Source: a virus (Duplodnaviria; Caudoviricetes). From it: DNA of 42,052 nucleotides. The notes beneath the pieces were generated by a model. The model was not told the DNA's origin. It did not search any database and was given only the letters and a program-made list of their open reading frames with translations. Location: the IMG/VR virus record IMGVR_UViG_3300015370_000517, positions 1 through 42,052 of that record; one strand, 5' to 3'. Both the position numbers and the translations under genes were made by a program. Below are positions 1-42,052 of the stretch, in pieces (the first letter of the stretch is position 1; the number at the start of each line of letters is the position of its first letter).

Positions 1-682
1 GACTGACAATCTTATCATGACCGCAAGATTATTAGACGCGTGCGCGCTAAGACGAATTAAAAAGTTTGTGTTCGTGAGCAGTAGTACAGTGTATCCGTTA
101 ATGACTCAATCATGCAGTGAGGATGATGCTAATGTGCGAGAATATTATCCGTTATATTCTGGTGTTGGACGAATGAAAAAATATCTTGAAGAACTTTGCG
201 AGTTCTATCGAGAAAAATATGATATGGACGTCCTGATTGTTCGCCCTGCGAACATGTACGGTCCTAATGATAAGTTTCATGGTGGCGGTCATGTTATACC
301 AATGCTTATAAAAAAAGCATTTGAAGAAACAGTTCTTGAAGTTTGGGGGGACGGTAATACCATTCGAGACTTCACATACGTTGATGACATTGCACGTATT
401 ATTCTTCGTTTAATCGAAATAGAAAATATTACAGCTCCGATAAACGTGTCATGCTCTGAGCAGTATAGTATTGCACAAGCAGCAAAAATTGTTCAGTCGT
501 TATACAGTCCTGAAAAATTATTAGTGTACTCTCCATCTAAACCGAATGCTATACCGTATCGGGTATTAAACACGAACCGATTAAAAAGTTTGATAGGAGA
601 TTACCAGTTCACACTATTAAAGGAAGGATTAGAAAAAACAATACAATGGTACAAAGAGAACTACACGGAAGAGCACCGCTAA
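1..682 (+). CDS. NAD-dependent epimerase/reductase (extended SDR, GDP-fucose-synthase-like), 5'-truncated by the window edge
   Basis: Motifs FVFVSSSTVYP, VRPANMYGPND and VWGDGNTIRDFTYVDD. The frame is open from the window start and the Rossmann GxxGxxG is absent, so it lies upstream. Confidence 0.85.
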   Translation, partial: TDNLIMTARLLDACALRRIKKFVFVSSSTVYPLMTQSCSEDDANVREYYPLYSGVGRMKKYLEELCEFYREKYDMDVLIVRPANMYGPNDKFHGGGHVIPMLIKKAFEETVLEVWGDGNTIRDFTYVDDIARIILRLIEIENITAPINVSCSEQYSIAQAAKIVQSLYSPEKLLVYSPSKPNAIPYRVLNTNRLKSLIGDYQFTLLKEGLEKTIQWYKENYTEEHR

Positions 683-1593
683 GAATAAGCTTTGCTGGTG
701 GTGGAACAGACTTAGAATCTGTGTTTTTAAAACATGGAGGTACAGTAATCAATGCGACTATCGCACAACATACGAATATGACAATCAAGCAACGTGACGA
801 CTCGAAGATTTTTGTTAACACCGTTCCTTTAGAAAATGCTGATGTGTTAACTCAAAATATTATTTCTAAAATACTTCCGCCTACAGGCCTGGATATAACA
901 TACACGAATGATGTTCCTCCTCGCAGAGGACTTGGTAGTTCTTCAACGTACTCTGTCTTGTTAACCCGCATGATTAATGAATTGTGTGGACGTTCTATTA
1001 ACGACACAGACGTTGTTGAGCAAGCGTACAATATAGAGTCTGACCTTGGTATTTGTGGCTGGCAGGACCAGTACGCTGTGGCTTTTGGTGGTTTTAATTA
1101 CATGCAATTTTCTAAAGAGCAAAGACTCGTTTTTCCTTTGCGTATTAAGTATAGCACGATTAGAGAGTTAGAGTCGAGTTTGTTGTTAAGTTTTACTGGA
1201 GGAAGTCATGATAGTTATGCTATTAAGAATGTGTATGATGATAGGTCTGTTGGCGAACTAAAATCTCTTGCGAATATGGTTCGTGACGCATTATTGCACG
1301 ATGACGTTCCTGCTATCGGTCATCTTCTGCATACGGCGTGGGAGGTAAAACAGAGAACGCTATCTAACAATAACATATTTAATGACATATACCGTTATTG
1401 GCAAGGACAAGGTGTCACGGGAGGAAAACTTTTAGGAGCTGGAGATGGCGGTTACTTTTTGTTTTTTGTTCCTCCAAACATCAGGTATAAAGTTGAAGAA
1501 CAAATGAGAGCGAAAGGAAGTGTTGCAGTTCCTATTTATTTTACTGATAAAGGGGTTGAAACGTGGACGCCGAAAAAGGAGAATAATATATAA
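646..1593 (+). CDS. GHMP-family sugar kinase, HddA-like (D-glycero-D-manno-heptose-7-phosphate kinase-like)
   Basis: RAPLRISFAGGGTD, PPRRGLGSSS (GHMP ATP loop), GWQDQYAVAFGG, GGKLLGAGDGG. Confidence 0.88.
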   Translation: MVQRELHGRAPLRISFAGGGTDLESVFLKHGGTVINATIAQHTNMTIKQRDDSKIFVNTVPLENADVLTQNIISKILPPTGLDITYTNDVPPRRGLGSSSTYSVLLTRMINELCGRSINDTDVVEQAYNIESDLGICGWQDQYAVAFGGFNYMQFSKEQRLVFPLRIKYSTIRELESSLLLSFTGGSHDSYAIKNVYDDRSVGELKSLANMVRDALLHDDVPAIGHLLHTAWEVKQRTLSNNNIFNDIYRYWQGQGVTGGKLLGAGDGGYFLFFVPPNIRYKVEEQMRAKGSVAVPIYFTDKGVETWTPKKENNI

Positions 1594-1594
1594 A

Positions 1595-2707
1595 ATGGGA
1601 TTTAAAAAGGGAAATACTTTTGGAAAAATTAATGCAAATCGTAAAAGACTAGATGTATCTATAAGAATGAAACAGGATAATCCAATGCAAGATAAAAAGA
1701 ATATTCAAAAAATGATTAATACTGTTAATAAAAAAATACAAGAAGGATGGGTTCACAAAGGACGATATTGTCCGGGAATGATTGGGACAAATACTGGAAA
1801 ATCATTTAATGCTTTGCATAGGAAAAAACTGAGTGAATCTAATAAAGGCAAACATATTAATAAGACAAATAATGAAAAAAATGGAAATTGGAAGGGTGAT
1901 AACGTCAATTATTCGGCATTACATGCGTGGGTTAAAAGAAAATTAGGTAATGTGAATAAATGTTATATATGTTCTGAAAGTAATAAAAAAATTCAGTTGG
2001 CAAATATTTCTGGAGAATACAAACGGGATTTGATGGATTGGACTTGTTTATGTCAGTCATGCCATTACAAGTTTGATAGGAAAATTCCATTGCTTTCTAA
2101 AGATGATTTAATTGATTTTGAGAATAATATAGTTAACTTATATCTTCATAAAAAGATTCGAAGTCCTATTCATCTATCTGGGGGTAACGAGGCACAGATA
2201 ATAAAAATTTTTAATTTAATTAATAAGGACGATATTATTTATACAACTTATAGAAGTCATTATGATTCATTATTACATGGTGTTAGCAAAAAGTGGTTGA
2301 TTAAGTGGATATTAAAAAATAAATCAATACATGTTCATCACAAAAATCCTGATATTTTAAGTTCTGCTATAGTTGGCGGGACAATTCCATTAGCTATTGG
2401 GATGGCATTGGGTGTTAAATTAAATGGGAACCAAAGAAGAATATGGTGTATGATTGGGGATATGACTGCGACAACTGGGGTATTTTGGGAGGGGTATAAT
2501 TATGCATTACGAAATGATTTACCTATAGTTTTCGTTATCTCTGATAATGGATTATCAACAGATACTCCAACAAAATGTGCATGGGGAATGAAAATATCTG
2601 ATAAGCATTGGTTTGAAGAAAGGCCACTTCCAAAACTAATTTATTATAAATATGAGCGAACCAGACCGCACTACGGATGCGGAAAATTTGTGGAGTTCGA
2701 CAAATGA
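1595..2707 (+). CDS. In-frame fusion: NUMOD3/HNH-like homing endonuclease (about aa 1-165) plus TPP-dependent dehydrogenase E1 alpha-like subunit
   Basis: ATG at 1595 follows AAGGAG. The N-part has NWKGDNVNYSALHAWV..CYIC..LANISGEYKRD..LCQSCH. The C-part has PIHLSGGNE, YRSHY, SAIVGG and the TPP motif GDMTATTG..SDN. Confidence 0.8.
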   Translation: MGFKKGNTFGKINANRKRLDVSIRMKQDNPMQDKKNIQKMINTVNKKIQEGWVHKGRYCPGMIGTNTGKSFNALHRKKLSESNKGKHINKTNNEKNGNWKGDNVNYSALHAWVKRKLGNVNKCYICSESNKKIQLANISGEYKRDLMDWTCLCQSCHYKFDRKIPLLSKDDLIDFENNIVNLYLHKKIRSPIHLSGGNEAQIIKIFNLINKDDIIYTTYRSHYDSLLHGVSKKWLIKWILKNKSIHVHHKNPDILSSAIVGGTIPLAIGMALGVKLNGNQRRIWCMIGDMTATTGVFWEGYNYALRNDLPIVFVISDNGLSTDTPTKCAWGMKISDKHWFEERPLPKLIYYKYERTRPHYGCGKFVEFDK

Positions 2708-3234
2708 AAACATATAAAGAATTACTGATAGATACGATGACGTTACTTGCGAAAGATAAAAGGACGTTATTCATCGGGCAAAGTGTTCTTTTTCCGGGTC
2801 ACGCGTTATACAATACGATTAAACACTTACCTGAGGGGAAGAGGATTGAGATGCCAGTCTGTGAAGAGTTACAAACTGGTATTTGCACGGGTCTAGCACT
2901 TCAAGGGTTTATTCCAGTAAGTATTTATCCGCGTATGGACTTTTTGATATGTGCGACAAACCAGATAGTTAATCACTTAGACAAGATTGAAGAAATGAGC
3001 AGTGGCGAGTTCAAGCCAAAGGTTATCATACGAACGGCGATAGGTAGTAATAAACCATTAATGCCGGGGTGCCAACATAATCAGGATTATACAGAAGCAC
3101 TCGTTAAGATGTTAACGAACGTTGACGTGGTCAAATTAACCAATAAAGAAATGATAATACCAGAATACGAAAAGGCATTAAAGTCTAAACGGTCGACTAT
3201 CTTGATTGAACTGCCGGAGTTGTATGACAAATGA
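2704..3234 (+). CDS. TPP-dependent E1 beta / transketolase pyrimidine-binding subunit (short)
   Basis: FIGQSV, IEMPVCEELQTGICTGLAL, QIVNHLDK, GCQH. ATGA overlap with the alpha subunit. Confidence 0.85.
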   Translation: MKTYKELLIDTMTLLAKDKRTLFIGQSVLFPGHALYNTIKHLPEGKRIEMPVCEELQTGICTGLALQGFIPVSIYPRMDFLICATNQIVNHLDKIEEMSSGEFKPKVIIRTAIGSNKPLMPGCQHNQDYTEALVKMLTNVDVVKLTNKEMIIPEYEKALKSKRSTILIELPELYDK

Positions 3235-3620
3235 GAAAAAGAATAGTACACCAATACATGCCTGTTGACATGCATGAAGATTCCAGAAGAAGACTCTCAA
3301 TATTTTTTAATGGAGACTTTATTGCAAAACAAATAAAAATAATTGAAGTAATAGAAGATGATGCCATTCTCGGAAATCATTACCATACGTACGACGAAGC
3401 ATTTTATGTAGTTAAGGGCTGTGCAAACTATGACGTGTATGATTTAAAGACTAAAAAATATGCAAATTTTGTTTTGGTGCGCGGAGAATCATTGTTTATT
3501 AAAGCGCACACTGCGCATCGGGCTACTTTTAATAGAGGAACGATAATGGTAGAAGCAACGTCAGAGAAACACACAAAAGAAAAGACGAGGAAATGGGATA
3601 AATGGCAAAAAATACGATAA
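3231..3620 (+). CDS. Cupin-fold protein (sugar epimerase/isomerase-like, RmlC/WxcM-type)
   Basis: HEDSRR, GNHYHTYDEAFYVVKG and AHTAH cupin motifs; sugar cluster context. Confidence 0.75.
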   Translation: MRKRIVHQYMPVDMHEDSRRRLSIFFNGDFIAKQIKIIEVIEDDAILGNHYHTYDEAFYVVKGCANYDVYDLKTKKYANFVLVRGESLFIKAHTAHRATFNRGTIMVEATSEKHTKEKTRKWDKWQKIR

Positions 3621-4606
3621 GTTTAATTACCGGAATTGGAGGTTTTGTAGCATCACACCTTGCTCGTTACCTTCTTGAACAAGGAGAAGAAGTTTATGGA
3701 ACGTACCGGTGGAACGAAGACCTTTCACGAATCAAAGACATCAAAGATAAAATTCATATGATTCCAATGGATTTATTAGATATGAAAAGCTGTATAAAAG
3801 CAATCAGGATTGCAAATCCGAATTATATTTTTCACCTTGCCGCACAATCATACGTATCCGATAGTTTTGAATACCCAGAAGTAACTATACAAACAAATAT
3901 GATTGGAACCTATCATATATTAGAAGCCGTGAGAGGATTAAAGGACGTAGCAAGATACATGAATTCCGCGTCAACCTTCAACCCAGTGATTCATGTTTGT
4001 AGTAGCAGCGAAGTATATGGTCAGGTTACTCCTGACGAAGTTCCTATCAAAGAAACGAACCAGTTCAGACCGGCGAATCCATATGCGGTGAGTAAAGTTG
4101 GAGCTGATATGATTGCTTATCAGTATTGGACGTCTTTTGGTTTAAAAATAATCAGGACGCGCATGTTTACTCACGTAGGTGATGGGAGAACAATGGATAG
4201 TGCTGAAAATGCTTTTGCAAAACAAATAGTTAGAATTGAATTAGGATTGCAATCTCCTGTTGTTTATCATGGAAACTTAAATAGTGTAAGAACATGGGCA
4301 GATGTACGAGATGCAGTAGAAGCTTATCATGTACTTGTTCGCAAATGTACTCCAGGAGAAGTTTATAATATAGGAGGGACCACAACAAAAACTATTGGGG
4401 AGATGCTTGATTATTTAATATCTATAAGTACTTGTAAAAAAATTACTAAAAAATTAAATACCGAATTATTACGTCCGTCAGATGTTACTCTTCAGATTCC
4501 TGATTGTTCAAAATTTATTAAACAAACAGGATGGGCACCTAAATATACTTTTGAAGAAACAATAAGCAGTATTCTTAATGGTTGGAGAAGGAGGGAGAAC
4601 GTATGA
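3602..4606 (+). CDS. GDP-mannose/GDP-manno-heptose 4,6-dehydratase (Gmd/DmhA/WcbK-like)
   Basis: ITGIGGFVASHL, FHLAAQSYV, SSSEVYG, PYAVSK (YxxxK), TRMFTH, GNLNSVRTWADVRD, LRPSD. Confidence 0.88.
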   Translation: MAKNTISLITGIGGFVASHLARYLLEQGEEVYGTYRWNEDLSRIKDIKDKIHMIPMDLLDMKSCIKAIRIANPNYIFHLAAQSYVSDSFEYPEVTIQTNMIGTYHILEAVRGLKDVARYMNSASTFNPVIHVCSSSEVYGQVTPDEVPIKETNQFRPANPYAVSKVGADMIAYQYWTSFGLKIIRTRMFTHVGDGRTMDSAENAFAKQIVRIELGLQSPVVYHGNLNSVRTWADVRDAVEAYHVLVRKCTPGEVYNIGGTTTKTIGEMLDYLISISTCKKITKKLNTELLRPSDVTLQIPDCSKFIKQTGWAPKYTFEETISSILNGWRRRENV

Positions 4607-5427
4607 AAAGAATCCTGGTGACCGGCGCTTCTGGTATGATAGGACAAGAACTCATTGAATTATTGACGAAAAGAAAAAACGATATTATCATACATGGCGA
4701 TATAAAAAATGGTGATGACCTAACGGACTTTCAAACATGTATGAACTTGTGTGAAGGTGTTGATGAATGTTACTCATTGATTGGTATAAAGGGGTCGCCG
4801 AAGATGACAAAAGAAAGACCGGTCGACTTTATGGTTCCAATGTTACGATTTGACACGAATATGATTTATGCAGCACAACTTCAAGGTGTGAAGAAGTTCT
4901 TATATACGTCTAGTATTGCTGTAGAAAATCCTAAGACGGACATGTACCCTGCATGGGCGAAGATGACGGCAGAAAAATTGATAGAGGCAATGCGTGTACA
5001 ATTTACTAAAGGGACAAAATATTGTGTCGTGCGCCCTGCTAATGTGTACGGTCGTTTTGATAATTTTGATAATCCTAATGCTATGGTCATAACTTCTCTT
5101 TTTAAAAAATCATTAACACAACCGTGTATTGAAGTGTGGGGTGATGGCTCTCAAGTTCGAGACTTCATTCACGCTAAAGACGTTGCTCGTGGTATGATAG
5201 AGACGATGCGGAAGATGCCTGAATATCCTATTAATTTGTGTAGTGGCAAAGGAGTTTCAATAAAAAGTGTTGCTTCTATCATTGCAGGATTATCCAACAA
5301 AAAAATACGTTTCGTTGGAAAGGCAGTTGGTGATAAGCGACGTGTGATGAGAACAAACGGGTTCAAACCACAGATAAGCATTCATGATGGATTAAAGGAA
5401 GTGTACGAATGGATAAAAGTGAGGTAA
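4603..5427 (+). CDS. NAD-dependent epimerase/reductase (extended SDR)
   Basis: ILVTGASGMIG, VRPANVYG, VWGDGSQVRDFIHAKDVA. ATG at 4603 overlaps the upstream stop. Confidence 0.85.
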   Translation: MKRILVTGASGMIGQELIELLTKRKNDIIIHGDIKNGDDLTDFQTCMNLCEGVDECYSLIGIKGSPKMTKERPVDFMVPMLRFDTNMIYAAQLQGVKKFLYTSSIAVENPKTDMYPAWAKMTAEKLIEAMRVQFTKGTKYCVVRPANVYGRFDNFDNPNAMVITSLFKKSLTQPCIEVWGDGSQVRDFIHAKDVARGMIETMRKMPEYPINLCSGKGVSIKSVASIIAGLSNKKIRFVGKAVGDKRRVMRTNGFKPQISIHDGLKEVYEWIKVR

Positions 5428-5436
5428 TGATATAAA

Positions 5437-6558
5437 ATGAAAAAGAAAAACGCTATAGTTATTACGACAATAAACACGCCATTAATATTGGACAATCTTG
5501 GCAAGAACCTAGTTAAATACAACCACGAAGATGACACAAGCATTATAATAATCGGCGATAAAAAAACACCAAAAGACATCGTATCATACTGCGAGCGTAT
5601 TAAGAAAAAATATGGGATAGACATAGAATATTATGGGATTAGCGAACAAAAGAAAACATTCGCCAAACATAGCAAGTTATTAAACTTGTTTCCATACAAT
5701 CATCCTGACAGAACCATCTTAGGTCATTGTCTAGCGTACATGGACGGGTACGAAAGAACAATAGCGCTAGATGATGACAACTTTCCTGTTGATTGCGATT
5801 TTATTGGTCATCATGCCATAACAGGAACGACCTCGACGGTAAGTTTAATCCGTAATGGTCTAGGATGGTTTAACGTGCACTCTGCACTAGATGAGATGAA
5901 CAAGATACCGTTCTACCCGAGAGGTTACCCGTGGAGTAAAAGGTGTGATAAGGCGAACGAGAAAAGAATGTTTAAGGATAAAAGAAAGGTGATAGTTAAT
6001 CAAGGACTCGTGCTGGAAGACCCGGACGTTGACGCCATAACCAGACTGTTTCATCCGATAAGGGCAACGTCTATGAACAAAACGTTTAGTGCACAATTCG
6101 GATTATTTCCTGGAGTGTGGTCACCGTTCAACTTCCAGAATACATGTCTCGCTAGAGAATTAATCCCGGTTTATTACAGACCTCTTTCTACTAAGAGAAA
6201 TGCTGACATTTGGACTGCGTACTTGATAAATAGGCTGGCAGAACATTTTGGTGATGTCATAACGTTTGGATACCCGTTGGTTAAGCAGATTAGGAATGAG
6301 CATAACTTATGGGATGACTTGGACGTGGAACTAATTAATAATAGAGCGACTGACGATTTTGTTTCTATACTAAGAAGTATCAAAATAAGAGGAGATACCT
6401 ATTTTGAATTGCTAGGAAGTTTACTGAAACAGAGTAGTATGCACTTAAAAAAAACAAAAACGAGTACTCCAGAGTCTGAAATGATTAAAAATTATTTTAG
6501 AGAGTACAAAATCTGGTATGAAATAATAGGAGAGATTGTTCACGATGGCAAATATTAA
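5437..6558 (+). CDS. GT-A fold protein, RGP/UDP-arabinopyranose mutase- or STELLO (DUF288)-like
   Basis: IVITTIN, IGDKKTP, LDDDNFP, PRGYP, QGL..DPDVDAI, SPFNFQNT, RNADIW. Confidence 0.7.
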   Translation: MKKKNAIVITTINTPLILDNLGKNLVKYNHEDDTSIIIIGDKKTPKDIVSYCERIKKKYGIDIEYYGISEQKKTFAKHSKLLNLFPYNHPDRTILGHCLAYMDGYERTIALDDDNFPVDCDFIGHHAITGTTSTVSLIRNGLGWFNVHSALDEMNKIPFYPRGYPWSKRCDKANEKRMFKDKRKVIVNQGLVLEDPDVDAITRLFHPIRATSMNKTFSAQFGLFPGVWSPFNFQNTCLARELIPVYYRPLSTKRNADIWTAYLINRLAEHFGDVITFGYPLVKQIRNEHNLWDDLDVELINNRATDDFVSILRSIKIRGDTYFELLGSLLKQSSMHLKKTKTSTPESEMIKNYFREYKIWYEIIGEIVHDGKY

Positions 6559-7549
6559 GAGTGGGATGAAAGACCCGAAGATAAAACTTCTCAGGTATAT
6601 GGATAGAGTTCAAGGAGTGATGGATAAAAACTTTCTTCCTCCTATCATAGCGGACGTTGACGTAGTTCAAGGTTTATGCAATCTTGATTGTGAATGGTGC
6701 TGCCAACGAGTAAGCAGGGAAAATAAGTCTCCCTTGTTCATGACGAAAGAAACCATGGAACAGATGGGACCATTCTGTAAGGAGTGGGGTGTGAAGTCTT
6801 GGAGGATAGCCGGAGATTCAGAACCAACATTAAACAAGAATTTATCAGTATTATTACAATCAGGACATGATAACGGTATTGACATGGGATTAATAACGAA
6901 CGGCACATGCCTTGACACGGTTAATAACTTACAATATCTTACTTGGATTGGAATAAGTTTTGATGCTGCAACTCCTGAGACGTGGAGTAAATTAAAACAT
7001 TCATCCGAGGCGATGTATTGGAGAATAATAAACAGCATTAAGCATATTCGTAAAAACTATCCGGATGTTGAAATCACACTAAAATTCATAAAATATTCGT
7101 CAAATGATGCTATGAATAGGACGGAACAAAAGGCGAAAAAGTTTTATGACGAATTACAAGAGGTTAATAATTATAAGGATGCAGAATTATTACCAAAGTT
7201 AGCGGATGAGCTGGAAGTGAATTACCATATTATTGACGCGTTCACTAAAAATCCTAAGTACAAATTTGACGTGTGTAGGGCGACTCCTCTTTATGCAACT
7301 TTCGGTGCAGACCACAAATTTTATGTTTGTTGTGATAGAAGGTACGGACCGATTCTTACAGAAGATTATACAAAGGATGATTGGAAAGAACTCACAAGAT
7401 TATGGGGTTCTGACATGCACAAAAAAATAATTGATAACATACGACCTACTACATGCTTGTTTTGTTCAAAAGAATGGCTGAACACGGTAATGGAAAACGT
7501 GATGCTTGACGGAAAGCACTCAAAAGAATATCAAGTGAAGTTCATATAA
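6545..7549 (+). CDS. Radical SAM protein with C-terminal Cys-rich (Twitch/SPASM-like) region
   Basis: CNLDCEWC (CxxxCxxC), GDSEP, ITNG, ISFDA, and C-terminal C..CC..CLFC. Confidence 0.85.
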   Translation: MANIKSGMKDPKIKLLRYMDRVQGVMDKNFLPPIIADVDVVQGLCNLDCEWCCQRVSRENKSPLFMTKETMEQMGPFCKEWGVKSWRIAGDSEPTLNKNLSVLLQSGHDNGIDMGLITNGTCLDTVNNLQYLTWIGISFDAATPETWSKLKHSSEAMYWRIINSIKHIRKNYPDVEITLKFIKYSSNDAMNRTEQKAKKFYDELQEVNNYKDAELLPKLADELEVNYHIIDAFTKNPKYKFDVCRATPLYATFGADHKFYVCCDRRYGPILTEDYTKDDWKELTRLWGSDMHKKIIDNIRPTTCLFCSKEWLNTVMENVMLDGKHSKEYQVKFI

Positions 7550-7550
7550 G

Positions 7551-8255
7551 ATGGAAACAGAATTAGAAAAAATTACTTTCGTATTAGTAGCGCATAATAG
7601 TATGCCGCACATACAAGCAACCATTAATAGCTTAGTAGAAAGTACAAGATACCCATTCAAATTAATCATTGTTGAATCAGAGTCTGTTGACGGAACAAAA
7701 GAATACGTTGATTATTTATCTAGAATTTCAAACGATATAAGCGTGATACATACTAAAAAGGAGGGAACAATACGGGCGTTTAATATTGGAATAAGAAATG
7801 CGGAAAAAGATAATCATATATTTTTGTGCCATGATGACACATATTTTTTTAAATGGTATGCAAAGGATTGGCTACATGAATTTATGAATCTACTTAAAAA
7901 CGATTCTTCTGTTGGAATAATAATGCCTTTAAGCGGTGGTGGAACTTCCGGTCCTGAGTATATAGACAAATTTGTTTGGGCAGGAACATGGTCTACTCTG
8001 ATTAGAAAAGAAGCAATTGAAAAATTGGGTAAAGAAATGCTTTTTGATGAAAATTTCGGTAAGGGGTACGGGGACGACATTGATTTAAGTTATAGAATTG
8101 TCAAAGAAGGATTTAATATTCTTTCAACGTGGTTTTGGATAGACCATCATAGATTGACAGAACACCACAATAATGACGATATATTGGTGGAAGATGTGAA
8201 GAAAAAGAACTCGGAATATTTTAGAAAAAAACATAAACTAGGTGAATTTGCATGA
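7551..8255 (+). CDS. Glycosyltransferase family 2
   Basis: LVAHN, IIVESESVDGT, HDD, FDENFGKGYGDDIDLSYR. Confidence 0.85.
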   Translation: METELEKITFVLVAHNSMPHIQATINSLVESTRYPFKLIIVESESVDGTKEYVDYLSRISNDISVIHTKKEGTIRAFNIGIRNAEKDNHIFLCHDDTYFFKWYAKDWLHEFMNLLKNDSSVGIIMPLSGGGTSGPEYIDKFVWAGTWSTLIRKEAIEKLGKEMLFDENFGKGYGDDIDLSYRIVKEGFNILSTWFWIDHHRLTEHHNNDDILVEDVKKKNSEYFRKKHKLGEFA

Positions 8256-9148
8256 AAAAGATAGCAGTTAATATAGCAACTCGTGATAGGCCAACAGAAC
8301 TCTCGCTCTTGTTACAAAGTTTGAGAACGCAAACGGTTCAAGATTTTGATGTTTTCATTCTTGAAGATTGTAGCGGAACACCACTGTTTAATTATCATTT
8401 TTTAGTCTGTCTTATTAACAAGTTAAAGGATGAAGGGCACATTGTTGATATTGAACGAACGCCGTTTAATTATGGTGTGAGTAAGTCACGACAAGCGTTG
8501 GTTGACAAGAGCAAACAGTATGAGTTAATATTGCGTGCTGATGATGATGTCATTCTCGAATCTGATTATATAGAAAGATTGTTAAGCGTGTTGGATGCGG
8601 GTTATGACCTGGCGAGCGGGGTTACTCCTTTTATTGGTCAACCGCAAGTTAAAAGGGAGACAAGGTTTATTCATCCTGTCGGAAACAAGGTAGTATTTGA
8701 CAAGGATGGAAATTTCGTGTATAACGGCGATGATTGTGGAATGCAATATTATGATGACACTATTCTTCCATTGCACCACTTTAGAAGTTGCGCATTATAC
8801 AAGACGAAAATACATGACGTTATTGATTATAAATCGAGCTTGTCAAAGCATGGTTTTAGGGAAGAACAAATTTTTAGTTTTAAAATGATTCTTGCAGGCT
8901 TCAAACTTGGCATGAGTTCTCAAGCAGTAGCATGGCATTTGCTTACTCCGAGTGGTGGTGAACGTTTTAGTAATCAAGGAGATTTGATACGGTTGAACCA
9001 GCAAATCTTTGAGGAGTGGACGACGAAGACGTTTAAAGAACACGGCGATTTTATTAAAAAGTATAACGATTTGTTAAGCATTGTTGTTGACAAACCGTCT
9101 GATGTTGAGTGCATGAAAGAGTCAAATTTGGCAAAGGTGAGAGTATGA
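8252..9148 (+). CDS. Glycosyltransferase family 2
   Basis: IATRDRP, LQSLRTQT, RADDDVIL (DxD), FREE. Confidence 0.82.
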   Translation: MKKIAVNIATRDRPTELSLLLQSLRTQTVQDFDVFILEDCSGTPLFNYHFLVCLINKLKDEGHIVDIERTPFNYGVSKSRQALVDKSKQYELILRADDDVILESDYIERLLSVLDAGYDLASGVTPFIGQPQVKRETRFIHPVGNKVVFDKDGNFVYNGDDCGMQYYDDTILPLHHFRSCALYKTKIHDVIDYKSSLSKHGFREEQIFSFKMILAGFKLGMSSQAVAWHLLTPSGGERFSNQGDLIRLNQQIFEEWTTKTFKEHGDFIKKYNDLLSIVVDKPSDVECMKESNLAKVRV

Positions 9149-9420
9149 AGGAACTTAAAACGCTTGCTGACATAAATCATATGTGTTGTTGTGGAAATTC
9201 TCCCCAGCATGATATGGCTATTCGTGATGATTTACGTGCCGAAGCGATTAAAGATATAAAACATATTAGAGAAACACATTTTGTTCCATGTAGGGGTGTC
9301 AAAGGGTCGACATGGTGCATGCCTGTGGGCAACGGTCTTGGAGAAGATACTGAAGCTATGTGGGCTGTGGTAGAATATATTGCTTGGAAGTTTAATATTT
9401 CTGAGGAGGACTTAAGATGA
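9145..9420 (+). CDS. Small hypothetical protein, ELKTL...LRAEAIK...FNISEE family (paralog of 38919-39185)
   Basis: AGGTGA RBS, ATGA overlaps at both ends, three motifs shared with the paralog. Confidence 0.7.
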   Translation: MKELKTLADINHMCCCGNSPQHDMAIRDDLRAEAIKDIKHIRETHFVPCRGVKGSTWCMPVGNGLGEDTEAMWAVVEYIAWKFNISEEDLR

Positions 9421-10505
9421 AAATTAATGTTATTGGACAAATATTTGGAACCAGCGGGTACGCATCACACACTAAACAACTAGCAAGAGCATTATATGAT
9501 ATTGCTGACGTAAAACTTTCTTCTCAAATACCCGGCGGGTTTGAGAAAGAGTTAAGCGATGAGGAGTTATTAATGCTCAAAAAACCAGATGGTAAAGACA
9601 GGATTAACATTATTATTGGTTTTCCTCATTCGTGGTCTCAATTTTGTGATAGGGAGAATAATGTTGGGTTTCTAATTTGGGAGGGTGATAGGATACCGAA
9701 GGATTGGATGGATTGTTGTGCGAATCTGATGATTAAGCAAGTGTGGGTTCCTAGCGTTCACACGAAGGATGCTATTCTTGAAACGTTGAAGGATTATCCT
9801 AATACGAGCGCGGTTGTTGTTCCGAAGATTCGTATTGTTCCTCATGGTGTTAATCTTGACCTTTTTTATCCTGTAGAAAAGCCTGGCATGCCAATAACGT
9901 TCGTTTGTAATAAGGGGTTCAGAAACGTTGAAGACCGAGGTGGCATACAATACGCCATACAGGCGTTTTTGAACGAGTTCCCAGAAGGTCAAGGAAAACT
10001 ATTAATCAAACTAAATAGTGCGTATAGCATTGATTTAGGAGGCTTTAATGCCATTATGAGCCAGTTGGGCGTTAAGAGTAGGTCGGATGTCATACTAAAC
10101 ACCCAAAATATAGACTATAAATCCATGAACTTACTCTACGCACAAGGACACATCCTACTAAATCCCGTACGGGCAGAAGCATTCAGTATTCCATGCGCGG
10201 AAGCAATGGCGTGCGGGCTTCCAGTAATAACGACGAATTATGGTGGACAAACAGACTTCGTAACAAACGAGAACGGATGGCTAGTAGATTACGACCTTGA
10301 AGAAGTAAAACATGAGATAATGTACGAGGGAGTAAGATGGGCAACACCACAACTCGCATCATTACAAAAAGCAATGCGGGAAGCTGCGGACAATTATGAA
10401 CTGCGAAAAAAGAAGTCAGAACAAGCAATAAAAGACATTCAAGAGTGGACGTGGAAGAAGTCCGCAGAAAAAGCGGTCAATTTCTTGAACGAAATTATTG
10501 CTTAA
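9417..10505 (+). CDS. Glycosyltransferase family 4 (GT-B)
   Basis: SGYA, VWVPS, VPHGVN, EAFSIPCAEAMACGLPVITTNYGG (E-x7-E). Confidence 0.9.
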   Translation: MKINVIGQIFGTSGYASHTKQLARALYDIADVKLSSQIPGGFEKELSDEELLMLKKPDGKDRINIIIGFPHSWSQFCDRENNVGFLIWEGDRIPKDWMDCCANLMIKQVWVPSVHTKDAILETLKDYPNTSAVVVPKIRIVPHGVNLDLFYPVEKPGMPITFVCNKGFRNVEDRGGIQYAIQAFLNEFPEGQGKLLIKLNSAYSIDLGGFNAIMSQLGVKSRSDVILNTQNIDYKSMNLLYAQGHILLNPVRAEAFSIPCAEAMACGLPVITTNYGGQTDFVTNENGWLVDYDLEEVKHEIMYEGVRWATPQLASLQKAMREAADNYELRKKKSEQAIKDIQEWTWKKSAEKAVNFLNEIIA

Positions 10506-10506
10506 T

Positions 10507-10611
10507 TTAACGCTTCCAATCTTGTCGTTTGCAACTACGACAATACTCATGATTGTCATTGTCATCATAAAATAAGCGATTACAACAACGACACGGTTTA
10601 TGTTCTGGCAT
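10507..10611 (-). CDS. 34-aa putative zinc-ribbon microprotein
   Basis: Manual translation MPEHKPCRCCNRLFYDDNDNHEYCRSCKRQDWKR; two CxxC pairs; fills the gap at the strand convergence point. Confidence 0.5.
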   Translation of the reverse strand: MPEHKPCRCCNRLFYDDNDNHEYCRSCKRQDWKR

Positions 10612-10620
10612 TATTCATTT

Positions 10621-12537
10621 TTAAGAGTCAGGAACTCTCGACCACTTAGCAGTAAAGTCTTGTAATTTTCCATTCCTTATTTCTAAGTCAACAAAATAGC
10701 AACCTCGTTGACCGCGCAAACCTCGACGTTCTGTAAAGTCATTCGGCCTTTGAAAATTACCAGGATGCACAACCTCAACACCATACTCAGAATAATTCAA
10801 GTGCGTGTGGAAGTGCCCTATTTGTAATATTTGCAAAGGATGGTCTTCTCCACCAATAGGAACAGTAAGTCCTCCCTGACCAAGCACATTTCTCAAGTAT
10901 ACTTGTCCAGGATAACTCACCGCATATGCACTGCCGCCAGCACCATGCAATAATCGCATTGCAATACCGCCTAATAATATATCAGCTCTGATAGTGCCAA
11001 GATATTTAAATTTCTTTCCTGCTTCTGTCATTTGTTTTGCTAATAATTTTGTAGGATTAATACTACCTTGTTCTTCCCATGAATTTCCCGTAAAGCATAT
11101 TTTTCCTCTATGTCTGACCATGAAGTTGTGGTTTTTTATTTGAATACACCACGTTGGTTCGTGATTAGTGTTTTCTTTTACATGTGACTTTCTTATGAGT
11201 CCTATTGTTCTTTGACAAATATTCAGACGATAATCTCCTCTCTTGCTTTTGGTAACGGTCGCTCTATATCCAAATAAGTGACAAAAAGTTTGCACGCTTT
11301 CTAAAAATGATTCTTTCCCATATAATATTCTTGCTGTTTTATTTTTGTATTTGCTACCATCTCCAAGTATTAATTCTTCTAGGAACATGTCGAATTGTCT
11401 TTTGCTCAAGAAAAGCAACCAATTCGGAACTTCTTTTGATGGAAGTAATCTTTTTAATTCTTTAATATCTGCTGCCGACATACTAAAAACGCACGAGGTT
11501 TGCTGTTTTAAAATGTTTTTTCCAAGTATTGATAGATTTCTTTTGCTTCTATCTCTCCAAGATAAACAATATTTTAGGTTAGACTTTTCGAGGAGGTTTT
11601 TTATTCTCAAAATCATCTCTTTTTTACTTTGATAGATTCTGTAACGTACATAATTTCCTATTCTTTCACAAGAACCGTCTGTAAGAATCCAAGCAACGAG
11701 TTTCAATAATTCATCAGATATCGGATAATCTTTATTTTGTAGAATTGTCGATACCGGAACACGCACATCGGCTTTGTTTAAAGAACCAATTGTTCTGAAT
11801 TTCAATTTTCCAGAGTCTTGAGTCAAGAAGGGCGTTTTGTGATTTGCAGTACAACACAAACTCATTCCTCGTCCAGAAACAAGGAAAGTCTTGCTATTTG
11901 GAAATCTGATTATTTTTTCTATCTTTTCGAAAGACGAATTCAGGTTTTTATCTAAAGTAATGGTAGAATCTTCTGTTGTTAAAGAATGAATTGTTTTCCA
12001 ACCAGTTAATGTAAATATTTCTGTATCTTCACTAATGCAGTAATCATGATTTCCACCAATAGCTTTGTAATGTAAATCGTAATCTTTGAAAATATTAAGA
12101 CTTAGTTCAACTTGGTCTTCAAGTGTCCAAGCTAATAAATTATTATTTTGTCCTTTGTATACTTTGTTACCATCATGAATGTCACCACTAATATAAATAT
12201 GTTCATAACCATCTTTTACAGCTTGTGAAAGTTTATCACGAAGTCCTTTTTCATCAAATTGTCTGCAACCAATATGCATATCAGAAAACATGCCAAATTT
12301 TAGTTCTTGCAATTTCTTATTTTGTGGACTAATAACATAATTACTCTCAGCATCATCGTGCAATCTAATATAGTACCCAAAGTTCTTGCCTTTTCCAATC
12401 TTGTGCAAGTCATAATTAAAATGTAATGCGTCTAATACCTTGCGCACTTCAGAAAGTTCTATTTTTAAATACGCAGCAATCTCTGATGTTGTCATTACTT
12501 CCCTACGAAGTCGTTTTATCAAATTTTCGTTCGTCAT
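10621..12537 (-). CDS. Calcineurin-like metallophosphoesterase with N-terminal HTH-like region, interrupted by an intein
   Basis: SDMHIG, GDIHDG, GNHD, LLHG and GHFH metal motifs; N-terminal TTSEIAAYLKIELSEVRKVL. Confidence 0.85.
   Translation of the reverse strand: MTNENLIKRLRREVMTTSEIAAYLKIELSEVRKVLDALHFNYDLHKIGKGKNFGYYIRLHDDAESNYVISPQNKKLQELKFGMFSDMHIGCRQFDEKGLRDKLSQAVKDGYEHIYISGDIHDGNKVYKGQNNNLLAWTLEDQVELSLNIFKDYDLHYKAIGGNHDYCISEDTEIFTLTGWKTIHSLTTEDSTITLDKNLNSSFEKIEKIIRFPNSKTFLVSGRGMSLCCTANHKTPFLTQDSGKLKFRTIGSLNKADVRVPVSTILQNKDYPISDELLKLVAWILTDGSCERIGNYVRYRIYQSKKEMILRIKNLLEKSNLKYCLSWRDRSKRNLSILGKNILKQQTSCVFSMSAADIKELKRLLPSKEVPNWLLFLSKRQFDMFLEELILGDGSKYKNKTARILYGKESFLESVQTFCHLFGYRATVTKSKRGDYRLNICQRTIGLIRKSHVKENTNHEPTWCIQIKNHNFMVRHRGKICFTGNSWEEQGSINPTKLLAKQMTEAGKKFKYLGTIRADILLGGIAMRLLHGAGGSAYAVSYPGQVYLRNVLGQGGLTVPIGGEDHPLQILQIGHFHTHLNYSEYGVEVVHPGNFQRPNDFTERRGLRGQRGCYFVDLEIRNGKLQDFTAKWSRVPDS
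11083..12039 (-). mobile_element. Intein (319 aa) with LAGLIDADG homing endonuclease
   Basis: GNHDY|CISEDTEIFTLTGWK ... TANH ... LVAWILTDGS ... LILGDGS ... WCIQIKNHNFMVRHRGKICFTGN|S. Confidence 0.9.
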
Positions 12538-12565
12538 TAAATGCTTCCATAATTACAAAATAAAA

Positions 12566-12595
12566 ATATTGCTATGATAAACATCATAGCAATAT
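12566..12595 (-). terminator. 13-bp perfect inverted repeat followed by a T-rich tract; putative terminator or operator
   Basis: ATATTGCTATGAT-aaac-ATCATAGCAATAT on +; TTTTATTTTG follows on -. Confidence 0.5.
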
Positions 12596-12611
12596 AAATG
12601 CTCTGATGATT

Positions 12612-12782
12612 TCACTTTAGTGCTCTTCGCAAACCAAAAGCTACAAGCGGAATTCCAAGCAATCCTGCAATAACAGAAATAAAAGCGAGAGCTCCTGTCA
12701 CTCCAAGTGCTTCGAGTCCTCCACCTATGAAGAGCAAGAACGCCCCCCAAAAAGTCATTGACGTATACCATTTCTTATTCAT
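12612..12782 (-). CDS. 56-aa two-TM holin-like membrane protein (not in the ORF track)
   Basis: Manual translation MNKKWYTSMTFWGAFLLFIGGGLEALGVTGALAFISVIAGLLGIPLVAFGLRRALK; GGAGG upstream. Confidence 0.7.
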   Translation of the reverse strand: MNKKWYTSMTFWGAFLLFIGGGLEALGVTGALAFISVIAGLLGIPLVAFGLRRALK

Positions 12783-12787
12783 TTTAT

Positions 12788-13222
12788 TCATCCTCCAATT
12801 TTGTTTTTCACTTCAAACTGTTCTGTCCTCCATGTTGTTCTGATTGTTCGTATTGGATTTATCTTGTATTCTGCATTTGTGAGTAAGTAATACGTTCCTG
12901 CAGGTAGTGAATCAGGAATTTTAACAACGTGATATTCTGTTGTTGCGCAGCCTTTTGGAAAGATTGCGCCTATCACTATGGTTTCATAGTATATAGTATC
13001 TACGAACATACGAGTAAATTTTGGACTGATATCTTCGTACTTGCAATAACTAAAGTTCACAATGACATCATCGCCAGGATAAAGTATTTTGTTTAGTACT
13101 TGTACGTTATCCTTGTTATCCACCGCAGTCACTGTGACAGGATAAAAGAGCAAGTAACCAACATAAAGAAAGAATACGAGTAATAATCCAAAAAACATTA
13201 GTGGAATGATTTTGTTATTCAT
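12788..13222 (-). CDS. Membrane-anchored protein with a beta-rich soluble domain
   Basis: N-terminal TM helix; two Cys; LPAGTYYL strand pattern. Confidence 0.6.
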   Translation of the reverse strand: MNNKIIPLMFFGLLLVFFLYVGYLLFYPVTVTAVDNKDNVQVLNKILYPGDDVIVNFSYCKYEDISPKFTRMFVDTIYYETIVIGAIFPKGCATTEYHVVKIPDSLPAGTYYLLTNAEYKINPIRTIRTTWRTEQFEVKNKIGG

Positions 13223-13443
13223 CGTTGTACCACCAAATAAACAAGTGCAGTAATGACGAGTGTCATGATGATTGCCACAAGACCGTATGCTATTTTCTTT
13301 ACAGGGTCGAACTCTTCTTTACGTACAAAACCTGCATTAATTGAACCTTCGAGCTTGTTTACTGTGTTTTTGACTTCCTGTATTTCCGAAGAAATATAGT
13401 CTATCTTTGTCTCCAGTATTCCTATGTCACTTCTTTTTTTCAT
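13219..13443 (-). CDS. Coiled-coil plus C-terminal TM protein (XhlA/holin-like)
   Basis: LETKIDYISSEIQEVK heptads and a hydrophobic C-terminus; TAATG coupling with the protease. Confidence 0.6.
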   Translation of the reverse strand: MKKRSDIGILETKIDYISSEIQEVKNTVNKLEGSINAGFVRKEEFDPVKKIAYGLVAIIMTLVITALVYLVVQR

Positions 13444-14252
13444 TATGTCACCATCCAAGCTTCAATAAGATTCTTCTTTAAAAGATTATACGATATCCAG
13501 CCATAACCAGTATTTCCCCAGCGTTCTCCCCAACTGTTTACAAACTTTATAGCGCCAAGAGTGCCATCAGGGTTTTTGTGCTCGTCATTAAATCCTATAG
13601 CACAAATTGCATGACCACCAGTCTGTATTCCTTTTCCTGTCACGTTTCCCGACTTGCCTGTTGTAATAATGCTGTCATGAACAAATATTCCAATAATACA
13701 ATTCAAATCTGCAATTGACTGTTTTATTGAGTCCAAATTCCAGCATCGCCTGTACTTGCCTATCTTAAAAAACTTTGCGAAACTATAAGCGAACAATGAA
13801 GGTTTCTTATTGTACTTGTTAGAATCATACCTGCACAGCTTCTCAGGACTCACTCCCATTTTTTGGCAAACCTTCGCGCCATCTCTCAAGAACTGACCAC
13901 TATCTTCAGGAAATGTATTCATGTAATCTTCATCCCTAACAACATAATAATGAAAAAGCTCACTTAAAGGAACTACCGATTTTGCCTCTTTCTTTTTCAT
14001 ACGCATCTCCAAAGCCGTAGCGAACGCGTGACTTCCACAACTCCCAATACGACCTTGTTGTTTTACAGGGGTGCAATATTGTGAGTGGTCCACGTATTTT
14101 GGCATTGGTGGCACGAACGCCGTGCTTACAGAGTAAAGACCATCACGAGCATCATTCGGGCTTGGTTTCAGATTTGTTATGTATCTCTCTTTTCCTGGAC
14201 GGCGTCTTTTTGTCCTAAATAATTCAAGAATTAGTTGTATGATTTTTATCAT
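13443..14252 (-). CDS. Papain-like cysteine protease (peptidase C1)
   Basis: PVKQQGRIGSC, GGHAI and NSWGERWGNTGYGW catalytic motifs. Confidence 0.9.
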   Translation of the reverse strand: MIKIIQLILELFRTKRRRPGKERYITNLKPSPNDARDGLYSVSTAFVPPMPKYVDHSQYCTPVKQQGRIGSCGSHAFATALEMRMKKKEAKSVVPLSELFHYYVVRDEDYMNTFPEDSGQFLRDGAKVCQKMGVSPEKLCRYDSNKYNKKPSLFAYSFAKFFKIGKYRRCWNLDSIKQSIADLNCIIGIFVHDSIITTGKSGNVTGKGIQTGGHAICAIGFNDEHKNPDGTLGAIKFVNSWGERWGNTGYGWISYNLLKKNLIEAWMVT

Positions 14253-14581
14253 TTTTCCATCTTCCCATAAATTCTGCTTATCACTTTTTGGGCAGTCTTT
14301 TCAACTGTCTTCTCACTGACATCTCTTCGTACTGTATTCTTAAAATAGATATGTAAGACTTCATGAACAAGAGTTTCCCTGTTATCCTTATAATCATTTT
14401 CTGAATTTAAAACTATTCTCTTATTCTCAAAGTCTACAAAACCATACTCGTACCCCGTGTCGCATTCTATCATGTTGTGAAGCACGGTGTATTCTGCGAC
14501 GACATCTGTTAGTACTCCAGCAAAGTTTTCTATGCATTCATTTATAACGTCGTTAATCGTTCTTCTTTTCATGTGTTTCAT
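14249..14581 (-). CDS. Small zincin-like (HExxH) protein
   Basis: YGFVDFENKRIVL...ETLVHEVLH. Confidence 0.65.
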   Translation of the reverse strand: MKHMKRRTINDVINECIENFAGVLTDVVAEYTVLHNMIECDTGYEYGFVDFENKRIVLNSENDYKDNRETLVHEVLHIYFKNTVRRDVSEKTVEKTAQKVISRIYGKMEK

Positions 14582-14762
14582 CCTCGCTTTCTATTTGGTA
14601 CCACGTCCACATCTTCATCTCAACGTCCACGTTCTTCCAGTATGTCTTACAGTCTTCTTTATTGTAGCATTCGTCTTTGTTTCCGTAGTTGCTCTCGTGG
14701 CAGATGTCAGCATATTCGCATACACTTTCCAAATCACTATCGTCAAGTCTCAATATTATCAT
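14553..14762 (-). CDS. Hypothetical Cys-containing acidic protein
   Basis: GAGGAGG RBS before ATG; four Cys. Confidence 0.5.
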   Translation of the reverse strand: MIILRLDDSDLESVCEYADICHESNYGNKDECYNKEDCKTYWKNVDVEMKMWTWYQIESEDETHEKKND

Positions 14763-14780
14763 TCCTCCTCTTTAATGTAT

Positions 14781-15782
14781 TTATACATAATCAAGTGATT
14801 TAAATCGCGCCCCATATGCAAGTACTCCGCCAGATGTTGTAATACCTGACGCGATAAGTTGTGTTGTCATAAACCCAGTATTTTGTGCCACATTTGTAAT
14901 TGGTACAAACACGCCATTTCCACCAGATATTACATTAGTACCAGAATTTGCTGATATATTTAGTGTAAAAGTAGATGTTTCAGTATTTAATATGCGCGAA
15001 TAATGTTGCATAGACATACCCGTACTATAATTGCTATCGTTTCTTGTAAAAAAGCGTGGATATACACTTCCCGCGCCAGTTATTGACGAAATATCAAGAT
15101 TGCGAACATAAGTATTATTTCGCATAATATTCACATTATTTGACCCAATTCGATGTATAAGACACCAACTATTCAAATCTGTTTCGAAATCTCCTTGTTC
15201 GTGAATACTAATATTTGATACACCATTTGATAACACAAATTTGGCTTCTTTATTATTACCTATACTGCCATAAACAGCAAAATGAACACTTATCTTTTCG
15301 CCAACAGAAAATTCGTGCAATCCTTTTATTGAAATTGAACCGGCATATGCATTTATTATTAATCCAGTAGTCGTTGCTGTTATAGATGATGTGCCAGTAC
15401 TATATTCAAGTGTCCAATTAGTAGTATTTAATGTTCCCGATGTAAATTCATCATACACATTAAATTTTTCAGCAGTCCATAATGCGCCAATTTGCGCAAT
15501 TGGAGTTTCCGCAGTTGTCAATATGGAACGCACAGGAACAGTTAATGTTCCCGCCGTATTTCCACGAAGACGATAAAATGGTCCTGTATAACTCAACCCA
15601 CCATATAAAAAACTTCCAGTAGGAGAAAATGTATTACTTGTAGGCAATGCTATATAACCGTTTCTCGTACCGCTGGCATCATATAATAATGCTCTATCAT
15701 TTAATCGTATCGTTTCAATATTATCAGCAACTAAATAACTTCCCGGCAAAATTGTTCCATCATTATATATTATAAATGTCAT
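14781..15782 (-). CDS. Putative tail-tip / receptor-binding protein
   Basis: Last gene of the tail module; S/T/G/N-rich beta composition; YDEFTSGTLNTTNW lectin-like domain start. Confidence 0.5.
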   Translation of the reverse strand: MTFIIYNDGTILPGSYLVADNIETIRLNDRALLYDASGTRNGYIALPTSNTFSPTGSFLYGGLSYTGPFYRLRGNTAGTLTVPVRSILTTAETPIAQIGALWTAEKFNVYDEFTSGTLNTTNWTLEYSTGTSSITATTTGLIINAYAGSISIKGLHEFSVGEKISVHFAVYGSIGNNKEAKFVLSNGVSNISIHEQGDFETDLNSWCLIHRIGSNNVNIMRNNTYVRNLDISSITGAGSVYPRFFTRNDSNYSTGMSMQHYSRILNTETSTFTLNISANSGTNVISGGNGVFVPITNVAQNTGFMTTQLIASGITTSGGVLAYGARFKSLDYV

Positions 15783-15797
15783 ATTATTTTTCCTCCT

Positions 15798-16670
15798 CTA
15801 CCACAATCCTGAAGGACTTATCCTATTAGTAATTTGTATTTGTAATTCATTAGTACCATCAAAATTTACACCAGGAAAGCCCACAATATTCCACGGTTTC
15901 GTTGTTGTAGTATTTGCTGTTGTCGTGTATACATTATCAAAATAAATATGAAATAATCCACTATCAGGCACGTTTGGCCCACTAATGCCAACGAACATTA
16001 ATTTTAAGTCAGCACTACCAGTGAATCCTTGCAAATCAAAATATTTCGAACCGGCAAGAGTCGTGCCGCTTCCAGCATACATACTACCAAGTTGACTACC
16101 GCCAACCCAGCATTCACCCTGAAAACATTTATCTGCCTGGAATAATTGATAATCAAAATATAGTCCATAAGTGCTTGTCGTATCAAATTTAGTACTCAAA
16201 AATGCACTGCCACCACTAGCAAATATAGCACTTACACCACTAAACCATTTTATTTGAAAACTACTGTCACCTTGCGTGCTAAAACTTCCTGTTGGAACTT
16301 TTAATCCACTGAAAAAGTTTGTTCCTGTAGTGAATGCCCAATCAGTACCACTCACTATAGTAGTCTCAAAACTATAATTTGCAAACTTTGCAGTATTCAC
16401 ACTTGATACTGCACCACTAATAAAAAGTCCAAATTCTGTGAGTCGAATACCATTTAATTCTACACTGCCCCAGTCAGCAGTGAATTCTACCTCCTGACTT
16501 GACGCGCCACTAATAGCAGAGCATAATTTTCTGTCTACTTCAAATATGAGTCCACTTCTGTATGGTGTTGCTGTCCCACTACCTGTTCCTATTGCAATGT
16601 ATTGCGGTCGAGTTCCACTTCCAACCATGAGTAATGCAAGACCACTCGCGCCATAAGTTGTTGTTGTCAA
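15798..16670 (-). CDS. Tail-tip/baseplate structural protein with an inserted beta-sandwich domain
   Basis: Likely TTG start at 16670 (GGAGG upstream, TTGA overlap); YIAIGTGS, LTEFGLF, NFDGTNELQIQIT. Confidence 0.6.
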   Translation of the reverse strand: MTTTTYGASGLALLMVGSGTRPQYIAIGTGSGTATPYRSGLIFEVDRKLCSAISGASSQEVEFTADWGSVELNGIRLTEFGLFISGAVSSVNTAKFANYSFETTIVSGTDWAFTTGTNFFSGLKVPTGSFSTQGDSSFQIKWFSGVSAIFASGGSAFLSTKFDTTSTYGLYFDYQLFQADKCFQGECWVGGSQLGSMYAGSGTTLAGSKYFDLQGFTGSADLKLMFVGISGPNVPDSGLFHIYFDNVYTTTANTTTTKPWNIVGFPGVNFDGTNELQIQITNRISPSGLW

Positions 16671-17242
16671 GGTACATTTCCTCCCACAAATCTCTGTCTG
16701 TGAATATCTACGTCTATATGACAATGAGAACATAATGTTATACCAGTATTTATATTCCATAATTCTTGACATAATAACGCATCCTCGATACATTGTATAT
16801 TGTACTTACTAATAATTTTATTTATTGGAATTCTATGATGAACTTCTAAATAACATTTTTGTTTAAAACACTTTTGACACATATACTTATCTCTTTTGAA
16901 CACATCTGACCTCCACAATCTATATTCGAATGAATGTCTAATTGTTTCCATAAGAGAGGTTATTCCCCCCTTCCAATTAACATTTTTCTCCTTCGTAAAT
17001 GCCAAATATTTTTTTCCTTTATTCCAAGCAATTTTTCCTTTATTGGCAATAGATATTTTCGTTCTTGTTTCAAAAGAGTGTTTTCTTCCCTGTCTTAATT
17101 TATGACCTTTTTTAAATTCAGTATTCGGTGATGAATGTGTTCTTTTCTTAAATTCTCCTGAAGGATTTAAACGAACGTGCAATCCTTTATTCCATGGTAT
17201 ATGTCCTTTTGTAAAAATACTCTTATTTTTTATAGTTACCAT
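16667..17242 (-). CDS. NUMOD3 plus HNH homing endonuclease
   Basis: PWNKG/EFKKG repeats, HSFETRTKIS, NWKGG, WRSDVFKRDKYMCQKC, LEVHH, NGITLCSHCH-type motif. Confidence 0.88.
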   Translation of the reverse strand: MVTIKNKSIFTKGHIPWNKGLHVRLNPSGEFKKRTHSSPNTEFKKGHKLRQGRKHSFETRTKISIANKGKIAWNKGKKYLAFTKEKNVNWKGGITSLMETIRHSFEYRLWRSDVFKRDKYMCQKCFKQKCYLEVHHRIPINKIISKYNIQCIEDALLCQELWNINTGITLCSHCHIDVDIHRQRFVGGNVP

Positions 17243-19395
17243 GTTCCACCACTCCTATCAATTATAATTTTTCTATGGTCGCCGAGTAATGGCTGAATAC
17301 TCCCAGCAACATAAGGATACGTGACAGAGCCTGTTCGTTCTTCAAAACTCGCCCACAATCGCAGTCCAGAAGTTATTGTGAATCCAGAATAAATGCTTCC
17401 TATTTCTGAATCTGAAAGAGTTCTGTTATAAATTCTTACATCGTCAAGAATGCCATAAAAAACGTTCGTATTTATTGCTCGCCTTCCTATACTGATACCA
17501 TTCGTATTAGTCCAATCGCCAGTCGCACCCATAGTCTTACTTCCTAATGCTATGCCGTCAAGATAAAAGTTTGCTTGTGTTGGATTGTACGCGCAAACGA
17601 TATGATGCCAAGCATCTTGAGAAAAACTTCCAAGTGATTGTGTATTATTTGTAGCGCCATTAGCTACAAAGAAATTTATGCCACTATTCACAAATAATGC
17701 ATACGCACGATTGTTACCGTCAGGGTTCTTCGCGACAATATAACCTGGCGAACCAGTATTCGTACTATTCAACCATGCAGTAATCGTGAAAGGCTGACCA
17801 CTATTAAAATTTACTTGACTACTAATGTTCGTAAAGATGCCATCGCCTAATGTTGTCATCTTAATAGCTGATGTTCCGTGCATATAACTTCCCGTTTCAG
17901 TAGTGAATGTCGCGCCACTAATTAAGATGCCGCTGCCAGCAAGAATATCGCCCATCACCCCGTTTTGTAAGTGACCAAGAACAAAACTTTGACCTATCTG
18001 ATTATTGTACACAATCCAATTTTTTTCTGTATTAACAAGTTTTCCACTATCAACGCTTAAACGACTAATAATGTCTGTTTGAATATCTCCGGCTTGTAAT
18101 TTGCGAATGTCAAGAATAATATTTTTTATCGTATCAGTTATCGTTCCAATTTTTTTATTCAAACTCACTGATACAACATTTTCTGATTGTATCGATTCAG
18201 GAGTAAAATCATACGACGTTTCAATAATTTCATATGTTGCATTTAAAATCCCTTTATTTTGCAAATTGACAATAACTGTTTGCCCTGCTTGTAATTTACT
18301 AACTCCATTTAATGAAATACGAAAATTTGTTCTTGGAAAGCCGTGCTCTTTTATATAATTCTTTGCAATTAGTGCGGCATGACTCGGGTCTTTAATTCCT
18401 TTGTCAACAATCTTTGTCCCAATGGGCCAATATGCCGCAATGCTGTCAGGCTCCTCAGAATATTTTATAATCTGTTTTTGTCGTTGATAATCAACAAGAA
18501 AACTGCCAGCAGCTGGAATCCAATTACCAATGTTCGTGCCGCTTAAAAATTCTATTGTTTTATCATAATAACGAACTATGTATTGGGTGCCAGATGGCAA
18601 TTCGCCAACAAAAGTATCAGCGCCACCAAGATACACAATACCATTTCTTTCAAGTCGCGTATTGTGAGGATTATAACTTAATGTGTATGTGCTGCCGCCT
18701 GTCACATTAAATTCTTGCCGTACTCCAGTAAATGTTAAGTCACCATACACCCAAACCTTGTTGAATACTTCTTGGTCAACAGTTTGCTGATAAGCACTTT
18801 CAAGAACATTCGTGCTATCAAATGTTAACCCGCTACTAACGCTGCCTTTTTCTTCAAAGTGCAATATTTTTTCTTCATTAACATACATGATAAATCCGGC
18901 AAGTTCAGAAAGTTGAATGAGAACATCAAACAAGTTTTGTCCGACAAATACAATCCTATCAAGTGTTCGCCCTGATGTTTGCACTCCAGAAGTAGAAATT
19001 GTTGCTGGTGCATACTTTGCCATTAAGTCAAGAACAATAAAACTAATCTCAGCATTATTGTATACTTCAGGTTCTACTGCAGAATCTTTCAATTGTGATG
19101 CGTAATCCTGAGCAATAACTCGTATTTCTTGTTGTACAGTACTTGAACTATTTTTTTGTATATTGCGAATTACTCCAGTAAACAGTTTAGTAGTTGGAGG
19201 ATTAATATTTTTGTCAGAATATATTACAACTTCGTCGCCTATGACAAGGTCGTTATTATGAATACCGTTTTCGTTTGGATAAATAATTTCACACGTACTA
19301 AAAGCGTTTGACACACTACTACTAATTGTAATGCTAACACTTATAGCATCATTAGCTGCTATTCCGTTTATTTCTATTTTTTTATAAATTGTCAT
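17236..19395 (-). CDS. Baseplate hub / tail-tip protein with C-terminal LamG (concanavalin-like) domain
   Basis: Follows the tape measure; LFTGVI, AQDY, LIQLSELAGFIMYV hub pattern; FTITAW, WHHIVCAY, FYLDG, IG, GILDDVRIYNRTLS LamG motifs. Confidence 0.75.
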   Translation of the reverse strand: MTIYKKIEINGIAANDAISVSITISSSVSNAFSTCEIIYPNENGIHNNDLVIGDEVVIYSDKNINPPTTKLFTGVIRNIQKNSSSTVQQEIRVIAQDYASQLKDSAVEPEVYNNAEISFIVLDLMAKYAPATISTSGVQTSGRTLDRIVFVGQNLFDVLIQLSELAGFIMYVNEEKILHFEEKGSVSSGLTFDSTNVLESAYQQTVDQEVFNKVWVYGDLTFTGVRQEFNVTGGSTYTLSYNPHNTRLERNGIVYLGGADTFVGELPSGTQYIVRYYDKTIEFLSGTNIGNWIPAAGSFLVDYQRQKQIIKYSEEPDSIAAYWPIGTKIVDKGIKDPSHAALIAKNYIKEHGFPRTNFRISLNGVSKLQAGQTVIVNLQNKGILNATYEIIETSYDFTPESIQSENVVSVSLNKKIGTITDTIKNIILDIRKLQAGDIQTDIISRLSVDSGKLVNTEKNWIVYNNQIGQSFVLGHLQNGVMGDILAGSGILISGATFTTETGSYMHGTSAIKMTTLGDGIFTNISSQVNFNSGQPFTITAWLNSTNTGSPGYIVAKNPDGNNRAYALFVNSGINFFVANGATNNTQSLGSFSQDAWHHIVCAYNPTQANFYLDGIALGSKTMGATGDWTNTNGISIGRRAINTNVFYGILDDVRIYNRTLSDSEIGSIYSGFTITSGLRLWASFEERTGSVTYPYVAGSIQPLLGDHRKIIIDRSGGTW

Positions 19396-19397
19396 TG

Positions 19398-20939
19398 TTA
19401 CACTCTAACATTTAAATCTTCTTGTAAAGCTTGTGGTAGCCAGGGTGGTCGACCAATAATCCTATAAATTATTGGTATAACAATAGGCTTTAATTCTCGA
19501 CCGGACAATTTTTCAAACTTTTCTAATTGCCTATCAATTTCATCACCTGTTTCTTTTAATTCATTTTTTGAATCAGTAAGTAATTGTAAATTGTCAGTCA
19601 TTAATTTATTAACTTCGCCTATTGATAATATTTTTTTTTCATTAGTAGCCCTTGTAATTTCTGCTTCAAGTTCTATTCCAGCCTTTACTGATTCAGTATT
19701 GAATTGATAATCAATTAATAAATCGCGTTCTGTTTTTCTCGCATCTTCAATTGCTGTTTTATAATCGTCTAATTTGTCTAGTAATAAATTTACCTCTTTT
19801 ATTGTTGATGGCGGAACGATTTGTCCTCTATTTAAACTTCTTGCCCAATCTTCACGCGATGTTATTCCAAATCCTTCTTGTAATATGGTTTCTGTTTGTG
19901 ATTTTCCCGATTCTAATTCAAGAGTTCTTCTTTTCGCTTTATGCATCGCTCTTTTTTGTTCTGGCTCACCAATAAGCATAATTTGAGATGTTGAAAAGTC
20001 TGTTAATGCTTGTTCAGCACTTCGTATTGTTTGTGCAACTGATTGATACTTTCTGTCGAGATTTAATATTTCTTGTGCTGTTGTTTGAATTGATTCTCTT
20101 ACTTCTGGGTCTATTTTAAGACCCGTAGATAACCAAATTTCTTGTTCTTTAAGTCTATCTAATTCTGAAATAAGGTCTTGCGAAAAGGATGTTCCAGTAT
20201 TTTTTATTTCAGCCTGTAATCGTCGTAAAGAATCCGCATAAGTCTCATTTAATCTAGTAGAAACAGCAACTAATGCCTGATTTTGTTTTTGTATATATGA
20301 TGATATTGCCGTTGTTTGTTCCATCTTAGTCAATTGTTCTTTTGTTTTGCCTAATGTTTTTGCATATTGTGTATAGACCTCATCTGCATCAATAATTATT
20401 CCCAAATTATCAAGAATCATCCTAGACTGTCTGCCTATTCCTATAACCATATCATTGAACGCTTGTGTTGTTTCAATACCCATAACTTTAGCTCTCGCTC
20501 TGGCTACTTCCATTAAACCCGGCAAGTCTTCTTCCCGTATTCCTAAAGCGAGAGCTCTCATTGATGCCTGCATTAAATCAATATCTGAAACAGTATATGA
20601 TGCTGCTGTTCTCAAATCCGTCATCAACGTATTAGCTGTTTTTCCTATCACAAGCTCAAATGTTTGCATAGTTTCTTGTGCTCGTGTTATTGAATTTACG
20701 ACATTATATAACATTGTTACAGCAACACCAGCAAATAATCCACGAGCCGCTGACATAACAATATTTAATTTTCCAAATGATTGTTTTAACTCATCAACAG
20801 ATGAAGAAGTCTTTTTAGAACTCTTTGCTGTTTTTTCTATTTCTTTCTCTACATCAGCAAGTTTCTTCTTAATATCTCCAATTTCCCCCCTAATTTCTAT
20901 GATAAGTTGACCCGCGACGACGATTTTAATCACCACCAA
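19398..20939 (-). CDS. Tail tape measure protein (start uncertain: TTG 20939, GTG 20936/20933 or ATC 20924)
   Basis: GQLIIEIRG N-terminus, GIGRQSRMILDNLGI, helical composition, position after the chaperone. Confidence 0.8.
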   Translation of the reverse strand: MVVIKIVVAGQLIIEIRGEIGDIKKKLADVEKEIEKTAKSSKKTSSSVDELKQSFGKLNIVMSAARGLFAGVAVTMLYNVVNSITRAQETMQTFELVIGKTANTLMTDLRTAASYTVSDIDLMQASMRALALGIREEDLPGLMEVARARAKVMGIETTQAFNDMVIGIGRQSRMILDNLGIIIDADEVYTQYAKTLGKTKEQLTKMEQTTAISSYIQKQNQALVAVSTRLNETYADSLRRLQAEIKNTGTSFSQDLISELDRLKEQEIWLSTGLKIDPEVRESIQTTAQEILNLDRKYQSVAQTIRSAEQALTDFSTSQIMLIGEPEQKRAMHKAKRRTLELESGKSQTETILQEGFGITSREDWARSLNRGQIVPPSTIKEVNLLLDKLDDYKTAIEDARKTERDLLIDYQFNTESVKAGIELEAEITRATNEKKILSIGEVNKLMTDNLQLLTDSKNELKETGDEIDRQLEKFEKLSGRELKPIVIPIIYRIIGRPPWLPQALQEDLNVRV

Positions 20940-21690
20940 ATCTATAAATTTTCCATCCTAATTGTAATAATTCAATATCTCGTTGCTTATCCTTCTCTCG
21001 CACGCCAGGCATATTATGCCAATAAGACCCATCGTATTCATATGCGATTTTCATATCAGGAATCGCAACATCAATGAAACAAACTTTTGATTTTGTGACC
21101 ACAGGATATTCAAGAATCACACTATATTTATAAAATATTTTTTTAATTAAATTATACAACTTTAATTGTGATTTAGAAACTCGTTTATGATGACCAAGAA
21201 TACGATTAGGATGTTTTTCTGGATGTAATTTATAAAATTCTTTTCGTTTTATTATATACTCATTTGTTCTTTTTTTCCCTCTATTTGCATTTCCTATTTT
21301 TATTTTTCTCTCTTCTGAACAAGGACCTATATGTCGCCCTTTATACTGTTCACTCCTTTTCTTTTTCCACTCTTCTGTTCTATGATAAATTCCAATTTTT
21401 CCTTTCATCGGACTTATTCGCCCTTTTGCTTTTTCAAACATTTTCTTTTTTGCGTCTTCAGAGTGATGTTTTCCAAGCATTCCTTTTCTTCCCGCAATAG
21501 ATAATTTCTTTCTTGTTTCTTCTGACGGAATATATCCATTTTTAATCCGTAATAGTTGTGATTGTTTGTTTTTTTCCTTTGCTTTGTCAGAGTGATGTTT
21601 TCCTTTCATTCCAGATGATAATCCCATATGAGATTTTCTATTCTTTTCATTACACTCGTCTGTACGTATATATGTTCCAACCTTTACCAT
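20926..21690 (-). CDS. NUMOD3-repeat plus PD-(D/E)XK (Vsr/DUF559-like) homing endonuclease
   Basis: Repeated GKHHSEDAK/SEETRKKLS; IDVAIPDMKIAYEYDGSYWH..DKQRD..LGWKIYR. Confidence 0.85.
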   Translation of the reverse strand: MVKVGTYIRTDECNEKNRKSHMGLSSGMKGKHHSDKAKEKNKQSQLLRIKNGYIPSEETRKKLSIAGRKGMLGKHHSEDAKKKMFEKAKGRISPMKGKIGIYHRTEEWKKKRSEQYKGRHIGPCSEERKIKIGNANRGKKRTNEYIIKRKEFYKLHPEKHPNRILGHHKRVSKSQLKLYNLIKKIFYKYSVILEYPVVTKSKVCFIDVAIPDMKIAYEYDGSYWHNMPGVREKDKQRDIELLQLGWKIYRFGGD

Positions 21691-21896
21691 TGTTTTCTTT
21701 TTCGTTTATTCTCCATAATTTTTATTTTACTACTTTTTTCATTATTCCATGCAATTAAATTACTATAATCTTTTTTTGATAATGAACGTATATAATCTAA
21801 CGTCCAACCCATCATTAATGCTATTTCAAATACGTTTTTTTCACGAATAGATATTTTGGGTTCCGACCAATAATCCGCATCTTCCGGGTCTAGACT
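21684..21896 (-). CDS. -1 frameshift extension of the tail assembly chaperone (gpT-like)
   Basis: The -1 frame after the A9 run stays open for 70 codons: SLDPEDADYW...EIALMMGWTLDYIRSLS...KRKQW*. Confidence 0.75.
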   Translation of the reverse strand, partial: SLDPEDADYWSEPKISIREKNVFEIALMMGWTLDYIRSLSKKDYSNLIAWNNEKSSKIKIMENKRKRKQW

Positions 21897-22153
21897 TTTT
21901 TTTTATCATTATCATCGTCTCGCATATTTACTTTTCTAATAGCTTCAAGTAATTTTTTACCCTCCTCTCTTGAAATGCGTTTCATCAATTCAGGTGTTAA
22001 TTCTGGCTCTACAACACATAATTGTTGAAATTTTAAAGTGCTCCATTCATCTGCTAACAAACTTCCTTCATACCATGAAAGTTCTTTTAGTTTGAATACT
22101 TGTTTAGTATCATCTTCAAGCACTATTGTAATTTCATCTCGTTTTAATGCCAT
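21890..22153 (-). CDS. Tail assembly chaperone (gpG-like)
   Basis: Lies between tail tube and tape measure; ends GAT AAA AAA AAA GTC TAG. Confidence 0.75.
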   Translation of the reverse strand: MALKRDEITIVLEDDTKQVFKLKELSWYEGSLLADEWSTLKFQQLCVVEPELTPELMKRISREEGKKLLEAIRKVNMRDDDNDKKKV

Positions 22154-22157
22154 GTTT

Positions 22158-23162
22158 TTACCAGCCTCCCCATTTTCCAATAGTTCCTATTCTGTCGTAT
22201 GATTTTGCATTGCAAGTTGTTGGTATAACAGTGAAAGTGTCTTCGTTAATTCCTGTCATTGGGCTTGGTTGTGATGATGTTACAAGGTTACAACCACTGA
22301 ATACAATGTATGTGCTTCTGCTTCCAACTGCTGTTGTTGTGCCGTCAATCTCGAGCATCATATTAAATGAACTTCCGAATTGGAAATAATCATATAATGT
22401 GTTTGTTGTATCATCTGCAGTATCCATTGTTAAGCTAACGGAATAATCCCTATTTAATGGTATTGGCAAGTCTATTTCTTGACTGCCATTTGTCACATGT
22501 CTGCCTTCAAGATTATTATTAATAGCGAATGTTCCAGCAGTTGTTGGATACGTAGTCCCTGATGGTATGTGTACTTTTACATCCTTCCATAATAATGGTC
22601 GTAATGTATCAGCTGTTACTGCTGCAGCCGCTCCGCTTGACCTAATAAGCTGTTGTGCAATGTAATTCACTTCACACGTTAATGGTTCGCCTTGCGCCCA
22701 ACTCACATTTAAACTATTTATTGTTGCACCGTTTAATGTACGTATAAAATGTTTATTCGTTGTTGGACTCTTTTTGCTATCTTGAATTGTGAAGCTGATA
22801 AATGGTGCTTTTGTTCCACTTGTGAATGCATTCCCAGTGTCACTATTCGTTTCAGTTACGATGTGTGAACAATTTGGTCCTGATGTTGAAAAGAAACTGC
22901 CAAGTGCGAATCCAAGCATACGAAAGTCTTGCGGGTAATACGTTATTGTTCCATTATAATCATTTGTCGTATATACCGTTTGACTAATATTTCTTGTTCC
23001 TGCTCCTTCAGTACGTATTTGCATTGATGCTCGCAAGTCTTCTATTGTATGATTTTGTACGAGTCCTAACCATTGCAATACTGTGCCTGTTGGATTTGCG
23101 TATGTTCCACTTTCTGCGAACATCCCCACTTTGTTTTGGTCTCCTAAATATCGGGCGCTCAT
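22158..23162 (-). CDS. Major tail tube protein
   Basis: Position; ESGTY, SFTIQ, GATINSLNVS, FAINNNLE..R tube-type pattern. Confidence 0.8.
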   Translation of the reverse strand: MSARYLGDQNKVGMFAESGTYANPTGTVLQWLGLVQNHTIEDLRASMQIRTEGAGTRNISQTVYTTNDYNGTITYYPQDFRMLGFALGSFFSTSGPNCSHIVTETNSDTGNAFTSGTKAPFISFTIQDSKKSPTTNKHFIRTLNGATINSLNVSWAQGEPLTCEVNYIAQQLIRSSGAAAAVTADTLRPLLWKDVKVHIPSGTTYPTTAGTFAINNNLEGRHVTNGSQEIDLPIPLNRDYSVSLTMDTADDTTNTLYDYFQFGSSFNMMLEIDGTTTAVGSRSTYIVFSGCNLVTSSQPSPMTGINEDTFTVIPTTCNAKSYDRIGTIGKWGGW

Positions 23163-23166
23163 TTTT

Positions 23167-23625
23167 TTATCCTCCTATTACACTTTTATACTCTACCTCG
23201 AGTATTTTTGATTTTATTCCTGACTGTCCTTCTTCGTCAATATCAAAAGAATTACGTAATAAAAAATCGTGCAATTCATTATCATCACTTGAACTTGCTC
23301 CTCCATCAAACTGGTTCGAACGTAACCTATTATATACTTGCTGGAATAATTCATCTCGTTCTTTTACATTACGAGCCCAAATGCGCACTTCCATTGGCAA
23401 ACTCATCCAGGTTAATTCACTGCGCATGCCAAGTCTTCGTTCGTCAGCAACATTAGCAGCTTTTACTGTGATTATTGGGTACTTGACAGGTCGTTCTGGG
23501 TAACTTGTCATTACGAACTTCTCGTTGCTTGCGCGCTTTGTTTGTATAGGGTCTGTAATGTTGGTCAACAGATTATTTCTTAGAAATATAACGGTGTCCG
23601 TGACGAACGTGTTTGTTGTTACCAT
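23167..23625 (-). CDS. Tail terminator / tail completion protein
   Basis: YPIITV, EVRIWA; 152 aa, immediately upstream of the tube gene. Confidence 0.7.
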   Translation of the reverse strand: MVTTNTFVTDTVIFLRNNLLTNITDPIQTKRASNEKFVMTSYPERPVKYPIITVKAANVADERRLGMRSELTWMSLPMEVRIWARNVKERDELFQQVYNRLRSNQFDGGASSSDDNELHDFLLRNSFDIDEEGQSGIKSKILEVEYKSVIGG

Positions 23626-23677
23626 GTTACCTCGCTTGGCATTCTTTTTTTATTGCTCGCTTGCAATAAAATATATT

Positions 23678-23725
23678 TATATTTTTTGTTGTTTATAAAT
23701 TTATTTTTTTTGTTTAGTTAAACTA
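23678..23725 (-). promoter_or_regulatory. Degenerate third copy of the archaeal-type promoter (tail operon)
   Basis: Minus strand TAGTTTAACTAAAC...AAATTTATAAACAACAAAAAATATA. Confidence 0.65.
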
Positions 23726-24088
23726 CGTTTTTATTGCGTTTTGCACGTACTTTTCAATCTTCTTAGCATTCCGGTCTAGTGATACTCGAAAGTGCTGTCC
23801 TGGTTTCATCTTAGTAGTTCCATATTCTACATATACTGCATAATTAACATTTGTTCCTACTGTTGCGACCATGCTTTTTTGTAATTTTCCTTTAACGCTA
23901 GACATCAAATGACCAGTATCGTGCCTTCGAGGAAGTGGTCCTCGACGTCCTGCTATTGCCTCTTTTATCTCTCCTTCTAAAAAGAACGCACTCTGTTCTA
24001 ACGCCTTATTTATGTTAGGAATAAGACTCTTCTCGTACTTGATAAGATTCTTATTTACCCTATCCGCGTTCTTTATTGTTATCTTCAT
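23723..24088 (-). CDS. HK97 gp10-like neck/tail completion protein
   Basis: DTGHLMSSV, VGTNVNYAVYVEYGT. Confidence 0.85.
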   Translation of the reverse strand: MKITIKNADRVNKNLIKYEKSLIPNINKALEQSAFFLEGEIKEAIAGRRGPLPRRHDTGHLMSSVKGKLQKSMVATVGTNVNYAVYVEYGTTKMKPGQHFRVSLDRNAKKIEKYVQNAIKT

Positions 24089-24504
24089 TCTTCTGCAAGA
24101 CTCCCAGTTGTCAACCTTCTAATATACAATTTCTTGTACACGTCAGTCTCTCCTAACTGCCAGGTCTTAACGCCGAGTTCTGTTGAAGCAAACCAGTTGT
24201 TCACATCGCCAGGACTTCCTATTCCAACCTTGAACAACCCACTAGTCTGCACAGTTCCGACAACGTACAAGACCTTATCATCATTTCGTAATTGTCCTTG
24301 CTGTACGAGAATCGAATCCTTAGTTCCTAAAGGCATTATTAACCCTGTAGTCCAAAAATCAGTACCACTCTGCGCTAGTACAAGGTCGTCATCATACTCC
24401 GTGCTATCCTCGAATGCGACAGTAGTAAAATATCTAAAACAACTATTAGTCCCATTCGCCAATACCCTGTTAATATCAGTTTGTAATTCAGTCGCAGATG
24501 CCAT
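24085..24504 (-). CDS. Head closure / stopper protein
   Basis: Neck-module position, about 139 aa, beta-rich. Confidence 0.6.
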   Translation of the reverse strand: MASATELQTDINRVLANGTNSCFRYFTTVAFEDSTEYDDDLVLAQSGTDFWTTGLIMPLGTKDSILVQQGQLRNDDKVLYVVGTVQTSGLFKVGIGSPGDVNNWFASTELGVKTWQLGETDVYKKLYIRRLTTGSLAEE

Positions 24505-24619
24505 CTTCTTCAGTATCCTCAATAACTACATACCCATTATTGATATGTTCTAACGCGAGACCTGCATTAGTCGTGATGAATATCTTCCCAGTTTTCGGAT
24601 GCTTGAGTGTTATCCCCAT
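24488..24619 (-). CDS. 43-aa small protein in the neck module
   Basis: Manual translation MGITLKHPKTGKIFITTNAGLALEHINNGYVVIEDTEEDGICD; overlaps both neighbours. Confidence 0.5.
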   Translation of the reverse strand: MGITLKHPKTGKIFITTNAGLALEHINNGYVVIEDTEEDGICD

Positions 24620-24996
24620 GCTTTATAATAACCCGTTATTGCCTTTCTTCCTATAGCCGAAAGTTTTTCTTCTGCCATCAATCGTAATTGTTCAGCAGTT
24701 GTTGCCGTGTTACTTGCTGCTCCTTTGCTCTCGCTAAAATCTCCAAGTGATATACTCGCAACGTCCGCACCTTGAATACTCATCGCACGAAGTAAAGCTC
24801 CAGTCATCAAATCAGATAATGCAGGTTGGTACACTTCAGCAATACTTACACTTCCTATCGTAACACCGCAATATTGTTGAGCATACTGTACTTGTTGGTG
24901 TGCCATCTGAATAAGAACTCCGCTTATAGCAGATGGAATATTATCAACCTGACTATACGAATAATCCGCAAGACTTCCTAAATTCCAAAGCGCCAT
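24610..24996 (-). CDS. Head-tail adaptor (gp15/gp6-like)
   Basis: Helical 128 aa with SISLGDFSES hairpin; GAGG RBS; position. Confidence 0.65.
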   Translation of the reverse strand: MALWNLGSLADYSYSQVDNIPSAISGVLIQMAHQQVQYAQQYCGVTIGSVSIAEVYQPALSDLMTGALLRAMSIQGADVASISLGDFSESKGAASNTATTAEQLRLMAEEKLSAIGRKAITGYYKAWG

Positions 24997-25003
24997 TGTA
25001 ACC

Positions 25004-25384
25004 TCATATATAATAGACTGTTAGTCCTAATCCGCTCGCTGCTGCTCCAACTCCACTCGCCACAATTCTTAATGTAGAATTTATCGTCCTCGGCATTACT
25101 GCTGCAGGACTTCCTGTAACGTTATTTACATCAACGCCGAACACTACAGGATACGCAGTTTGGTTAGCAACAGCATTCTTATAATACCATACTGTTTCTT
25201 CGACAGCACCACTTATATTAACAGACAGGCTTCCGTTTGCTGCATAATTTCCATTATGATAAATAATTTTATGTATTGTACCATTTAACGGATGGTCTGA
25301 GTAAACGCTTAACGTTCCAGAAGCATTAGCTGTTAAATTGGCTATGCTAAATGTATAATTTTTGATTCTGCTATCTCTTACCAT
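25004..25384 (-). CDS. Virion structural protein (beta-sandwich, decoration-like)
   Basis: Downstream of the MCP; LNGTIHKI, LRIVASG. Confidence 0.55.
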   Translation of the reverse strand: MVRDSRIKNYTFSIANLTANASGTLSVYSDHPLNGTIHKIIYHNGNYAANGSLSVNISGAVEETVWYYKNAVANQTAYPVVFGVDVNNVTGSPAAVMPRTINSTLRIVASGVGAAASGLGLTVYYI

Positions 25385-25487
25385 ATTGTGTTCACTCCTA
25401 AAGAGAAAATATTTCTTTTCCCTTTATCTTCCCATTTTTTTTTAGGGAACTGCTCTTCGGCAGGAAAAAAATTTAATAAAAAAAAAT

Positions 25488-25922
25488 TTATGCGGGACCA
25501 ACTGCAATATAACCATATACGGTAGATGCAGTGCCTATTATAGTACAACCACTTACGGTTTGAACACCACTAACTGTTGGTGTTCCTACAACAGCATTGC
25601 CACTAGCACCGAATGTTACAACGTATGGTATTGCAGTATAACTAATTCCTAAGTTTATATCTGCTGAGCTTCCTGCACCAGTTGTAACAAATCCTGATTG
25701 TATCCTATAACCATACGTGGCAGGACTTCCCATATTCGTACTTGTAATTTTCCCGTTAGCATCGCATATTCTTGCTCCTAAGACAGACCCTGTTGAAAAG
25801 ATTTGAGCTCCAGATATAAGACTCTGTGAAACTACACTGCCAACAACCCAAACATTAGATATTTGGCTTCCTGGTTGTCCAATCTCTTCAAAACCGAGAC
25901 CATCTACTGTTGATACAGTCAT
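25488..25922 (-). CDS. Gly/Ser-rich head-associated structural protein
   Basis: Directly after the MCP; IQSG...YGYIAVG C-terminal fibre/lectin-like pattern. Confidence 0.55.
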   Translation of the reverse strand: MTVSTVDGLGFEEIGQPGSQISNVWVVGSVVSQSLISGAQIFSTGSVLGARICDANGKITSTNMGSPATYGYRIQSGFVTTGAGSSADINLGISYTAIPYVVTFGASGNAVVGTPTVSGVQTVSGCTIIGTASTVYGYIAVGPA

Positions 25923-25931
25923 TTTTTAACC

Positions 25932-26783
25932 TCAACTCGTGGTAATTTTTGCAATTGCCGAAGTACGTAATGCTTTCACCGCGATTCGTTGCGTTACAGT
26001 TGCTGCTTGCATGTCAAGAGCTGGTAGCATAAAGTTTTCAACCATGAGCGGTCGTTTCTCTGCTATCATGTACGCGTATCGATTGTCGATAATGTACGAT
26101 GTCGTTTTTGTCATTCCAGCATTTGTACTTACTCGAATTACGTTCAACCCGTAAATATTACCGAGAAATCCTCGAGTGAGCATTTCAGTATTTCCGACCT
26201 TGTTTGCTTCAACAAAAGTATCGATGTTTCTTAAATCATTTAATACTTCGTTTCCGACAATAAAGGTTGTTCCAGTATAATCTGCATCTTCAAGATACTG
26301 GATTCCTGTTGTAATATTTGATATTGTTATTGCTGCTCCGCCACTCACAGTATTAGCCGCAGTGTCAAGTGCCGTGATAACTAAAGAATTCTCATTCTCT
26401 GCGCACCTTTTACCTGCTGTCATAATATTGTGTTGTAGCAAATTCCATTTTGAGTCTTCCATCAGTTCTCGAGTGATTCGAATTCCTACTCCGTACTTGA
26501 GTGGTTTCAAATTTGTGCTGCTGTAAGATACTTGGTCGATTGGAATTTCTGCTCCTTCTGCAACGAGTCTGACATCCATGGTGTTCTCGTCAACAAGGTC
26601 GACGTCAACACTAGACCCTGGGATTTCTCCTGGACCGAAGAAGATTGCCGCTTCACTTCTTGGAATTAGATTCTTGTCAACTTCCATGATGAGTTGGTCG
26701 TAAATCTTTTTCACAATAAGTAGGCTTCCTTCAGTTCCTGTTGCAGTGGACAAAAGTTCTTGAATATATTTGTTTTGTGTCAT
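25932..26783 (-). CDS. Major capsid protein (HK97 fold)
   Basis: ATG 26783 after AGGAGG; VAEGAEIP, KYGVGIRITRELMEDS, GNIYGLNVI. Confidence 0.92.
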   Translation of the reverse strand: MTQNKYIQELLSTATGTEGSLLIVKKIYDQLIMEVDKNLIPRSEAAIFFGPGEIPGSSVDVDLVDENTMDVRLVAEGAEIPIDQVSYSSTNLKPLKYGVGIRITRELMEDSKWNLLQHNIMTAGKRCAENENSLVITALDTAANTVSGGAAITISNITTGIQYLEDADYTGTTFIVGNEVLNDLRNIDTFVEANKVGNTEMLTRGFLGNIYGLNVIRVSTNAGMTKTTSYIIDNRYAYMIAEKRPLMVENFMLPALDMQAATVTQRIAVKALRTSAIAKITTS

Positions 26784-26797
26784 CTTTTTTGTCCTCC

Positions 26798-27235
26798 TTA
26801 TAGTATCTCTATCAACGCGTAGGTTTCTGAACCTGCATCGCTTAGTGCGCGTCCGATAGGGAAGTCTGATTGTGAACCTGTGCCGACAAAGTTTCGAACT
26901 GCGTTCACTCCTGCACAAATAACAGGGTAACCGTTCGTTACTGTACCATCACAAAGAAGGATGAATGTTCCTTTTGTTGCTACTGCTACTGGCGTATTAC
27001 TTCCTGCGCTGTATAATGCAATACCATTAAATTGTGCTCCGCTAGCACCTGGTATGAATACAATATCAGTTGTTACAAAACTATTAGCTCCTGAACTAAT
27101 ACAATCTGTTGCTCCGCTAGCATATACTAATGCTCCACCGCTAATGTTTGTTCTAGCGTATCCTGATATGATACTAGGCGCGCCATTATCAAACAATTGT
27201 ACGGCTCCGAGTGGATTTCCTATTCCTGCTGCCAT
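26798..27235 (-). CDS. Capsid decoration/cement protein
   Basis: Between protease and MCP; GIAL...VAVATKG...IGRAL pattern; GAGGTGA RBS. Confidence 0.7.
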   Translation of the reverse strand: MAAGIGNPLGAVQLFDNGAPSIISGYARTNISGGALVYASGATDCISSGANSFVTTDIVFIPGASGAQFNGIALYSAGSNTPVAVATKGTFILLCDGTVTNGYPVICAGVNAVRNFVGTGSQSDFPIGRALSDAGSETYALIEIL

Positions 27236-27239
27236 TTTT

Positions 27240-28172
27240 TCACCTCACCAACCGCTTTGCACCAGTAGTATCATACTCTTGGTAATACGCAAATCCGCGG
27301 TCTGCTCGAACAATCACTGCACCATCTAGTTCGGTTGTTTGTTCTTGTTCGTTTTGTACTTTTCCTTTTGTTCCTTCTTCCGTCTTCTTGTTCATTTCTT
27401 CAACTTTCTTTGCTACTTCGTCCTGGACGGCTTTCTGGAATTTTTCTGTTTCCAATTTTTCTCTTTCTGCTTCTTTGAACTTTGCAAGCTCTGCTTCTTT
27501 TTCTGCGAGAGTCTTTTGCAATGTTTCATTGGTGGCTTCGAGAGTTTTTATTTTCTCTTCTTCCATTTTTTCATCCTCGCTATAATTTTTTTGGTTATCT
27601 TCTTCAGGAATTGTAGTTTCATCTTGTTCACCTTCTTCTGGTATGATTGGTTCTTCTTCTGATTGTTTTATCTTAAATGCTTCTTGTACTGCACTATCAA
27701 ACCCCATAAATAATCCAGCATTAGGGTCTGCTGGCACACCAACCAATGATAATTCTAAAAATTCTATTCCTTTTGCTGTTATTACTTTTTCTCCGTTAAA
27801 GTCTTCTTCTATGAGGTCTTTTACTCGTGCTCCTATTGACACACTACTGACTAGTCCCTTTTTTATTTTTTGTTTCATAGATTCATCCATGATTCGTCCT
27901 TCAAAAGGTATTCTTTTGTTCGTTTCATCGAATGAAATATTGTTTGTGGTTCGCCCTACTATCGAGTCAACGCTATTGTCGTGGTCTTTGAGTATTGGCT
28001 TATTTCGCAATGTTGGCGCTCCAGTTCTTAGTTCTTCTGCAGTGTATCTTACGCCGTTTCGAGTGACTGTTTCGTTTATTGCCACTCCTCTAATGAGAAG
28101 GTCGTCGTCATTACTCGTTGTTAAGCTTTCAGATATGGGAACAGAATAATTTAGGTTCTTCCAACTTTTCAC
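27240..28172 (-). CDS. Prohead protease with C-terminal scaffold coiled coil
   Basis: PILKDH, VSIG, ELSLVGVPADP, then an E/K-rich coiled coil; GAGGTGA RBS, GTG start. Confidence 0.88.
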   Translation of the reverse strand: MKSWKNLNYSVPISESLTTSNDDDLLIRGVAINETVTRNGVRYTAEELRTGAPTLRNKPILKDHDNSVDSIVGRTTNNISFDETNKRIPFEGRIMDESMKQKIKKGLVSSVSIGARVKDLIEEDFNGEKVITAKGIEFLELSLVGVPADPNAGLFMGFDSAVQEAFKIKQSEEEPIIPEEGEQDETTIPEEDNQKNYSEDEKMEEEKIKTLEATNETLQKTLAEKEAELAKFKEAEREKLETEKFQKAVQDEVAKKVEEMNKKTEEGTKGKVQNEQEQTTELDGAVIVRADRGFAYYQEYDTTGAKRLVR

Positions 28173-28216
28173 TTTTTCACCTCTGCTCGTTTGTATATAG
28201 ATATTGACATTGTTTA

Positions 28217-28267
28217 AAATATATTTTTTGTTATTTATAAATTTTTTTATATAGTTTATATAAACTA
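28217..28267 (-). promoter_or_regulatory. 51-bp repeated promoter: 16-bp palindrome plus TATA box (capsid operon)
   Basis: TAGTTTATATAAACTA (28252-28267), then AAATTTATAAATAACAAAAAATATATTT; 50/51 identical to 36393-36443. Confidence 0.8.
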
Positions 28268-28275
28268 GTTAAGTT

Positions 28276-28536
28276 CTAACCTGCCCAGTTGAACTCTTTT
28301 ATAGTAATGCCGTTCGTATTGCAGTACGTATCCACGAGCGATTTGAGTTCTCCAAGCTTTACATAAGTGAATTCAACACCTTCAGCAAAAACTTTAATCT
28401 CTGTTGAATTGTTGACCTCAATGGTCTTCATGAGTGCTTCTTTACTAGCAAGTACGGGCATCATCGCACCAATTATCGTTCCGATGTCTGTTTGTGTCCA
28501 ACTATCCTTTGATATTGTCATTGTTATGCTTTCCAT
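28276..28536 (-). CDS. Hypothetical protein
   Basis: GGAGG RBS; 86 aa. Confidence 0.6.
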   Translation of the reverse strand: MESITMTISKDSWTQTDIGTIIGAMMPVLASKEALMKTIEVNNSTEIKVFAEGVEFTYVKLGELKSLVDTYCNTNGITIKEFNWAG

Positions 28537-28552
28537 TTTTCTATTCCTCCAT

Positions 28553-29227
28553 CTATTTTGAATATTTTCTCACTATGAATTTAGCCCACTCTGCCTCATG
28601 ACCACCAAGACCGAAAGCAGGACCAATATAGCCGAGTCCTGGCTTGCCAAGATAAGTAAACGAAGTCCCAGCAGCATCATTCAATGATATCAAGCCATCA
28701 CCACCCACGAGCGGTCCTGGCCCGATGTCAATATCATACAGGATATCGTGTCTTCGTATCAATACCGTATAAGGCGGTGGGTTTTTTCCCTCACTTACAG
28801 TTCCGATAGCCGTGCTTGTCACCCCACCAGCACTGTATTCTGTGTTCCAATTAAAAGTCCAAACTCCAGTCGTCTGATTTCTCAAAACCTCAACCCACAC
28901 GGCAGTCCGCCTTCCCGCAGCATACCTGACACTATGATAAATCTCCAAATAAACACCGTTATGAGCACATAAGACGACATCACAACTGAGCCAATGATAA
29001 TTACCACTCACATTCCCGACAATCACACCATCAGGAGTATAAACGCAAATATTATTCGGACTTGCGCCAGCACTATTACTGTATGCTTTTCCACTGCCAT
29101 CTTCTCTGATTGCCGCACTCCCGTTTATCTTAGTCCATCCCGCAGCGGTCAAATCCTGGTCGACTTCACTATCAAAGTAATCATCAAAAATAAGTCGTAT
29201 TCCTGTCCAACTACGAATCTTAGACAT
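28553..29227 (-). CDS. Putative lectin-like (beta-sandwich) virion protein
   Basis: IFDDYF..GW start; Gly/aromatic beta composition; ATG 29227. Confidence 0.5.
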   Translation of the reverse strand: MSKIRSWTGIRLIFDDYFDSEVDQDLTAAGWTKINGSAAIREDGSGKAYSNSAGASPNNICVYTPDGVIVGNVSGNYHWLSCDVVLCAHNGVYLEIYHSVRYAAGRRTAVWVEVLRNQTTGVWTFNWNTEYSAGGVTSTAIGTVSEGKNPPPYTVLIRRHDILYDIDIGPGPLVGGDGLISLNDAAGTSFTYLGKPGLGYIGPAFGLGGHEAEWAKFIVRKYSK

Positions 29228-30401
29228 CCTGATAGTACTCCACAAGATACGTCCAATCATTCGCTGTTGTCATATCAAGTGTGATTGCACTGTTGGCGGT
29301 GACTTGTTTGAGTCCTTTGCCAGGAAAGTGAATGTCTAATTGCCCGCCATAAGCAGGAAAATAAGACTTCTGAATAATATTACCATCACCACCAGTATCC
29401 TCAACCTTCATCGTACCATCTACGTTATCATTATTCACAATAAAAAGATGTTTTAAATAAGTATAACTTCCAGCTCCAGCAGCAGCTATGATTTCAGTAT
29501 CAACTACAATGTTTGCTGTTGCCCATGGGTACGCTTTATTAAGATATCCTATACTCGTATTCGCAGTTCCAGATAATCCTACAGTCTGTACTGCAATACT
29601 ACCAATCGTTGCAAGGTTTGTTTTTATTTCAACACTTCCAGTTACTAGTGCGAACACACTTCCTATTCCTATGCCGTAAATACTACCAACACCATAACTT
29701 ATTGTACTTCCTGTTATTCTCCAAGGGTCGGTTGATTGATTAACACTACCAAGTACGAACTGATTTGTATAACTTCCAATAGTCGCAGGATTAGCAATAA
29801 TCGCAGTACCTGAAATAAGAACATTCCCACTTACAACCCAAGGATTCGTAAATTGATAAACGCTGCCAACTCCATATGAAATAACACTTCCAGTAATACG
29901 CCAAGGGTCTGTTAACTGAGCAATACTGCCCAGCACATTCTGATTTGTATAACTACCAATAATCGCTGGTGTATCAACATAAACAGGACTTCCAACAACA
30001 CTATCTGTCGCACTTGTCAAATCACGAATGTCAAGATTGTTCGCCGTAAATATCCAACTCCCCTGCTGTGTCACTCCAAGATAACCATTATGCCTTGTCC
30101 ACAAAGCACCATTCTGGTCAACTCGTAATTCTACAGCATCATCCTCTGCGGGCGTCAAGCCTTCAAGTGTGTCATCCCTTTTTGCAAGAGCAAGTGTGCC
30201 TGTTGGAGTAATTCCTAATGCATCATCAACAGCGTATTGCACGTTTTGATTATTAACATTCATGCTGCCTAAAGTATTCCAAGGTGTTGTTCCTTGCCAT
30301 ACACTGCCAGGAAAATAAGCACCACTAACAGGAATTGCTCCTTCAGGAGTAATACGCATTTTGTACCCGCTTCCCGCTCCGTCAATAATTGTTTCTGCCA
30401 T
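29220..30401 (-). CDS. Fibre-like structural protein with internal GS..QxTxPW repeats
   Basis: LDIRDL; repeated GSVxQxTDPWRITGS. Confidence 0.6.
   Translation of the reverse strand: MAETIIDGAGSGYKMRITPEGAIPVSGAYFPGSVWQGTTPWNTLGSMNVNNQNVQYAVDDALGITPTGTLALAKRDDTLEGLTPAEDDAVELRVDQNGALWTRHNGYLGVTQQGSWIFTANNLDIRDLTSATDSVVGSPVYVDTPAIIGSYTNQNVLGSIAQLTDPWRITGSVISYGVGSVYQFTNPWVVSGNVLISGTAIIANPATIGSYTNQFVLGSVNQSTDPWRITGSTISYGVGSIYGIGIGSVFALVTGSVEIKTNLATIGSIAVQTVGLSGTANTSIGYLNKAYPWATANIVVDTEIIAAAGAGSYTYLKHLFIVNNDNVDGTMKVEDTGGDGNIIQKSYFPAYGGQLDIHFPGKGLKQVTANSAITLDMTTANDWTYLVEYYQDV
29672..29970 (-). repeat. Intragenic duplication with a 180-nt (60 aa) period
   Basis: PAIIGSYTNQNVLGSIAQLTDPWRITGSVISYGVGSVY vs PATIGSYTNQFVLGSVNQSTDPWRITGSTISYGVGSIY; tgatttgtataact at 29761 and 29941. 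Confidence 0.85.
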
Positions 30402-30793
30402 TATTTACAATATCGTATCATACATTTTATTGTTGTGCCTGTCATTGCTTTTATTGTGATGATGAGTTGTTCGTTCAACACTATTTTTTCGTGACTGTAA
30501 TTGAATCCTTCTCCGAATTTGTCAATTGCTCGTATGCGTAGTGGTAAGAGTTGACTGTCATGAAAGTCAACATTTTCATAATAGATAATGTTCGGGTGCA
30601 TTGCGCTTTGTATTATTATTTGTGCTTGTGTTGTTTCGAGGTATAAGCTTTCGAGGTGTCCGGTGATGTGTTCTGTTATGATTTGTGTCTGGTTTGTGTC
30701 TATGAGTTGTATTTCGTAATGTAGGTCAATAATGTTTTCTTTTTGTTTGTCTGGTTCTTCTGTTATTTGAATGTTAAGTTTTTCTTCTACCAT
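30401..30793 (-). CDS. Hypothetical protein, possibly structural (distantly like 25004-25384)
   Basis: ITGHLESL...LNEQLIITI resembles LNGTIHKI...INSTLRIV. Confidence 0.5.
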   Translation of the reverse strand: MVEEKLNIQITEEPDKQKENIIDLHYEIQLIDTNQTQIITEHITGHLESLYLETTQAQIIIQSAMHPNIIYYENVDFHDSQLLPLRIRAIDKFGEGFNYSHEKIVLNEQLIITIKAMTGTTIKCMIRYCK

Positions 30794-30795
30794 TT

Positions 30796-31797
30796 TTATA
30801 CCACCAAATTATTACCACTAATCGAATTCGCACCAATAATCAAATATGGCGTTATATTATTCTTAAAAATATTTCCCGTAATAACATTATAATCTGTTGA
30901 ATTATCGCTAACAAATCCGGAACCGGCGTGCCCATAAATAAAATTGGAATTTATAATATTTATACTTCCGCCATTCAGATAAATACCATTTCTGGCATTT
31001 GAACCTATCTGGTTACCGATTATCGTATTCATGTGTGAGATTCCATTGATAAAAACACCGTCTCTCCGATTATCACATATTTGAGAATTAGACACAATAT
31101 TATTATTTCCATTCGTTATAATACTAACCCCATCTTTATTTTCTCTAGAAACACAATTACTCATAACACTTCTATCTCCGTTTTCAAAATTAAACCCGTT
31201 ACCACTATTGTGATACGACACACAATTTGATAATGTCACAAAATCGGTACTTCCTGTAGAATAATAAACTCCAAATCCGTTGCTTGTCATTTGTATTCCA
31301 CTAATAGCAATACAGTTATTTATTGTAATTGCAGAAGCATTAGCAGTTATAATATTATCTGCAAAACTTTTATTTACTATACAATCATTTATTTTAATAT
31401 ACCGTGATTTATTGAATATTGTTATTCCATCCCCTTTAACATTTTCAACGTATAAATTTGATATTACGCCGTGTTGGACACTAGAAAATCCTACACCATG
31501 AAGATTGGTAAGACTTTGATTATCTCCATTTCCATCAATGCAGAGGTCAGAAATTTGTATGTTATTGCATGCTTCTGCTTTTATTGCATGAACGTTTGTT
31601 CCTCCACTTACAAATAATATGGTAGAACGACCAGCACCACGTAATGAAATATTATCGTGTGTTATCATTATGCTTCCTGTAATAAAATGCGTTCCTGCTG
31701 GTATGTACACCTCACCACCAGACGCCGGCAAAGAATTTATAGCAGACTGAATATCACCATTATAATCCCGAACATTCCGAATAGCACCAGTAGTCAT
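30796..31797 (-). CDS. Right-handed parallel beta-helix (pectin-lyase-like) protein
   Basis: NVRDY, IQSAINSL..GGEVYIPAGT, LRGAG, many IxNN/GI repeats. Confidence 0.88.
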   Translation of the reverse strand: MTTGAIRNVRDYNGDIQSAINSLPASGGEVYIPAGTHFITGSIMITHDNISLRGAGRSTILFVSGGTNVHAIKAEACNNIQISDLCIDGNGDNQSLTNLHGVGFSSVQHGVISNLYVENVKGDGITIFNKSRYIKINDCIVNKSFADNIITANASAITINNCIAISGIQMTSNGFGVYYSTGSTDFVTLSNCVSYHNSGNGFNFENGDRSVMSNCVSRENKDGVSIITNGNNNIVSNSQICDNRRDGVFINGISHMNTIIGNQIGSNARNGIYLNGGSINIINSNFIYGHAGSGFVSDNSTDYNVITGNIFKNNITPYLIIGANSISGNNLVV

Positions 31798-33377
31798 TAT
31801 GATGTAATATTATTAGCAAGCAACGTATTCGTGCCAACAACACTTGTTCCTCCAGTATTATTTCCTTCAACCATATTCCCTATAATAAGATTATAATCCC
31901 CACTTGTATCTTCTAATATTCCATAATTTTGAGTCTTAGTTCCCTGGTCATCAGTACACACATTCCCATTCAAAGAACACCTAGTAGAACCTATAAGTCT
32001 AATACCACTATACGTCGTGCCACCACTTCCAAAACCAGAATTAATAACCTGATTATTACTAATCGTTGTATAAGAACAAACAGCAGTAGTATTCCCAAGA
32101 TAAATTCCTTCCTGACCACAATCATACAAACAATTACCGTTTATTTGATTATACAAAGCATTACCATTAATACTAATACCTCGTTGGCCTGAAGCATTAA
32201 TCTGGTTGTTCGCAATAAGTATGCGTTGACAACCACCGCTCGATAATTGAATACCGTGACCTCCGGCACCCTGAATCTGATTATCAGAAACAACACCATC
32301 GGTGCAACCCGCAAGGCTTATACCTTCGGCAGTTCCGGCAACTGTCTTTATGATGTTTCCTACTATTGAGAAATTTGTCGCTGCAGCACTCACATTTATA
32401 GCATTAGCAACCGTTGTCTCTATGATGTTATTTGAAATATTAAAATTTGAAGTTGTTGCGCTGTTAATGTCAATTCCAATATTCACACCAGAAATAACAT
32501 TTCCTTCCAGTACAAAATAGTCGGCGTCAATATTAATTCCCACACTTGCAACAGTCTTAATCATGTTGCCCTTGATTATCGTATAATCAGGTACGGGAAC
32601 AGTACCACCATCAATTGCAGTAATTCCATGACCACTACAATTGAAAACGATATTGTCAGAAATCACTGTTCTTATTCCACCCTCTGTTCCAATACCATTC
32701 ACGCACAGCGTAACGTAATTTCCTATAATCTGATTATCGTAAGTGTCATTTGTTGCGTCTTCGTCATAACAAGCAATTCCATTATCGCTCGTGCTTCCGC
32801 TTGTGCTGACGATGTTACCCATGACTTTACTACTGAATGTTTTTGAGAGTGTGATGATGTCATTATCTGTTGAACTTATACAATAATTATTAAAGAACAT
32901 GAGATTGTTGCTTCCCGTTCCTCCTCTTAATAATGTCTTTCTCACGTCGTGAATGTAACAGTTTTCTACGGTGACGAACGAACTTGCGGTTATAATGTTT
33001 ATTCCATTTCCGTCAGTATTAGATGCCATAGTCCCGTCAACTTGCAAATCACATATTTTCACGTTCGTCTTTCCAATTACACTGATGACATCTGTATTCG
33101 CACTTACTCCAAGTTTGAGAATGGTTGACCATCCTGCTCCTCTTAATATAACATTATCGTCAAGAGTGATTGATGCAGTTATCGTGTACGTTCCTTTTGC
33201 AAGAAACACCGTACCACCAGACGTAAGACTATCCACTGCCGCCTGCACACCAGCACCAGTCTGAGCATACGTCGTCCCATCAACCACAACAAAAGGAAGA
33301 CTCACACCAGTAAACAAGCCACCCTGAATATCCACACTCAAATTCGGAGTCGTAAAATCAACATTAATATCGCTCAT
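31797..33377 (-). CDS. Right-handed parallel beta-helix (tailspike-like) protein
   Basis: VQAAVDSL..GGTVFLAKGTY, LRGAGWSTILK, IxGNxI repeats, TQNYGI. Confidence 0.88.
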   Translation of the reverse strand: MSDINVDFTTPNLSVDIQGGLFTGVSLPFVVVDGTTYAQTGAGVQAAVDSLTSGGTVFLAKGTYTITASITLDDNVILRGAGWSTILKLGVSANTDVISVIGKTNVKICDLQVDGTMASNTDGNGINIITASSFVTVENCYIHDVRKTLLRGGTGSNNLMFFNNYCISSTDNDIITLSKTFSSKVMGNIVSTSGSTSDNGIACYDEDATNDTYDNQIIGNYVTLCVNGIGTEGGIRTVISDNIVFNCSGHGITAIDGGTVPVPDYTIIKGNMIKTVASVGINIDADYFVLEGNVISGVNIGIDINSATTSNFNISNNIIETTVANAINVSAAATNFSIVGNIIKTVAGTAEGISLAGCTDGVVSDNQIQGAGGHGIQLSSGGCQRILIANNQINASGQRGISINGNALYNQINGNCLYDCGQEGIYLGNTTAVCSYTTISNNQVINSGFGSGGTTYSGIRLIGSTRCSLNGNVCTDDQGTKTQNYGILEDTSGDYNLIIGNMVEGNNTGGTSVVGTNTLLANNITS

Positions 33378-33724
33378 AACACACTCCGAGTCACATCATC
33401 CAAAACAGAAAAGCGACCACGAATAATCGTACTAATAGTAGCACCAGACTTCAACTGCACATCATACCAGTACACACCAGGAGTCCACGTCGTACTCAAC
33501 GCGCTAAGAATAGGAATAGTCGTCATCCCACTAGCAGCGTACGTGTGAGAAGTCACAATCCAACTACCAATAGCAGTACCATCACCACTCACAGTAAAAG
33601 AAGGCTTCACAGTCATAAACACACTCCCATTCGTAATGTCATAACTCACACTACCATTTCTCGTGATAGTCATCGTGATACTCTTATCATCGCCACGGTA
33701 CATGCTCAAGTCAGTATTAACCAT
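33374..33724 (-). CDS. BppU-N-like Ig-fold adaptor protein
   Basis: RGDD..YDITNG..MTVK..GVYWYDVQL..RGRFSV..DVT. Confidence 0.7.
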   Translation of the reverse strand: MVNTDLSMYRGDDKSITMTITRNGSVSYDITNGSVFMTVKPSFTVSGDGTAIGSWIVTSHTYAASGMTTIPILSALSTTWTPGVYWYDVQLKSGATISTIIRGRFSVLDDVTRSVL

Positions 33725-33962
33725 CTTCTTTACCCTCTTGTACGAAACCCAAATGTTTCTTAATCCTTTCATAACAAATAGTCTTCGTTCTTCCTTTAGT
33801 CTCAACATAAAACATTGTTCTATATCCTTCAATTTCTTCAGTGCCACGCATTATTAACGTATGATAATTATTGTATTCTAAAATGGAATCTTGCATCATA
33901 TCCATTAGTAGTTCAACATACTCATGCTCTGAAATAACAATACGTTCTAATTTTGCAATCAT
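33717..33962 (-). CDS. Hypothetical protein
   Basis: GAGG RBS; overlaps both neighbours. Confidence 0.55.
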   Translation of the reverse strand: MIAKLERIVISEHEYVELLMDMMQDSILEYNNYHTLIMRGTEEIEGYRTMFYVETKGRTKTICYERIKKHLGFVQEGKEDG

Positions 33963-34282
33963 AATTCCTCTGGATTTTCAATATACTCAAAATGTTGACG
34001 TTCAACGTACACATCATTCTTATTACCATGACTCGTCCTAGGATGACTCCTCTCCGTTTTTGCCATCGTGTCAGGGTCAGAGTGGTCGTTAGCAATTCCT
34101 ATCTGGTGAGTTATTCCAGGTTGTTCAACACTCGTTACTCCCTCAAACTCTCTATTTCCAATACGAACGACATCATCAGTATCAAGAGCGGTTATTCCAC
34201 TATTACACTCGTGCACGTAATCTCCAGAGTAAAGAGCAAATATTATTTGTTCATTACACCTTGGACAATTTCTGGCAGTCAT
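33959..34282 (-). CDS. Hypothetical protein with N-terminal CPRC..HEC zinc motif
   Basis: ATGA coupling; CPRC and HEC. Confidence 0.6.
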   Translation of the reverse strand: MTARNCPRCNEQIIFALYSGDYVHECNSGITALDTDDVVRIGNREFEGVTSVEQPGITHQIGIANDHSDPDTMAKTERSHPRTSHGNKNDVYVERQHFEYIENPEEL

Positions 34283-34434
34283 TTTTTCATCCACTCCGAC
34301 ACTTCATCTTGCTCCTTCTTCCTCTTGTCATTCACAAAATCTTCTGCGCAATGACCACAAAAGAATTGTCCTCGTATGCTAAGCACTGCACTCTCTGCTA
34401 TCTTACACCTTGCGCATTCTGGTCTCGATTTCAT
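34279..34434 (-). CDS. 51-aa zinc-finger microprotein
   Basis: Manual translation MKSRPECARCKIAESAVLSIRGQFFCGHCAEDFVNDKRKKEQDEVSEWMKK; ATGA overlaps at both ends. Confidence 0.65.
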   Translation of the reverse strand: MKSRPECARCKIAESAVLSIRGQFFCGHCAEDFVNDKRKKEQDEVSEWMKK

Positions 34435-36377
34435 AATACATTCAACTCCGTTATCGCACTAATAGTACACCTGCACATGACATGCTTTGGCGGTTTTACA
34501 TTACTGTCAATATCGAATACCTTACCATTCAATTCTTCGCACACTGGGCATGTACGATTTGACAATGCTGATATCCAACTGTACTGTGTTATTCCTGACT
34601 TCTTGTACAGTGCTGCTGCTCCACCGTTCGCTGCTCGTATTGTTTCTGTTCTTGCAATAATGATTGGTCGTATCTTCTCGCTTATTATTCTCCTAATATT
34701 ATTCTGGTCGTCAGTGATTATAAGACTGCCAGGGTTTACTTCCTTCTTTATCTGCTTTGCAATATCTCGCATGCTCCATCCTTCCTGGAATGATTCTCTC
34801 AATACTTGTTTCAAGCTTTGTATTTGCTCGGCTGATAACTTTCCCAATAGTACTTCTTGTTCTGTAACAGCCGCGAGTAAAGTGTACGGGTCGTTCTCTA
34901 TATAATACAATATTTCGTCAGTGTACTTTTGGTAATTAAAACCTATCCACTCGGTGAGCGTGTACTCGCTTGCCTCCTCAACATGGTTTAAACTGTGAGA
35001 ATAAAACTCTTCTTCATCACTCACAGGTTTTGGAGTGTTCTTGTTCTGCCCTGGTACTATCGGTTGTGGTCGTTCTTCCTCGCGCTCTCGTTCTAATTCT
35101 GCCTTCTTATCCTCTAATTCTTGCTTTCGCACTTCCATCTCTGCCTCGTGCGCGAGTTGTATCTTTTCAACATCATAACCGAGCTGTGCGGCAAGGTCCA
35201 TCACTGCCTCATCTTGCAATCCTGACGTGAGCATAGGATTCGAGAGAATTCTTAATAACAGGTCAATACGCCTGTTCTTCTCATCATCTGACGGTCGTCC
35301 CCACTCAAACTCTACATGAACGTCCAAACCGTTAGTTAATAATAATGGCTTGAATATTTTTTGTTCTATAACCTTTTCTATCTCAGCTTGCTTGCTCGCA
35401 ATGTTTCTTTGCCAAGCATCCATCTGGACGCCAGCAAGACCTTCTGGAATACTACCGCTTCCCATGAGCACTTCTGGAACTTGGAACGCGAAGAATAACA
35501 TTTTAGCATCATGGTCTAGGATGAAACTGAATCGTTCTCCAATATTTCCGAAATTTAACGTTGAGAACTTAACGCCAGGTCCTACCGCCCATTCTTGCTT
35601 ATTATTTAATGATTCTAACTCTTTCCCTAATGCTTCTACCGTACCATCTGGCGGTATGCTCGGAGGGTCTGTTGTCAAGTCGCCAACGGTTGCGATGATT
35701 GGAGTGTTCGCTTTTCTTTTCATTAATGAGTGTAATTCTTTTTGTGCGCACAAGAAATCGTTTATCAAGTCCATCGCCGGGTGAACTATTCCTTCGCCGT
35801 AAGCGTCATTTCCTATCCTGTTAATGCTCAAATGAGCGACTTCTTTCGTTTTAAACGGTGTTATCTTTCCAAGATTGACAATCCTATTCTCTGTATAACC
35901 GACGTACTGGTTGTACCCTTGTATCTCCCCATTGTCGTTTCGGTCTACGAACATGTATTTAGAATCTAATATTTTTACTTCTCCACCGCTCGTTATTTCT
36001 AAGAATGCGTTACCTTTCACTAATGCTTCTTTCACGTAAGAACGAAGTAGCATGTCAAAGTCGACATCCTGCATCCAATCCTCAATTATTTGTTGTGCCC
36101 GCTCGTCCTTGCTCTTGACGAAGAATCCTGATACTATAAAGTCAACGTACTTGTCAATGACTCCTGTGACGAAGCCGAACTTCTTGTATAATCCTTCGCA
36201 CTCTGCAAAGTTGAACGGGTGTTCCACTCCTAATTCTTTTGGAAATAATACTTTTTTCTGGACGACTCCACCCTTGAACTTCTCGGTTGTTAGATTAAGA
36301 GGTATTGAGACTTGATAGTTTTCTCTACTAGTAACTGGTGTTACCAACTGTTTTTTGTTTCTGCTGAGGAATCCCAT
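34431..36377 (-). CDS. Portal protein fused to a Mu gpF/SPP1 gp7-like minor head domain
   Basis: Portal: ALVKGNAFLE, EVAHL..YG, FQVPEVLMG. C-terminus: IARTETIRA, RTCPVCEELNG, PPKHVMCRC. Confidence 0.88.
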   Translation of the reverse strand: MGFLSRNKKQLVTPVTSRENYQVSIPLNLTTEKFKGGVVQKKVLFPKELGVEHPFNFAECEGLYKKFGFVTGVIDKYVDFIVSGFFVKSKDERAQQIIEDWMQDVDFDMLLRSYVKEALVKGNAFLEITSGGEVKILDSKYMFVDRNDNGEIQGYNQYVGYTENRIVNLGKITPFKTKEVAHLSINRIGNDAYGEGIVHPAMDLINDFLCAQKELHSLMKRKANTPIIATVGDLTTDPPSIPPDGTVEALGKELESLNNKQEWAVGPGVKFSTLNFGNIGERFSFILDHDAKMLFFAFQVPEVLMGSGSIPEGLAGVQMDAWQRNIASKQAEIEKVIEQKIFKPLLLTNGLDVHVEFEWGRPSDDEKNRRIDLLLRILSNPMLTSGLQDEAVMDLAAQLGYDVEKIQLAHEAEMEVRKQELEDKKAELEREREEERPQPIVPGQNKNTPKPVSDEEEFYSHSLNHVEEASEYTLTEWIGFNYQKYTDEILYYIENDPYTLLAAVTEQEVLLGKLSAEQIQSLKQVLRESFQEGWSMRDIAKQIKKEVNPGSLIITDDQNNIRRIISEKIRPIIIARTETIRAANGGAAALYKKSGITQYSWISALSNRTCPVCEELNGKVFDIDSNVKPPKHVMCRCTISAITELNVL

Positions 36378-36392
36378 GAAGAGGAATTCTGT

Positions 36393-36443
36393 AAATATAT
36401 TTTTTGTTATTTATAAATTTTATTATATAGTTTATATAAACTA
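36393..36443 (-). promoter_or_regulatory. 51-bp repeated promoter: 16-bp palindrome plus TATA box (portal operon)
   Basis: Palindrome 36428-36443, TTTATAAA 36410-36417, portal ATG at 36377 with no SD. Confidence 0.8.
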
Positions 36444-37841
36444 CAATATTTTATACAATTCAGCACTCTGCATGCGAGATGCTGGTCGCCAGTACCATGC
36501 TGCAAGTGCAAGCGCGTCACAATTGTGAACAAGAATGTTGTTTGCAAAGTACTCATTCGCATCTTCAATCTTAAGATTGTATACTCTTTCTAAGATGATG
36601 CCTTTGTGAATATTCTGCGTTTTTTCCTGATTCTTTAAGATGTCTTTTGTAGCATTCTTTTGAGCAATATTTCGAAGTTGTTCTTCTTGTTGAAAGATAT
36701 GTTTTTTTGCAGATAGTACAAATATGTCTGTCTTTTCTGTATAATTTTTCTCGCATTTTTTCATAATGTTTTTTATGCCATTCTCTTCCAATGGATGATT
36801 TGTGCCATTCCTTTGCTTTTTCTCGTGCATACTTTTTAAGGTTCTTTGCAGATTCTTTTTTTCTTTCTGGATGATTTGCATGATTTGATTGGTGTATTGA
36901 CCTTTGAATACATTCAAGATTGTCAATATTGTTGTGAAAGGTGTTTTCGTCTTTGTGGTGGATGACACATCCTTCTGGTATTTTTCCTCTATTGTCTTCC
37001 CAGATTTGACGGTGCAATGATTTTGGTGATTCCTTCCACTTGTCATGCTTCCAAAAGTATACTCGAAGCTGTCTTCTCTTTGATTGTGGATATCGGTGAT
37101 ATACCCTTCCATTATACGTGATTGTTTCTCGTTCCATATGTATGTTGTATCTGATGCATTCAAGTTTATAAATGTTACTATACCTTTTTTCGTTATAAAC
37201 GGGTGGTCTGGTGTTCCAGTTAATCCCCACCTAGTTATTACCTTTCCAGTATGATATCCACAACTAACCACTTTTTTATATCCTTTCCGTGTCAAAACCA
37301 TATCACCTGGACGAATGTCTTCTATATTGATTTGCCCTTTATTCGTCAATATTTTCGTTCCTGCTACAAAACAATAATCATCGTGACCTCTATTACTATG
37401 ATGAATCTTCATTTCTCCACTACTACCAAATTCGTATCGTAAGTCCATAAGTTGAAACAATAATTTTTTGTGATTTGGCAAGTGCAACCCGCCAGGTTTC
37501 CCTTTTGCTCGTGTTTCCAATAATCGTCGTAAATTCTGATAAATATCCTGTTTTGTTCTGACGGTGAATGTCATGCCTTCTATTTTATAGCCTAATTGTT
37601 CTTTTAATACATCTGTCGGCCCACTGCCAAGTCCTGTTTGGTCAAGAAATATTTTGTCAAACTTGAACTTGTCATCCAATGCTTTAATGCGTCCTATCGC
37701 ATCAGTAAGAAGTTTGTGTTGTGTCTCATGCACAAACTTGACATATAATTCATTTTGTAATTCTTCAATTACTATCATGACAGTACTATCCTGTCCTAAT
37801 CGTGCAAAGTCAACTCCTAATGCTATCTTTTTTTGTATCAC
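36441..37841 (-). CDS. terL: Terminase large subunit, nuclease (RNase H-like) domain only, with an intein
   Basis: LGVDFARLGQDSTV, DQTGLG, HDDY|intein|CDALALA. No ATPase domain; in-frame TAA 10 nt upstream of the GTG. Confidence 0.85.
   Translation of the reverse strand: MIQKKIALGVDFARLGQDSTVMIVIEELQNELYVKFVHETQHKLLTDAIGRIKALDDKFKFDKIFLDQTGLGSGPTDVLKEQLGYKIEGMTFTVRTKQDIYQNLRRLLETRAKGKPGGLHLPNHKKLLFQLMDLRYEFGSSGEMKIHHSNRGHDDYCFVAGTKILTNKGQINIEDIRPGDMVLTRKGYKKVVSCGYHTGKVITRWGLTGTPDHPFITKKGIVTFINLNASDTTYIWNEKQSRIMEGYITDIHNQREDSFEYTFGSMTSGRNHQNHCTVKSGKTIEEKYQKDVSSTTKTKTPFTTILTILNVFKGQYTNQIMQIIQKEKKNLQRTLKSMHEKKQRNGTNHPLEENGIKNIMKKCEKNYTEKTDIFVLSAKKHIFQQEEQLRNIAQKNATKDILKNQEKTQNIHKGIILERVYNLKIEDANEYFANNILVHNCDALALAAWYWRPASRMQSAELYKIL
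36571..37137 (-). CDS. HNH homing endonuclease nested out of frame inside the terminase intein
   Basis: LHRQIWE..GKIPEGCVIHHKDENTFHNNIDNLECI..H; C-terminal CTIC..YCSKEC zinc finger; ATG 37137. Confidence 0.85.
   Translation of the reverse strand: MERETITYNGRVYHRYPQSKRRQLRVYFWKHDKWKESPKSLHRQIWEDNRGKIPEGCVIHHKDENTFHNNIDNLECIQRSIHQSNHANHPERKKESAKNLKKYAREKAKEWHKSSIGREWHKKHYEKMREKLYRKDRHICTICKKTYLSTRRTTSKYCSKECYKRHLKESGKNAEYSQRHHLRKSIQS
37165..37180 (-). promoter_or_regulatory. Putative internal TATA-box promoter for the nested HNH gene
   Basis: TAGTAACA-TTTATAAA ending 27 nt before ATG 37137. Confidence 0.55.
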
Positions 37842-38013
37842 GATGTATTTTTAAATGCCTCCTGCATATACGACCAACAACTCGTTTATTATTTGCGTGC
37901 ACTAATAAATAAGCACATGAAGAACAAATATATTTTTTGCACTTTACACAATAACAATTATGCATAATAGAAATCGACAATTTTCGACTGCATCTATCGC
38001 ATGTGAATGTCAT
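37810..38013 (-). CDS. Small Cys-rich zinc-finger protein
   Basis: CDRC, CVKC, CSSC, CRRH. Confidence 0.55.
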   Translation of the reverse strand: MTFTCDRCSRKLSISIMHNCYCVKCKKYICSSCAYLLVHANNKRVVGRICRRHLKIHRDTKKDSIRS

Positions 38014-38020
38014 AATAAAA

Positions 38021-38084
38021 AACAGGGCAAGAATGCAGAAGTAGGTATGTGAGAGGTGATTAATACTGCATTCTTGCCCGTGTT
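38021..38084 (-). other. Intergenic stem-loop (14-bp perfect stem, 27-nt loop) followed by a T-tract
   Basis: GGGCAAGAATGCAG 38025-38038 / CTGCATTCTTGCCC 38066-38079. Confidence 0.7.
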
Positions 38085-38109
38085 CACAAGGGGGTACATT
38101 TTGTGATTA

Positions 38110-38244
38110 TTACCACAGCAACATTTCTTGTATGAATCCAATCAGGAATGTTATAAACCAGAACACTCCCATTATCCATGCTGCAATGATTGCGGTTTTT
38201 ATTGATATGCTTAATTGTTTGTATCCTATCTTTTTATCTTTCAT
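38110..38244 (-). CDS. 44-aa membrane microprotein
   Basis: AGGTGA RBS; MKDKKIGYKQLSISIKTAIIAAWIMGVFWFITFLIGFIQEMLLW. Confidence 0.6.
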   Translation of the reverse strand: MKDKKIGYKQLSISIKTAIIAAWIMGVFWFITFLIGFIQEMLLW

Positions 38245-38249
38245 GTTGT

Positions 38250-38411
38250 TCACCTTTTCATAATGTATTTACACAATCTTCGCAATTGTCCAACTCGCAC
38301 TATGATATAACTGTCAGCGTATTTTGATTGTGTTTTTATTAAATGATTTTTTGCTACTCTTTTCACATATGTAACTTCATGCTTTTCTTTGCTTAAAAGC
38401 TTTTTGTCCAT
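38250..38411 (-). CDS. 53-aa basic hypothetical protein
   Basis: Manual translation MDKKLLSKEKHEVTYVKR...LCKYIMKR; packed between neighbours. Confidence 0.45.
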   Translation of the reverse strand: MDKKLLSKEKHEVTYVKRVAKNHLIKTQSKYADSYIIVRVGQLRRLCKYIMKR

Positions 38412-38413
38412 TT

Positions 38414-38596
38414 TCACTTTCGCGTGTCCTCTATTGCTTTCATTATTATCACTTTTAGCGCGTATACGATTCCAAGACTGAAGATTACTATGGTATAGTA
38501 TACAACTCTATCAAATCCTGTTAGTTGTTCTTTTTTCATCTTTTTTTTCCTCCATATTAGCATATTCTTGTTGTTGCTGGTCTGCTGCTTGTGCAA
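38414..38596 (-). CDS. Small single-TM protein (true start probably MKKEQL)
   Basis: VVYYTIVIFSLGIVYALKVII; GGAGG before the internal ATG. Confidence 0.5.
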   Translation of the reverse strand: MHKQQTSNNKNMLIWRKKKMKKEQLTGFDRVVYYTIVIFSLGIVYALKVIIMKAIEDTRK

Positions 38597-38817
38597 TTAT
38601 ACAAATAACAAGTACAATTTTGCACATCATATTTGCTACAATTTAAGTTTTTGCTGTCCAATGCGCAGTCTGGAAGGCATTGCATTGGGTTTGAGTAGTT
38701 GATATAATTGATTGTGACTGTTTTGTTGCCGTGTTGTTCTTGCAGTGTGCATTGACATCCTGTTAGTATTATTAGTGTGATAATGCTTGTTATTATTATG
38801 ATGTGTTGCGGATTCAT
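38557..38817 (-). CDS. Cys-rich secreted protein with a lipobox-like signal
   Basis: MNPQHIIIITSIITLIILTGC; many Cys and NxT/S sequons. Confidence 0.55.
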   Translation of the reverse strand: MNPQHIIIITSIITLIILTGCQCTLQEQHGNKTVTINYINYSNPMQCLPDCALDSKNLNCSKYDVQNCTCYLYNCTSSRPATTRIC

Positions 38818-38918
38818 TTTTCGTCGTCTTTGAATAAGTGCGAGAATTTTTGTTGTTCCATATCTACGTGTGCTTGAGCACTTTCGACGATGATGCTTTT
38901 GAGTTTCTTCCAATCATT

Positions 38919-39185
38919 TTAAGAAAGTTCCTCCTCAGAAATGTTGAAGAATATTTTTATCCATCCAATAGTTCCGAAAATGTCTGCGCAATGGTCACAA
39001 TTGTGACTATTTTTACATAGTTCAGTTCTTAAGTGTCGTATCCATTTGATTGCTTCAGCACGCAAATCCTCTACCAAAACGACAGGGAGTTCTGCAACAT
39101 CTCGCTTCTCAGAATATTTTATTCTCCACAATGTTCCGGTGATTTCATCTTTCTTCAAGTTTTCAAGTGTTTTTAGTTCTGTCAT
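38919..39185 (-). CDS. Small hypothetical protein, ELKTL...LRAEAIK...FNISEE family
   Basis: GGAGGTG RBS; motifs shared with 9145-9420. Confidence 0.7.
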   Translation of the reverse strand: MTELKTLENLKKDEITGTLWRIKYSEKRDVAELPVVLVEDLRAEAIKWIRHLRTELCKNSHNCDHCADIFGTIGWIKIFFNISEEELS

Positions 39186-39304
39186 TGTAATTCCACCTCC
39201 ATTTCCAACCACTTCTTAAACAACTCGTCAGTATCTCCTCTTATCGAGTTTTGTGCGCTTCTCTTTATGATTTCGTGAACGAGCAAGAATGCTCTAACCT
39301 TCAT
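39182..39304 (-). CDS. 40-aa hypothetical protein
   Basis: MKVRAFLLVHEIIKRS...EMEVELQ; ATGA overlaps at both ends. Confidence 0.45.
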   Translation of the reverse strand: MKVRAFLLVHEIIKRSAQNSIRGDTDELFKKWLEMEVELQ

Positions 39305-39525
39305 TGTGTATCCACCATATCCATTATTTTCTCACATAGTTCGACACCAATTTTTACAGCGACTTCTTCGGAAATGGAATCATTCCAATACAATTTATCA
39401 CCATTCAGCTTTTTGAGAACACCTTCTTCGGAAAGATTTAATAGTGCTCTCAATATTATTCCCTCTTCTTCAGATATTTCGTGTAGTGAAAATGTTCGTC
39501 TTTCTGTTTTTATATTTGTTCTCAT
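39301..39525 (-). CDS. Hypothetical protein
   Basis: GAGGAGG RBS; TAATG coupling. Confidence 0.55.
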   Translation of the reverse strand: MRTNIKTERRTFSLHEISEEEGIILRALLNLSEEGVLKKLNGDKLYWNDSISEEVAVKIGVELCEKIMDMVDTQ

Positions 39526-39713
39526 TATTTTTCCTCCTCGAATATGCTCATTATCTTCTCAAGTACCATCGTATCATTGCTGTCTAAGCAGACTGTCAGG
39601 TTGTCTTTGGTCGCACACTGACTGTCAACAATGCACGTGTGATTTGTTGGTGTTGTTGGAACGCAAGCAGACAGTAAGATTGCCAAAGCCAAGATGATGA
39701 GCATAATTCTCAT
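39525..39713 (-). CDS. Small lipobox-bearing protein
   Basis: MRIMLIILALAILLSAC. Confidence 0.6.
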   Translation of the reverse strand: MRIMLIILALAILLSACVPTTPTNHTCIVDSQCATKDNLTVCLDSNDTMVLEKIMSIFEEEK

Positions 39714-39850
39714 TCTTTCCTCCTTAGCTTATCCATAGCAATGCCCACGTGTTTTGGACAGCCATACAATGCAATATTCGCATTTTCAATCCTGAAAAAG
39801 TATGCCTTTTGTAAAGCATCAGTCTCCTTATCGCAATCTTCACAACTCAT
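39710..39850 (-). CDS. 46-aa CxxC..CxxH microprotein
   Basis: MSCEDC...YGCPKH; AGGTGA RBS; coupled on both sides. Confidence 0.6.
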   Translation of the reverse strand: MSCEDCDKETDALQKAYFFRIENANIALYGCPKHVGIAMDKLRRKE

Positions 39851-40155
39851 TATTTCACCTTCACGTAAACCCCACGAGAGGCCCTAGGGTCGTAGTCGTC
39901 GAGGGCAACGAGGTCGAAGTAGTAGTCGCCGTAGCCGCGGACCACAGGGCGCCACTCAGCTTTATTCCAACTATAATTCTTTATCCAAAACCAAAAGTCC
40001 AACTTTGAAGTTCCCGCTTTTTCTTGAATGAAAGCGAGAGTGGACAAGGTAATCATCCGATAACCTTCGGGTATCATTTTTATTGCTTCATCATAACTTA
40101 AGTCTTCTTCAGTTATCTTCAAGTCCAATCCATCAAGTTTAATCGTTTTCATCAT
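39850..40155 (-). CDS. Small protein with a C-terminal DGR-like variable region (minimal CLec-like target)
   Basis: LSYDEA..PEGYRM; C-terminus RPVVRGYGDYYFDLVALDDYDPRASRGV encoded by a GC-rich NNC codon run. Confidence 0.65.
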   Translation of the reverse strand: MMKTIKLDGLDLKITEEDLSYDEAIKMIPEGYRMITLSTLAFIQEKAGTSKLDFWFWIKNYSWNKAEWRPVVRGYGDYYFDLVALDDYDPRASRGVYVKVK

Positions 40156-40733
40156 AGTCCTCCAAAAGCATCTCTTACCCTATCTTGAACGCCTTCAGCA
40201 TACCCATCATTATACCCGTTCTTATACTCGGGATGATGGATGTTACCACTGGGAAATCCGCTACTCTTCTTTTTCTCCTTTGCTTCATGTAATTTTATGA
40301 GTTGTTTGCAGCACCACCTATCACCCATACAATCATAACCAAGACTATGGCATATATCACAGTGTTCACCCATATCTCCCAAGTATCCGAATGGAAGACC
40401 GCCAGATTTCTTTTCTTTCTTCCAGACGAAGCGGCCATTGAGGTCGATGCTGTTGTAGCCGCTGAGGCCGTGATAGTAGTCGTGGCCCGCAAACGGGACA
40501 CGCCCGCCCATCTCATAAAACTTTTTCAAATCCTTAAACTCTTCAACAGTTCCTTGCCGGAATTCTCCTTCAAAAGACACGGTAGAGCTATCACACCAAA
40601 CGTTAGGAATAATCTTACTTTTCCTCAAAGTCCACACTTCTTTCAAGCTCAAAGGCAGACAATTATACTTCCGAAAACCTTTATCAAAAGCTTCTTGCAA
40701 CGTATCACCTTCAATAATATCGTACTCAATCAT
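40152..40733 (-). CDS. Protein with an internal DGR-like variable region
   Basis: GRVPFAGHDYYHGLSGYNSIDLNGRFV encoded by a GC-rich NNC codon run; GGAGG RBS. Confidence 0.6.
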   Translation of the reverse strand: MIEYDIIEGDTLQEAFDKGFRKYNCLPLSLKEVWTLRKSKIIPNVWCDSSTVSFEGEFRQGTVEEFKDLKKFYEMGGRVPFAGHDYYHGLSGYNSIDLNGRFVWKKEKKSGGLPFGYLGDMGEHCDICHSLGYDCMGDRWCCKQLIKLHEAKEKKKSSGFPSGNIHHPEYKNGYNDGYAEGVQDRVRDAFGGL

Positions 40734-40877
40734 CTTTTTCCCTCCTCCTAAGATATTTCTCAATTAATTTCTTTTCTTTGTGTACTTCCCATTTCTTCAA
40801 TAATAGAGGATAGGCGTATCTATACATTATAGCCACCGTTCCTGCTATGAGAAAATAAAATAAAAAAATTCTGGCAA

Positions 40878-41684
40878 TCATCGTTCACCACCAACCATCA
40901 TAAGCAAGTTCGAACTTTCTCCAGCCACAACAGTAGGAAGGTGACCATCCCATTTCTCAATCCATCTCTGCTGCAACGTTTCTTGTGTTATCTCCGTTTT
41001 TTGTATGCGCAAGCTTTCAGCTTCTGCTTTTGCCATTTCAATATTTTGTTGCGCTTCAGTCTTTACTCTATCTAAATCCCTTTCTGCTTTAAGTGCCATT
41101 TGTTCTGCTACTTGTTTTTGCTCTATTGCTTTATTGAACTCGTCGCTGAAATCGAAGTTTGTTATTGCGACCTCCATAACCTCTATTCCTTTGTTGGAGA
41201 GTTTTGATATGATGTAATCCGTTATCAATCCCTTCACTTCTTCTCGTCTTGTGATGATTTCTTCGGCATTGTATTTTGCTGTCTGACTTTTCACTGCTTC
41301 TTGTATGATTGGTCGTATGATTATTTCTTCATAATTCTGACCGATGTTTTTGTATGTCTCTATTGCTTTGTCGTTCAGCAGACGAAAATTCAACGTTATC
41401 TCTGTGTTCACTATCTGTAAATCTTTGCTTGCTGAACTTGCCACGTACTCAAATTTTTGTGTTCGTGTACTGAAGCTTTTCGTGCTTGTAAATGCTCCTG
41501 TCCAGTACATTCCGGGAGATAACAGTTTGTCGCTGACGACTCCGAACTTGTCCATTACTCCTACGTGTCCTGCTGGAACTGAGTCTATGCTTACTATTAA
41601 CCAAAACAGTACCAAAATAAAAACAATTATTGCCGATACTCCAAATAAACTTCCCTTCTTATTCAAACTTCTTTTCTCGTTCAT
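40878..41684 (-). CDS. SPFH/band 7 (prohibitin-like) membrane protein
   Basis: TM helix, VPAGHVGV..FG, SKDLQ, YNAEEIITRRE, FNKAIEQKQVAEQ, WIEKWDGHLP. Confidence 0.92.
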   Translation of the reverse strand: MNEKRSLNKKGSLFGVSAIIVFILVLFWLIVSIDSVPAGHVGVMDKFGVVSDKLLSPGMYWTGAFTSTKSFSTRTQKFEYVASSASKDLQIVNTEITLNFRLLNDKAIETYKNIGQNYEEIIIRPIIQEAVKSQTAKYNAEEIITRREEVKGLITDYIISKLSNKGIEVMEVAITNFDFSDEFNKAIEQKQVAEQMALKAERDLDRVKTEAQQNIEMAKAEAESLRIQKTEITQETLQQRWIEKWDGHLPTVVAGESSNLLMMVGGER

Positions 41685-42052
41685 TGTGTTTCCTCCTTCT
41701 TTTGTAATGTTTGCAAGTGTCCTGTTATCTTTGCAGCAGCAATCTTATGCCACTCATCAGGCAAAGTCTTCCCATGCTTCTTATACTCAGCAAGAATACG
41801 CTCAGCAACCCAAAGCCAATCACTATCTACTCTTTTAAACGTCTTGCTCGTCATAAAATCGTAGGTAGCCTTGTTTATACTTCTTGAATAATACACAATC
41901 TTTTGTGAGTATTCCTTTTGACTAAATATTACAACAGCACTCGCAAATGGTGCAGTGCTTTTTGAATTTCCAAATTTAATTCTTCCACGAACAAATCTTA
42001 CTTGAGACGCAAAAGGAAATATATATTCGTGCCAATAACTCCTATCTGTTGA
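41681..42052 (-). CDS. Phage-type DNA N6-adenine methyltransferase (Dam-like), C-terminal part, truncated by the window end
   Basis: The frame is open to the window end: STDRSYWHEYIF..VRFVRGRIKFG..APFASAVVIF, continuing into the 71-aa ORF of the track. Confidence 0.8.
   Translation of the reverse strand, partial: STDRSYWHEYIFPFASQVRFVRGRIKFGNSKSTAPFASAVVIFSQKEYSQKIVYYSRSINKATYDFMTSKTFKRVDSDWLWVAERILAEYKKHGKTLPDEWHKIAAAKITGHLQTLQKKEETQ

Follow-up and report, generated by a model that had tools for sequence, protein, structure and literature searches.

Endonucleases read out of frame within inteins have been reported before. An intein-encoded, out-of-frame HNH endonuclease was described in a brucellaphage terminase (PMC4422536, Virol J 2015). 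Gosselin, Arsenault, and Gogarten (10.1101/2025.01.02.630785) found actinobacteriophage inteins whose frame 3 contains an endonuclease VII-like gene, called this layout rare, and proposed that it originated when a free-standing endonuclease invaded an intein. A cyanobacterial dnaX intein with an out-of-frame LAGLIDADG endonuclease was reported by Phillips, DeSimone, and Gogarten (10.64898/2026.09.14.751524). Comparable arrangements are the ShiLan insertion, a hidden out-of-frame HNH in a phage methylase for which leaderless initiation was proposed (PMC11855218), and fractured genes, in which split inteins flank a free-standing endonuclease (PMC2677866); an HNH_3 endonuclease also occurs in the frame of its intein (PMC6293099). 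Out-of-frame intein endonucleases as such are thus already described, in print in 2015, 2025, and 2026, and the suggestion of an initial annotation of the present locus that it may belong to an undescribed class is not supported.

The locus lies in a 42,052-nt stretch of viral DNA (IMG/VR record IMGVR_UViG_3300015370_000517; hereafter the window). This 42-kb tailed-virus fragment has no terminal repeat, continues past position 42052 in another assembly (run X2, by ~4.9 kb), and carries a sugar-modification cluster at its left end. On the minus strand, an ORF at positions 37841–36441 encodes a 466-aa terminase containing an intein (182 aa after predicted splicing), followed downstream, in the same orientation, by genes for the portal, the protease, an HK97-type capsid, and the tail. 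PHROG matches identified this ORF as the nuclease domain of the large subunit of terminase; it lacks the ATPase domain, and a profile of related ATPase domains had no match within the contig. In close relatives the ATPase is either fused or encoded by an adjacent upstream gene. The nuclease-only split looks natural, because P0001, a nuclease-only protein of 184 aa with 80% identity, starts at the same residue. P0001 is free of the intein and contains HDDYCDALAL unbroken, indicating a precise insertion in the window, where the flanks read HDDY/C...HN/CDALAL. The N-extein (37374–37841, on the minus strand like all features below) ends in HSNRGHDDY, and the C-extein (36441–36521) begins with CDALALAAWYW, that is, with Cys+1 and then a conserved Asp. 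With regard to the host, the contig has GAGGTGA-type ribosome sites, TATA-like intergenic motifs occur in this virus group, and one capsid homologue (74%) is named as coming from a Thaumarchaeota/Nitrososphaerota MAG; the capsid protein had no match in 401 genomes of one archaeal phylum (that of G001). The ribosome sites, the motifs, and the MAG homologue make an archaeal host plausible.

The insert (36522–37373) is 284 aa long and has the residues of a class 1 intein, namely C1, T54xxH57, a VYNL block F, and H283-N284 followed by Cys+1; C1, T54, H57, and N284 were invariant in 60 of 60 aligned inteins. In the intein's own frame, Pfam detected Hint_2 alone (E = 3e-8) and no endonuclease domain of the kind that marks a canonical full intein, and NCBIfam returned one weak intein C-terminal match and nothing more. 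AlphaFold pLDDT was 92–98 at aa 1–80 and 94–98 at aa 261–284, and below 60 in most of the middle. This predicted model matched the gp41-1 intein (Foldseek E = 1e-5), suggesting that both ends together form a Hint fold. Based on its residues, the modeled fold, and the exact empty site, the insert is likely a class 1 intein and is predicted to splice.

Three segments can be distinguished in the intein. The N-terminal splicing region (37138–37373, aa 1–79) is marked by its pLDDT and dN/dS, and lowered dS suggests that its last ~25 codons double as the promoter region of the HNH gene. The filler peptide (36572–37136, aa 80–268), which has no Pfam match and mostly low pLDDT, is the off-frame reading of the HNH gene. 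The C-terminal splicing blocks F and G (36522–36596) follow, and the stop codon of the HNH gene falls inside block F. A function of the filler was considered and found no support, given its dN/dS (see below); its near-invariant G125 is forced by W46 of the HNH protein, whose TGG codon gives GGN in the off-frame reading. A helix was predicted at aa 150–190 of the filler (pLDDT 64–91) and was given no weight.

Read in the -1 frame relative to the intein, the same DNA contains a complete 188-aa HNH endonuclease gene with its own ATG and TAA (36571–37137). The HNH gene falls in this frame because its ATG is offset from the intein start by 236 nt (2 mod 3). Its product matched Pfam HNH_3 (PF13392) above the cut-off (E = 9e-13), as did all 37 aligned homologues, none of which matched any endonuclease VII family. 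The catalytic core (36892–37014) reads H42...H60 H61...N69 N73...H82, and H60, H61, N69, N73, and H82 were invariant in 37/37 homologues, indicating an intact beta-beta-alpha-metal motif. Equally invariant were the four cysteines (C140, C143, C158, and C162) of a C-terminal Cys4 finger (36652–36720), which probably binds zinc. The AlphaFold model had a mean pLDDT of 90. The best match was I-HmuI (PDB 1u3e), over HNH aa 7–91 (profile E = 5e-4; Z 6.6, rmsd 3.1, 78 residues); a Foldseek search with the model gave no match at E ≤ 0.001 (I-HmuI, E = 0.2). I-HmuI is intron-encoded and nicks DNA. The resemblance, as judged from the profile and the predicted structure, is modest: I-HmuI has Asp/Asn at the positions of H60/H82, and the long helix and Cys4 finger of the window's HNH have no counterpart in the match.

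Both frames are free of stops across 567 nt at 34% GC, a double openness which the initial annotation had judged unlikely without selection. When the HNH protein was held fixed and codons were drawn from contig usage, the intein frame was stop-free in 115 of 200,000 draws (P = 6e-4), with a mean of 5.2 stops. Openness inherent to the codons of this HNH was ruled out by 20 free-standing homologues, in none of which the intein's frame was open (mean 9.05 stops, vs 25.4 in the other frame). In the window, Leu, Ile, and Val were encoded by NTA at none of 8 sites preceding a purine, vs 6 of 14 preceding a pyrimidine. Within the family, NTA before a purine occurred in 0/1329 cases in nested genes and 122/309 in free genes, and before a pyrimidine in 468/1361 and 96/256, respectively. 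The zero in nested genes follows from the frame being open; the contrast between nested and free genes shows how that openness arises. The -1 frame is cheap, since free homologues have ~9 stops in it (vs 25 in the alternative frame), and synonymous changes that avoid NTA before purines can eliminate almost all of these; this is likely why it is preferred.

Since the window itself has no close partner for dN/dS, relatives were compared. In 12 disjoint pairs, the HNH frame had a dN/dS of 0.22, compared with 1.19 for the intein-frame filler, where a value near or above 1 is expected from the overlap alone. Substitutions at HNH codon positions 1/2/3 numbered 134/97/308 in these pairs. In relatives, dN/dS was 0.17 for the first 45 intein codons, 0.03 for the C-terminal splicing blocks, and 0.14 for the extein. 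These contrasts suggest that the splicing and nuclease functions are maintained and the filler is not. Dual coding under selection, with a constrained HNH frame and stop avoidance only in the intein frame, is thus supported by sequence comparison. In these respects the initial annotation held up well: it had recognized intact splicing blocks, a central ~190 aa devoid of endonuclease motifs, and a complete HNH nuclease with a zinc finger at 37137–36571, and it had expected constraint in the HNH frame.

In its layout, with a continuous intein frame, a nested ORF, and selection on the HNH frame, the locus is an out-of-frame, same-strand intein endonuclease. It shares with brucellaphage Tb (PMC4422536; GenBank JN939331, ORF7/ORF8) a terminase intein with an out-of-frame HNH. 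In Tb, however, the insertion is at an ATPase-domain site (GNRAD/C...HN/CVIIDD), the HNH is in the +1 frame, and zinc motifs precede a C-terminal HNH core, whereas the window has an insertion in the nuclease catalytic helix, the -1 frame, an N-terminal HNH_3 core, and a C-terminal Cys4 finger; the two HNH proteins gave no significant BLAST match (best E = 1.0). With the inteins of Gosselin and coworkers the locus has in common the same strand, frame 3 (that is, -1), a continuous intein frame, and an unstructured middle, but their endonucleases are endonuclease VII-like, whereas the window's family, with at least 112 representatives at 90% identity, is HNH_3. The terms "promoter", "TJE1", and "nuclease domain" are absent from the available main text of that report (10.1101/2025.01.02.630785). 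The dnaX intein resembles the window's in its +2 (equal to -1) overlapping ORF, frame-dependent dN/dS, own start, broad and sporadic distribution, and the absence of any in-frame form found. It differs in encoding a LAGLIDADG protein within a cellular replication gene, with putative Shine-Dalgarno motifs at the start of the LAGLIDADG ORF, and "promoter" has 0 occurrences in the available text (10.64898/2026.09.14.751524).

The ShiLan insertion likewise places an out-of-frame HNH inside an open host frame, but has no splicing domain and sits in a non-essential gene. Fractured genes share with the window an endonuclease gene between intein halves, whose 3' end overlaps the C-terminal intein coding region and whose own expression signals have a putative counterpart in the window. 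In them, however, the intein frame is broken into two ORFs, splicing is in trans, and the endonuclease is GIY-YIG or Vsr-like (PMC2677866), whereas the window's 466-aa ORF is continuous and its nested gene encodes an HNH. An I-HmuI-like nested family, nuclease-helix sites, and embedded promoters were not found in the literature searched, which lay mostly outside subscription journals and bioRxiv supplements.

Scans seeded with the HNH and run on collections of viral, metagenome, genome, and phage sequences yielded 201 sequences that were classified, the window included; such seeding may undercount in-frame, decayed, or mini-intein forms. Both intein ends were found around the HNH in one frame at 129 loci. 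All 129 share the window's frame relation, and the HNH is in frame with the intein at none of them, so that the off-frame HNH genes anticipated in viral metagenomes do exist in number. That homologues would be open in both frames was largely borne out: the intein frame is open throughout in 128/129, the exception being a phiCD119 record broken in both frames, and in locus L138, whose intein frame is intact, a nonsense codon lies close to where the HNH begins, as a homing cycle would predict. Manual inspection of 17 odd loci added seven of the same kind and four distinct ones in the other off-frame (+1). Representatives at 90% HNH identity numbered 108 nested in -1, 4 nested in +1, and 20 free-standing (left out of the counts were L144, which is the window's own contig, free loci that were weak (18) or truncated (6), and L138, which has no start; left out of the free set were L084, L143, L150, L153, L174, and L184). 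At 50% HNH identity, 67 representatives nested in -1 were counted.

The cultured carriers are Highwayman, phiCDHM19, TJE1, and LS06-2018-MD07, in which only the terminase is annotated; the 22 matching phage records did not include any Gordonia phage. An extrachromosomal element of Halobacterium sp. GSL-19 carries the same layout, and in this element and the four cultured phages one terminase or Hint annotation covers all of it. When viral sequences were scanned with only the N-extein, nothing matched.

The element is likely mobile. Among 46 close terminase relatives, 45 are free of the intein, and the exception, L231, has the same site and the same hidden HNH; 13 intein-free proteins came from a length-limited search unable to show intein-bearing forms and do not represent a frequency. 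In many empty alleles the +1 residue is not Cys but Pro, Val, or Ala, and homing into them would need co-conversion. Similar inteins sit in distant exteins: for L001, identity is 66% in the splicing region, 50% in the HNH, and 25% in the extein, and the corresponding values for L002 are 56%, 46%, and 12%. Across 91 elements (seven named loci and loci with short N-exteins were left out), the pairwise identities of the HNH and the splicing region showed a Spearman correlation of 0.23, no higher than that of either with the extein, suggesting that the two parts do not always travel together. Insertion points occupy at least four positions, each no more than five codons away from the conserved D/H-x-x-D helix, with ~50, 37, 5, and 3 of 105 elements (10 unassigned, a few boundaries mis-picked), and one family member is at the ATPase Walker B site. 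In a FastTree phylogeny of 121 HNH proteins (four loci left out), free-standing and nested forms interleave, with 11 changes, at least six of them forced by well-supported branches; the direction of these changes is not readable from the tree.

The initial annotation had further placed an internal archaeal-type promoter before the HNH ATG. Upstream regions were analyzed in 100 of the 108 representatives, 8 with doubtful starts being left out of start and promoter counts. By rules that were set after viewing the sequences and with consensus motifs, 60/90 had some promoter-like motif in the 72-nt segment before the HNH start, compared with 14 in synonymous shuffles. Sigma70-like promoters were found in 46/90 (synonymous shuffling gave a mean of 7.9 and at most 15, and extein windows had 14/415) and the Bacteroidota-type TAnnTTTG in 18/90 (shuffles, mean 4.5, max 10); TATA-type boxes were not enriched across the family (5/90 vs 2.9 expected), and 30/90 had none of the three motif types. 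In these 72 nt dS was 0.11, vs 0.26–0.32 in the flanking splicing regions. TAnnnT occurs at exactly -12 in 19/100, including most of the window's nearest intein relatives, which is the geometry of a leaderless transcript. An HNH promoter embedded in the intein is thus supported at the family level.

The sigma70 -10 consensus of the family is absent from the window, which at -12 to -7 has TACAAC (37144–37149), a degenerate counterpart of the relatives' TAnnnT -10 box. At -35 to -28, the position of the relatives' sigma70 -35 hexamer, it has TTTATAAA (37172–37165), which lies 27 nt upstream of the ATG and is a candidate TATA box. Archaeal TATA boxes lie ~23–30 nt upstream of the transcription start. 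The window's box would have such a placement if transcription began near 37142 in an archaeal host. Two members of the window's terminase clade, L048 and L231, also have no -10 consensus and carry CTTATAAA and TTTATGAA, respectively, at -35 to -28, and all three sequences share YTTATRAA there. That this clade has lost the -10 consensus speaks for the TATA reading, and these three related sequences would fit a bacterial promoter that was converted to a TATA box. The Halobacterium copy showed no clear TATA box by eye and lends no support to host-tuned promoters. The internal promoter of the initial annotation therefore stands for the family, whereas the archaeal TATA identity of this copy does not go beyond a candidate. 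The RNA run X8 gave no contig across the element and is uninformative on expression.

We consider it quite probable that the locus is a two-part element, an intein with a nested HNH gene which has its own promoter and ATG and whose product cuts empty alleles, leading to copying of the insert. The terminase precursor would be translated with the ~190-aa filler looping out of the Hint fold, to be discarded on splicing. A short or leaderless HNH transcript, starting near 37142–37137, would arise from the embedded promoter, and the HNH would be translated from its own ATG. The enzyme would then nick (as I-HmuI) or cut the DNA for the terminase catalytic helix in an empty allele, and recombination would copy the whole insert into the cut allele. 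The HNH might instead be produced by -1 ribosomal frameshifting on the terminase message, as an extein-IntN-HNH fusion. In the window, the 31 codons preceding the ATG, back to 37230, are indeed open in the HNH frame (this part contains a GTG), and the -1 relation holds at all 129 automatically classed loci; frameshifting is nevertheless highly improbable, with an in-frame stop at most 5 codons upstream of the HNH start in 63/100 relatives (at most 10 codons in 85/100). Moreover, a start codon is present in all 100 representatives kept (ATG in 95, ATG, GTG, or TTG in 100), four other representatives are in the opposite off-frame, and slippery heptamers, a frameshift signal that was sought and rejected, are at background in the family (6/100 vs 4.6 expected) and absent from the window. 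The own ATG, the upstream stops, and the enrichment of promoter motifs, which also speaks against frameshifting, agree with the earlier view that the HNH has its own initiation; the independence from late terminase expression which that view also included is a prediction. We give next to no credence to an artefact of assembly or to a canonical intein whose in-frame HNH was recently frameshifted. HNH_3 inteins of the in-frame kind are known (PMC6293099), and a related element does have frameshifts in the phiCD119 record, but the overlap is identical, with 0 substitutions and 0 gaps, in contigs of runs X1, X3, X2, and X7 from three studies (assembled contigs rather than raw reads, X1 and X2 being possibly the window's own source). 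These gap-free contigs exclude compensating indels or assembly error, in agreement with the initial annotation, and the same layout in 108 divergent representatives, with no in-frame form in 129 loci and with stop avoidance at the codon level, points in the same direction.

Another explanation is that the HNH does not serve homing and has been domesticated as a cofactor of the terminase in packaging. HK97 gp74 provides a model for an HNH that acts as such a cofactor. Five free-standing homologues adjoin terminase genes in cultured phages, and the HNH is under purifying selection, both of which would suit a packaging role. Such a role was also suggested for the brucellaphage HNH (PMC4422536). 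We find it improbable here, as nearly all close terminase relatives do without the intein (an unrelated HNH nearby is possible), the closest structure is that of the homing enzyme I-HmuI, and close inteins sit in unrelated exteins. More weight, though still on the unlikely side, goes to the idea that the window's TTTATAAA is no working promoter, being a decayed -35 element or a chance product of the codons F-I-N, and that the HNH either depends on internal initiation of translation within the terminase mRNA or is hardly expressed. The motif occurs 7 times in the contig vs 3.6 expected, a count within chance (11/100 shuffles reach 7), the -10 element is degenerate, and the host domain is unproven. 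The YTTATRAA shared at the same position by three sequences that all lack the -10 consensus argues against this idea, and so does the presence of the same 8-mer in the virus's repeated intergenic element: three of the seven copies lie in this element, upstream of structural genes, in a contig of which intergenic DNA makes up 3.5%. An inactive promoter in the window would be compatible with the rest of the two-part explanation.

It is possible, although we would lean slightly against it, that nesting is a stable strategy and not a passing step toward a canonical intein. On such a reading the family never fuses in frame, writes its promoter into splicing codons, and adapts it to the host (as leaderless sigma70, as sigma70 plus Shine-Dalgarno, as Bacteroidota TAnnTTTG, or, in the window's clade, as archaeal TATA), while the HNH repeatedly enters and leaves inteins and the intein switches between four or more sites. 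If this is true, the element could cross between bacterial and archaeal viruses. A layout which has been called rare is common in uncultured viruses, where it is hidden from annotation. Free-standing, -1 nested, and +1 nested states within one HNH family make the acquisition of endonucleases by inteins testable. In such an element, one sequence would act at once as code for a splicing domain, as a promoter, and as a second gene, and would bear a codon signature that can be measured.

The window ORF at 37841-36441 (-), which is interrupted by the intein, encodes the nuclease domain as its sole terminase domain, and a profile of related ATPase domains detected no terminase ATPase domain across the whole contig. 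Among terminase relatives, the ATPase and nuclease domains are either fused or encoded by separate neighbouring ORFs (e.g., loci L203, L204, and L224), with an extra ORF between the two in L215. In place of the ATPase gene, small ORFs fill 4 kb or more upstream of the window terminase ORF, up to position 42052. Contigs from two sequencing runs (X6 and X7) carry a variant at window 40167-40267, at the end of ORF 40763-40152, in which 11 nt stand in place of 99 nt.

A strong hairpin is present at 38085-38020 (-), with a near-perfect 19-bp stem and a 27-nt loop (z -5.7), and is followed by a T run; a 67-aa Cys-rich ORF (38013-37810) begins just beyond. The hairpin and T run together resemble a terminator. 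An AT-rich element of approximately 55 nt containing AAATTTATAAA occurs in three copies in the window (36441-36390, 28270-28215, and 23720-23680, all on the minus strand), which are located 5' of the portal, protease, and 23625 genes. This repeated element is likely a late promoter.

Members of the HNH family were also observed at other sites and in another frame. Locus L107 (2705-3598) carries the HNH gene nested in an intein whose insertion point is the Walker B site of the ATPase domain (IIIVDDP|C), not the nuclease helix. In four elements (L033, L103, L112, and L115), the HNH lies in the +1 frame, the other off-frame, and in the HNH tree three of them do not group with the fourth as one clade (two changes).

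Some copies may have left or decayed within their inteins. A close HNH homologue found in L150 (at 3966-4535) and in L153 interrupts an aminotransferase-like, DegT-like gene within a sugar cluster. Its +1 frame is still open and an intein-like motif lies upstream, with no intein blocks; it is possible that this HNH escaped from an intein. In L138/L285 (2896-3543), whose contig was binned to a Woesearchaeota MAG, a stop codon is located close to the HNH start and the surrounding intein frame is intact; this HNH is likely a decayed copy. In phiCD119 (L056, NC_007917), frameshifts within the intein break terL into two genes in the record. The near-identical phiCDHM19 is intact at the same element, and the split may reflect either sequencing error or decay.

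The window itself contains a sugar-nucleotide and glycosyltransferase gene cluster at 1-10505 (+), on the strand opposite to the structural genes, which includes GDP-mannose dehydratase, GHMP kinase, transketolase-like, radical SAM, GT2, and GT4 genes. Two free-standing endonuclease genes are located among the tail genes (17242-16667 and 21690-20926, both minus strand), one encoding an HNH protein and the other a NUMOD3 plus PD-(D/E)XK-like protein. A second intein of 319 aa (12039-11083, minus strand; junctions HDY|C...GN|S) lies in a metallophosphoesterase gene (12537-10621). Because this intein carries a LAGLIDADG-like domain in frame, the window holds both canonical and out-of-frame inteins.
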